Source: Azolla caroliniana | Lineage: Eukaryota > Plantae > Polypodiophyta | Length of the DNA: 64,000 nucleotides | Direction of reading: 5' to 3' | Assembly: GCA_043228905.1 (NCBI GenBank) | Contig: JBHGNT010000021.1 | Span: forward strand, 2,976,001-3,040,000 | Part shown: positions 1-64,000 of the stretch, piece by piece | Layout: each line of letters begins with the position of its first letter | How positions within the stretch are numbered: the stretch's first letter is position 1 | Made by a program: the position numbers and the translations under genes | The notes under the pieces: model-generated | Databases searched by the model: none | The model's input: the letters and a program-made list of their open reading frames with translations, nothing else | What the model was told of the DNA's origin: nothing

Positions 1-960
1 TTCATTATTGTGACAGATCCTATTCTTGTTAAATTACACACAATATGGGCTCCGGAAGAAAAATCGATTGGATTGAGGTTGTTGTCAAGCGAAGCCATGT
101 ATTTATTGTTCAAGCTCTCGCAAATGGCCCATATCATGTTTTCGGCACCTATTTGAGATAATAGTATTAAGGCAAGAGACATGTGGGAAATGTTTTCAAA
201 TGCTCCAGGCCTGAGAATTAGCATGCATATGAAATCGCCATTGTTTCATTTTATAGAACAATATGCATTAGGGTTGGGGTAGTCATGAATGATAGAAGAT
301 CGTGGTGTAGTTTGCCATTGCCTGTCTTGGATATCCAATTGGCGGAGATGTTTCTCATGCGAAAACTTATTGAGTGGATATCTAAAAAACTGGAGGATAA
401 GTTTATGTATTCGAGGTCTTAATTCTAGCCTTTTCATGTACAACTTAAGGTTGTCCAATCAATTATGGTTTCTATGGTATTTTATTATCTTCCTCTGCTA
501 CCATGGTCGAAGAAAGCTCTTGAAATGGTGTCACGCCCAAGGTGGATGTTATTGTGGAAGACAAAAGGGAAAAGTTCCATGTCGTAGTTGGCATGGGATC
601 ATGTTTTTGTACTCCAAAGCGTCTTGGTAGGGCATCAATATGGAATTTATATGACGATATGTGGCTCCTCGATTTACTTTCATTCGATTTATGTTTGAGG
701 GTATAAAAGGTTACAAATATATGGGGGTTTATAAACCCGTTACCTAGTGGTTTCATGTGATCAAGGCACATTGTTGTTCTCACTTGATCTTATGAGCTAA
801 GTATTCATTTGGAGAGTTATAGTTGGAGCTTTACCATTAGGGGAAGCATTAAACAAAAGAAAATTGCTAGAGTCATATGTATTTAGATCCATAGAAGAGT
901 TCTACACTTTGTGTAAGTTAGTCATGGTGGCGTTTTTTCTTTTGTAATGAAAGCCATTAC
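1..960 (+). mobile_element. Decayed dispersed repeat, probably the 3' region of a LINE; related copy at ~14840-15715
   Basis: 720-870 and 880-960 align by eye to 15028-15175 and 15630-15712 (gttggagctttaccatt, gtaagttagtcatggtgg); Trp/Cys-rich broken frames resemble LINE ORF2 C-termini; A-rich end near 970. Family assignment is inference. Confidence 0.45.
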
Positions 961-2852
961 TTACTAGGAAAAAAAGAGATCTATGAAGACATTTTTGTCT
1001 ACCCAACCAAAAGTGTTCAAACAATCTATCACTTAGAACTAATCAGTGTGCCCCCCAACCAATCAACCGCTCCTCATGTGAACTTCTATCACAAGAAGAA
1101 GGCCTCCACATCTCGCGCAATCAATCACTTGCATTGACCATGTCGATTGAATTGGTCATGCAAGTAGTCAACCATACAACTCTTTTCCCATCCTCCCTTC
1201 CTAATGGTGATGGAGGTAGGTTACTTCCGATGACGAAGGAAAAATAAATAGGATGGAGCATTAGTAAGATTGAGCAACATTGTATAAGCATTTAAATAGC
1301 AACTTGGGTGTGCATGTCGTGGAATGCTTCTTGTTCTCTTCTATATTTTACTAGGTGAAGTCCGAGCTATTTCTTTTCCCATTGAGCACACGGGTTTCAA
1401 TGCGGATGGTTGGGTACATATTATCAAAAGGACAACAAACTCCTTCCCGTGCTTCACGTAAGCACTCCATTGTCATGTCATATTCTAATTTCCCTAGCTA
1501 TTGTTTAATAACAAGACAAACATTCAATGCTTGTAGAAAGGCCATAAATTCACGCAAATAATACTAAATCATACGATCAATACTTTGGTGTAGAGTAGAA
1601 CCACTCCATCTTATAAAATATGCCTCTGTCCTAGGTGGCATGAAACTCCAATTGTTTGAGCCAACAGTTAGAATTTTGAAAAGATGCTCATTACCAAAAG
1701 GTACATCTTTTATGTATTGCCTTAGGGCGTTTCTTAATACTAATGTAGTGTATGTCTTTGGGAAATAAATAAATAAATAATAATAACATATGATCAAGTA
1801 CATTTAGGCTAGCACAAGGGTAAGATTTTTAATGTGACAATCAATGTCATGATGGAACAATATGGAGCTATTTTAAATATTTTATGGCATCATGATTTGA
1901 TTTACCAACATTGTGGCATTTTATGATTCAAGGTATTAGATTCATATGGGAGTGACATAAACTTTCCATCTGGTAGCTAGTTTCTTGGCTGATGTTATGC
2001 CTCACTATTTGCCTTGACCAAACAAAGCAATTCTTCAACAATGGAATCCTACCACTCTTAACACATAGGCAAGCCAATCGGTGTAAATGCTCTTTAACAC
2101 TCGTTAATTTATTAGGTCAAGATCATGCAAGGTAGAATTTCGTAATGACAATCTTGAACCGTGAGACCAAGGTTATGATGGAAAATGCATATTTTGTTTT
2201 CACAATGTTAGGATGGCACAATACCCCATTACGTTGACACTTGTAATGTCTAGTCAACCAATATATGTGTGGTCAATTGAGATGTGCTTGTGCGGAAGCA
2301 AGTGTGGATCTTGTTGTGGAACTGGCAAGATGTAAAATAAGCGTGAGACAATGTGTGTACTGTTCTACTAGAAGATATGCAGAGAGAGAGAGAGAGAGAG
2401 AGAGAGTTACACACTAGTTAGGCAAAAAAGAGGAACTGTATTATTCATTCATCCATCATCATGTATAAAGAGCAATTCCTCCTAGTTATACAAGAGGGAA
2501 CTAAGCCATAACTACAGGGAGTGTTCACACTAAAGTACAATGGTCGAAGTAGAACTTTTAGTCCAACACATTCTTGGTCGGTGACATAGTTTTTTGCAAT
2601 CTATTGATGGTGTAGGGTTAATTTGGTGAGCCATGGGACACCAAATGGAGAGAATATTTTTCTTTGGCTCTATATCCATTTAGATTCACAATTTATGTAA
2701 AAAGATAAGGCTTGTGGATTTTGATTGTAAAGTCAATAACTTTTGATATAAACATTAATACTCAATGATGTATATATCAAGTGAATTCTCTCTTTATACC
2801 ATTGTCTTATGTTTCAATGTTAAGTTAATTTTTGTTCATAATGGATTTATTG

Positions 2853-3400
2853 TGTTGTTCCTGTCGACCGACACAATGGGCCAAACGTCTTACTTCCAAG
2901 ATCGTTCTATCAAGATGATTGTGGTTGGAGATATGGTATTTGTCGAAAGTGGTTACTTACTCAACACTTATGCAAACACCATAACTTACTCTCACAGAAC
3001 CTAATACCATACTTAGAACATAAGATCCAGATCGACTGTTACTTAAACACAATATGTGTAGCAGAGAATAGATTCGAACATTCGACACAATAAATAGATA
3101 AAAGAATAAACAACAATGGACACAGTAGATACTCTAACTACCAAAAATTATATTAAAACCAAAACAGACCGATCATGATACAATGTTCTCGGCCCCTTTT
3201 TATAGGCGACTTGAGAAACTTCTCCAAGATATTACACTTGCATGTTCGGCAAGAACTTACAATTTATACTAACCGTCCTATTTTCTAAATTACTCTATTT
3301 TTCTACTTGGCAAAATTACAATTCAAATTTTGTCTTTTTATATTTGTCCAACTTCGACTCCTTGTCAATCTTTATCCTTTGGGTAGCCGACCGGCTAACA
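2853..3400 (-). mobile_element. Solo LTR (548 bp) with 5-bp target-site duplication
   Basis: Termini TGTTG...TAACA; identical TATTG immediately left (2848-2852) and right (3401-3405); TATA-like CTATAAAA on the minus strand near 3200. Confidence 0.75.
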
Positions 3401-5673
3401 TATTGTGGAAGTTATGTTTGATTATTTGTGAGATGCATGGATTGTTTAGGCCAATGCATGATAAACATTGAAAATACGTTTGATTAAGGCATCAATAACG
3501 ATTCAGGGATTGCATTGTGCAACCAACCTTGGATAAGGTTGATTCTGAACTCCAATTGAAAATTTCAAACTTGCTGTCGTATTCATTTACATGCACAAAA
3601 TCATGATTAAGGCATTTCAATATTTGAATATAGCATCAAGCCCTTGCATCCTAAAATGTTTTGTCCTTGGCACATCGAACTAGGTCAACCAAATCAACAT
3701 GATTATATAAACACTTTGCAAAGTCATGTCATCATGACAAATAAGTTATCAATAAGAGTAGTAAACAAATTTGCAATTGCAAAAATAGTTCACAAGTCAA
3801 TAGACGAAAGATATAACCAAGATTATTAAGCGACAACAGTGTGTGATTGATATATGTATAGGTGCAAGAAGTTGTATACAACGCACATTGGAAGTGAAAT
3901 GCCAAATTGGGCCAGGCTAGTTTGAACTCTATAAGTCTAATAATAAATATGAGAAGCTTGGGGCTTGGAGGGAATATGTCATTTGAGAGATTGTGAATTA
4001 GAGAGAGAACTCTTGTACATTGGATCACCCTACTGTTGTGAATGTTGAAGCTCCCATTTTCTGGTGTTTTGCATGGACTATTTGTTACCTTCCATCTTTT
4101 GAGTGTTATTGTTTATCTACAACAATCTTATGCAATGTGTGGTATTTTTCCTATGATGCTCATTTAGGGGCTTGAGTGATTAGGTCAAACATTGGGCTTT
4201 TCCAACTTTAACGCAAGGCCCACCATTCTTGGTAACCACAATGGATAGGTAGTAAAGGTGATGTTTTTTATGTGACACTAAACATATCTTAAGTACCTAT
4301 AAGACCTTATGTGTCTCTTTTGTGACATTTGCATGTATCCCACTATATAAATCCACATGTAATGGTGTAGAAAAGCACTTACCCTCACTGTAAGAGAACC
4401 TTTTGTCCAAGAAAGTGTAAAAAACTCTTAGGACAAACACCTTTTTCTTAGAGTACAAAAGTCCCTTTTGCGACTTTTATGAAGAGGTCTCTTTTAACTT
4501 TCTCTAAATTCAATCATTGATTAAGTGATTGATAAAAATTAGTTTTCTAACACCCATTTGACATTCCAATATTGTTTAACTAATTAATGAGCAAAGACAT
4601 TCCAATATTGTTTAACTAATTAAGGATTGCTTAGTGAGTTTTGTAGGCTAGCATTTTCTTATTTATTTAATCTTTTTAGGAGTTATGAGTTGATTTACTC
4701 GGCCTAACAAGAATAGGAAAGCTTTGGAGAGTGAGTTAAAGCAACTTAAACAAGGTACAATCTTTCTTTCGTGTATCATGAATGGACATAACCTAGTGTC
4801 ATGTTATGTTTTGTAATTGGTACCTCAAACACATTATTTTGCAAAAATTTATGTGAGAACCCTTTCATGCACTAATCTCGTGTCCAATCCTAATAGAAGT
4901 CAACCTATTACCATCCTATAAAACTAATATAAAACTTTCTAACCCACATGTAATGAGTTATATTTCATTTCTTCCTTGTTCTAGCACACAATCTCCCTAA
5001 GGATGGGGGGTTTTGGGTCACTAACCATTGCCAATCTTAATAGATGTGACCAAAAACCATAGCCTTTGGTATTGAGAATAGTTGAACATGTTGCTAACCC
5101 AACATTACTAGGGGACAAACACAACTTTAACCACACCAACCTATTGCTTATTTGTGGGTAGCATCCAACTATATTGTATATTCTACGTGCACATCAATCA
5201 ATTAAGTAGGCAAGCTCTATAACAATTGAAACACTCCCAAAACAATATTAATACTAAATTAAGGCTTGTGCCTAGCTTTCAGACATTTATCTTCAACGGG
5301 TTTCACGTAGTTACTAGGTTTGTAAATCAAGGCGAGATCAAATCAATCTCTACATAGCTAGTGGAAGACAAATTATGCCACAATTGAATGTTTTCATCCA
5401 AACACTACACACGTGAAACCATTTATTCCATCTCACAAAGCAAGCACATTAGGATTCTGCAATCCAAAATTATAGCGAATCTTCTATTTTTTGACACATC
5501 ATTCTCTTCCTTAAAATTACCTAATAGTGAGACCATCATTCATAATACGATAAAAGATCCTCTTGTGGAAAAGAAATTACCATAATTTTTAACAACAAAA
5601 GCATTACTCATATGTTGAATCATACATTGAGATTACAAAGCAAGGGATGGATTGGCTTCAAAACCATGTCTCT

Positions 5674-8139
5674 TTACAAGAACTTTTCAATGGTAGAAAC
5701 TAATGTAGTCTTGGGAACTGCACCGATAATAGTATCCTTCTTCTCACCGCCCTTGAATACCATGACTGTCGGGATACTTCGGATCCCGTATTCTGTTGCG
5801 GTGTTAGGACTTTCATCAGTATTAAGTTTCACACATCGAACTCTACCATTGTATTCCTTTGCGAGTTCATCCATGATAGGTGCGATCATGCGACATGGTC
5901 CACACCATGGTGCCCAAAAATCCACTAGCACAGGGACATCACACTGCAACACAACCTCTTTCCATGTCTTGTCGGTGACTTCTCCAGCTAAACGCAAGAA
6001 AACAATAATGAGTTTTAGATATATCAATCAGACATAGGCTTGAATCTCGATCTTCTGTTTCTAGCAATAGCTTACAGTAATGGTGGGAAACCTCGGTTTT
6101 ATGCCAAAACTCACAAAATGAAGTTATGTACAAAACGCCATGTGGACAATATAGTGCTCAAAACCACTCAAAGAGAATCTGAAAATTGTCAAGTGGAATG
6201 TCATGTAGCCTTGGACAATTAAACATGGATTGTCGTTAAGTATCCACTTAGAGAGCGTGAACTCATCATGATTGAGTCGATTCAAGATTATGTATATAGT
6301 TACAATATAGTCTACACTCCCTAAACTCTCACCCAATCAAGCAATTCATTGTTCTACGAAATAGCCTGATAACTAAAACCAAATAATCCAAAGAAAATCA
6401 CAAATTGACATCCATTACAATGAATGCCTACTATTGAAAGAGCACGAACTTATTAGACTGGGTCAAAGATGACATGAGTTATGTTTTTCTTCAGCAAGAT
6501 ATTGTTTGAAGTTGAGAAAGCCAAATTACCAGAAACATTCTTCCTAAATGGAATCTTTATTGGGCTGAGAATTCTGAATGATAAAACTCAGATGGAGCAA
6601 TCTAGAATGACAGTAGTCAAGTCCCACGATAGTTCAGAATCCTCAAAATGTCACCCAATCAGTGTATTGTACAGAATGGCTTGCAGAATAAAGACAAACA
6701 CAAACAGACTATTTATTGATGATGGTAGGGCAACTGAGACATCATCACATGGAACTATCCAGATTCTAGAATATCAAAATAGTCCAAAATATTGTTGGTG
6801 CTACAAAGTTAAAAGTGAGCAATAAAGCCAGATAAGAAAGCACTATTTTGCAAATGGAATATTGATCACATGGATAAAAAATCAGATGGGACGCTCTAAC
6901 ATGACATAATCATTTATCCAAGTCGGCACATAATCTCGACAATGTCAACCCTCATGTATTACAAAACCAGAAATTACCCCATACAGAATGCCATCCCATG
7001 ATGATAGGCATGCCAAAATGTTAAAAAAGCAAGATATAAAAATCACACGATTACAATTGTCAAATGCAATTATCTAGCATAGTCCATTCCACGATGGCAG
7101 ATATCAGCTGGAACAATCTAAAATGTTTCCATCCCATGACTTTGGATATCACATGGAACAATTGAGAATGTTTTGCTGCATGTGGGTAGGTGTCAGAAGT
7201 GATTCAAATAAATCTTGAATGGTTGCATTCTGATGTAGTAGGGTATTTATCACATGAAACAACATAGAATGGTTCCCGCCCCACATCATATAGAGAAATC
7301 TAGAATGGCAACATCCCACATATCACATAGAACACTGTAGAATGTTCTACTCCCATGTGGTAGGGTATCCATGACATGAAACAATCTACAATGGTTTCAT
7401 ATGCATGTCACATGAAACAATCTAAGGTAGACGATTCCATTCCATATATGACACAGAACAATCTAACATGGTTTCATCTCTCAAGTGATATGAAACAATC
7501 TAGAATGGTTACAACCACATGTAATATGAAACAATCTAAAATAGTTCCACCCATTCCACTTTTGGAACAATCTAGACCAGATTGGTTTCATCCTGTACAT
7601 CAGATAAAACAATGTAGAAAGGTTGCATACCCATGTCATATTGAGCAACCTAGAATTAACCAGTTTTATCCAATATGTCATATAGAAAGACGTAGATGGT
7701 TCCATCTCCATGTCATATAGAACAGTTTAGATAGGCTCCATCCCATATGTCATATAGAAGAATCTAGAACGTTATCATTACCCTGTTCAAATGGCAAAAT
7801 CTAGAATATAACAATTGCCCATGTAAAACAAATCTTCTTCTTGAATGAAAAGGCACTATCAAAATATAGCCCTTCCAAAAAACATCAAACACCTAGAAGG
7901 AGATGAGAGAGAGAGAAATGGAAGCTACCTGTCGATAAGGTTCCCGGAGGGGATTGTTCGCATACAACCCCTCGAGACGAGCAGGCGCGGCGAAAGTGTG
8001 ATGGGCGGACATGGAGAGTTTTGGGTGGGAAGGAGACTCTGAATCCTCCTGAGCATTTGGGCAGAGACAGGCGGGATCCATATGCGCTTGTTAATGGATC
8101 GCGTGCAGGGATTGCAGCAGCTTCTAGAATCATGGCCAT
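5674..8139 (-). CDS. TRXM: Plastid thioredoxin, m-type, 174 aa; exons 8139-7929 and 5987-5674
   Basis: Exon 2 encodes [18 protein letters not shown]...YGIRSIPTV...GAVPKTTL (WCGPC active site, m-type C-terminus). Exon 1 ([14 protein letters not shown]...) is Ser/Arg-rich like a transit peptide. Phase-1 GT-AG intron 7928-5988; 211+314=525 nt in frame. Confidence 0.93.
7090..7810. repeat. Degenerate ~40-bp minisatellite inside the TRX intron
   Basis: More than a dozen variants of catgaaacaatctagaatggtt(t/c)catccc (e.g. near 7252, 7375, 7410, 7488, 7525, 7562, 7716, 7752). Confidence 0.85.
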
Positions 8140-8239
8140 GGAAGAGCAAATAACACAGGAGAAATCTTCTCTCCCTTCTCTTCTGCACACGCTAAAACAA
8201 ATGTGTGAAGAAAATTGGACAGATAAAGCAAAGACCCCC

Positions 8240-8287
8240 TTCTCTCTGTCTCTCTCTCAGACTCTGTTTCTCTCTCTCTCTCTCTAA

Positions 8288-8323
<36 letters not shown>

Positions 8324-8325
8324 AC
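8240..8325. repeat. (CT)n microsatellite upstream of TRX
   Basis: Direct dinucleotide run. Confidence 0.9.
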
Positions 8326-10599
8326 AGTCTCTGTGTGTGCTTATGGATATGGTTCTGATCCAAGGTCCACATGTCTCCACCTTCATTCTTTCTTTTCTTT
8401 TTTTACTTTAAAAATAAAATAAAGAACAATTCCATATTTACCAAAATAGCCCATAACTTTCACATAATTCCCAAACATACCCCCCACCCCATTTATGTTA
8501 TGTGCATTGTGCCCCCCCATATGTACATACTATCTATCTTCCTCTTCATTTCTCTCTATTTTCCTCACATTCCAAAGCTTTCACTCGCTCGCTCGCGCGT
8601 GCACTCAGGGTTCAAATCTCGTTTTTATCCACTACTTTACTAGATGCCACTCCTATGGAGTCTCAAGGTCCTTCTTTCTCAACCCTTTCTCAAGTGAATT
8701 GGGCATGTAAATACACCCATCTGACTATTTTGATTTGTCTAGTGATCCCTCGTGTGTGATCAAGATTGTGTATTATGTCACATTCGAAATAGAGATCAAG
8801 AAAATTATATTTTTATGTCATCCATGTGGTTTTTAAAAACCCCATGGTATCCTAAACCTCAACATGATGGTTTTAAATGAGCTATGCACAATGGTTCAAG
8901 TTGCGTTTTTCAAACCTCAACCCAATGTTTACAGTTACCTATGCACATAGTGCAAGTTGTTATAGTTTTTGTCTCATAGGTCGTATTGACCTCCAAAGAC
9001 AATAATAAAATCAATCAATCTCTCTATTGTCCTACATCTAGAAGGATTCTCAATGTATCCTTGAACCATAGCATCAAAGATGATATGTTTGATGGATACA
9101 TAGTGCCCCCCCATTAACTAAATTAGACTTGCATTCCTGGTTCCATAAATTTTTTGATGGACACTAGATCTTTCATTATGGTGAGAACACACAAAACCTT
9201 CTTTTATATCGAATTGAACATCTCTAGTGTGTTTGATTAAATATGTGGTGTTGTTTCCCATCTCCATGGATACGAGATGCTCAAGTGTTCATATATAATG
9301 GAACCATTCGCAATGACTTTTGTGATTGGAATGTAGGTGAATGCAGATCACTATTATTTACAAAACATTAGCGACGGGTAATTTCACAAATGTTAGAGAA
9401 GGATTAATGTGATCGGATAGAGGAAATGATAGGTGTATGCAATGCCATGATCTTGACAATCAATGGATGGAGAGTCTTTTAAAAGGGCATGCCTATTCAA
9501 GTGGCCTAGGAATATGTATAAATATGAGCTCTAACTACCCTCATTGGCACACTTCCTAAGGCTGAAGTTATGAGACACTAATGGTGTAGACTAGGCTTTT
9601 GTCACAAGGATCATGTTACTTCTTCCAAGGTACTAGTCATCCTAATATCCCTCGATATGGGGCATCACTGGGAGGTTGGCAATATCTCAATCATAAGTCA
9701 AGGCCCAAGGGCGTTTGGGAGGATTGGGTTTCTCTATCCAATCTATTTTCCTTTTTTATCTTCAATTGGGTCTATGTTTAGTAAGACACTCTTAACAACT
9801 AGCCCCACTTGTGCTAACAACATAGATTTTTGGCCTTGTGCTTTATTACAAATATGCCATCATAGTGGTCAATCACACTCCACAATGTTGTGAACATTAA
9901 CCACATAATGTCATATCATAATTGTTAAAACATTGAGCATTTTATGTATTTGAATACTCTTAAAGTCTTTAACACATGCTAGATTTGAGAACTACCAAAA
10001 GATTTCACATATTTTAGGTTTTTCTAAGTATTCTACGTATTTAAAGTTTCCAAAAAAATTTAAAATTTGACCACAAAATTCAAACAATTGGTAGATACAA
10101 TAAAATATGAAAAATATTTAATGTATTCTACATGTATTGTATGCATTTTACGTACTTTACCTTTAGAATATGTATTCTAAATATTTAAAAAAAAGGTAGA
10201 ATACTTTTAGAATACATAGCATATTTATTGCATGTGTATTGTTTGCTAAGTATTCTACAACTATGGATCATATGCACATCTCTTTTAGAGTCCTCTCCAA
10301 AGTGAGAAGATGTAGCAAAACCACCACAATAACAACAATAACAAACAATTGCCTAGATGACAACAACAACAACAAAAGCAACACTAAAATGAGAAATGAC
10401 ACCAACAACAAACTACCTTCATCACCCCCACCCCCACCACCCCATCAACACCACTAGGTCACTCGTCACCACCGACTCCATCACAAAAGAGTAACCCCAT
10501 CACATCTCAAACAACTGGTGCAACAATGATCCAGATCGCAAAAACATTGTCCAACAAATAAATCAACATTCCTAACCATGACATCCAAACCAGTGCCCG

Positions 10600-11650
10600 C
10601 ATCTTCATGCTTCTTGGGCTTCTGTTGATGGAGCACACCTTTAATCTCGACAAATGGTCCCATAAACACAAATAATCTTTGTTTTGACCTCAATGAAGAC
10701 CCCACCTAACAATAATTTTTTAGACTCGGGACATGGGATACCATGTTGTTCAAGATTTCCATATAGCAATACGCTACAAGATTGGCCTCTCCTTTCATTT
10801 ACTTTGATTACGCACAATTTACAAAGCTTATTATCAATTCTACACATGTGTGGTTTTGAAATGACCTCATGGAGTTTTTCGACAGTGCCATGCAGAGATA
10901 ACCATTTTCTCAATGGTTATCAACATTCAACATTCAACACCACAAATCCACAAATGAGCCCCACCGCTCCCTCCAAAAACCTCAAACCGTCCTCCAACAC
11001 CAACATTTACCCTATCTACTTCTACCTTACTACTATTAAAGCCAAGATTTAGGCTTGTTCCCACTTTACGCTAAACCTTAATTCTTAATCTTTCTCTTCC
11101 CATCTTGTTTATATCAAATCACCATTCAAACAAGGATTTTAAGCTCCACCTATTTTAAAATTCAAATAGATGCAACTCATTTGATCCAATAAGGCTTACA
11201 CATTTAAATAAGACAATATTCTTAGAAATAATTGGTATGTTCACGCTGATACCTTCCTATATAGAATTACAAGAATTAATCATTATCTGGCCCATACATT
11301 TTTTATTGTGTCACTAACATTTCAAGACATTATCATACCTACTTGCACTCATCCTTAACCAATATTCCCAATAATGATCGTTGAAACCTCCCTGTATTTA
11401 AATTTATTGTTTAGTTATGGCTCATCATCATTTGATTTCTTTACTAATTCAAACATAATACATCATCATTTACAAACTTTGTTCAAGGAACATTGCATCA
11501 TCTTTAACAAGCTTTGATTGTTGATAATAGATATGCATCTTTTTAAAACAAGACAATCCAACTCATATAACATCTTGTTTTTTAGCTAGCTTATGGATTC
11601 CCTCTTTATTCATTGTGACATTGAGAATGTTGAATCAAGTTAACTTTACA
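10600..11650 (+). mobile_element. Highly decayed LINE-like remnant; part of the duplicated unit (homolog at ~19460-20040)
   Basis: 11060-11640 aligns with 19470-20030 (catttaaataa, tatagaatt, tttaacaagctttg, caatccaactca). LINE identity is inferred from broken RT-like frames. Confidence 0.45.
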
Positions 11651-12288
11651 AAATTGAGAATGTTCACAAATTGTTTGGAAACACATTTTTACAAGTGGTT
11701 GCACTTAAATCTGTTAATTCTTTATAGTTTTAGTTTTAGTTTTACTGAAAGTGTGTTTACAGTTTTTGGGTTATGCTGTGACAGTTTTGCTTTTGTGAAA
11801 AGTGTTTTCTGCAGTTAAGTTTGCTAATTCTTCATGATATCATTTTCATAGTAAGTGTTTGCACTTAAATTTGTTCATTCTTCATGATTTGGTGGTTTTA
11901 ACTTGAATCCAACCAATATTATATTAATGTCATATTAAAATTCTTTCGTCAAAAACAAACCAAGTTTTTAAATCATGTGAACATGATTTTAACGTCAATG
12001 AAAATAGAAGCCAATGTCAGATATGCCATATTAGATATTCAATGTTGTTCTTCAGTGTCCCTGTCAAATTATTTTGTTGATCAGAGTGAGATTAGACTTG
12101 GAAAGTTTCATCTTATAATGCCAAACTTAAGAGAACGACCCCATACTAGAGAACCAATGTCAACGATTTAAATTAAATAAGAAGAATAATAATAATCAAG
12201 CGTATATGTATAGATGTATATGTAAGTCTAGAATTGAATCTATTAACATGGCTATTATTTTTTAGCAAGAAGTAAAAACCTTTTTCTT

Positions 12289-14548
12289 TCAACGCCCATG
12301 GTTTCCCTTGACATCAAGTAGAGCACACATCGCATTGAATACCTAACAACAAATTTTAATCAGAAGGAAAAAGAATAAAAAAGTTGCTTATTTAGGTTTA
12401 ATTCTATGCTTGAAAAACATTATGTTAGATTTATGTGTCAAAGCAAGTATTGTATGTGGCATATCTTTTACTAGGCAACCACATATCACCCAGCTTGTGG
12501 GTAGATGACAGTTTGGATAGCTATATGTCTGGTCTTTTATATCGCCATGATACCCTAGGTGTATGTTTGACACTACAACTACCCAAAATATGCAACACTA
12601 CATAGTAAAACAATATTATACATACAACCTATATGCAGACATTATGGCATCCAGCATGTAAGAATTAAAAAGAAAACATACAGTTAACACGGCTGTATTT
12701 CAATTCCACCGCGTCAAAATACGCAAGTATATCCGTCCATTCTCATCAAATATTTGGGTGGAGATCTTCCTTAATGGTGCCCACAATCTAGTCCACATCA
12801 AGTCTGGAGGCAACAGGAAGACTGTGTTCCACATATTGTATGGGCATTTCAAGTACATGGTCACGTCTTTCAGTCTAACAAATATACCAGCCATTTTTGA
12901 GCAAATGATAAGCAGCATATTTCAGAAATTCATAGATCAGTTCATGGTGTACCTGACCTACACAATGTATTGATCTTCTCCCAGATTCAGGAGGATCACA
13001 CAACAAACATGTCCATTCATGCTCCCCCTTAGAGGATCACCATAACCAAACTGAAGGCATTGACAATCCACGAGCGGGTTGCTCCAACACACGTAAAGGA
13101 TGTTCAATCATTCTTCAGCTATGCAAACTTCTATCAACATTTCAACTGGAACTACTCAACAATCATAATGCCTTTGATTAATGATTGCAATTTCCAAGGG
13201 AATTCCAAAACCCACTTCCTATTTGAGATTTTCAAGAAAGCTTTCATATCCACCCAGATCACCCTCTATCTTGATTCAATGCCACCCTTAATATAATCCT
13301 ACCCGACCAGATTACAGAGGTATTCTGAACCCTGTTGAGTTCTAATCCCAGATATTTACTCTGAGGAGATCAATAATTCATTGTATGGTAAAGAGTTAAC
13401 TACCATCACCACCTGATAATTAAGTCGTCAGTGCTTGCTCATCTAGCTTCCTAATGTATCAATGACCTCAATGGAATATCCACACTACGTTTATGAAAGA
13501 AGAAGAAGAGAGAACTTGCAACAATCCATAGGAACAGGACTCAGGTATCAACAGATCTTCTTTCATATTTATATAAATGAAATACAATCAAACAAAAGGG
13601 AATCACTCATCAATCAATATGCTTACCTATGTTGCAATCCACAATTACTCTGTGCCTGCCTATTCCTTCATGCATTTATTGTTCAACAAATTAAACATTA
13701 CTAAAATTAAAATTTAAAACATTAAAACAATAGGAGCTGAAATTTTAGTTGTCCATGCACCTGAATTTAGAGAGGAAGAAAAGACTGATCTTTTGGGAGA
13801 CCCTGATGTTGATAAGTGAGTTGATTTAGTGCTTGTATAATCCCAATGAACACTCATACTTGTATGGTTAAAATGCTTGTCTAAGACTTGTACAGCTCAT
13901 CTCACTCATACTTGTTTGCTGCAATTATTCTCACTCGCATGGGTCCAAATGCATGCTTATGACTCAAAGTGATTCTGGTCATTGTAAGCCTTTGATTTAA
14001 CTAACCAGAAAATTAAGAGTTGAATGGTAAATAAATAGATATAACCAGAAACAAACAAAAAACACAAGTCAAATGACCTAAACAATACACAACAATACTA
14101 ATCACATGTAGATAATATAATAGAAACAAACTGGATAATTACATAAATAACTCTCGATCAGTTAATCGAACGAACAAAGCAAAATGTAGCTCATCGAAAT
14201 GTAACACGTAAAAGATGAAAATAAAAATAAAAATACCTGGGGAGGCGCATTAGGGTAATTTACAGAAAAGCCTAGAGTTTGTTAGGTAACAAAAAAAACA
14301 CGCCCAACACTTATTTTTTTCACTGTAGAGACGACCACAGAAGAAATTAAAACTGAAAACTCATTTCTGAACAACCAAGCAGAGGACAAATGAACACCAA
14401 ATCATCATGATGTTCCTGACTGTGCCAAGCCCATCATCTCTCTCTCGATCGATCGATCGATGCCTTCGGCGACGGCTTCGTAGATTCTGACTGTGCGATT
14501 CTATCGACGATTCTGTCTCTGGGATCTCCGCACATCTCTGCGTTGACA

Positions 14549-14560
<12 letters not shown>
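12289..14560 (-). pseudogene. UBC-derived pseudogene, copy A (UEV-like)
   Basis: Exon-2 end NYPNAPPQ|GT at 14237; exon-3 remnant ~12761-12682 HPNI(frameshift)DENGRIYLRILTRWN* with catalytic Cys replaced by Tyr; short exon 4 12342-12289 VFNAMCALLDVKGNHGR*. Intron 3 and 3' UTR align to the intact gene at 34900-35500. Confidence 0.85.
12770..13420 (+). mobile_element. Ty3/gypsy RT-RNase H remnant inside UBC copy A
   Basis: KTVFHILYGHFKYMVTSFSLTNIPAIF (cf. KTAF.T.YGHFEY.VMPFGLTNAPA.F), VKDVQSFFSYANFY, and YGKEL (cf. RNase H YDKELLA) near 13385. Confidence 0.85.
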
Positions 14561-14606
<46 letters not shown>

Positions 14607-14629
14607 TCCCTGATCCCTAAACCCTAATT

Positions 14630-14835
14630 CTTTAATCTTCAATTTAATCGGATGGCTATGTTGGTGCCACAAATAAGAAGATTAATGACCTTTCTAAGAG
14701 CAAGATCAATATTTCGTATTCGGAAAGGTTCACAAATTCTTAACCTTCGATTTAATCGGATGGCTATGTTGGTGCCACAAAGAAAATTAATGACCTTTCG
14801 ATGAGCAAGTTCAATATTTCGTATTCCGAAAGGTT
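14630..14835. repeat. Two-copy ~110-bp tandem duplication upstream of UBC copy A
   Basis: atttaatcggatggctatgttggtgccacaaa...aatatttcgtattc.gaaaggtt occurs at ~14642 and ~14750. Confidence 0.9.
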
Positions 14836-15714
14836 ATACTTTTATTTGGGATAAGTTATAAGAATTAGTATCTTCGTATGAGCCGATTCCTGATTTAAGA
14901 TGGGGGGATCTGAAGAGCTTGATTGGACATTTGTTGTAAATAAGAGATTAACTATGACCTCAACAAATGATGCTCGTCACAAGTTGATTGACAAACATAA
15001 GTGGATGGAAGAAAGGGTTATGAAGATATGGGGTTTTCGTAAGCCCATTACCTAGTGGTGGTTTCATGTGATCAAGCCAGGTTGGTGGTCACGATTGATT
15101 TTATGAGCTAAGGTATTCATTTGGATAGTAATGGTTGGAGCTTTACCATTGGGAGATGCATTAAAAAAAAGAAACATATTTACAAGAGTGTGTTTTGTTT
15201 GTTCGGTGGAATTGGAGCATAGTAGACATCGATTTCTTTCATGCACGATGGCTATAAGTTCGTTTGGAGGTGTATCAATTTAGTGTGTATGTCTCTAACA
15301 AGAGTAAGACTATCTTCCTTCAGTTCGGTTTTTGCACATATGAAGATCAATGAACCAATGCCTCATTTCCAAATTATTTTTAAGGTCTTGAGGTATCGAG
15401 GGTGCTATGGTTCAATTGGAATATGCGGAAGGCCTTCATTTTTTATTCTCAAATTGAAGTGAGAAAATATGTTGTAAAAGTTAAAAAGACTTCTTTTGTG
15501 GCAATTGATAGTGCTAGAGAAGTCGCGAAATCTCAACCATGAAGTGAGAGAACTCTGCAAGGTCACATATCATCATATTCGCCATTTGAATTGGTGTGTA
15601 GGGTGGCATTGAGGTTGGAGTCGTAGTAGTTTTTAGATCCCTAGAAGATTTCTATACTTTGTAGTAAGTTAGTCATGGTGGTGTTATTTTCTTTCGTAAT
15701 CAAAGCCATTATTT

Positions 15715-15719
<5 letters not shown>

Positions 15720-15800
<81 letters not shown>
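15720..15800. repeat. (GA)n microsatellite (others at ~2380-2406, 14552-14605, 29604-29690, 31006-31048)
   Basis: Direct dinucleotide runs. Confidence 0.95.
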
Positions 15801-15801
<1 letters not shown>

Positions 15802-17210
15802 ATTCGGTTTGGTTCGATTCAAGTCAGTTGGTTTGGGTTGAGCCAAGTCGGATCATGTCAAGTTGAGTCTCCAATTGGATTTGAAATGATCTACACTAGA
15901 GGTATGGCCCGAGCCTAATATCATCCCCTCCCCCACCTCTAGTACAACGAAAGTCAAGCATTTCCACATATGTAATATGCATCGAGTGGATCTGCAAGAC
16001 AGGATTATTGGGGACACAAACTAGTCATTGTGATCAAAACGAGGGTGTTGTCACAACCCCTCCTCCCCCCCATCGCACCAAAACTTTTAATTGTTCCTTG
16101 CATCATAATGTCAAGAGTTTGGCCCATGAGTCAATTGTTATGTATATAATCGAACAAACAACAAAGGTATATTTTCAAGTCATGATGTGGATCACTATGT
16201 ATTTACGTAGATAAACAAGGAAGGCAAATACAAATTATGAGACCAATAAACTGGAATGTTTTCTTGCAATGTGCATGGTGTTGAGGAAAAGTGGATTATT
16301 ATGATCCATCCATATTGGCTCTCCCTCATCTTTTTAATGTTGATCATGTATCCATTCTTTGCCCTCCATTTCATGTCTTATTGTGACCTGAAAGCAAAAT
16401 GAAATATATGTTTTTTTTTTGCTTCCACATTTTAACCCTATTATTATGAACAAATTACATTAGTCTCGATTTTCTATGAAACGAGTTTCTCCCTTTTAGG
16501 GTTTGACTTATTTATCTTGTGAGCTTGTAGACTAGAGCGATTTGATAAAGGGATTGAATTGTATGCACGTCTACATACCTCCTTCCCCCCACAATGCTCA
16601 CAATATAGTAGACTAGCTGTAAGTTTCCTACCACCAACCAAACCCTTAGGTAGGATGAACACCTCCTCAAATACCTTAGCGACGTTCAATTAACAATTTT
16701 TTTGCCACATTCTTCGCAACGTACATTGTCCTCTTGGAGTTGACAAGTGAATCAAGGAGCATGCCCTACATCTTTGACAAAGGCTCATTAGAGTTTCATA
16801 AACTAAGGGAATCAACCATTTATTTTAGTAAATGGTTGATTCCCTTATTCAACACATCACTAACTTCTTCCATAGGCATGCATATTAATAAACTTGATGA
16901 GTGTTAAGTACCAATCAATCACTTGATATCTGAAGGCAAAGATAGGGTCGAGGGGAAACTCACAAAACAAGAGAAGAAGTCCTAGGCTAAAGACATAAAT
17001 ACCAATTTGTGGAAGGTATATAAAAGCAAAAGATAAGATTTCTCTTCCTCTTTCACTTTTCATCTTGGAGCTACAACTCTCTCTCTCTTTCTCTCTATTG
17101 TAATTAGCTTACCCTAGTGGTAAGTTGTTTACACTATAAGCACTACATCTTGGGTTTAAAACCTAACTTTCTCACCTGTCTATTATCTCTTATTTCAAAA
17201 GATGCCTCTG

Positions 17211-17280
17211 TGGAATGTAGGGGTTGAACCCATCACCACCTGGTCTCCATTGGGCAACCTTACCAACTGAGCTACATCGG
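17211..17280 (-). mobile_element. tRNA-derived SINE head or tRNA-like pseudogene
   Basis: Minus strand reads GATGTAGCTCAGTTGGTAAGGTTGCCCAATGGAGACCAGGTGGTGATGGGTTCAACCCC, with an A box (TAGCTCAGTTGG) and B box (GGTTCAACCC); second copy at 28843. Confidence 0.75.
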
Positions 17281-17542
17281 TTATTATTCTCTATAACACA
17301 CAGACACACTGAATTTTGACCTCTTCTTCAACCCAAACTTCAAATGTTAAGCTTTTATCCACAATATAACGAACCAATGAGGTATTCCCCATATTAACTT
17401 AAGTAGGTAAGATACCAACCAAACTTAATAAGGAAGTAGTAGGTTGTGTGTTAAGTGCATGTCATTTGTTTCCCTTCATATTCTTTTTTGACAATGTTGA
17501 CTTGGAATTGCTACCAAACGGGTAAATTTAAGCGTATTGAAA

Positions 17543-18635
17543 AGGGGGCAAGGGACAATGACCTTCCAACCACCAAAATGTGAAATGGCCTAAATAGTAT
17601 AGACTACAAAGGTCACATTTGATAACTTTTTGAACATCTTCTTCACTTCTATCCATAGAGATGAGAGCACTTTTAGACCTTAACGTCATAAAGTGTAATC
17701 AAAGCTTGTGTGTGAACTCACATTCCTTGGCAGGTATGTGTGTGCATGTGTGTGTGTGTGTGTGCTACTTATCCAATAGCAAACACCCTAGTCATGTTGC
17801 CGAAGGCTAAAGGGGGTTGAGATTGTAGGGGGATTTTATTGATATAGAGATTTCTACCTTAATGTGATAAGAGAGATGAAAAACCATTTAGTAAAAAAAT
17901 GTGTTTCCAATACATCATGTCGAATATGCCTATTACCAACATCACAAAACCAATTTTTCTTTACTCGCCCACTAAGGACAAAAGGTTTGAATTGTTCCTA
18001 CAACCCAACAAACTCTTGAAGACTTAGCTCCTAGACACACATGGATTGGCTCTTTCACCTTGACAAGTAATGTCTCATTCAATATGCTGAAATAACAACC
18101 TCGACCAAACACTCACTCCTAGACACACATGCCCATCAAGAGGTGTGTGTTTGCACACAAGGTATTTGGTTGGGCTTGTTATTTTAGCATATTTAACAAG
18201 ACATAAAAAGTCAGTGAGAAAGAACTAATCCACATGAGATTATGACAATGCTTGAACTAAGCCTTCAAGAGCTTCTAAGATTGTAGGAACAATTCCAATT
18301 GTTTGACCTTGGCGGGTGAGTAGAGAAAAAACTAATTTTGTGATGGTATTTAGACATGACATATTGGAAACATATATTTTTAGACAAAGCTTTTTCCATC
18401 ATTGACTTTACTACAAGAGATGCCTCGACCTAGCAGGATTGATAACACTACCCCCTAGTTGCCGTATTATATGAAGACTACACAAGTTTGAGATTGTGAG
18501 GTATTTGATTAATAGATAACTTTATATGACAAAATGTTGAAATAACCACAAAACATATCGACATTTGTAGTCTTGTACATTATTTATGACCATTCAAACT
18601 ATAGTTGTTAGAATGTCCTTATCCCTTGGCCCTTT
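17543..18635. mobile_element. ~1.1-kb degenerate foldback (long inverted repeat) element
   Basis: ggggcaagggacaatg (17545) vs ccttatcccttggccc (18617); gaattgttcctacaa (17990) vs ttgtaggaacaattc (18281); aatatgctgaaataacaa (18081) vs ttgttattttagcatatt (18176); centre near 18140. Confidence 0.8.
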
Positions 18636-20449
18636 CCCTTACATTTAGATATGTTCCTTTGGTAGGTTAATGTCAATGTCAACCCTTGTTGGAAACATAC
18701 AACATATATTTAACACACACACACATGGGTCCCCTTTGAAAAAAAGGCTTTGTGGAAATTTCCATGAAGTGAAAAGTATGTTTGACGTGTTGCTACCCAT
18801 TAATGTAGTAACAAGTGACACAAAGGTGAGCACGAAGTAGAGCTTCACGTGTTGCCATAGCTACTCCTACATGAACTACTAATGAACAACAAACAACATA
18901 GAACATCACGCTTCATGAGATCACCTAAGGCCAAGCAAACAATGTGGGCGTCGACCCAATGCAAGAGGTGTCAAACATCACTCTGCAACCTTCAACATTT
19001 TCATTTAATTACTTATATATGCCATTACATAAGACAAATTATATTGGCATACGATTACTATAGACCATTATACATTTGTCCACATACCCAGATTAACATA
19101 CACACTTTTTATTACTCGTCTCCACTCTTTTACACACCGACTACACATACATGTATGGAGATGTACAAAATTAAACACGAGTAGACTCACATACTCATAT
19201 GCATATGCATGCAATCCTTTCTATGCATGCATCTGCATGTATATACATATACAATCACAATATATATATGTACCATACACACACAAACATTCATGCACAT
19301 ACACATCTATAACCACCTACACAAGTACATATCACATTATTTAACCATACTCAAATTTGGATATACCCATCATGTCACACCAATAGGTTGACATTCTTGA
19401 AAGGGAAGGAAATCAAAGTATCTTATTAGCGCCAACATCTACCCTTTCTGACTACCATGACAACCTTTCTCACTTTAGATTAGAGCTAATTTTAATTTAT
19501 CTCTCCCAATTTCATTGATATTGAATGATGATGCAAACAAGAAATTTGAGTTTCCCAATACTTGCCAATTTAAACAAGGCCTTGCATTTAAATAAAGAAA
19601 TATTCATGGCAATAATTACAAATTAAAACCGTAGTATATAGAATTGTGACAATTAATGAAACCATGTCATGTTCATAATTTTGCCCATGCCATTTGTATT
19701 GCATTGCCAATGTTTGAAGAAATTTTTAGTGATAAACCGCTATTTTATCCTTGAAAACTTCCATTCAAAATTGTTCATTAGGCAAGCCTCGTCATTGTTT
19801 GAACTAATTGCTCATTTAAATATTCATCATTATCCTTGAATGTCAAGACAATTGATATCGTTTTTAACAAGCTTTGTTTGTTGGTGTGCACCTTATTATC
19901 AAAACATGTCAATCCAACTCAATTATAACATCATACCTTATTACTAGCACATTAATTGATTACTCATTTGATTAAATTATTTGGTGAATTATATTTGCCA
20001 ACATTTAATGTTGTCAAGTTACATTGGTAGTAACGAGTTGTTAAAACCCATTTTTATTGAAATTGCTTGCACGGACGTGTTGGGCAGCGCCGAGCTTTCT
20101 CCCTACCGAGTCTCTCCCTGTGTGTTGAGGATCCAAAGCGAGTGCACCGGGGATAAGGGAAACTGGGATTCAATATGGGCATAGCAAACATCTGAAGCGT
20201 AACCACACACTCACACGACCTTTGCCGCTTCACCCGGATGAACCGCTAGAGAAATAGGAGCATTTTTTTTTGCACTTAAATTCGTTCATTCTTGATGGTT
20301 TTGGCTTTTATCAAACTTTGCATCTAAATTTGCTTGTTCTTGATGGTTTGGTTTTGCATCTACTAATAGCATTTATAAGACTTTAAAAATATGTTCCTAC
20401 CTCAAGATTTGGGGGGTTTCGACTTGGATGCCAGCCGCCTCTATTATAA

Positions 20450-20595
20450 TAATGCATCATACTAAAAACCCTAGAAAAAACAAGATACTAAGAAGATCTC
20501 GAATAATGCATCATATTAAAAACCCTAGAAAAAACAAGATACTAAGAAGTACTCGAATCATGAATCATACTAAAAACCCTAGAAAAACAAGATAC
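20450..20595. repeat. Three-copy ~54-57-bp tandem repeat
   Basis: atcatactaaaaaccctagaaaaaacaagatac repeated three times. Confidence 0.9.
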
Positions 20596-21150
20596 CAACA
20601 TGGTTTGTAGAGTCAACTGGATAGTGGAGCGTATGTCGGATCAAATAAGATCTCTTTGGTCATGACTCATTACTAATAGATGGCAATGAGACTAGACTAG
20701 AAACCAATGAGTCCACACTTAATCTAGCCATAGTTACAAGAACCCCATCCATCCTACTAGAGAACCGGCCCCCCCAAAAAAATGATTTTAACTTAAATAG
20801 GAAGGACAATATTCCAATTTATACATATGTACATATATGATATATGTATAGAAGAGTCTTGAATTTGTTTTGACTCAAGTACAAAAAGAAAACCTTATTG
20901 TTTGTTATTAACTCCTGCCGCTGTCTCTCTGTTACAAAAAACAAGAGCCAGAGAGAATGAATATCTATCTACTCTAGGGTTTTGTTAACCAGAAAAAAAG
21001 AAAGAAAGAAAACCCTAGAAACAGAAAGGATCACAGAGAAGCACAGTAACAGAAAGGAACCCTAGAATTACTGCTTTTCTCAACAGGATGAAGCGACACC
21101 ATACCTGGCACATATACATACATATGTATATAATTCTCCTCCCTAGAGTC

Positions 21151-21327
21151 CTACCACCAGTTCATCCTTCCGATATCCCTGCCCATTGTTTGAGAGATCA
21201 GAGATACACAACCAGCAGAGACAACCAAAGACCACAAGAGAATGGCGAGGACTGTCGGCAATATATAGCTCAGAATAACAGCATAGACCACAACGATCGC
21301 AAAGATACTGGAATTATCGAGGCGCAT
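21151..21327 (-). CDS. Candidate 58-aa hydrophobic microprotein in UBC-array unit C
   Basis: MRLDNSSIFAIVVVYAVILSYILPTVLAILLWSLVVSAGCVSLISQTMGRDIGRMNWW*; preceded by (CT)n and the leader CAGGGCTACAGACACAGA shared with copy B; followed by donor CAG|GTATGG at 21105/21104 and UBC-like 3' UTR. Below the ORF-track cutoff; no family recognised. Confidence 0.5.
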   Translation of the reverse strand: MRLDNSSIFAIVVVYAVILSYILPTVLAILLWSLVVSAGCVSLISQTMGRDIGRMNWW

Positions 21328-24300
21328 CTTGTCTCTGTTATATGAAGCTTTTGTCTTCGCAGGAGGGATTTATCTCTGTGTCTGTAGCCCTGACCTGGCG
21401 CAGAGAGAGAGAGAGATAGTAATGAATGCTCTGTTCCCTCCCAAGCTTTTAGATCCATTCTCCCATGGAGACCAGAAAGAGTGAATGGAGGAAGGAGTCA
21501 AGGGTCTTCTGGGTCAATCATGACTCATGACTGGACCAAAGACTAGGTCATGACTCATGAATGGACAAAGACTAGGTCAAATCCCTCCTAGTATGTATGT
21601 ACACATTCATTGGTAGTACGCACTCGAGTTCACGTTCATATTCGTAGATCTTTGGCCATTGTCGGGGGTGGGCTGTGGCTTCTCTTCATGATTGAGCTTG
21701 ATTTCACGTTCAATATTCATAGATCTTGTCAAATATATATATCTATATATATATATAGAGAGAGAGAGTCCTAGCCCACCCCCGATAATGCCAAAAGTGG
21801 ACCACCATTGCATAACAGATGTAAAAGCTGAGTTGTGACGTGACAGGATTACTATGATGAGCATGTATACCTTCCTCAATTATGTGGCCCACAAGACTCA
21901 AAGTGAAAATCCATTTTCTTATAGTATGTTATGCGTAGACTTAAAGAGTCGCGAGTCGATTGCTTATGAGGAGTGTTAAAAACATATATATAGAGTTGTT
22001 GGTTTGATATATGACCCACGAGACATGAGAAAAGAAAAGCATGCTAATGTTGTAGAGATGAGTATGTGCAAAACCTCATAAGAAAATATACGAGTAGCCC
22101 ATGAGCCCAAAAGTGACATATTTTCATGAGCACAAAGTCGAGAAAAGTGGATTATTATGATCCATCCATGACTACATGGTACACCCTTACTCCCATCCAT
22201 ATGTTGAGGAGAGAGTAGATTATAATGATTCATCCATAACCACATGCTTGCTTCCATCCATATAATGGTACCCAAAATTTCAATTCTCCATCGTCACTTC
22301 ATCTCTTATTGTAATTGAAAAGTAATAAGCAATATATAGTTTTCTTTCCGTTTCACTATCTTACCGTAGTATGGTCGACCAACTATTATAATCTCAAATT
22401 TCCACAAAACCAAACTTCTCTATTCTAGGGTTGTATTTATTTAATATCATGTGAGCTTCTCAAATGCATGAATCCAATGCTAGGTTCAAGCTACATGCAA
22501 ATAACCACATAAATTTGAGGGTTAACATGCATGTAGTGGGAGTATTGCGATGATCATCATTATGTTGTTACACTAGGTCAATCAAATGTATATTGGTCGG
22601 TTCCTTCTTCACCTAATCAATTATATTCAAAGATATGTGTGTCCAAGTAGTAAGCAGATTGTACAATGAATTTAAATTGTCAAATCAATTCTAAGTGGTT
22701 GGTGTTAAGGTATACAACAAATTGGAGGGAATGAGATTCCCAAACCATTGGAAGTTCTATATCGAAGACTATGCATGTTGAGCATGTGCCTCTTCTAGAC
22801 AACACAGAGGCAAGTGTATAAGGACACTAATAGAATTAGTCATGGGTGAGCACACAAAGTTGACAGGAAGTAGCAAAGGGAGGTCTGTCTCTAGGGGGCA
22901 TGGGGGAATGTTTTATGACCTACTAAAGAAGTGGTATCAAAGTGAAATGGAAGGTTAGTGTTGAAATTATCGCCCATTTCTACTACTTTGATTTGAGGGA
23001 CCGATACATTGTGGTTTGCCAAGGGTTAGTTGTCATGGTTGTACAATGATGTGGTTGGCAAGGGTTTGCCGTGTTGGCTAGCAAAATTGGTCGTAATCTT
23101 TCAAGCTTGATTACCAATCTGGGGAAATGAATTCTCATGTGGAGGAGAGTGAAATGCCCCTGTTGAGATATCAAGCTCAACTTAGTTTAGTCGTTTAGTC
23201 AACACGTGTAACTTAGTAGTTACCTAGATAGAATCTAGTTAGTGTGTTGACCTTAAAGCCTCCACTCCCATGTTCATTTAATATAGGACTTACACGTTTG
23301 TACCTATATTCTACTCATATATTATACCTCATTGTGGGTATTTTTGTATTTTGATGATGATGATGCTAATTTAATATAGAGTTAATCATCCCCCATCTTG
23401 TCTCGTTGTTCATAGTGTTAACTTCCTCTCTCTCTTCCTCTCACACACATACACACACATATCACTTAATCTTCCACTTAACTTAATCATATAATTAGTT
23501 AATAATTAACCCTTGCTTAATTACCTAATTCTTAACAACCCCTAACACATTGATGATCACCAATTGACAATTATCGAGACAAGACCTACACATATGTCAA
23601 CAAGGACACACATTGGATGGGAATTCATGCGACACACAATTGTAGGTTACATAACGGAACACTATAATTAGTACTTGATGCAACACACTTATAAGAAGAG
23701 GAAGGGAGAACAACATAAATTTAGAGAAACCAAAGAAGATTAATGAGTGCATAACTTGTAGGAGCAACGTGCCACTAATAACAGTGGATTATGAAAGGTT
23801 ATCTCACGGTTTGCGATCTTTGTGTCTCTCTCCATTCTTCTTTGCACAAAATCTATTCACACTTCTTAGCTTGTGACAACCTAAACAATACAACTTATTT
23901 AGAGGTGGGGAGATGTGTTTTTCCCTTGTTGAAAGTCACACTTTGCTTTAAAGTCATTTCTAGGGTTATATCCATTTGCTTTAAAATCATTTTAATGGTT
24001 ATATCCCCTTTTCCCAAGAATCTAATCTACAACTATCATGCTATACTATGGTGTTGACGAAGTCATTTTTAAATTTCTATGTTGACCCTAAACTTATTTA
24101 TTAATTTTTGTGATTGTTAATTAATTCTATTATAATCCCCTCTTTCATGCATCTCTTAGTCCAAAGCCCTAAATTTTACACTAAACCACACATAGATCCA
24201 CCACATTATTGTGGAACAATGCTCTCATTAGATATGTGTGCTTGTTATGAATCACAACATCATATGCTGACCTCTATACCGTAATGCTTGGCTTAAGTTT

Positions 24301-25568
24301 TACGTTGAATATGGAAAATAAAGGATGCTTTGTCATTGTAAATGTGGTGGTATATTGGATGCATGTAAAGTTGTCAAGGATTAGATGACCCAAAGGTGGT
24401 ATCTAGATATGTTTAATATGAACATGATGAGGAAGATTGATTTGCTTTGAGCATATGCAAATTCATGGTATGTTTCAACTATTGAGGAAGTGCTCAATCA
24501 AGGATTCATGGCTAGCCATTGTCTTACACAAAACGGGTTGGGGAAGGATAATCACCGACTTTCCATCATTTTGTGTCTTGTAGCTGATATGCTTTTTAAA
24601 ACTAATGGAAGGATATGTTTTCTATAATAAAAAAACTTATTCTCTATAGCGAAAACACACCCAACATGCCATGTGCTCTAGAAAAAGTCCATGTCTTCAC
24701 ATTAAACCCTTCTTCTAGAAAGATTGCTTGCTTTCCTATCATTTCCATGCTCTAACAAGTGCACATATTTACAACACATCATTGATGTTTGTATGGTAAA
24801 GATAATGTATCTACCACTCATTTACATGCTCTAGCAAACAATGTATTTACTTCACTACATACACTCATGCTCTAACCAATATTACAATGTTTCAAGAACA
24901 CCTACATTGCCAAATTGTTTTCGCCACCTAATTTTTGAAGTCTCATTCCTTAAAATTTTCCTCATTAGATCTACCTCATCATTGATTGATTACTATCCAC
25001 AATAGCATATTTGTTTATTCTTGAAAGTTGATAGTTTAGTTTCAAAGGTGTTTTTTGAACTGAAATTAGTTCTTTCTTTATGGTTTTGACTATAGATGAT
25101 GGGGCTTCTATCATACGTTCATTGTTGACTGTGTTGTTTCAATTGCAAGTGTTTTTTGCACTTAAATTTGTTCATTAATCATGATTTATTGTTGGTTTCA
25201 ACTGGGATCCACCATTATTATATTAATGCATATCATATTCAAAGTCCTTAAACAAAAAAATACTAAGAAGCCTCCAAATCTTGCTAACATTATTGTAAAG
25301 TCAAATAAAAAATTGGAACTGATCATGCCGTATGATATGATCAAATGAGTTCATCTCATCATGCCATAGTTATTGAGAACATCACCCTACTAGAGAACCA
25401 ACGTCAATTAAGGATTAGTTAAGGATAATCAAACTTATATATAGAGAAAAATATATACAAGTCTAGAGATAAATTGATTAGCATGGTTATTTATGCTCAG
25501 CAAGAAGTAAAAACCTTACTGTTAACTCATGCACTTCCTTCAACCCGCATGGTTTGGCTAATTGAGGT

Positions 25569-28375
25569 TCAGACAACAACTAGAGAGCATATCGCAATCA
25601 ACACCTAGCCACCATTTTTCACAAGGAAAAATAATTAAAAGGTTGATGATTCAGATACAGTTCTATGTTTGAAAAACATTATGCTACGTTTTATGTGTTG
25701 AAGCATATTTTGTGTGTGGCAGATAAGAGTTTGGATAGCTATGGTCTTTTATATCACTGTGAAACCCTAGGTGTATGTCAAGATATGCTGTACTACACAG
25801 TAAAACAATATTATAAATACCACCTATATGGAAAAAACAATATGGCCTTGGGCATATAAGTGATAAAAAGAGAACGTACAACTGACATGGTTGTCTCCGG
25901 ATGCCATTACCTCAAAATACCCAAGTTTAGCCGTCCATTTCTATCAACATTTCTACCAATGTTTGGGTGGGAAGCTCCTCCCACAAATGTTACCTAATCA
26001 AATAATAGAACACAGTATAAGTAACTAACATCATTATGGCAATGGTTAAAATTGAAAATACAACTAGCAAAAAATCAATTGTCCCATCAAACTCAAAGAA
26101 GAAGCATCTCCTTATAGGAACTGATCTACAAACTCTCTGAGCTCGAGGTCCAAGCCCTCTGGTTTTACATTGATGAGATCTTGGGAATCGCTTCATTTGC
26201 CATTCCAAGTTTCCCATTGGGTTGACACCTATCCTATTTGTTGAGAAGAACAGATCCCTATCACCAAGTGTCAATGATCAGGGACTCAATTGAATAATCA
26301 TCTGAAACCAATACCCACAACACTTGATCCACACACACGTTTCTCAATCTTCTTTGATTGGTGATGATTTTTTCCAACAACATCAATTTTCGTGGTGTCT
26401 ACAATGAACCCCACATCAAGCCTGGAGATGAGAGGAAGACTGTGTTCCACACATAGTACGGGCAGCTGTTTACCACATTCACATATTTCAGGAATTCATG
26501 GAAAGTTCTTCATGAGAGATGCCTGGCAACACATTGAACTTCTCGCAGACTCAATAGAACCACAGTCACCATCTCGTTCTCCACTTTAGAGGATCACCAT
26601 AAAAAGAGAATTCCTTAGCAGATGACAGCCGTAACTGGAACCCTGTTAAGTTCTACTCTGAGAAATTTACCCTTATAGAGGCCAACCATTCAATATATAT
26701 GATAAGAAGTTGCCTAATATCATTTCCACCTTTGAGGAATGGCATTCTTACTTGGTGGAGGTGGTGACCGTAAAAACAGTACCCATCTCACCACTCCCTG
26801 TTCGCTGATGCATTGTCAAGATCTCTTATCAACTTTGAAATATTGTTACGGGCAGGGTCCTTGCAAGGTAAAAGTGAACATTCTTTCTCAGGGCAGAGTT
26901 CAACTTTAGTTGGGTTGTGGGGCCACAACCAAGAAGCTAAGACCCTTTTGAAGCTAGACAATATCAACCTAGTCGCCAGATACACACTCCAAATCAAGAT
27001 ACCCTCACAGCAACAGGCTCCAATCGCCGGCCAAAGAGATCAAATTCATATTTGATTCGACCAAAGTCTCAGGAAATTACGACTCAGACCAGTTCACATT
27101 TGAAGATGGGCTCCTCCGGAATATCCTGGTCCATGTCCAAGATGGTCCCATTTGCATCAAGATCTTATCTGAGGCCACATGGGAAAACTGGATTTCCCTA
27201 GTTTTTCGCAACTAAGATTTGTACATGGAAAAGTTACCTTTATATGTGACTACAATTATACCACCTAAGAGGATTTACCGTAACTAGATCCCCTCACTAT
27301 CATAGGAGGGAAAGCATAGGTTTTTGCCACATTATTCTAATATACACACTACATTTACAAAAGAAGAAGAAGAAAGAGAACAGTCCATAGGGAAGGGAGT
27401 CAGTCAGGTATAAATGAAATATAATTGAACAAATTGGGATGCACTAATTGATAGGTATCCTGATCTCTATTACTAGCCATGACTTCACTGTGGATATCGA
27501 CTCTTTAACATACATCTGTTTCAGAAATTCAAAATTCCTAATATTAAAAAATTTAAGGCTTTAAAACAATAACCAAAACCAGAAATATAACAATCGGTCA
27601 CTATATAGATACATAAAATAAGAAACAAAGAAAAAAATGAAATGGACTAAACAATAAAAAATGATAATAACAATAATAACCACATGCAGATCATATAATA
27701 GAAACAAACAAGAAAAGCAATTGTCAATCAAACAAGCAAAGCAATGTAGCTCATCAAAATGTAACAAATAAAAATACAAGTACCTTAGGTGGTGCATCGG
27801 GATAATTACAAGGGAAACAAATGCGAAATAAGAACACTCGTTGAGCATGGCCAAATATAGCAGCTTCTCAACAGAACATATCTCCTTCATAAAGATCTGA
27901 GGAAATATATACATATATATAACCAAAAAGAAAAAGAAGTTACAAAAACAAAACGTACACACTCGCAGAAGAGAAAATGGTTTTTTTAGCCCAAACAAGA
28001 CAATATAATAAACCAGAACAGAGAATAGGATAGAAAAACAGGGAGGAGAAAGAATGCTCTGCTCTTTTTCTTACAGAAGCCAAAAAAGGAAAGCGTACTA
28101 GGCAGAGAAAACAGAATCTCCCATTTTTTAAAAGCCTTGAGGACAAAATAACAACCCTGAAATTGAGCTTTTCGAGCAAAATTGAACTTTTGTGAATGCA
28201 AACAAGTACAGGAAAAGGAATCTAGAAAACTTGCTTTATTGAACAGGATGATGCACGAAAAAGAAAGAAATCCTTAATTTTGGTAGACGGGTCACAGCAA
28301 CGTACCTACAGTAAAAGACGAGGCAACATTTGCCTGCACATTCGTGAGCTCCCGGTTGATTCTTTCGGAAGCCTC
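25569..28375 (-). pseudogene. UBC-derived pseudogene, copy B (UEV-like); exons 28375-28306, 27896-27784, 25993-25880, 25604-25569
   Basis: EASERINRELTNVQANVASSFTV / DLYEGDMFC*EAAIFGHAQRVFLFRICFPCNYPDAPPK / VTFVGGASHPNIGRNVDRNGRLNLGILR*WHPETTMSV / VLIAICSLVVV*. All GT-AG sites and phases match the intact gene; ATG replaced by GAG, two internal stops, catalytic Cys replaced by Asn. Confidence 0.9.
26400..27180 (+). mobile_element. Ty3/gypsy RT-RNase H remnant in intron 2 of UBC copy B (same insertion as in copy A)
   Basis: cacatcaagcctggagatgagaggaagactgtgttccacaca matches 12794-12832; YDKKLPNIISTFEEWHSYL resembles RNase H YDKELLAII.AFEEWRHYL; RAGSLQGK motif follows. Confidence 0.85.
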
Positions 28376-28842
28376 GGAGTTTGGGGGATCTGTGTCTGTG
28401 TCTGTGTCTGTAGCCCTGCTCAAAGCTCACAGGACAGAGAGACGGCGAGAGACAGAGGAAAGGAAGTAATGGTGTGTGGCCTAAACCATACGTGAATTCT
28501 CATTCGCGTATGGTAAATACCATACTTTTATATAAATGATTTATTATAAAGGTAATGTTTTTTCATAGGTAAGAAAGTTAAGGTAAAAAGTGTAAATAAA
28601 AACATAAGAATATTGTAAAGAAAAACATAAGAACGTAATATACTCGAATGCAGCGTATGAAGAAAGAGGTTTAAATACATACGATTATCAATTCATTTTT
28701 TTTGTCTTAGTGTTAAGTTGTTAGAACTGAGCACTATTAGGTCTTGGGTTCGAAACCTAATTTTCTCGCCTATCTATAATTCCTTGCATATACATACATA
28801 TCCTCTTCATTTATTCGATCGACTTTAGAATTTGCCCACGTA

Positions 28843-28899
28843 GATGTAGCTCAGTTGGTTGGTAAGCTTGCCCAATGGACACAAGGAAGTCATGGGTTC
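28843..28899 (+). mobile_element. Second tRNA-derived SINE head, truncated by (CT)n
   Basis: gatgtagctcagttggttggtaagcttgcccaatggacacaaggaagtcatgggttc is near-identical to the reverse complement of 17225-17278. Confidence 0.7.
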
Positions 28900-29600
28900 T
28901 CTCTCTCTCTCTCTCGATGGGGTCACTTCCCATCAAGATTGTCGCCATGGGAAAGCTTGTTGAATACATGCATAAGGTTCCAAAAAGTCCGTCCCTCACA
29001 TCAACTTCCTAGAATCGCATAACAAAAAATATGCATAAAAAAGCCAAATTTTGTGTTCCGATTGGATGCAAGATATGGAAGAATGGTTTTGTAGACGAGG
29101 CCTTTTTGCAACGCCTCATGACATGGGACAAATGTGGAGGCTCATGCTTCACACATTATACTACACATGTTGCACCTAATTACAAAACCACATTCTTCAC
29201 GGAACGAGGAAACTATACACCTCAATATATGATAGAGCCCATCCTATTGTATTGCATTCAAACCATAGTTTCTATGCGACTTAGCACACATGCATAGTGA
29301 TGTGAGATGGCGCGTTGGGGCACAAGTGATGAGAGTGGTTGACTATGCACACTTTACCCTAAACATGTTTAGAGTCTGAGTATCACACTTTGAGACAATG
29401 CTCTGCCCTTGATCATATTCAAGCAAGCTTTCCACACATCATTGACCATGCAATCCTTGCACGAGTTTTTCTCACAACCACAATGTGCACTCTCAATTGC
29501 AACATTCATTGGTAAAGTTCTTGAACATCGAGAGTTGCTACTCACTTTAACATGAAATGTTTGGTCTCATAGGTCATATTTGACCTTTGAAGACGATAAT

Positions 29601-29681
<81 letters not shown>

Positions 29682-31001
29682 CACACACACAAATGCACAT
29701 TGTAGATATAGACCATGTTAGATATTAAACAAAAATGCACGTTGTCGATATAGACCCTGTCACATATCAAACACACCTCATCACACCAAAAGTGAAAACC
29801 TTTTCTCACACACTACATGTAAAGTTGCGATATGTGGGGATCACAAGATGAGCACATAGACCCAGTCCTCTGTAGTCAAATCTAGCACTTGAGACCAAGA
29901 GTGGAACATTTTTATGCTTTCACATACATATGCATAGACCTTCTCAATATATTGGCCCACCACACCAAAAGCAAAATGTCTTCACGTGGTACATGTAGCT
30001 AAGTTAATATATGAGCAAGTTATTAAAAGCAACCACACAAGGGAAAACAAATATTAGCCTACATAGCCAAAAATGAAAGCAAATAAGTGTCGTGTGGTTT
30101 GGATTGAGTTGGGGAGAGTGTGGATCAGTATGATCTACCCATATGCATCCCAAATGATACAACCAAATAATGGCTCATCCTCACATTATTAATGTTAATA
30201 TGAGTATTCCAAGCACCTTGTGGCCTCCATAGAGTGAAAGGGACTAAAGAGGTCAAATTTGGTGCTTTTTACTTAGCTCTTCATTACTTCCAAGTGTTTA
30301 AACTAAAGCTCTCCTTGTCCCTTGATCTTGTAAATTCTTAATTGCTCCTGCTTAGGACTTACGCATCCATTTTATATTCTTTAGCAAAACTTTCTATCTA
30401 TGTGATCTTATATTAAACCAAGCATGGTATTGTCCCCTTCAAAGATTCTTTTATTGCAAATTACTTTGTTTACATAGTTGAAGTATTCACTTGTTAAGTC
30501 TTCACGATGTTATTAAGTAGGTTAACTTGACTAGGGTGTTTAGAGGTAAGCAAGGATAGAAAGGGAGTTCCTTTAGTTCAACTAATATTGGAAGAAAATT
30601 GACGTTAGGAATCAGGTTTTATTGTATAACAACAATTTAGATTGCCAACACAATATTCTCTTGAAATTCATGTGACACTGCTTTGTTTGAAGTGAAGTTA
30701 GAACACCCTATGACAACGATACTCATAGACCAAGTAGTGAATTAGCTGAACATTGCTTCAAATATCAATGATATAGAGGCAAGTGAAGATATTCAAAAAA
30801 GGTATCAAATAATTGATCCTCTTTATGTACTAAAGCAATTTGTAAGAAAAAAACATTCTACATGATAGACAACTATAAAGCGCTAATAGATGTGAGTGGG
30901 AATGTCAATCCCTTGTTAGCAAAGGCACAAAAATGAAGTATGTGCGTGTTCGATTGGAGTAGCATAAGAGGTGTAAGAATGGGGTTGACAACATGACCTT
31001 C

Positions 31002-31052
<51 letters not shown>

Positions 31053-31842
31053 GAACAATGGTTTCTTAAAGTGCTTCTCAGAAAGGTGTCCACTCTCTCC
31101 ATGCTCTTTGGAGTGGAAGTGTGGGGCTGCACTATCTCACTTAGTGCATTAAATGAAATAGAGAAAATCCAAAAACGTTTATTCCATACACAATTTGAGG
31201 TAAAACCCTCAACACGCTATTAGAACATGTGCTTGGCCCATAGAGGTATTAGCTTTGCAAAGAGCATACAACCATATTTCAAAAGTTAAGAATATGTTTG
31301 ATCATTGCTCGTTTGCGCTTTTGGTAGAAATGGCAGAACACACCTATGGTGACGCAAGGAGGAAGTGGCCCGAGGTAGAACTACCATGCCCCACGCTAGT
31401 TGTTTCCTTCTCACTTGCCACCCTCCCTTCGTTGTAGGCCCCAGGAGTCGGCTCATACTGACCGACACTAAAGGGCACCACTTTTAGCTATATGTATCTA
31501 CTTACTTTAGGTAGTCAATTTGAAAGGCTATGTAAGTAGTCTCATTTTCTTGAACTTAATTGGAGGGAGATTCTCCGCTTTGTGTATAAGCCTCCTTGCA
31601 TAGTCTCTTTGTAATAATCCTTCCTAACTAATGGGAAAGTAGCTTCATTTTGGGAAAGAGAAGAAGAATATGTTCGATCACATATTACCAAAGCAAGCTT
31701 GGAAAATAGTATGCAAGATACTTTTTCTTCTCTCTGATGCAAACTGTGCAGATTGTTGTTACAATGATCAACCGGTTCTTTCCGAACTCAGGGTCAGACA
31801 CAACACACGCCGAGGCGATGGACTTCGATCAAGCTACCGCAC

Positions 31843-31854
31843 GCTCTGATACCA
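31843..31854 (-). mobile_element. LTR-retrotransposon primer-binding site (tRNA-iMet) next to an LTR end
   Basis: Minus strand reads CA|TGGTATCAGAGC, the canonical iMet PBS directly after an LTR-terminal CA. Confidence 0.7.
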
Positions 31855-32449
31855 TGTCCTCTCATCTAGTTGGGTGTCTGACATTATACAATGGCGAGTA
31901 AAAGATCTATTGGATCATTGAGGACATCATGTGACGTACATGATCATCAAGGATCAACTAAAAGAGGAACTAAGGATAAAGTGACAAGATTCTATCTCAA
32001 ATTTGGAATATTACTGTGAAAATGTTAACCTTTAATGCCGGCCCCAATACAAAATAAAATGGCTAGAAATGTATCCAACCACATCTTCCTATCCCCGTGA
32101 GGCTTATGGAGGAGCCTTAACCCTTCTTTGAACTTGCTCATACAAGTTAGGTGTTGAATCATGGCATCACTACACTTGTGTGAATATACATAAGGTATAC
32201 ACTAAAAACATATAAGAGATCAATATCACTTACTTCTCACATTTCCAAAGCATAAGGTAAATTAGTGAGAGTGTTATGACTTATTAGACTGACATGAAAG
32301 TCAACTTGTTAGAGTGAGTGTATATGCACATGAAAAGTCAACTCGAGCACCAAACTCAAATCCCCATCAAGAAGAGTGAGTGTATATGCACATGCATAAC
32401 TTCCTCATAGAGAGTTTTTACTAGAGAGTGAAACCCTCCCTTCTTAGGA

Positions 32450-33790
32450 AGGACCCATGTACAAGATGATATGTTATTTGATACCATTGGTCTAAGTTGA
32501 CCTCCTCATGGATGATTACATTTCTATTCTCATTCTTTTGGTAAACCCCAAATTAAAATTAATTGTATGTAAAAACCACCATTACAATATGACTGTCCTC
32601 CCAACATGTGTAGAGAGATATTCCTCTGTGCCATAAAAAACATTTAGTACCCACATGTTATATCATGCAAAATCGCAATATGAGTATATCTCTCAACTTT
32701 CTAAGATATGCATTTTCTCCATTTCTATCATCAAACATGAAAGCATTGTGCAAGACTCCAATTATGTTGCAACTCTCAATACCTTAATAATTGGAACATG
32801 ATTTCGGTGTCATCCTTGGGCCCATTTCGCACAATATTCATTGTATGGGCTCTGAATAGCATGTACAATAGGGTAATGAATGAATCAATGTATATTAACT
32901 TCTAAAACATTAATACAAAAGAAATATGTGGTTGACATTCGATGTAAACCGTCTCCTCTTGAGGGTTAAACCTAAAGAAACAACCTCCACTATCATTCGC
33001 CAAATGAACACCTTGGATCAAAATGGCAATGGAGAAACCCAACTACGCTACAACATTATCCACCACCCCACATCTGACTTGCACATTCCTTTTATGCTCT
33101 ATGTGACAGCCATGAAAATGATGTTGTAGAATAATGATCCAACATATTAGTACTTACCGTTGACAATCTTGTACCATCCTTCAAACACAAATCCCCCAAG
33201 GTTGATGATCTCTCTCTCATTAACCCAAGTTGGATCTTCACCATGGACTAGGCCATGTCTTATAAATTGCATATCTGTTTCCCATGGATGTTAAAAAGAC
33301 CTTTTTCTACCATTTGAACCATTGTTTTCATATGACCGAGTCCACACTCACTTCATTGTGAGACAGGGCGTTGGGGCACAACTGATAATACCTTTCAATC
33401 ATGTACATTGGTGCTTCTCTATAACATCCCTACATCCATTGGAAAGAGTTTAAAAATGTTCAAAAGCATTTTCTTGATACGTGATCACTTGCCATTGCGA
33501 TCACGGCCATGGGAAGGGTTGTTGAATATATGCATAATGTTCAAAAAACTCCCACATGTTAACTTTGTAGAGTCATATAGGAAACAAAATTGTATTTCGG
33601 ATGGATGCAGGATATAAAAAAATGGTTTGAAAGATGGGGCACAACATGCTTGCTTCCAAACACAAGAATAGATTCCTCTATGAAATGTATCATAAGATGA
33701 GACAAGTAGGCCCCTTGCAATTATATTGCACATGTGGGAAACGACAAAACCACATTCTTCATTGAAGCAGCCAATTTTCTCGCTAGAATA
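32450..33790 (-). mobile_element. Decayed LTR-retrotransposon pol remnant; related copy at ~29000-29560
   Basis: Shared blocks gcgttggggcacaa (29312, 33367), ggatgcaa/ggatgcag...aatggttt and aaaaccacattcttc; frames are broken, so the pol assignment is inference. Confidence 0.45.
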
Positions 33791-35080
33791 ATAAGAAATG
33801 TTCTTTTGCTTACACTGTTTTTACTTCAACTACTGCTTGACATTAATAACGGTACACATATAATAAACATTACATGTTTCTACTTCAACTTCTAAAATAT
33901 ATAGCAAAACCATGAGTGGCCTTTTTCAACATATGAAGGGAATTCTTGAAAGCTAGTAACACTGTTGCTTTACGATATATCATGATTGCTTTCTTTATTT
34001 ATGATGTGGCTAGTATCAAGTCTTTACCAAATAAAATTCTCCCTACCTCTCACTAGATTCAACACAAACTATGGATTGGTAAAGTTTGCTGTGCATAATT
34101 CTGACTAGATGAGCATCACTTTGATATTTTTATTCGCAAATGTCACATTGCAACCAATGCATTACTATTCACCACAAATGTCGCGTTCGTTGGTCACTCC
34201 CCTTCGTTATCTTTTATTTCCTAAAGCAAGTGTTAAGAGCCAAAACAAACACACTTTATCAAAGGGGAAAGGCACCACCACATCTCGTGCACAATGACAC
34301 CCTTCTATTATTTTCTGTCCCGTGATATTGCGACTTAGCATCTTCGCAAAACAAGAATGGCAAGCATATACATTTCTCTGACTTTTATAATGGGGAACAC
34401 CAAAGTAACATAATTTTGCTCCATACCTCTTCTTCGTGTGAATATCTTGTAATATAGCAATCAACATTCCTTACATCTTTCCATCATGTAAAAGTAAGCC
34501 TTTTTACTTGTTACTTCGTCACTTTCACATATTTCATTTCTAGTATGAAATAGCCCAGAAACATGATGTTGACATAACATATTAGAATCCCTTCACAGAA
34601 ATGATCATCTCTTGATCAGGATAACCCCAACACAATCCACCACTTTCCACGTCATGGAGTTACCTGGCTCCCCCAGTCTTCAGACTTGTAAGCTTGAGCA
34701 ATGAGTAATACCAGAATGGAGTAGGATGACTTTTCCAAATGGAATACACATGACATATGATTGTAAGCAGAAGGCCACTCTTGAAATCTCTTCTATATAC
34801 GAACTATCTCTCGTAAACACAGGTAAAATAAACTCTACTATAATGGAGCCCTTACATCCGTCATCATGCCAAAATTACAAGACAGTTAACTTGCCACCAT
34901 AAAGACACTAGAGAGCCACATCAATCAATGATTTCGTTAAATATGATGGATGGGAATCAAACTTATATGGTTTTATATATATGTATAAATATAAGTCTAG
35001 AATTGAATCAATTAGCCTGACAGTCATTCATTGTTAGCAACAAGTAAAACCTTATTTTTTGTTAACTTATATGCATTTTT

Positions 35081-37382
<2,302 letters not shown>

Positions 37383-39155
37383 GGAGATGGAGAGAGAAAG
37401 AGAAAGAAAGAGGAAGCAGATACAGGGGCAGGGGCAGAGGAAAACACAGAGAAGAGAATATATATATATATATGTATATCTGATCTCTCTCTCTGTCTCT
37501 CCTCTCTCTTTCTCTCTGTATGTATGTATGTATGTTGTGTTATGCTCTGTTTTTATTTACTATATAGTATTTGTATGTATGTGTGTGCCTTGTGTTATGC
37601 CATGTTTTTTATGTACTATATAGTATTTGTTGGCTCAAGCTCAAGGCTGAGTCCTGGCTATTGCAAGTTGCAACCCAATCCATGTGAATGTGAAACCAAA
37701 AAGTATGTGCCGCTTCATCATCTTGGGTTGCATTTACTCATCTCTCGAGAGCTTCTCTGCATGAGTGGATTGGATTTGCATACAGACACCGAACTTACAT
37801 GGCCACGTTCATACACTACGATAGGATGATGGCTCAGAGTTTCATCCCCGTGCACTAGACTTTTGAGCATGAGTGCGCACCTCCTCCCGTACACATGTTG
37901 GCACACCTCTTCATTCCCATATACGTACCCATCCTATTAGCACTACCACACTCTTCACCAAGTACATTGCTTTGCTTTGCCAACAATCACGCATCAAAGG
38001 CTCGTTTGAGCTTCACAAGCTTAGGGAAGTGGCCCTTAACATTAGCATATGAGTCATGCATGAAATCAGAACATCATTGGATTCTTGCATGTACTTGCAC
38101 CCGTACTAACAATGTGTCTACGAGTCGTCATTTAATGAGTGAAGGGAATGTCGCAAGTATCGAGCTACATCACAAAGATCGCAATGTTCAAGCGGCATAG
38201 AGTCATTAGATGCAATCCACGTACTTTGCAATTGCCTTGCTCCATCACATCTAACATCATGGCCATGCACCCCACTCTTCCCATACATATTTATGATACA
38301 AGCCATGCTTGGAAAACCGTCAATAAAAATTTGTAAATCCTCACCCCATGCACACCTCATGTGACATTACAGGAGTTGCAAGTTGGAGAACAGGTGAAAG
38401 AAAATAATGATACTTATTATCATTATGGAGTAAGAGGAGATGGCCACTGGTGTGGACTAACCATTATGGCCCACTACGTTCTACATTCACTAAAAGTACA
38501 AGATCTCTTATCTCATTCTTTTTCTCTTAGTGAGTTCATCATGGCTAGAGCCATTGTAATGTTTTCAGCCTAATCATTTCGTCATGTATGAAGAATTTCT
38601 AGTGATGAAGAATAATTTTTCAGAAAATAAAAAAACAAATTGTTATATGGGAGGTTATAGCTTCCATTTTTTTCAAAATGGATAACCAATGTACCCTTAT
38701 TTATGATCATGATTTATCCCATAGGTTGATTTCCGCCTCTAATAAATCCCTCTCTCTACGTCGTTGCCTTTTCTCTTGTTCACGTTTGGCGAAAAAGAGT
38801 GTTCACATGATGGAGCTCAATAACCTTATGCATATTCTTCGGAGTGAACCTTAGGTAAACATTTTGAGATCAATTGGATGAGAATTTTAGTTATGTACCT
38901 TGCTACTTTCCAACTAGAGTCATATACACAATACTAATCATCGTGTTGGCAGTTCCTTCAATTCTACGTTTGATGCACATCCTTGCGACAAATCGATCTT
39001 GTTTTTATAAGGGGGTCCCCATTTTAATACTAGTTGGTGTCATAGGAACATCTTCTCCGGTTTCAGGGAATCATCCAATTTATGTTTGGGTATGCTTCCA
39101 ACTCGATCTTTTCTCTATGTTGGACTTGTGTTACTTCAGGCATCGAAGTGTCAAC

Positions 39156-39388
39156 CTTCAAATCTAACATCTGTGCAAGCTGTTCACCTTGCATTTTGAT
39201 TCAACCATACTATAGCATGTCCTTCAAATCTGACATCTGTGCAAGCTGTTCACCTTGCCTTTTGATTCAACCATACTATAGCATGTCCCTCAAGTTTGAC
39301 ATCTGTGCAAGCTGTTCACCTTGCATTTTGATTCAACCATATTATAGCATGTCCCTCAACTCTGACATCTGTGTAAGCTGTTCACCTG
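39156..39388. repeat. 66-bp tandem repeat, ~3.5 copies, downstream of the PPR stop
   Basis: ctgtg(c/t)aagctgttcacct at 39171, 39237, 39303, 39369 (period exactly 66). Confidence 0.95.
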
Positions 39389-39858
39389 GCATGTTCCCCA
39401 TCAATGTGTTTTGCCAAGTCTGGGATACTTGAAGAAATTCATGCTTTTGATGGGTTCCCCTTTACAGGTAAAGCAAAGACAGCCCATCCCCATGGTGGTT
39501 TGGTTTTAATCACATTATGTTGGTCTTACTTACAGTCACTGTATGGTACTTTTCCGACGGAAGTCCAAGAATTCTGCAAATTCATACAAGGAGATTAAAT
39601 CATCAGCACATAAGAGCATCATATGTAGATGTCTTGCCAATGATGACATCATCATCCATCATCCACATCCAACTCATCGCCTCGTGATTGGCAATACCAA
39701 CAAGGTGCAAGACAACAAGTCTCCATGCAATGAAATCATACAGAAGACTGTAGACCGTTTGAGGGGCATAGTTTAATTGGTTATGGATGATCTCCAAGAA
39801 CTTGATGTACAGGGCTCAAATCCTAGTATTGCTGTAATGGCAATATATAATCATTCTT

Positions 39859-42800
39859 CTATACATATAATTCTAAATCTTCCATTCCAATAATTGCGTA
39901 CAAATTTGACATCAGAATATGGCCGGTGATGTTATCTCTGTCAGCTTCGATTAGGTGATCAAGAGATCGTCTCCCAAGCTCCAAATTCTTACAAATTGCA
40001 CAAGAGCTCAACAAAGCAATCCAGAGGGCAGTGCTCGGTGGATATGGCATATTATCAACAAATGCTTTTGCATCATTCAACCTATCTGCTCGCCTAAGCA
40101 CATCAAATAAACAAACATAGTGCTCTATTGTTGGTACAAGACAAAACTGATTGATCAGCTTGAAATAATAACAACTTTCAGGTATTAAGCCAGAATGGCT
40201 ACATGCAGTTAGCATGTTCACGAATGTGATATGATCTGGTTTTAGATTTTCTTCATATATCATTCTTTCAAAGAAAGAATTTGCTAATTCATAATACCCA
40301 TGCTCGGCATATCCCCCAATTTTTGCATTCCATGTAACTGCATCATGAACAGTCATCTTGTGGAACACCTCACTCGCCATCACTAAATCACCACAATTTG
40401 AAAACATACCAATCAAAGTATTTCCGATACTTGGACTACTGTCCAAATTCTTTGATATGATATGCGTACATACTCGTATGCAATGGAAAAGACCTACGTT
40501 AGAGCATGCTTTAAGAATGCACATGTATGTGATTTCATTCCCACATATTCCTTCCTGTCCCATTCTATGGAATAAGGAGAGTGCTTCTTCACCTTGACCA
40601 TTGTCCACATGACCTATAATGAGAGATGACCAAGTTACAACAGTTCTATATGGTTGTCGTTCAAATATTACACATGCATCATTTAGACTACCACATTTGG
40701 CATACATATCAATCAAAATGTTGCCAACGCATTCATCGCAATCAAATCCTTGTTTTATGGCATCCAAATGCATCATCATTCCTTTGCTTACGGCATTTTG
40801 GCTTGCACAACTTTTGAGAATACACACAAAGGCAACCTCATTTGGAACAACGCCATTATGCTTCATTGCTTCATAACAATAAATAGCTTCATGGAGGTAC
40901 CCGTATTCGGCCAAGCCAGATATCAATACAGACCATGATATGACGTTCTGAACAGGCAGCTGGTGAAATACATAAAAAGCATTTTCTAAACTATGACACT
41001 TCCCATACATGTCAATGAGAGCATTCCCTAGTACAGTGTTAAAGTGGAATCCCCTTTTTGTAATTCTATCATGAATGAGGTTCCCCCAATCTAGTGCATT
41101 TCCACTTGAGCTTGCTTTTAGCAAGCAGCCATAACTGATTTCATCCATGTCAATGCCTTTCTCTTCCATTTTCTCAAAAAGTTGAAATACTTCCTGATCT
41201 TGCCCACTTTCTGCATATCCTGTCAACATGGCATTCCATATAGAGACATTTGGAGCCTGAAAGCCCTGGAACACTCTGCATGCGTCCTGAATATTTCCAT
41301 GCTTAAAATATGAATCAATCAATGTACTTCCAATCATGAAATTAGAATCAAAGCCATGGCTGACAACATCTAAATGTATCAATTTACTGAGATTTGAGCA
41401 ATCCAGATGTGCACATGCTTTAAAAATGCATATGAAAGTGATTTTGTCTGGTTCAATCCCACTCTGTAACATCAAATTGTAGAGCTCTAGAGCTTCCTTT
41501 CCAAAACCATGTTCTGCATTAGCTAAAATCATTGCAGACCATGAAATAACATCTCGTATCGACAACCTATCAAAGACGGTTTGTGCTGCCTCCAGTGCTC
41601 CACATTTTGCATACATATCAACCAAAGAGCTTCCAATACAGACATCTGAATCAAGGCCCCTCTTCACAATATCATCATGCACTAAATTGCTCTGATGCAG
41701 ATTACAACCAAGTCCACATGCTTTTATAGTTGACACATATGTGATCCTGTCTGGTTGTTTTCCTTTTTGTTGCATTTCATTGAACAAAAGAAGAGCCTCT
41801 TCAGCGTGTGTGAGATCCACATATCCTGAAATCATAGAGTTCCATGACACGACATCTCTATCATGCAACTCATCGAAGATTCGACGTGCATCTACTAAGA
41901 AAGCACATTTCACGTACATATCAATCAATGTACTTCCAACAAAAGTGTCACCTTCAAAGCCTAATGCTAAAACCTTAGAGTGAATCAATTTCCCCCGCTC
42001 AATTGCCTGAATGCTTACACAAGCTTTCAGCAAACAAACAAAGGTCATTTTATTCGGTTTGATGCCAACTTGCTCCATTCTATCATACAATTGCAAGGCC
42101 TCCAAACCACAACCACAGTTAGCAAAGCCTCCAATCATTGCACACCATGACACCACATCTTTTTGCTCAATATTTTGAAACACATCAAAAGCATCTTCCA
42201 AGCTACCACATTTTGCATACATGTCAACCACTGCACTACTTACATATAGATCTACTTCCAAACTTTCTTTAACGGTGTGGTCATGGACAATCTTCCCATT
42301 TTGTAAAGATGAGAGAGCAGAGCACGCTTTAAGAGCTGCAAGAATGGAGCGAAAATCTGGTCTGATTGAAGAATACATGACCATTTCATCATATAAAGAT
42401 AATGTATGCTCAAATTTGTTGATTCGAGAATGAATGGAGATGATAGTACTCCAAGAAAACACATTCTTCTTTTCCAAACTACGAAATATCCACATTGCAT
42501 CTGGCAAACTGCCACAAAAGGCAAAAGCTCTCATAAACAGGCAGGTTAGTTCACATGTTCCTTGCATATTTTCATTATTAGATAACGTATGGTTTTGCAT
42601 CTTTTCATCCTCGTTTATAATCATACATCGTATTTCTTCGTGCCTATCAACCATCACACTATGCGTTTCTTCATGTTTATCAACCATCACATTTCCCGTT
42701 TTTTCATGCTTATTGAGCATCACACTTTGAATTTCTTCATGCTTATCAATCCTCACACTTTCCATTTTTTCATGCTTATCCATCAACACTCCTTGCATTT

Positions 42801-43287
42801 TTTCATGCTTATCGACCACCATACTTTGCACTTCTTCTTGCTTATTTACAATCATTGATTGGAATTTGTTATTCTTATCTACAGCCGTACTTGGAAAGTT
42901 TTCATCCTTAAGTATCATATGCTTAGATACCACCGTACTTTCCATTCTTTCATGTTCGTGTGGCGTTGAACTTTGCATTTTGCAATGGTTAAGTATCATG
43001 AAAGCGTGATAGGTTTCTCTAGCTACAGCCATGTCATTTTCTTCGATGCAAGCCTGGAGAATGGATGTTATGGAGAGCTCAGAGAGGAGGATACCTTGTT
43101 TGCAAGTTATGTCCATGGCTTGAAGCATGTGATGTATACGAAGGCTGCGGCTTCCACTTCTTCCACTTCCTGCGTCATAACACATCTTCTCCAAACCTCG
43201 CAAGCGATTTATGCATGAATCAGGCACGGGCATGAATGAAGCGAATCTTCGAGAGGATGAATTCCCGTGTTTACTGAGACATTTCAT
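39859..43287 (-). CDS. PLS-class pentatricopeptide repeat protein with C-terminal E domain, no DYW domain seen (1142 aa, single exon)
   Basis: Repeated P-L-S triplets (DVVSWNSMISGY..., TFVCLLKAC..., VGSTLIDMYAKCG...); C-terminal EHYVCLFDVL...WIALLSSC...HILMSNLYA matches E motifs. Likely organellar RNA-editing specificity factor by family knowledge. Confidence 0.95.
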   Translation of the reverse strand: MKCLSKHGNSSSRRFASFMPVPDSCINRLRGLEKMCYDAGSGRSGSRSLRIHHMLQAMDITCKQGILLSELSITSILQACIEENDMAVARETYHAFMILNHCKMQSSTPHEHERMESTVVSKHMILKDENFPSTAVDKNNKFQSMIVNKQEEVQSMVVDKHEKMQGVLMDKHEKMESVRIDKHEEIQSVMLNKHEKTGNVMVDKHEETHSVMVDRHEEIRCMIINEDEKMQNHTLSNNENMQGTCELTCLFMRAFAFCGSLPDAMWIFRSLEKKNVFSWSTIISIHSRINKFEHTLSLYDEMVMYSSIRPDFRSILAALKACSALSSLQNGKIVHDHTVKESLEVDLYVSSAVVDMYAKCGSLEDAFDVFQNIEQKDVVSWCAMIGGFANCGCGLEALQLYDRMEQVGIKPNKMTFVCLLKACVSIQAIERGKLIHSKVLALGFEGDTFVGSTLIDMYVKCAFLVDARRIFDELHDRDVVSWNSMISGYVDLTHAEEALLLFNEMQQKGKQPDRITYVSTIKACGLGCNLHQSNLVHDDIVKRGLDSDVCIGSSLVDMYAKCGALEAAQTVFDRLSIRDVISWSAMILANAEHGFGKEALELYNLMLQSGIEPDKITFICIFKACAHLDCSNLSKLIHLDVVSHGFDSNFMIGSTLIDSYFKHGNIQDACRVFQGFQAPNVSIWNAMLTGYAESGQDQEVFQLFEKMEEKGIDMDEISYGCLLKASSSGNALDWGNLIHDRITKRGFHFNTVLGNALIDMYGKCHSLENAFYVFHQLPVQNVISWSVLISGLAEYGYLHEAIYCYEAMKHNGVVPNEVAFVCILKSCASQNAVSKGMMMHLDAIKQGFDCDECVGNILIDMYAKCGSLNDACVIFERQPYRTVVTWSSLIIGHVDNGQGEEALSLFHRMGQEGICGNEITYMCILKACSNVGLFHCIRVCTHIISKNLDSSPSIGNTLIGMFSNCGDLVMASEVFHKMTVHDAVTWNAKIGGYAEHGYYELANSFFERMIYEENLKPDHITFVNMLTACSHSGLIPESCYYFKLINQFCLVPTIEHYVCLFDVLRRADRLNDAKAFVDNMPYPPSTALWIALLSSCAICKNLELGRRSLDHLIEADRDNITGHILMSNLYAIIGMEDLELYV

Positions 43288-44254
43288 TCATTCATGATTC
43301 ATTCATTCTCTGGAGTCTGTTTAATTGGGGAGGGAGGGGAACAAAATACATATTTACCAAAATACCCTCCATCCAAGAAATAGGTTTTACAAAACTCTAA
43401 GCATGCCCCTCAACATACACATAAGATATTTACTCTTTTGTTCGTTGCACTCAAATATAGGAGTCCTTGCATACATTCTTTACATGCCATGTTTGAATGC
43501 TATCCCCACATACCAAATCGTGCAACATCCTAACCAACCTCTTTTGTGCTCGAATGGCATGCCTGTGTTCCTTTCCTGCTATTTCGGATTGCATCTAACA
43601 AAAGAGCATAATCGAGTTCTTTTGACACAACACTACCATTTTCAATCGATTACTAATGATAAGCAATAGATGAAAATGGTTAAGGGAGGTAATGGTTTGA
43701 AAGTCCCCATTGGAGTCTCGTATCGTGAAATATGATCTTAGGTCATATCTTGAAAGTTTAAATGAATACAAATCCTTATCGTTTGAGTTTTGCCTTAGAA
43801 GAGATGTTGTGATGAAGGGAATAGCTAGTCCCCTTCAATAAGTTGAAGTCCTCACGCATAAATCATTCAAACTAACTTTAAGATTTGGTCCCTAATGTTA
43901 TTATGCCTATAACATTTGGACACTATAAGTAGCAAAAAAACGAAGCTTCCTTATACGAGAGCATGGTTATGATCTCTATACTATCCACTCAATGTCAAGA
44001 GCTTAAGAGAAGATTATGCATAGACTATTTATTGAATACGTATATATAGGGATCAAATATAACAAATGTCAAAGCTCCTATAGGAAATGGACTCTAGTTG
44101 GGAACTTTTCACATACTAGATTAGAGAGTCATGCCAAATTTATATGTCCAAATGTTTAGGCTCTTTTCACATTACCATTAACAATTGGATGTAACTAAAT
44201 TCTAGAATTTCCTTGCCTTATGATATTGTGGTGTGCATGTGTTCCTTTGTGCCA

Positions 44255-44620
44255 CCCTTTTAGCTCACCCTTTTTAGGACACGTGTGCCCAAAATGACCC
44301 ACCCTTTTAGCACACCCTTTTTAGGATGCATGTGCCCAAAATGACTCACCCTTTTAGCACACCCTTTTTAGCCAAGCCAACCCAAATGGGTTCCGTTGTA
44401 TCAACTATAAATTGATTAAGAAGTAAGAAGCTAAGTAGACTGGTTTTGATCTCTTATATGCATTTCACCCTTTTTAGGATGTGTGTGCCCAAAATGACCC
44501 ACCCTTTTAGCACACCCTTTTTAGCCAAGCCAATCCAAATGGGTTCCGTTGTATCAACTATAAATTGATTAAGAAGTAAGAAGCTAAGTAGACTGGTTTT
44601 GATCTCTTATGTGCATTTCA
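44255..44620. repeat. Nested tandem duplication: ~152-bp unit x2 plus short caccctttt(t)ag subrepeats
   Basis: 44313-44468 is nearly identical to 44466-44620. Confidence 0.92.
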
Positions 44621-47600
44621 CAATATAAGGGAAACGTGTGTTGAGGTTTTTCTCACGCTAAATCGAATGAATTGAAACACAAGGTACAAAATCACAAAAC
44701 TTCCTAGTATTTTTATCAATGTTTATCTAGCTAAGATTATAGAATACTTATGTTCTTTTAAGATTATGCACATGCACAAAGTATTTTATCCATGACATGG
44801 ATATTGAAAAAAAAATACCACATAAAGAAATTTGGAAATTGTATTTTTCATTATGAACCACGACTATATTGCCTAATCATGTTCGCTTGTAGGTACACGT
44901 GAATAATTTGATAGAAAACATTCAACAATAGAGGAGGAGAGAAATCACAAATATACAAAAAATTTGAAATCATTGCATGGTCTATGTTTTTTTCTACTTA
45001 TAGATTTAAAATGAATTTGACAATATCACACGTGAGCTATTGGAAATGCCATATATGGTAATTATAGGTAACAAATGTGCTACGGAGTCACAAACATGTT
45101 TCTACTGTTTTTTGATTGTGATTCACGGGTTTCATGCCAAGTTGAAGCTCCGTGGAACTCCAAGCTTCAAAAGGTTCCTAACAAGTTGTTGCCACAAGAT
45201 TATAAGTCGAAATGACACTATGATGAAGTTAGAGTGCAGCTAGGTGTCCACGTGCAAATCAATATATGGTGAATAATGATCTCCATAACTTCGCGATGGT
45301 ATAGCCCATGTGCCTTATACATTGTTACTCACAATCTCTGTTGTTATTGACATTCCGTCGCTCTCTCTATGGTCATTGGTGATTCATTGGCATGTCGTTA
45401 AAGGATGTAAGGACATATGGGAAAATTCACAAAATGTGTGCTTGTCATTAAATCCTTTGCATTAATATAAGCCTCAATTCCTTATGCTTTCGAACCTAAA
45501 GCAACAATTGGTTCAATTGTCATAGGTAAACATTCCCCCTCATTTGTCGAATGATAATAGACTTTAAGTAGAGGGTATTGTATTCTCTATGGCGTGGTTG
45601 AAAGCTAGGCACTGTCGCACAAAATGTTTCTCAATTTTCACTCTCTCTTCCATATAATATGCAAAATGTTTCAAATTTAGGTGTGCAAAATGCTCGTGGT
45701 TCTTCAATCTTTAGATGGTGAGATGAAATTTTGAGTTGCCCTACTAGTTTGTATGCACAATGGGGCATGCAGAACAACCATGTACCTTGGTATGAATCTA
45801 GCTATGCATGGTGTAATAGAGAGGTTTGAAGGTTGACCTATGAATCAAGGACTAGGATTAACAATCTAACAACTTACCATTGCGTTAAGCTAGAGAGAGA
45901 AATAAATTAAATAAATGATAGGAAATCATTATGTGGTAGAGGATAGTTAAATGTGTGAGTCATGAAATGGATATTCGAACAATGATAATAAAGAGAAGAA
46001 AATGCGCCTCAACCTTCCACTGAGAAAATGTACCTATGCCATGACACACCTTGAGCAAAGAGGTAATTAATGTGTTGGTGTATAGATCTTCCACATTTAG
46101 ACTTGTGTCACCTATTGTGTCATGGTGTAGTTCGTTACCTTGTGCATTCATAGACTCAAATGTATCAAATATCCCCATTCTGTCTCTCTATCATAAAATT
46201 GGTCCAAAGTTTCTAATTCCACAAGCATATCTTAGTGAAACTGGTTATTTGATGGTATTGTAATACTATCAAATAAATGGGCTCGTGCAATGACGATAAC
46301 TTTGAATGCCACTTGCCGTTGCACATTGGCATGCATAATAAAGATGCCCACAAGCTAGTTGTTGTAAAAAACGTATATTTGTATTTCAATACCGTTGAAT
46401 GAACTTTGTGTGATCTTTCTTTAGCTATGTTGGGAATTTGAAACACATTCTCCACTTTTGGTGTTGAGGGGATCCTATGGGAATCTGGATCTTTGAATGG
46501 AAGTCCTTGAGTCACTTCCTAGCACATTTTGTCGATTGGGATACATTTATACAATTAGTAATTACTCATTGGTTTAAGTCGCTTCCATATTTTTCCAAGG
46601 CATTTTAGTACAAAGTGTCATGATGTGGACACTTTTTGCACTTCAACATTTGCTTTGGTTTTACTCTAAAGGGGGTACATTTGTTTTCTCCCCCTCTGTC
46701 GCTTTATTGACATATACTTGGAATTCAAATTAATGGAGAAAAGAAGACGAAACAAATAATAGGATTTATCATTGGAATCAATCTAGGCAAGGTTAAGTTC
46801 TATGTATTTTATTGGGCACGTATGAAAGAGTTTTAAGGACACGACTAACTTCCAAATCGAATGTTCAAACTATCATGTTGGAGGTCAAGAACATTACATA
46901 TGGGAACTTGTGATTCCTTCACTTTAATATTTTATTGATTAACCCATGAACTTGTGTTGCAAAGCACAATAATTACTACAAGCTACACTAATGTCTTTAT
47001 ATATTGAAATCCAATTTTTTTTAGTATGGTAAGGTTGCAAAGTTAATATTCTACAACTTGGCTTAAATATAATCGGTGAAGTTGTCTAAAAGGCTACTAC
47101 CATAGGCAAAAAATGGAGATTCCTTAGGGTATTGTGCAAGAGAAGAGTGTACGTACTTAAGACTATTTTAAATGGCACTAAAGCTCTCGTCAACATTTAG
47201 TGCGTAAGTGAATAAGAGCACCACATTCAACAGTGGAATAATTTTTCATTGTCAGAGAAAGTCAAGGAATTGTAATCCATGTTGTTTTCTTGTTTAATTC
47301 CATGCGGCGACATTGTACACGTACATTTGTTTGTTGTCGTCCACCATATTGATCGATTTACCTCTTGTTCGCGACCCCATCCACATTTTGCGTTCTTGTT
47401 TACCTTTCTATCTATATATATTTCACCCTCCCCTCCTCTCTTGTATCAAATCAAGTTTCCCTTTCCTGGCGACCTACATGGTGGGCCTACAAAGGTTGGA
47501 AGTTGTAAAACGAGTGGTGTGATCTTCCTATGCCCTTCTCTGCGGCCTTACAAGTTACACTCTGGACAGAAAGTGGAACTAAGACATGGGACAACAACTG

Positions 47601-48072
47601 AGAGATGGATTAGGTCGGCGAGATGGTCTCCGACGGGTTGGATACAAGCGAACCTATTTACCGTGGTAACAATACAATACATGTACATGTACCCCAAGGT
47701 ATGGGGTGAGGGAGGCCAATGAGGCGGGGTCATGGGTCTCATGGGTATGGAATGAATGAACCAGAGAGAGAGAGAGAGAGGACACATCAGTATGTATACA
47801 TGTAATGAATGTAGTATAAGCTCGCTCTTCAGAACAGGAGGAGCTTCTTCCTCGTGAACAGAGTATTTCCTCTCTCCTCCGCCTCCGTCTCTCTCTTTAT
47901 ATACATACATATATATATATGTATATGTATATGTATATGTCATATTTACATCAATGTATCCATAGCTAAAGAGAGGAGAAGGAAGAAGAAAGTGATAGGA
48001 GAGTGAGAGTCAGAAGAAGAAGAAGAAGCAGGAGAACGACGAAAGAAGGGAGATCTAAAGGCAGCAACCGCC

Positions 48073-49068
48073 ATGTCGAGCAACTCTACGAAACCTGTTT
48101 TTTACGTCGTGTTGCTTTTCTTCTACTTCGCGGCTTCAGGTAAAACCCTAAACCCCCTTCCCCTCCCCAAAACTCTGCTCTGCTAACTGCATTGTGTGTA
48201 TGTGTAGCATATATATATATGTATTAAGAAACAGCAGGAAAATACCAGAAAAAACCCCATATTCCTCTTCTTTCTGCTCCAGAATATGTATCATAGTTTT
48301 AATGTAAAATGTTATCTGCCAGCAGCTATGGGAACACCCAACTCTAGCAGAGACTTCCGATTCGTGAACAAATGCAACGCCACTGTGTGGGTGGGCAGCC
48401 TGGGCAGCACGCTGATCAACGGCGGCGGATGGCCTGTCGGGCCCGGCACCACCGTCACAGTCTCTGCTCCCCCGGGCTGGCACGGCCGCTTCTGGGCCCG
48501 GACCGGATGCCACTTCGACCACACCGGCAAGGGCAGGTGTGAAACCGGTGACTGCGGAGGCCTGGCCAAATGCGCCGGCGCAGGTGGCCAGCCGCCCGCC
48601 ACTCTCGCCGAATTCTCCCTCGGCCCGCCCAAAGACTTCTACGACGTCAGCTTGGTCGACGGCTATAACGTCCAAGTGAGTGTGCAACCCATGGGCGGAC
48701 AATTTATGACCACCCAAGAACAAGACGAAGTGCAGTGGAGCGGACCTCCTAAGTCTAAGCATCGCGATGCCTATGTTTGTCACCCCGCTGGGTGTGAAAC
48801 CGATGTGAATAAGGTTTGTCCGCCTTCCCTACAAGTGAATGGGCGCCATGGTGGTGGTGTGGTTGCTTGTAGGAGCGCGTGTAATGCGTTCTCGAAGCCC
48901 AAGTATTGTTGCACGGGGACGTATGCCAGCCCAAGCACATGTAGCGCATCCGCCTTCTCTCGAATCTTTAAACGTGCGTGCCCTCGTGCATACACTTATG
49001 CCTACGATGATCCCACCTCTATCTTCACTTGCGACTCCCCCAAGGCATACTCTATCTATCTTTGCTAG
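48073..49068 (+). CDS. Thaumatin-like protein (PR-5 family); exons 48073-48139 and 48323(or 48326)-49068
   Basis: Signal-peptide exon MSSNSTKPVFYVVLLFFYFAAS; FVNKCNATVW, GRFWARTGC, CETGDCGG, PPATLAEF, DFYDVSLVDGYN, KYCCTG, FKRACPRAYTYAYDD; phase-1 intron with NAGNAG acceptor. Confidence 0.96.
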
Positions 49069-51749
49069 GACCAAATGTTGCCCATTTTGTTAGACCAAAA
49101 ACAAAAACAAGAAGGCCTATAGAGAAAAGAAAAGGGAAGCAAAAAATTTGAGATTTGAGGGATTTTTGATTTATCACATTTTGTGCTTTTTTCTACTAGG
49201 GTTAAAATTTTCTTATTGATGATTCAGTTTCCGTCATGTCACATCTCATGGTTAACTCTATTTTGTACTCTTGATGAACTACTCCCCTCCCATGTCTATC
49301 ATGGTTTGTGTGGTTCTCATCACATGTTGTGTGTGTGTGTCCTTGCATTGCACCGACTCTATTATCTTTTGTATAGTCCACATACAAATTTCCTTCCAAC
49401 CTCAATGATGAATGGAGGTATGGACGAAAAAACGCATGTTTGTGCTGTGACAATGTGCAATTAGGAGGTAAACTTGACATTGTGTGATTAGAATGCAACA
49501 TAGAATAAGCAATAATGAAATTTAAGGTACCTTGGTAAGGAGAAACTATTCTCAAAATAGATGCATGTGGGTGACTTCCTTCACCAAGGCTTAATGACCA
49601 TATTTTCGCTCCTTAGTTATTCATTTCATAAAACAGTTGATAGGCTCAATTGAAATTCTCTTTATTACTACACTAAAGTATTTGGCAATTGTAGAGCATA
49701 CACGACATGAAAATACTTTTCGCAATGGTGCAAAACATTGGATAGCAAATAAGACCTAATTGTCTTGACAATCGAATGTCATTTAACCCTTGTATTAAGT
49801 TTAATTACCAAATGATGGCATGGGTATATGAAAAACATTCTAAAACCTCAAATCAATCATTATTCTAAAGACTTTTTATGGAATAAAAAGTTGTGAAGAA
49901 TTCCGAGGTTGGGAATTGGGATTCATGTGCTTTATTATTATTATTTATCTCGTAGTTTTTGTTGACTTGTTATTCTAGGCTTCAAAAGTTTTGACAACTC
50001 ATTTTCAATTATAAACATTCTAGCTCATCATTGGTGTATTCTTTCACAAATGGGTTGTGATATGTTCTCAAGTGAAGTGTGCAATGCTGGATTTAGAATG
50101 GTGATATAGGCATAGTGATAACATATTTGTTGGACATGCACCCTCATAGTAATCACAAAGATAACTAGGAACAATAAACCAACTAAGTAATAAGTACTTA
50201 AGAAAGCTTTGACTGACATGATTGACATAATGAAAGAGATTGATATAGTTAAGAGTCGAAGTGGGTCTTAAGTTCTAACCATGGGGAAATAATACACTTT
50301 GGGTTTGCCACTATGACAACCATCGACCCCTTTCTTTATATTGAAACCTATGTTGTATACAATAAGGTTTTCCATTATATTGAAAGCTACTTTATATATG
50401 AGAAGGTGAAAACAATAAATAAGCAAACGACTTTACCATCAACTACAATCCATCGTAAGGAAGCACTCATTAGAACGAGATCTTTGAAACCCCAATTATG
50501 TAAACCAACATTGCAAAGGTATATGCCCAAACATATTGTGACATTAGATAAATGACAAAGTGACATGTACTATTTTTCCATGACAAGGCACAAATGAACC
50601 ACGTTCCACTAGCAATGTTTCACTTCCTTTAAGCATTTCCCAAGCTTAATCCCCTAACCATACCCCTCCAAACAAACACCTCAACTCTAAATGGAAGATT
50701 GGGAACACCAACTGCTACGTAATACACTATTCCACCACATTATGAGTTTTCTAAAATCTCATCACCAGCATAACCTTCACCTCCATCCAATCAACCTTTG
50801 GGGAAGACTCGAGGAGTTTTGGAATCAAGTATTGCAAACCTATTGTTGTTTGTATCTTAGGAATGTGAGATCTCATTCGTCATAACCAGTTGGAACTCTC
50901 TTATTCATGTTTAGTATTCAACGTAGGATCACATATTTATAATCTAGCTTTTTAAGATGGGTACTATGAACATCATGAATATTATTGGGATGGGAAGTCA
51001 CAAAATCCTTTTTTACTTTCTCATGTTTCTAAAAGCAATAAACTAGTATTACTTGTCACCGTATCTTTCTTGTGTCTAACTACTCTTGTCAATATACATG
51101 ACTAATACATAAAGTATCTATAATGGATTTAACAAATGAATATATTATAATATTCCCACGGTATAAGGTGATGAAAGGCAAAGAAAACAATGAAGGTACG
51201 TATATAAAAGGGAACAAACAAATAAATAGAGGAAACCTCAAATGCATAAACCTAGATTAAAGATTCACCATTGAAGCAAAGTGGCTTGCCTTGTAATGGG
51301 ATCTTTAAAACAAGCAAGAACATATCCTTGGGCAGTGCCATGGGATTTGATGCTTATATTTGGTTGGCACCGAGATATATTAAGTTTACAGCCATGGTAC
51401 ATATTTACATGTGCCGTGCTCTTTTACGTTTAATTTTTACTGTATAGAAGCAAACCTTATTATATTTGGCATAAAGGAGGTTCCTTAGATAATGTAAAAG
51501 GTGACACTGAACTAGTAGAATCACAACATTTGGAGTTTCATGCCATATGGGACAAAGGTATATGTATTTGATAGGAAGTTTTTGGACAATGTGGTGCAAC
51601 TGATGAGTATTTCTTTTTGCCATCTCTCTTTATGGGAGACATACAGTTCATTACAGAGCCAAATTGCAATATTTTTTTCTCCATATGTTAAGACCAACCA
51701 GATTTTCTGGTGTCTTGCATAGGGTTTGCCAAGGACAATGATCATGATT

Positions 51750-51941
51750 AGGAATGATTATTATGGTGGAGAGTCAACATCTCTCAATCTTACACAGATG
51801 TGGTCCAAATTTAGAGGCAGTGACAAGCCTCCTATGTTTAAAGTCGTTGATGGGAGCTATGTTTTTAACAAAGGGAAGATCCACAAGGTTCCTGCTACAG
51901 ATGTAGTAGCATTGAAGTCTCCCCTCATGGGTCTATTTGAG
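51750..51941 (+). pseudogene. GDI: Intronless, internally deleted Rab GDP-dissociation inhibitor fragment
   Basis: RNDYYGGESTSLNLTQMWSKFRGSDKPP joined to FKVVDGSYVFNKGKIHKVPATDVVALKSPLMGLFE; both are diagnostic Rab-GDI segments, with about 40 intervening codons missing. Confidence 0.88.
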
Positions 51942-52252
51942 TTTGACTTGGGAGATGCAAGTTATTTAAGATATACGGAACTGCAAGTAGCTTGGAATGT
52001 GTCTACAGAATAGCTTGGAATGTGTCTACAAAATAACTTTCAGATTAGTTGACTAGTTTTCTCTACTTTGGAGTACATAGATTGCTTTCCTCAAACCATC
52101 ATCTTATAAAGATGAGTTGGGAAAAATATTTTGTATGTTGTTGTTATGACTTTTCTAAAAACTAATGGAAGGATATGTTCTTTTGAAAAAGAAAAAAAAA
52201 AGAAAAAGTTTTTGGACAATGTGGAGTGGTTTTACTCTACACCAAAGTATCT

Positions 52253-55200
52253 TTTTTTTTTCTTTCTAAAAAAACACTACTTCGCATTAGTTAGCAAACA
52301 AAATTACATCATAGAACACCGAAAGTTCTTCTCACCAGCCCTCACTCTGGCCTTCCCACCAAAGTGGACATAGTCCCCACCTCATTTTCCAACAAATGTA
52401 TCCAAACAACTCCAATAACCTAATAATTTGTACCATATCTATACAGATTTACAGCACCTAGACGCTGTTGGAAACCGGAAACAACCATCGGGGTGCTTGG
52501 TAGTTCCATTGAGGCCCTGATGAGGATCTGCCCACCATAGGAGAATTACCCCATTTCAGCAAGATCTTTGATCGAGATCTTTCAGCTGCATCAGATTCCC
52601 CGTTGATTGAGTCGTATCGTCCCCGCAGCCAAGATACCAACTCAAACCAGATATTTAATAATACCTCACCGCTAGGGATCTTTTGTTGTTGAAAAACAAA
52701 TTTACAACGGTTGGTCCAAATGTGCCAGACCGATAAACAAGACACCATCATCCACATCTCTTCAAAAAATTCTGAGTTAGTGCCATGTCGAACTCTAGCC
52801 CGTTGAAACACCTTGCCATCCTGCACTATAAAACCATGTCCGTGGGGGTTTAACTGTTCAGCCCAGCCTTCCCCTGTTAACTTCAGCCCTTGTACGAACC
52901 CCCATACAACTCTCCCATTCACTCTGCATGCTGCCACTATCATGAGACTTCTACCCCAAATGTTAATAACCTCGCTGCAGTTCCAAAAACAATGAGGAAT
53001 TGATTCCAAAGGGTGTCCACAACTTTTGCATCCAGCCTCACCACCACGACACCTAAGCCACTCCCCCACCGGCACCGCTTTGTGACTAAGAAGCCACAAC
53101 CAAAGCTTTAATTTTTTTGGCATATCAAACGCCCATAGCCTCCTCCAAAATGACTTCAACCAGTCATCAGAAATGCCTTTATCCTTCCAACTATTGCGAG
53201 TTAGGCCAACACCCATCAATTTAGAGCCAATGATTTGCCTTCCTAGCTTGGTAGTGTACTCGAAAAACCGTTCAAGTTTGTCCGTTCCCAGTTTCTGCCA
53301 CCACACCTCTAGTGGATCCAATCCAGATCACATTTGGGCTTGTTGTCAACTATCCAGAGTTTACGATCAGATTCCAGCTTCCCTGGGTCCGGGTTTACTT
53401 GCCACTTCTTACCTTCCATCATTGCCACTCGCACTGCCAACCATTGGCCATTGTCTACCAAAGCACTTAGGTTGCCCCACAAACGATACTCATTAGATGG
53501 GCACCTGCCTCGGATAATTTGTGCATCGCCCTCACCTACAAACCACCCAAACCAGACCCCCTCTTCTTCATTCAGCCTAGCTAGACCATCAACAGCCTTA
53601 TCTATCAAGTGGGTAACCTTTTCCAGCCTGCCGGTAAATCTAGGACTTCCAACCAGACCCTCCCTTCTTCTCCTTTTGAACTCCTCCCAGTCTCTTACTG
53701 AACTAACATTGTACCCTACCATTTTTCCCCACGGCAAGTATTTTTTCTGACCAAGCATCATACCATCATCACTTCGAATCCTGGGGTTCCAAAACAGAGG
53801 TTGACGGAGTTGTTCCTCCATTGTTTTTGACTGCATTAAGACCATCCCCTCTCTTAAACTTGACCAGGCCCTCATTATGGTGCGGGCCACCCTATCCTCC
53901 ATGCTAGTAGGTTCTTTTAACGTTAGGCCTGGACTGAACAACCACCACATCTTTGCCTTCCAAGGGCCGCCATTCCTCGGACTCCAGAGTTTAGCTCTGT
54001 CTCTAAGAAGCAATTTCCACAATTATGGTCCAGGTTGGAGACTTCGCACCAAGAGCTTACCAAGTAAAGCCTTACTTTGGTGACCTGGATCCACCATCCC
54101 AAGTCCACCTTGACTTTTTGCCTTGATCAAACAACTCCAGGCCACTTTAGCTGAAGCAGTCTCATGGTCTCTACCCGACCAAAGGAACCCTCTCACTATT
54201 GCCTTAATATTTTTTATGCACTCTTTATCTAACATCCAGCATGCCAACGAGTGCCACATGGTGGCCAACAAAATATGGTTTACCACAACCACTCTACCTG
54301 CAAGGGAAAGCTTTACTGATGCCCATAACCGAAGCTTTTTTCTGATTTTGTCTTTCACTTGCTCAAGTTGCTAATTTTTCTGAATCTCTATTCCCACCAA
54401 AAAGCCAAAATACTTAACAACCCTTCCATTAGGAACCCATTGAAAATCAGCATTAGGTTGCCAATTCGGCCAAGAGTTTGGACTTACCCAAAACCCTCTA
54501 CTTTTGTTCCAATTAATTTTCCCACTTGATACTTTACAGAACAACTCAATTCGATTTTCAGCCTACTGTAAATTAGCATCATTGCCTTGCAGATAGAGCA
54601 TGGTGTCATCTGCATACATGGAGTCCAACAAGTCCTTACAAGCATGTGGGACAACCAAACCTCGAATTCCTGCATCCGGTCTATTTTTAAAGAAAGAGAA
54701 TGCCTCTGAGATAAATAAATAAAGGTAGGGGGCCAATGGGCACCCCTGTCTGAAGACTTACATAATGGAATTGATGGGCCCCGTTGCTCTAGTACCAACA
54801 CCCTACTCAAGCTTCCTTTGTAAAGCGCCAACACAGCTGCTCTCCATTTTGAGGGTAGTCCCAACCGCTCCATGACTTTGTCTAAAAAAGGCCATTGTAC
54901 TCTATCATATGCCTTCTCAAAGTCAAGCATGAGGCATGCAATATGTTGATTGGTTTTCTTAGCCAGGGCAATTGCAAATTCTGCCAGTGAGGGCTGGTCT
55001 CGAAGACTATAATTATTTGATAGTAGCCCATTATAGTGAGATGTGACTGCCTCCATGATCTCCGATACATCTTCTGACAGTGAACCATCCTCCTTGGTCA
55101 GTTTAGGAATGAAGTTACCAATTGTGCACGGTTTTTTAAACTTAAAAAATTGTTGGTTCACCTTGTCCCCATTCCTGCTCCACCAAGCTGCTGAACTCCT

Positions 55201-55678
55201 GAATACCATCTTATTTCTTGACACAATCAGCCGCTGTAGTGTTTCTTTGGCAGCCTCCAAACTTGATCTTGACCAAAGACACTTGGGATTTTTCTGGAGC
55301 ATTCTTTGGGCAGCCGCTATCGATCTTCTTAGTCTCACCTCTCTTTCCTGAGATCTCTCCAATCTATTTTTAGTCTCTTCATGCAAATACTTTGAAGTTT
55401 CAATAATCTTTCCTTTAAGATTATCCAAAGCACCACAACCAGCTAGATTATTTTCCCATATACTCCTTATCTTACTTCTCACCTCCACATCCTCAAAAAG
55501 CTTATTACTAATCCTTAAGTTGCAGTCCCTTTTGTTCAGCCTCTGAGTGACCAACGTAATCGAAACCAGCATGTGATCAAAGTAAGCTGAACCTGCGATG
55601 ATTTCAACATTGTTGCCATATTTTCCAATTCCGAGCTTATGTATATTCTGTCTATGCGAGACATACAATAGCCATTTA
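52253..55678 (-). mobile_element. 5'-truncated L1-type LINE (endonuclease end, RT, C-terminal Cys/His region) with 15-bp TSD
   Basis: TACACCAAAGTATCT at 52238-52252 and 55679-55693; T-rich tail at ~52252-52266; motifs SRIDRIY, LDFEKAYDRV, RQGCPLAPYLF, YADD, LSLAGRVVVVN, CKSCGHPLESIPHCFWNC; frameshifts, stops and an internal deletion in the early RT. Confidence 0.95.
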
Positions 55679-56649
55679 TACACCAAAGTATCTATTTAAC
55701 CCAATATTAAGAACTTAACCTTCATTTAAAAACAAGGGTAACTACATGTATGTACGTTATTTTGTGTACAATCTTTGGGCATTTCTTCAAACAATGTAGT
55801 GTTTTTTTTTTCTTTTAAAAAATTTGTTACATCAGATCTTCTTTACCCCCTAATGTGATGCAAAGAAATAAGTAATAGTCATAAGCAATTCGTGTAACCC
55901 TCTCTCAAACTAAGGGCGGCCTTCTATATACACATTTGTACATGGATATTCTCAATGCTATATTAATGTAAGTACCCACACCATCTAGTAATGAGTACTC
56001 GATGCGGAGGTAGAAGTCAAACCTTATTGAATTAGCATATAACTAAAAATGTGGGTGGTCTTACATGTGTGTGAACATTGAAATAATGAATGTCCAATCA
56101 AACATAAATATTCATGTCTTTAATGTTGTGCTTTAGGGGTATTCCCTGCCTATTATAGTGGATTGGTGCTCGTACTCATCGATTGTGCCCATCCCATGGC
56201 ACATGCACATAAAATTGCTTGGATATTTTGTAAAGTTTTTCGTGGAAAATAAATATCATATTGTCACAAAGCAATCAGCCAATAAATTGTGAGAAGTGTT
56301 TAGATGGCAAATATAGTTGCTATCCATGAGGCATACATAATCTAGTTCTCGAATCAAAGCCAACTGAGTGTAAATTGATTGATTGTTATTTCTTCATACT
56401 ACCATTCATAAGCCATAGCTTACTTTGACATTCTCTACCGTCTATATAATTCCAAGGGTTTTCCTAGTCATTGTGTTGTTTATTGGTATTCTTCCTTAAA
56501 GGTTGGTCATCTAATCCTCAATTTTAAGAATCTATCTAATGCACTTTCTTTATTGTAAACTACTCTTATTGGTTTGTTCCTAGCTCAATCAATTTTGCTT
56601 TCATAGCTCTGTCTTAACACTCCATAAATGGGGTTTGCCACTTTACTCA

Positions 56650-57260
56650 GGAAGAAATACATGAGGTATCATATGTACAAGAGTTGGGCCTAATACAAAG
56701 CTTCGTGGCTTTGATTAACTCTAAAAATGTGGAGCCTAAAGCGATCCTTCTCAGGGGAAAGACTAACGGTCTTCTATAGTCCAAGGACGGTGGGAGGATG
56801 CTGCATGAGAGAGTTTGTGGGAATGGGGTTTGGCACTTATGGTGGGAACATTTTATCACCGTGTCATTGACACAAACTTGCAGAATCATGTTCAAAAGAT
56901 TGACATGGCCAAGAAGTGATTGTGAGAAAATTGTTGGATTGGCTACCCATTGCCACATCACGAACAAACAAATGCTTTCATATATTTGTAAGTGTTTATT
57001 TACAATGTACAAAAGATGGAATGGTTTTGCCTCATTATGGATGGAAAGTTTCGAACATTATGCTAGTTATTCATGATAACGGATAATGTGGCAATTTGTG
57101 CAATGTCGTGGCTTATTAGTGCCCTGTTGCTGTTCATTTGGCAAGTAATAATCTGATATGGAGAAATGTGCCGTTGTTTTTAAAATGCAATAGAAAAGTA
57201 ATGTAATTGGCAATTAATATATGCTACAATCAATGGGACCAAGATTTTGTTATCCTTGAA
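56650..57260 (+). mobile_element. Older LINE 3' remnant
   Basis: Trp/Cys-rich broken frames resembling the LINE ORF2 C-terminus; weak. Confidence 0.35.
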
Positions 57261-59359
57261 ATGGGTGTCCAAAAGTTGGTTGAACTTTTTAACGAGTGTA
57301 CATATTACGTCACACGTGAATAAACATAGCTTTGATGAGATGGGTTTTCTGCAACTTTCCCTAATCTTATGATGACTATGTGCGGGTTAGTTCTAAAAAG
57401 AACAAGGATATTAATTGTAATATTCAATTCTACAAAGTGGGATAATCATTAAGTGTGTTATCACTTGACCACCGCACATAAAGTAGTCAAGTGTGATCAT
57501 ACTAGGGTTGCATATATGTATAAGAAGGCTAGATGCTTTCTTATAAAGGAGGCTTGTCTTATGTTGAGAATATGACAAATTGGCTATGTCACTTGTTAGT
57601 GAAGCACGTGCAATCCTCACAGAAGCCAAGGTATGACTCACATAAACCCTCAATGGTATGGGACATCGAGGAGGTTTGGGTTCGTCTCAAGCTATTGTTA
57701 GGGGGTGGTCGGATGGTTTGCCATCCCCCTTCCTTTCTTTGGTCTATAATTCATTATGTTTTGCTTGAGTAATTAGTTAGACTCTAACCATACATGGCAA
57801 TAAAGTAAAAATTCGTGTGAGAAATGATGCCGCCCATATCAAGTCACGGAAGAAAAGTGAGAACATATCGAGATAATTATTAGGCAATGTAATGGTAGTA
57901 AGAGATGCTTGCATTCTTTTCATAAAGTTCTCTTCAACAAATCATGGAATAAACCTTTCCTCGCTTAAATGTAGTGTTGTGTACAACAAAAGTAATTATA
58001 CTAAATGTTGCATGTGAAGCCGAACATGCCTTACACATTTAAGCTTGATGTGAATGTGTTTGTGTTGTGTATTTAGTTCTCAAGTGCAAGACTTATATAA
58101 CAAAATATCCAAAAGGAAACTGTGTTAATAACTAGGAGATTGCATTGAAATACACACAAATTTGACTTTAGTATTACCATAAGCTATTGTTGAGATATCA
58201 AATTACGAGATAAAGACACGAGATTCAACATAGTTTTAGAAGTCGATGCTTGGTCCTCAATGAGTTTTATGTTCAACATATCTTCCATTTGCCTTTATCA
58301 TAGTAGGTTATATATAACCCATGTATTGAAAGCATGGTCATTATTATTATAGAGGCCATTTGTGCATTGTTCTAAGTGGATGGGTTCTTCATATGATACG
58401 AAATAATTTGTTTTGAGGAATGACAAATCAAATATTTTTAATGATTTTTGTACTTCAAAACTTACTCCCAAGATTTCAAGATGCAATCCATGATTTCTTT
58501 GTAATTTGCATATACTTATTGTTTTTTTGTTTATGCACAAGCCTTTCCACTTCACAAGGGTCAGAGTCGAGTTACTTGAGGATGCTTATGGTGATGCTAA
58601 ATTATGTACTTGAAGGGTTGTACTTTGCTTGTTTAGCATATGATAGATATCTTTAGGAAATTGGGTAACGGGTTCCCCAAAAAGGAGAAACACATATGTT
58701 ATTAATCGACCTGGTTGGAGTTTCTCGAGCAAACTCTGTGTGTATACATAACTTGGTCTCATTCCATTTTAACACAAAGAAACCCATACAATGTTTAGGA
58801 TTTCTTGACGTGGGTTATTTCCAATCTAATAACAACGTGGATGCGAATCTCCCTCGTTTTCACAATGATTGAATATGATCTCCGAGCAAAACAACGTTTC
58901 TCTCATACAAATCATAATTTGCAAAATGGGACATGTCCTGACATCGTTGAACGCGGAAGGTTTATTTCTCTATAAAAAAAGACTTACCTTGTTACAATAT
59001 AACATACAATATGTGTACACAATGGTGACAACAAAGTGTATTACGGTGAAACAAGCCTTTAAAAAAAATAAAATACATATAAGCTTGAGCCATCGAGTCG
59101 AGATATTACACAATATAACCAATATGAAAGTGCGATCTGAGGAAAATAGAAACATTGTAGAGGAATTGATCAGATAAGATTTGATATATCTTTTCCTTCC
59201 TTCCTTTCCTTTCCTTCTTTCTTTCTCTTCTTCTTCTTCTTCTTTGTTTTCATTTATTTATGTTTTTGACCCCCTTCCCCCCCCCCCCCCCCCCCCTTTT
59301 CCTTCCTTCCGCTGTCGTTTTCAAATAAAAGCCTTTTCGAGAACTTCTTTCAATTTTTG

Positions 59360-60723
59360 AATTTGGGCGGGAAAACCTGCGGCCCAAGTCTCTCTCTCTC
59401 TCTCATACACACACACACACTCAGTCTTTCTTTCTCTTTCTCTCTCTCTGCGTGTGTCTGAGTCTGTCGTCTGTCCAAAGATCTAGGGTTTTACCTCACA
59501 CCCACGACTCCTGCGATTTAGGGTTTCACTTCTCTCCCTTCAGATTTAGGGTTTCAGTCGCCCCCTCCTTCTCTCTCTCTCTCTCTGTTTTCCTGCTGGT
59601 TTAAATTTCCATATTATCTCTGTCAGTAGTCAGTCAGTCTCTCCGTGCCTTTGCGACAGATTTGAATTTATATTCTCTCCCTTTCGCTCTGCGTTTCGGC
59701 AGATTTGAATTTTTACAGTGTCTTCTCTGGCATTCCCTGCAAAAGTAGGGCCCTAGTTCTCTATCTCGCTCTCTATCCACTCTGCATTATCTGCAGATTT
59801 AAAGTTTTGTTTTTCCTTTGTAATCGTCGGATTTTCCAATTTTAGGCCTCTCTCTCTCTCCGTCACATTATCTGCAGGTTGCGGGCCGTTTCGTTTCGCA
59901 GCTTCTTCTTTGCTGCCTAAGTCGTCTGCATACTCATCGCTTGTGTTCAATCCTTGTTCTCAATTCTGAGAATGATGGAAATTCCCCTCTGGTATTTCTT
60001 CATGATGACTTCGGCAAAACCAGGAGACTCTCCTCAATGACCTCCCCCTCGCAGTTATGAAGATTGTTTTGTTCACAATCTTCGCCTGATATCTCCTTCT
60101 GTTCAAATAGAAAATCCTCGTGAAGGTAAGATGTTCATCTTTTTCCTCGCACTGGTCATGATCTTTTCCTATCTTTTCTGTAGATTTCTGTCTGTATATT
60201 ATTCTTTCTTTTCTTAGCCAGAAGTTTTCATTTTCCTACTCTTCAACTCCTCGTTTCTGCAGACATTATTACCATGTTTCTTCTATCCTAGATGTGTTTA
60301 TAATTGTTTCTAATTTTTGGTTAAATGCAACCGTTAAAATCTTTCCCCTCGTTTGTGTCCAGGAAATCAGTGGTTTCGATTTTTGCTAGTCTGTTTATGG
60401 GGAAATTATGTACTTTTGGCCGTCCCTGGGTTGCTTTTTTGATTCGGTTAGCATGCATATCTTTCCGCTTCTTTTCCTGCTCATCATTCTCCTCTTTAAG
60501 AAGAAATTCTTAAGTTTTTTTGCTACTCACTATGCTTAGTGTTTTATTCCTCTCCTACTGTGTTAGGTCTATAGGAACCAGCTATTATTCATTTTCAGGC
60601 CCTTTTTTCTCCATATCGATGTATATTTTCCTTTTGTATATCAATATTCTATCATGAGTTAGCATCACTATTAAGTATTTCTATCATGTTTCGATCTAAT
60701 GTAATTTTGCTAATGTTGCACAG
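59360..60723 (+). promoter_or_regulatory. ROP promoter/5' leader with telo-boxes, (CT)n, uORFs and a 5'-UTR intron 60126-60723
   Basis: TAGGGTTT at ~59485, 59519, 59547; pyrimidine-rich tracts; donor AAG|GTAAGA at 60125/60126; acceptor GCACAG| at 60723, 32 nt before the ATG. Confidence 0.7.
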
Positions 60724-60755
60724 GCTGTAAATATAATTGACTTGCTTAAAGACAC

Positions 60756-62919
60756 ATGACATCTCCACGATTCATCAAATGTGTTACTGTGGGAGATGGA
60801 GCTGTTGGAAAGACTTGTATGCTCATCTCTTACACCAGCAATACCTTCCCTTCCGTAATATTTCCTCACAAACACCTTTTTCTATGATAATTGTATGCTT
60901 ATATCAGTCGTATATTTTCTTACGGTATCTGACATTTAGACTTATATTTTTTTCTATCTTTTCGCACATGTTTGTGTCGATTCTTTATCTTTTCAAATGG
61001 GGTTTAGTTCTTGATACTTATCAGCTTACTTTCCATTATAGTTTTGAGAGAATAGGAATAGTTAGGATAGGCTGCATTTTTTAATAAACCTATTTATAAA
61101 TTCTATATATTTTTGTTGTGTTCTGTTTGGCTAGCACTTTTTGTTATTGATAGCAAGGTTGCTCTTGTTTCCCTTGTTGTACCTTCTCTTTTAGTTAAAC
61201 TTATCTGAAACATTGTAAATCTTTCTATTTGTTTTAATTTCCGTTTACCAGGATTATGTGCCCACTGTGTTCGATAACTTCAGTGCCAATGTGGTTGCTA
61301 TGGATGGAACCTCAATCAATCTTGGCCTTTGGGATACTGCAGGTTTGTTTTATTTTTCTATGAAGCGTAAACTCAGAAATGATGTATTATACTCTTCTTA
61401 AAAATAGGAAAATCATTTCCAATTTTTATACGTGCAACTTTCTACGAAGTAATATTTTATTAATATATGGAAATTTTGTTCGGGACATCTCTCCCGTGTT
61501 TAAATGTTCCATTCTAACTGTTTCAGGTCAAGAAGACTATAATAGACTTAGACCACTCAGTTATCGTGGAGCTGATGTCTTTCTGTTAGCATTCTCTCTG
61601 ATTAGCAAAGCAAGCTACGAAAATATCTCAAAAAAGGTATGCATTCAATGGATATTTTAATCTGCGTGGTATATAATTGTTGGATATACTCATGTATGTT
61701 TATGGAATTCCCTAGTTTTCTATCTTTTTAAATATATGCATCACATTAGTTTTGTGATATGTTGCCCCATGTAATATATATAAATATATAGTGTGTTAAT
61801 GTATGCACAGCATGGATCCTGTGCACAATTGTTGTCTCTTTTAATGTCAGTGCACATAGGCAAGTAGGGAGGATTCTAAATGTATCTATGACAGCAGTAA
61901 ACTACCTATGTATGTTTATGATGCTCTTTACTTTTTGATCTTTTTAAATTTATGCATCCCAGTGGTGTCGTGATGTGTTGCAGTACAATATATAAATATA
62001 TACTGGGTTAATGTACCACAGTATGGATTTTTGACTACATATGTTGTCTCTTTTAATGTCAGCGTATATAGACAAGTATGCAGGAGTCTAAATGTATATA
62101 TCACATCAGTAAACTGATTTCTGGCGTAAAAAGTGTATAAAAGTACATATGCTTGTGTGTTTAAATTTGTATAGAAGACATATCTAAGTTCTATTGTCGT
62201 TTTGTTTTTATCTCTTACAGTGGATACCAGAACTAAGGCATTATGCTCCTAACGTGCCCATTATATTAGTTGGCACAAAATTGGGTACGTCTTTTCTGCA
62301 GAATTGATTTTTGGAAAAGCTTGTTTAGTTGCAATTCAAATCTCATGATTATCTTGTTGGCATCATATATCTTGTAGATCTCCGAGATGACAAGCAATTT
62401 TTAACCAGTCATGCAGGTGCTGTACCTATTACTACAGCTCAGGTAAGTCTGTTAGATTGTAATTGGAAGACAAACAAATGGCTTATGTCATGATATATTG
62501 ATCAGATAATGGCAGGATTGGATAAGAATTCCTCATTGCAATGCTTGTATGAGTTTCATATAACTTTCTAATGAACAGGGTGAAGAGTTGTGCCGGCTGA
62601 TTGGTGCCTCTGCATATGTGGAATGCAGTTCCAAAACTCAACAGGTAAACAATATTACCAATCTTTTATTCTTAATAACGACCTTCTCTCCAGGTAGTTA
62701 TCATTTTTTAAGAACAATAACTTCAGTCTTGTGTGCTAGCTAATATAAATCTCTACAGTTGGTTGTCATTGCCTAAGAAGAATATATTGGCAATCGTAAT
62801 TGGTGTTCTGTGTGTTTCAGAATGTAAAAGCAGTGTTTGATTCAGCTGTTAGAGTTGTGTTACAACCTCCGAAGCAACGCAAGGCGAAGAAGAAATCCAA
62901 GAGTTGCTCAATTCTATGA
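60756..62919 (+). CDS. ROP: Type I ROP/RAC GTPase, 197 aa; exons 60756-60854, 61252-61342, 61527-61636, 62221-62284, 62378-62442, 62579-62644, 62821-62919
   Basis: [62 protein letters not shown], polybasic tail and CSIL* CaaL box; exon lengths sum to 594; all introns GT-AG. Confidence 0.97.
61690..62115. repeat. ~215-bp diverged tandem duplication in ROP intron 3
   Basis: atgtatgtttatg...ttgtctcttttaatgtcag...cagtaaact occurs twice (from ~61692 and ~61908). Confidence 0.85.
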
Positions 62920-64000
62920 AGAGAAGTCAAAGAATTGCAACAATTCGGCGAACTGGAAGAAGACATCGGAGAATTGTACAATTCTGTGAATTATCAGATG
63001 ATTTTGAAATTGAAGGGCTAATGGTTTTGGTAGAATTGAATGATATGTAAATATATTTCCGATATATGTCATGTTAGTTTGTGGGCAAGGTTCTCTCGTA
63101 CATGATATGTTAACAAGATATAATGTATTTTTTGGCATTCTAGACAACCGTGTACCTTGTTTACATTCTGATTTGTCTTTGCTTGTTTGGCTCTTGTTGG
63201 TTTCAAGACATTTGTTTCCTTGAGTTACCGAATCATCTGAATTTCTGAATCTTCAAATTTGTGTATTGGTTAATATTGATAAGTTTAGGTTACTACCACA
63301 GCATGGCAGAAAGACAAGAAAAGTCTTCGGAATCTGACATAAAAGTACATTTTTTGACTGCAGGTTTCTTTAAAAAACCAGTTGTAGTTGTAGGAAACAA
63401 CGCATGTGACTTTTTTTAGATAAGTGTTCAAGTAATGATAAGTACACAGTAATGTAGTAAACAAATCAAGAGTTAACTTGTACAGTCATCAAAGAGTACA
63501 GCATCCTGGAATTTTGAACAAACTTCTATTATGAAATGAAGCTTTAAACAAAGGATACAAGTAACAGTCCAATCATCAATCAAAGCATGTTTTCAATTAC
63601 ATGCTTTGATCATTTGATGTATCAGTTACACATAGTTGAAAACATAAACTGTCTTAGGAGACAGACATTCACTTAGTGCCATTGAATGGAAGGAGAAATG
63701 GAGCAGCTCAATGCTTACAACTGGTCTATATACCGAATGCATACAAATCAGGACTGTATATATACATCTACAATTGACCATATTTCGCCAATACTACTAT
63801 TTGAGATTATTTTTGTAAAACTTCCTCTAGGACAGCTAGAATGAAGACATGTGCTTCCCTTCACAACATCACAACCATCAAATATTTGCAACCTTGCATT
63901 GCTCATTAATGTTTGACCTTGGCGGTAAACACCAGAAGCATATTCATTCATGCTAGGAGCAATAATTCATCTAATCTGAATGAACAGGGTTGTGGGATTA

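What the first reader, a model, noticed from the sequence alone, without database searches (positions are those of the whole stretch)
20250..21560. UBC gene shell apparently repurposed for a 58-aa membrane microprotein
Seen: this unit carries the same flanking blocks as the other UBC units (ttgcacttaaatt.gttcatt at ~20270, 11860, 25156; tactagagaacc at ~20755, 12145, 25388; aaaaccttat 3'-UTR block at ~20889 vs 35046), a leader motif (CAGGGCTACAGACACAGA) shared with copy B, and a donor CAG|GTATGG like the UBC exon-1 donor. No E2 coding sequence is left. Instead 21327-21151 is an ATG-initiated ORF with ~35 nearly uninterrupted hydrophobic residues. A short intron (21104 to ~20929 or 20915) follows, and the stop lies 46 nt upstream of the junction, inside the usual 50-55 nt limit for escaping junction-dependent NMD. 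Inference: a new small-protein gene born inside a duplicated housekeeping transcription unit.
Basis: partly seen in the sequence, partly recalled or inferred. Interest (0 to 1): 0.8.

Follow-up and report, generated by a model that had tools for sequence, protein, structure and literature searches.

The report
Gutted gene copy hosting new ORF
A duplicated copy of a ubiquitin-conjugating enzyme gene lost its enzyme-coding exons but is still made into a spliced RNA whose first reading frame would encode an unrelated 58-amino-acid water-repelling peptide, likely a young proto-gene with no demonstrated function yet.

Summary
Unit C is a decayed tandem copy of the intact UBC gene at 35-37 kb: its leader motif occurs only in copies B and C of the 523-Mb assembly (plus a haplotig), and its intron and 3' blocks align to the other copies (z 4-13). 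Exons 2-4 are deleted. Contigs from three studies show GT-AG splicing on the minus strand, two at exactly 21104/20929 and one to a second acceptor at 20471. The 58-codon ORF is the first AUG, ends 46 nt before the junction and has the most hydrophobic 35-residue stretch of 153 ORFs in the window. But translation and selection are not shown. There are no homologues, codon usage equals composition, the ORF DNA is intron-like T-rich and aligns to no UBC copy, the promoter is not recognisably inherited, and a relative about 11% diverged carries the same gutted shell without laying on ORF codons 18-58. Verdict: a real transcribed gene fossil carrying a likely young membrane-type proto-gene. This is the known partial de novo (duplication-degeneration-divergence) pattern, seen here in a plant UBC shell. 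A functional microprotein is about 20% likely.

The parts
21105..21409 (-). Exon 1 of the unit C transcript (21409 is the 5'-most contig base; the true start site is not established)
   Evidence: X5 contig of 577 nt covers 21409-21105 then 20928-20657 with 0 differences; X7 covers 21398-21104
21375..21392 (-). 18-nt leader motif shared with decayed UBC copy B
   Evidence: Only in B, C and C's haplotig genome-wide; leader versus B z=7.7
21344..21351 (-). Likely position of the ancestral UBC start codon, now not ATG
   Evidence: Global alignment to B and D; inference, not tested for significance
21151..21327 (-). 58-codon ORF, first AUG of the spliced RNA; residues 8-45 hydrophobic with a central proline; DNA not alignable to any UBC copy
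   Evidence: ORF, hydropathy; no alignment to A, B, D
20929..21104 (-). 176-nt GT-AG intron, derived from the start of UBC intron 1, with a new acceptor
   Evidence: Joint in X8 and X5 contigs; aligns to D 37250-37087, z=4.4
20471..21104 (-). Alternative 634-nt GT-AG intron to a second acceptor in a T-rich tandem repeat
   Evidence: One contig in X7, 35 letters on the short side; acceptor sequence
20657..20928 (-). Exon 2, the former UBC 3' UTR; the exon 2-4 deletion joint lies near 20930-20907; contigs continue to 20300 at lower depth
   Evidence: Aligns to 3' ends of A, B, D with z=10.5, 11.0, 13.0; contigs
19466..20509 (-). Downstream flank homologous to copies A and B, interrupted by a ~198-bp young insertion
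   Evidence: nhmmer E 3.7e-21 to A 11702-11057 and 1.3e-9 to B 25284-25049
35081..37382 (-). Copy D: intact 4-exon, 148-aa UBC (E2) gene, the functional relative
   Evidence: Exons join to an open 447-nt CDS; family name recalled, not from a call
25050..28420 (-). Copy B: decayed UBC duplicate (start codon lost, stops in exons 2-3); shares the leader with C
11057..14300 (-). Copy A: heavily decayed UBC duplicate

Best explanation
Unit C is a transcribed, spliced remnant of a tandem UBC duplicate that lost exons 2-4, and its first reading frame is a 58-codon hydrophobic ORF unrelated to UBC that is likely a young, so far unselected proto-gene. Shown: the shell (leader, start of intron 1, 3' end) descends from the UBC array; the E2 coding sequence is gone; the RNA is spliced on the minus strand with two acceptors; the ORF is the first AUG and stops 46 nt before the junction. 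Inferred: the deletion came first (a relative about 11% diverged has the same gutted shell); about 180-240 nt of T-rich DNA of unresolved origin, perhaps old local duplications, came to fill exon 1; scanning ribosomes would translate the ORF because nothing precedes it; the RNA would escape junction-dependent NMD; and the peptide, hydrophobic largely because T-rich codons encode hydrophobic residues, would be triaged to a membrane or degraded. A selected function is not shown.
For: Shell homology. Splicing in 3 of 4 runs from 3 studies, while DNA run X3 is contiguous through the intron. First AUG, A at -3, 46 nt to junction. ORF DNA does not align to A, B or D (anchored p=0.60 and 0.14; control B vs D p=0.002; 8 of 8 whole-unit tests p>0.12). 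Hydrophobic part is 44% T, like the UBC introns (44-47% T). Codon usage equals stop-free shuffles (P=0.32 and 0.26). No homologue. Relative X18: one 2075-nt contig lays on 19466-21110 in four pieces (125 substitutions in about 1160 nt), has only 128 nt between intron start and 3' UTR, runs 257 nt past 21110, yet depth is 0 on 21142-21275. Other strongly hydrophobic ORFs occur in non-coding DNA of this window: 22 of 153 ORFs have a 19-residue hydropathy of 1.8 or more, 4 of 153 (query included) reach the query's 2.54.
Against: Hydrophobicity exceeds what composition predicts: P=0.012 for the best 19 residues, 0 of 3000 for the best 35, P=0.003 for the hydrophobic segment (segment chosen after the fact); an ORF of 58 or more codons this hydrophobic arises in 0.1% of shuffled mRNAs, and a first-AUG ORF that long in 2.7%. 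The ORF has 0 differences between two haplotypes 1.8% apart and in all 5 runs that cover part or all of it (X5, X7, X8, X13, X3). That identity also covers intron and 3' UTR (916-nt block), so it is not coding-specific. The letters of the relative's contig beyond 21110 were not displayed, so absence there is inferred from depth and pieces.
Confidence: 0.6

Rival explanations
1. The ORF is already a functional, selected membrane microprotein (single long anchor or proline-kinked hairpin) born in the UBC shell.
For: First AUG of a spliced RNA seen in three studies; most hydrophobic 35-mer of 153 ORFs and beyond composition; no change between haplotypes; stop within the 50-nt NMD limit (PMC3711448 abstract).
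Confidence: 0.2
2. The RNA or its transcription matters, not the peptide: a fossil lncRNA acting in cis on the UBC array or sharing 3' UTR regulators with copy D, with an incidental ORF.
For: The shell is older than the split from relative X18 and the 102 nt around the donor differ at only 4 letters there, against about 11% in flanks; the 916-nt haplotype-identical block spans the whole transcript; 3' UTR still aligns to D.
Against: No Rfam match (best E 0.9); exon 1 folds no better than shuffles (z -0.65); 3' UTR identity to D is low and gapped; the acceptor region is replaced in X18.
Confidence: 0.1
3. The ORF DNA is a captured fragment of a pre-existing membrane-protein gene or mobile element, so the peptide is recycled, not new.
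For: Hydrophobicity above composition; the segment aligns to no UBC copy.
Against: No source in the own genome by DNA or protein search beyond a chance-level hit at E 0.17 with no DNA similarity; single-copy depth on the ORF in DNA run X3 laid at 80%; no hit among 1.84 billion representatives; weak internal in-frame repeat of 66 nt (p=0.007-0.04) points to local origin.
Confidence: 0.1

Closest known systems
Partial de novo origination / duplication-degeneration-divergence model (fish type I antifreeze genes from GIG2, GIMAP4, LNPKB; PMC11403476, passages read)
   Same: A duplicate keeps 5' UTR, intron and 3' UTR of the parent while the parent's coding sequence is deleted and a coding sequence without homology takes its place.
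   Different: There the new proteins are proven, selected and amplified, and grow from a parental coding fragment; here no function or translation is shown, the ORF has no trace of parental coding sequence, and the host is a plant housekeeping E2.
TM-first de novo ORFs from thymine-rich DNA (yeast YBR196C-A; PMC7005711, abstract; Triticeae-specific genes, PMC10020141, passages)
   Same: Short orphan ORF, T-rich, predicted membrane-spanning, lineage-restricted.
   Different: Those arise in intergenic or transposon non-coding DNA; this one sits inside an inherited, spliced transcription unit.
Fossil lncRNAs from lost protein-coding genes (PMC5577775, abstract)
   Same: A locus loses coding capacity but stays transcribed and spliced using inherited elements, and may carry a short ORF.
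   Different: Those are single-copy gene losses in mammals and the JPX ORF is an inherited uORF; here the parent survives in tandem and the ORF matches no parental leader.
RCI2/PMP3 small plant membrane proteins (size and two-helix layout recalled)
   Same: About 54-58 aa, mostly hydrophobic with a central proline.
   Different: No Pfam Pmp3 match at E up to 10; no sequence relatives.

Membership tests
Partial de novo gene (DDD model) | Non-coding framework inherited from a duplicated parent gene | tested here: met
   Leader, intron start and 3' UTR align to UBC copies; promoter does not
Partial de novo gene (DDD model) | Parental coding sequence degenerated or deleted | tested here: met
   No tblastn hit in unit C; intron 1 joined to the 3' UTR
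Partial de novo gene (DDD model) | New ORF without homology to the parental coding sequence, on an expressed RNA | tested here: met
Partial de novo gene (DDD model) | New protein is made and has a selected function | not testable with these tools
   No Ribo-seq, proteomics or genetics available; indirect signs mixed
TM-first proto-gene | Predicted transmembrane segment encoded by thymine-rich DNA | tested here: met
   Best 19-residue hydropathy 2.54, 40 uncharged residues, 44% T; hydropathy only, no dedicated TM predictor
TM-first proto-gene | Orthologous non-coding sequence in an outgroup showing the enabling mutations | tested here: inconclusive
   Relative X18 has the shell but does not lay on ORF codons 18-58; its letters there were not shown
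TM-first proto-gene | Translation and membrane localisation | not testable with these tools
   None available
Conserved plant membrane microprotein (RCI2/PMP3 or other Pfam family) | Profile or sequence match to the family | tested here: not met
   Pfam best E 0.23 to DUF7299, far below cutoff; 0 hits; Atlas best 0.84, recognition 1969
Structured ncRNA or miRNA precursor | Rfam match or unusually stable fold | tested here: not met
   3 chance-level Rfam matches, none in exon 1; z -0.65
Transcribed duplicated pseudogene (fossil lncRNA) | Spliced RNA from a locus homologous to a coding gene, without its coding frame | tested here: met

The most novel reading that the evidence does not exclude
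A plant housekeeping E2 gene copy was hollowed out and, within less than about 11% sequence divergence, its inherited leader, intron and 3' end came to express a wholly new, functional 58-aa membrane microprotein under a new promoter with W-box-like motifs, with dead sister copies A and B and an ORF-less orthologue preserving the steps of its birth.
Probability: 0.2. Interest if true: 0.7.

Novelty: new member of a known kind. Interest (0 to 1): 0.45.

Why it matters
Cases in which a duplicate's non-coding shell hosts a brand-new ORF are mostly described after the fact, from proven proteins such as fish antifreezes. This locus offers the stage before: an intact parent, two dead sisters, an expressed gutted copy with a first-AUG hydrophobic ORF, and a close relative with the same shell apparently without the ORF. 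That makes the order of events (shell and expression first, ORF later) and the TM-first idea directly testable in a plant. If the peptide is not made or not needed, it is an ordinary transcribed pseudogene.

Tried and rejected
Homologue searches gave nothing: no candidate, lengths 31-102 aa only; 0 of 1.84 billion at E 0.001; Pfam; Atlas, all under 0.9; these libraries cover short plant ORFs poorly, so the blanks are weak. Own-genome hit L005 (E 0.17) has no DNA similarity and was rejected. A metagenome pattern scan found 0 matches. No holder is on record as RNA; the RNA nature of X5, X7 and X8 rests on the GT-AG joints. X17 and X19 did not lay an orthologous contig and X13 covers only 21164-21345; these holes are not used as evidence. 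Origin of the ORF from expanded UBC exon 1 was rejected. Origin by duplication of the promoter-leader was suggested by colinear anchors but reached significance in only part of 9 tests (versus B leader p=0.007, 0.046, 0.16 under three scorings; versus own promoter p 0.18-0.60): a lead only. The codon-usage test first ranked the ORF high (4 and 1 of 120 at or above it), but its positive controls were inconsistent and the signal vanished against shuffles. miRNA or structured RNA rejected. No tRNA in the 20073-20269 insertion. A structure prediction was submitted and had not finished at five collections, so no model or fold search exists. Literature: no paper held all of 'ubiquitin-conjugating enzyme', 'pseudogene', 'tandem duplicat', 'micropeptide'; listings showed no plant case like this locus; subscription papers are not covered and no supplements were read.
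Full report
Setting. The window holds a tandem array of four UBC-related units on the minus strand. Copy D (37382-35081) is an intact four-exon gene with an open 148-aa E2 frame (the family name is recalled). Copies A (about 11.1-14.3 kb) and B (about 25.1-28.4 kb) are decayed and align to each other and to D at 65-80%; B keeps a recognisable exon 1 without a start codon and has stops in exons 2-3. Unit C is the finding. The genome appears to be a land plant from its gene content (recalled from the translations).

Observation. The 18-nt leader motif has three matches in the 523-Mb assembly: B, C and C's second copy on contig C655. C655 is colinear with the window over about 19 kb at 1.8% divergence (317 differences in 17,740 aligned bases), so it reads as a second haplotype, not a paralogue. 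Against dinucleotide shuffles, C's leader aligns to B (z=7.7), its intron to the start of D intron 1 (z=4.4; both T-rich, so partly compositional), and its exon 2 to the 3' UTRs of A, B and D (z=10.5, 11.0, 13.0); the downstream flank matches A at E 3.7e-21. The intron alignment ends near D 37087 and the 3' alignment starts at D 35064, just past D's stop: a deletion removed exons 2-4. tblastn of D's protein finds nothing in C. The 300 nt upstream of the leader align to none of the three other promoters, so the inherited shell is leader, intron start and 3' end, not demonstrably the promoter. The donor matches D's at 13 of 14 letters but not significantly (p=0.16), and the bases just after it match 45-60 nt inside the ancestral intron: either the old donor plus a short deletion, or a new donor.

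Expression. Of four runs laid, X8 and X5 (two studies) have contigs that skip 21104-20929 with GT-AG ends on the minus strand, exactly the predicted intron; the X5 contig (577 nt, 0 differences) spans leader, whole ORF and exon 2. X7 (a third study) joins the same donor to an acceptor at 20471; X13 covers only part of exon 1. DNA run X3 is contiguous through the intron, so the joints are splicing. These are contigs: level, start and end are not shown, and no run is on record as RNA.

The ORF. In all four isoform models the 58-codon ORF is the first AUG (82 nt from the contig 5' end, A at -3) and the longest sense ORF; its stop is 46 nt before the junction. In plants, introns more than 50 nt past the stop trigger NMD (PMC3711448, abstract), so the RNA would escape that branch. 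Residues 6-45 lack charged and amide residues. The best 35-residue hydropathy (2.37) is the highest of 153 ATG ORFs of 50 aa or more in the window, but two plainly non-coding ORFs are close (2.33, 2.29) and 22 of 153 have a membrane-like 19-mer. Shuffled mRNAs give a first-AUG ORF this long in 2.7% and an ORF this long and hydrophobic in 0.1%; given its own composition the ORF is more hydrophobic than stop-free shuffles (P=0.012 for 19 residues, 0 of 3000 for 35). This is a real but after-the-fact signal, since the locus was picked for it. Codon usage is no better than shuffles. No homologue was found.

Origin of the ORF DNA. It aligns to no UBC copy on either strand, and an anchored test that recovers B versus D (p=0.002) fails for C versus B and D (p=0.60, 0.14). 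Its hydrophobic part is 44% T, like the local introns. It has no other copy in the assembly and single-copy depth in X3. A weak in-frame internal repeat of 66 nt (p=0.007-0.04) and a scoring-dependent likeness of its 3' half to B's pyrimidine-rich leader hint at old local duplications; this is not established.

Conservation. The two haplotypes are identical over 916 nt (21350-20435), the longest such block, covering ORF, intron and 3' UTR alike; for the ORF alone 0 differences has probability 0.04 at the mean rate and 0.3 at the downstream rate, so it is not a coding signal. The informative comparison is run X18, another organism label. One 2075-nt contig lays on 19466-21110 in four pieces with 125 substitutions in about 1160 nt (about 11%), and has only 128 nt between intron start and 3' UTR, so the loss of exons 2-4 predates the split. 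The contig runs 257 nt beyond 21110, yet X18 depth on 21142-21275 (codons 18-58) is zero at an 80% threshold. A selected ORF should lay better than neutral flanks. The ORF segment is therefore likely absent, replaced or much more diverged there. The letters were not displayed and further joints were cut from the table, so gain in this lineage cannot be told from loss in the relative.

Mechanism. Shown: duplication, deletion of exons 2-4, continued spliced transcription, first-AUG hydrophobic ORF. Inferred: translation by scanning; escape from NMD; triage of the hydrophobic product to a membrane or to the proteasome, as described for non-coding translation products in human cells (10.1101/2022.07.20.500724, abstract; not shown in plants here). 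Best reading: a proto-gene in a fossil transcription unit (0.6). Rivals: selected microprotein (0.2), RNA-level function (0.1), captured coding fragment (0.1).

Comparison with what is known. The layout matches partial de novo origination and the duplication-degeneration-divergence model, in which degenerated duplicates keep UTRs and introns and gain new ORFs (PMC11403476, 12 passages read). The ORF matches TM-first emergence from T-rich DNA (PMC7005711, abstract; PMC10020141, 12 passages read), and the RNA matches fossil lncRNAs (PMC5577775, abstract). It meets the structural criteria of the first; the defining functional criterion could not be tested. Searches (listings only) showed no report of this locus or of a plant UBC case.

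Verdict. Observation confirmed and strengthened by splice evidence; interpretation partly supported. New member of a known kind; interest 0.45; a functional new microprotein 0.2 likely, worth 0.7 if true.

Noticed in passing
window 20073-20269: A ~198-bp insertion with a 6-bp target duplication and a T-run at one end; absent from haplotig C655 and from contigs of X3 and X18; at least 11 near-identical copies (98-100%) in the assembly. Looks like a young SINE-type element; no tRNA found.
   Followed up: partly
window 27657-28737: Haplotig C655 lacks this 1.08-kb stretch, which holds copy B's leader, exon 1 and exon 2: B is still being deleted.
   Followed up: no
window 28378-28306: Copy B exon 1 is still an open frame alignable to UBC (39% identity) with the start codon lost, as if B evolved for a time as a divergent E2 before dying.
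   Followed up: no
window 21580-21497: Three W-box-like TTGAC(C/T) and two TGAGTCA motifs within about 85 nt upstream of unit C, against 1.2 and 0.17 per kb in the window; partly produced by a ~30-nt tandem duplication. Could be a new stress-type promoter (motif names recalled).
   Followed up: partly
window 20435-21350: 916-nt block with no difference between the two haplotypes, matching the transcript's extent, while 2 kb upstream differ by 3.4%; gene conversion, a recent sweep or assembly polishing are all open.
   Followed up: partly
window 23160-23380: Very high-copy short repeat (summed contig depth in the tens of thousands in X3 and X18), MITE-like.
   Followed up: no
window 17878-18396: 519-bp imperfect palindrome, 67% self-complementary, possibly a foldback element.
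   Followed up: no
window 27561-27914: A 117-codon hydrophobic ORF over copy B's decayed exon 2 and T-rich intron 2, nearly as hydrophobic as the finding's: a natural control, expression untested.
   Followed up: no
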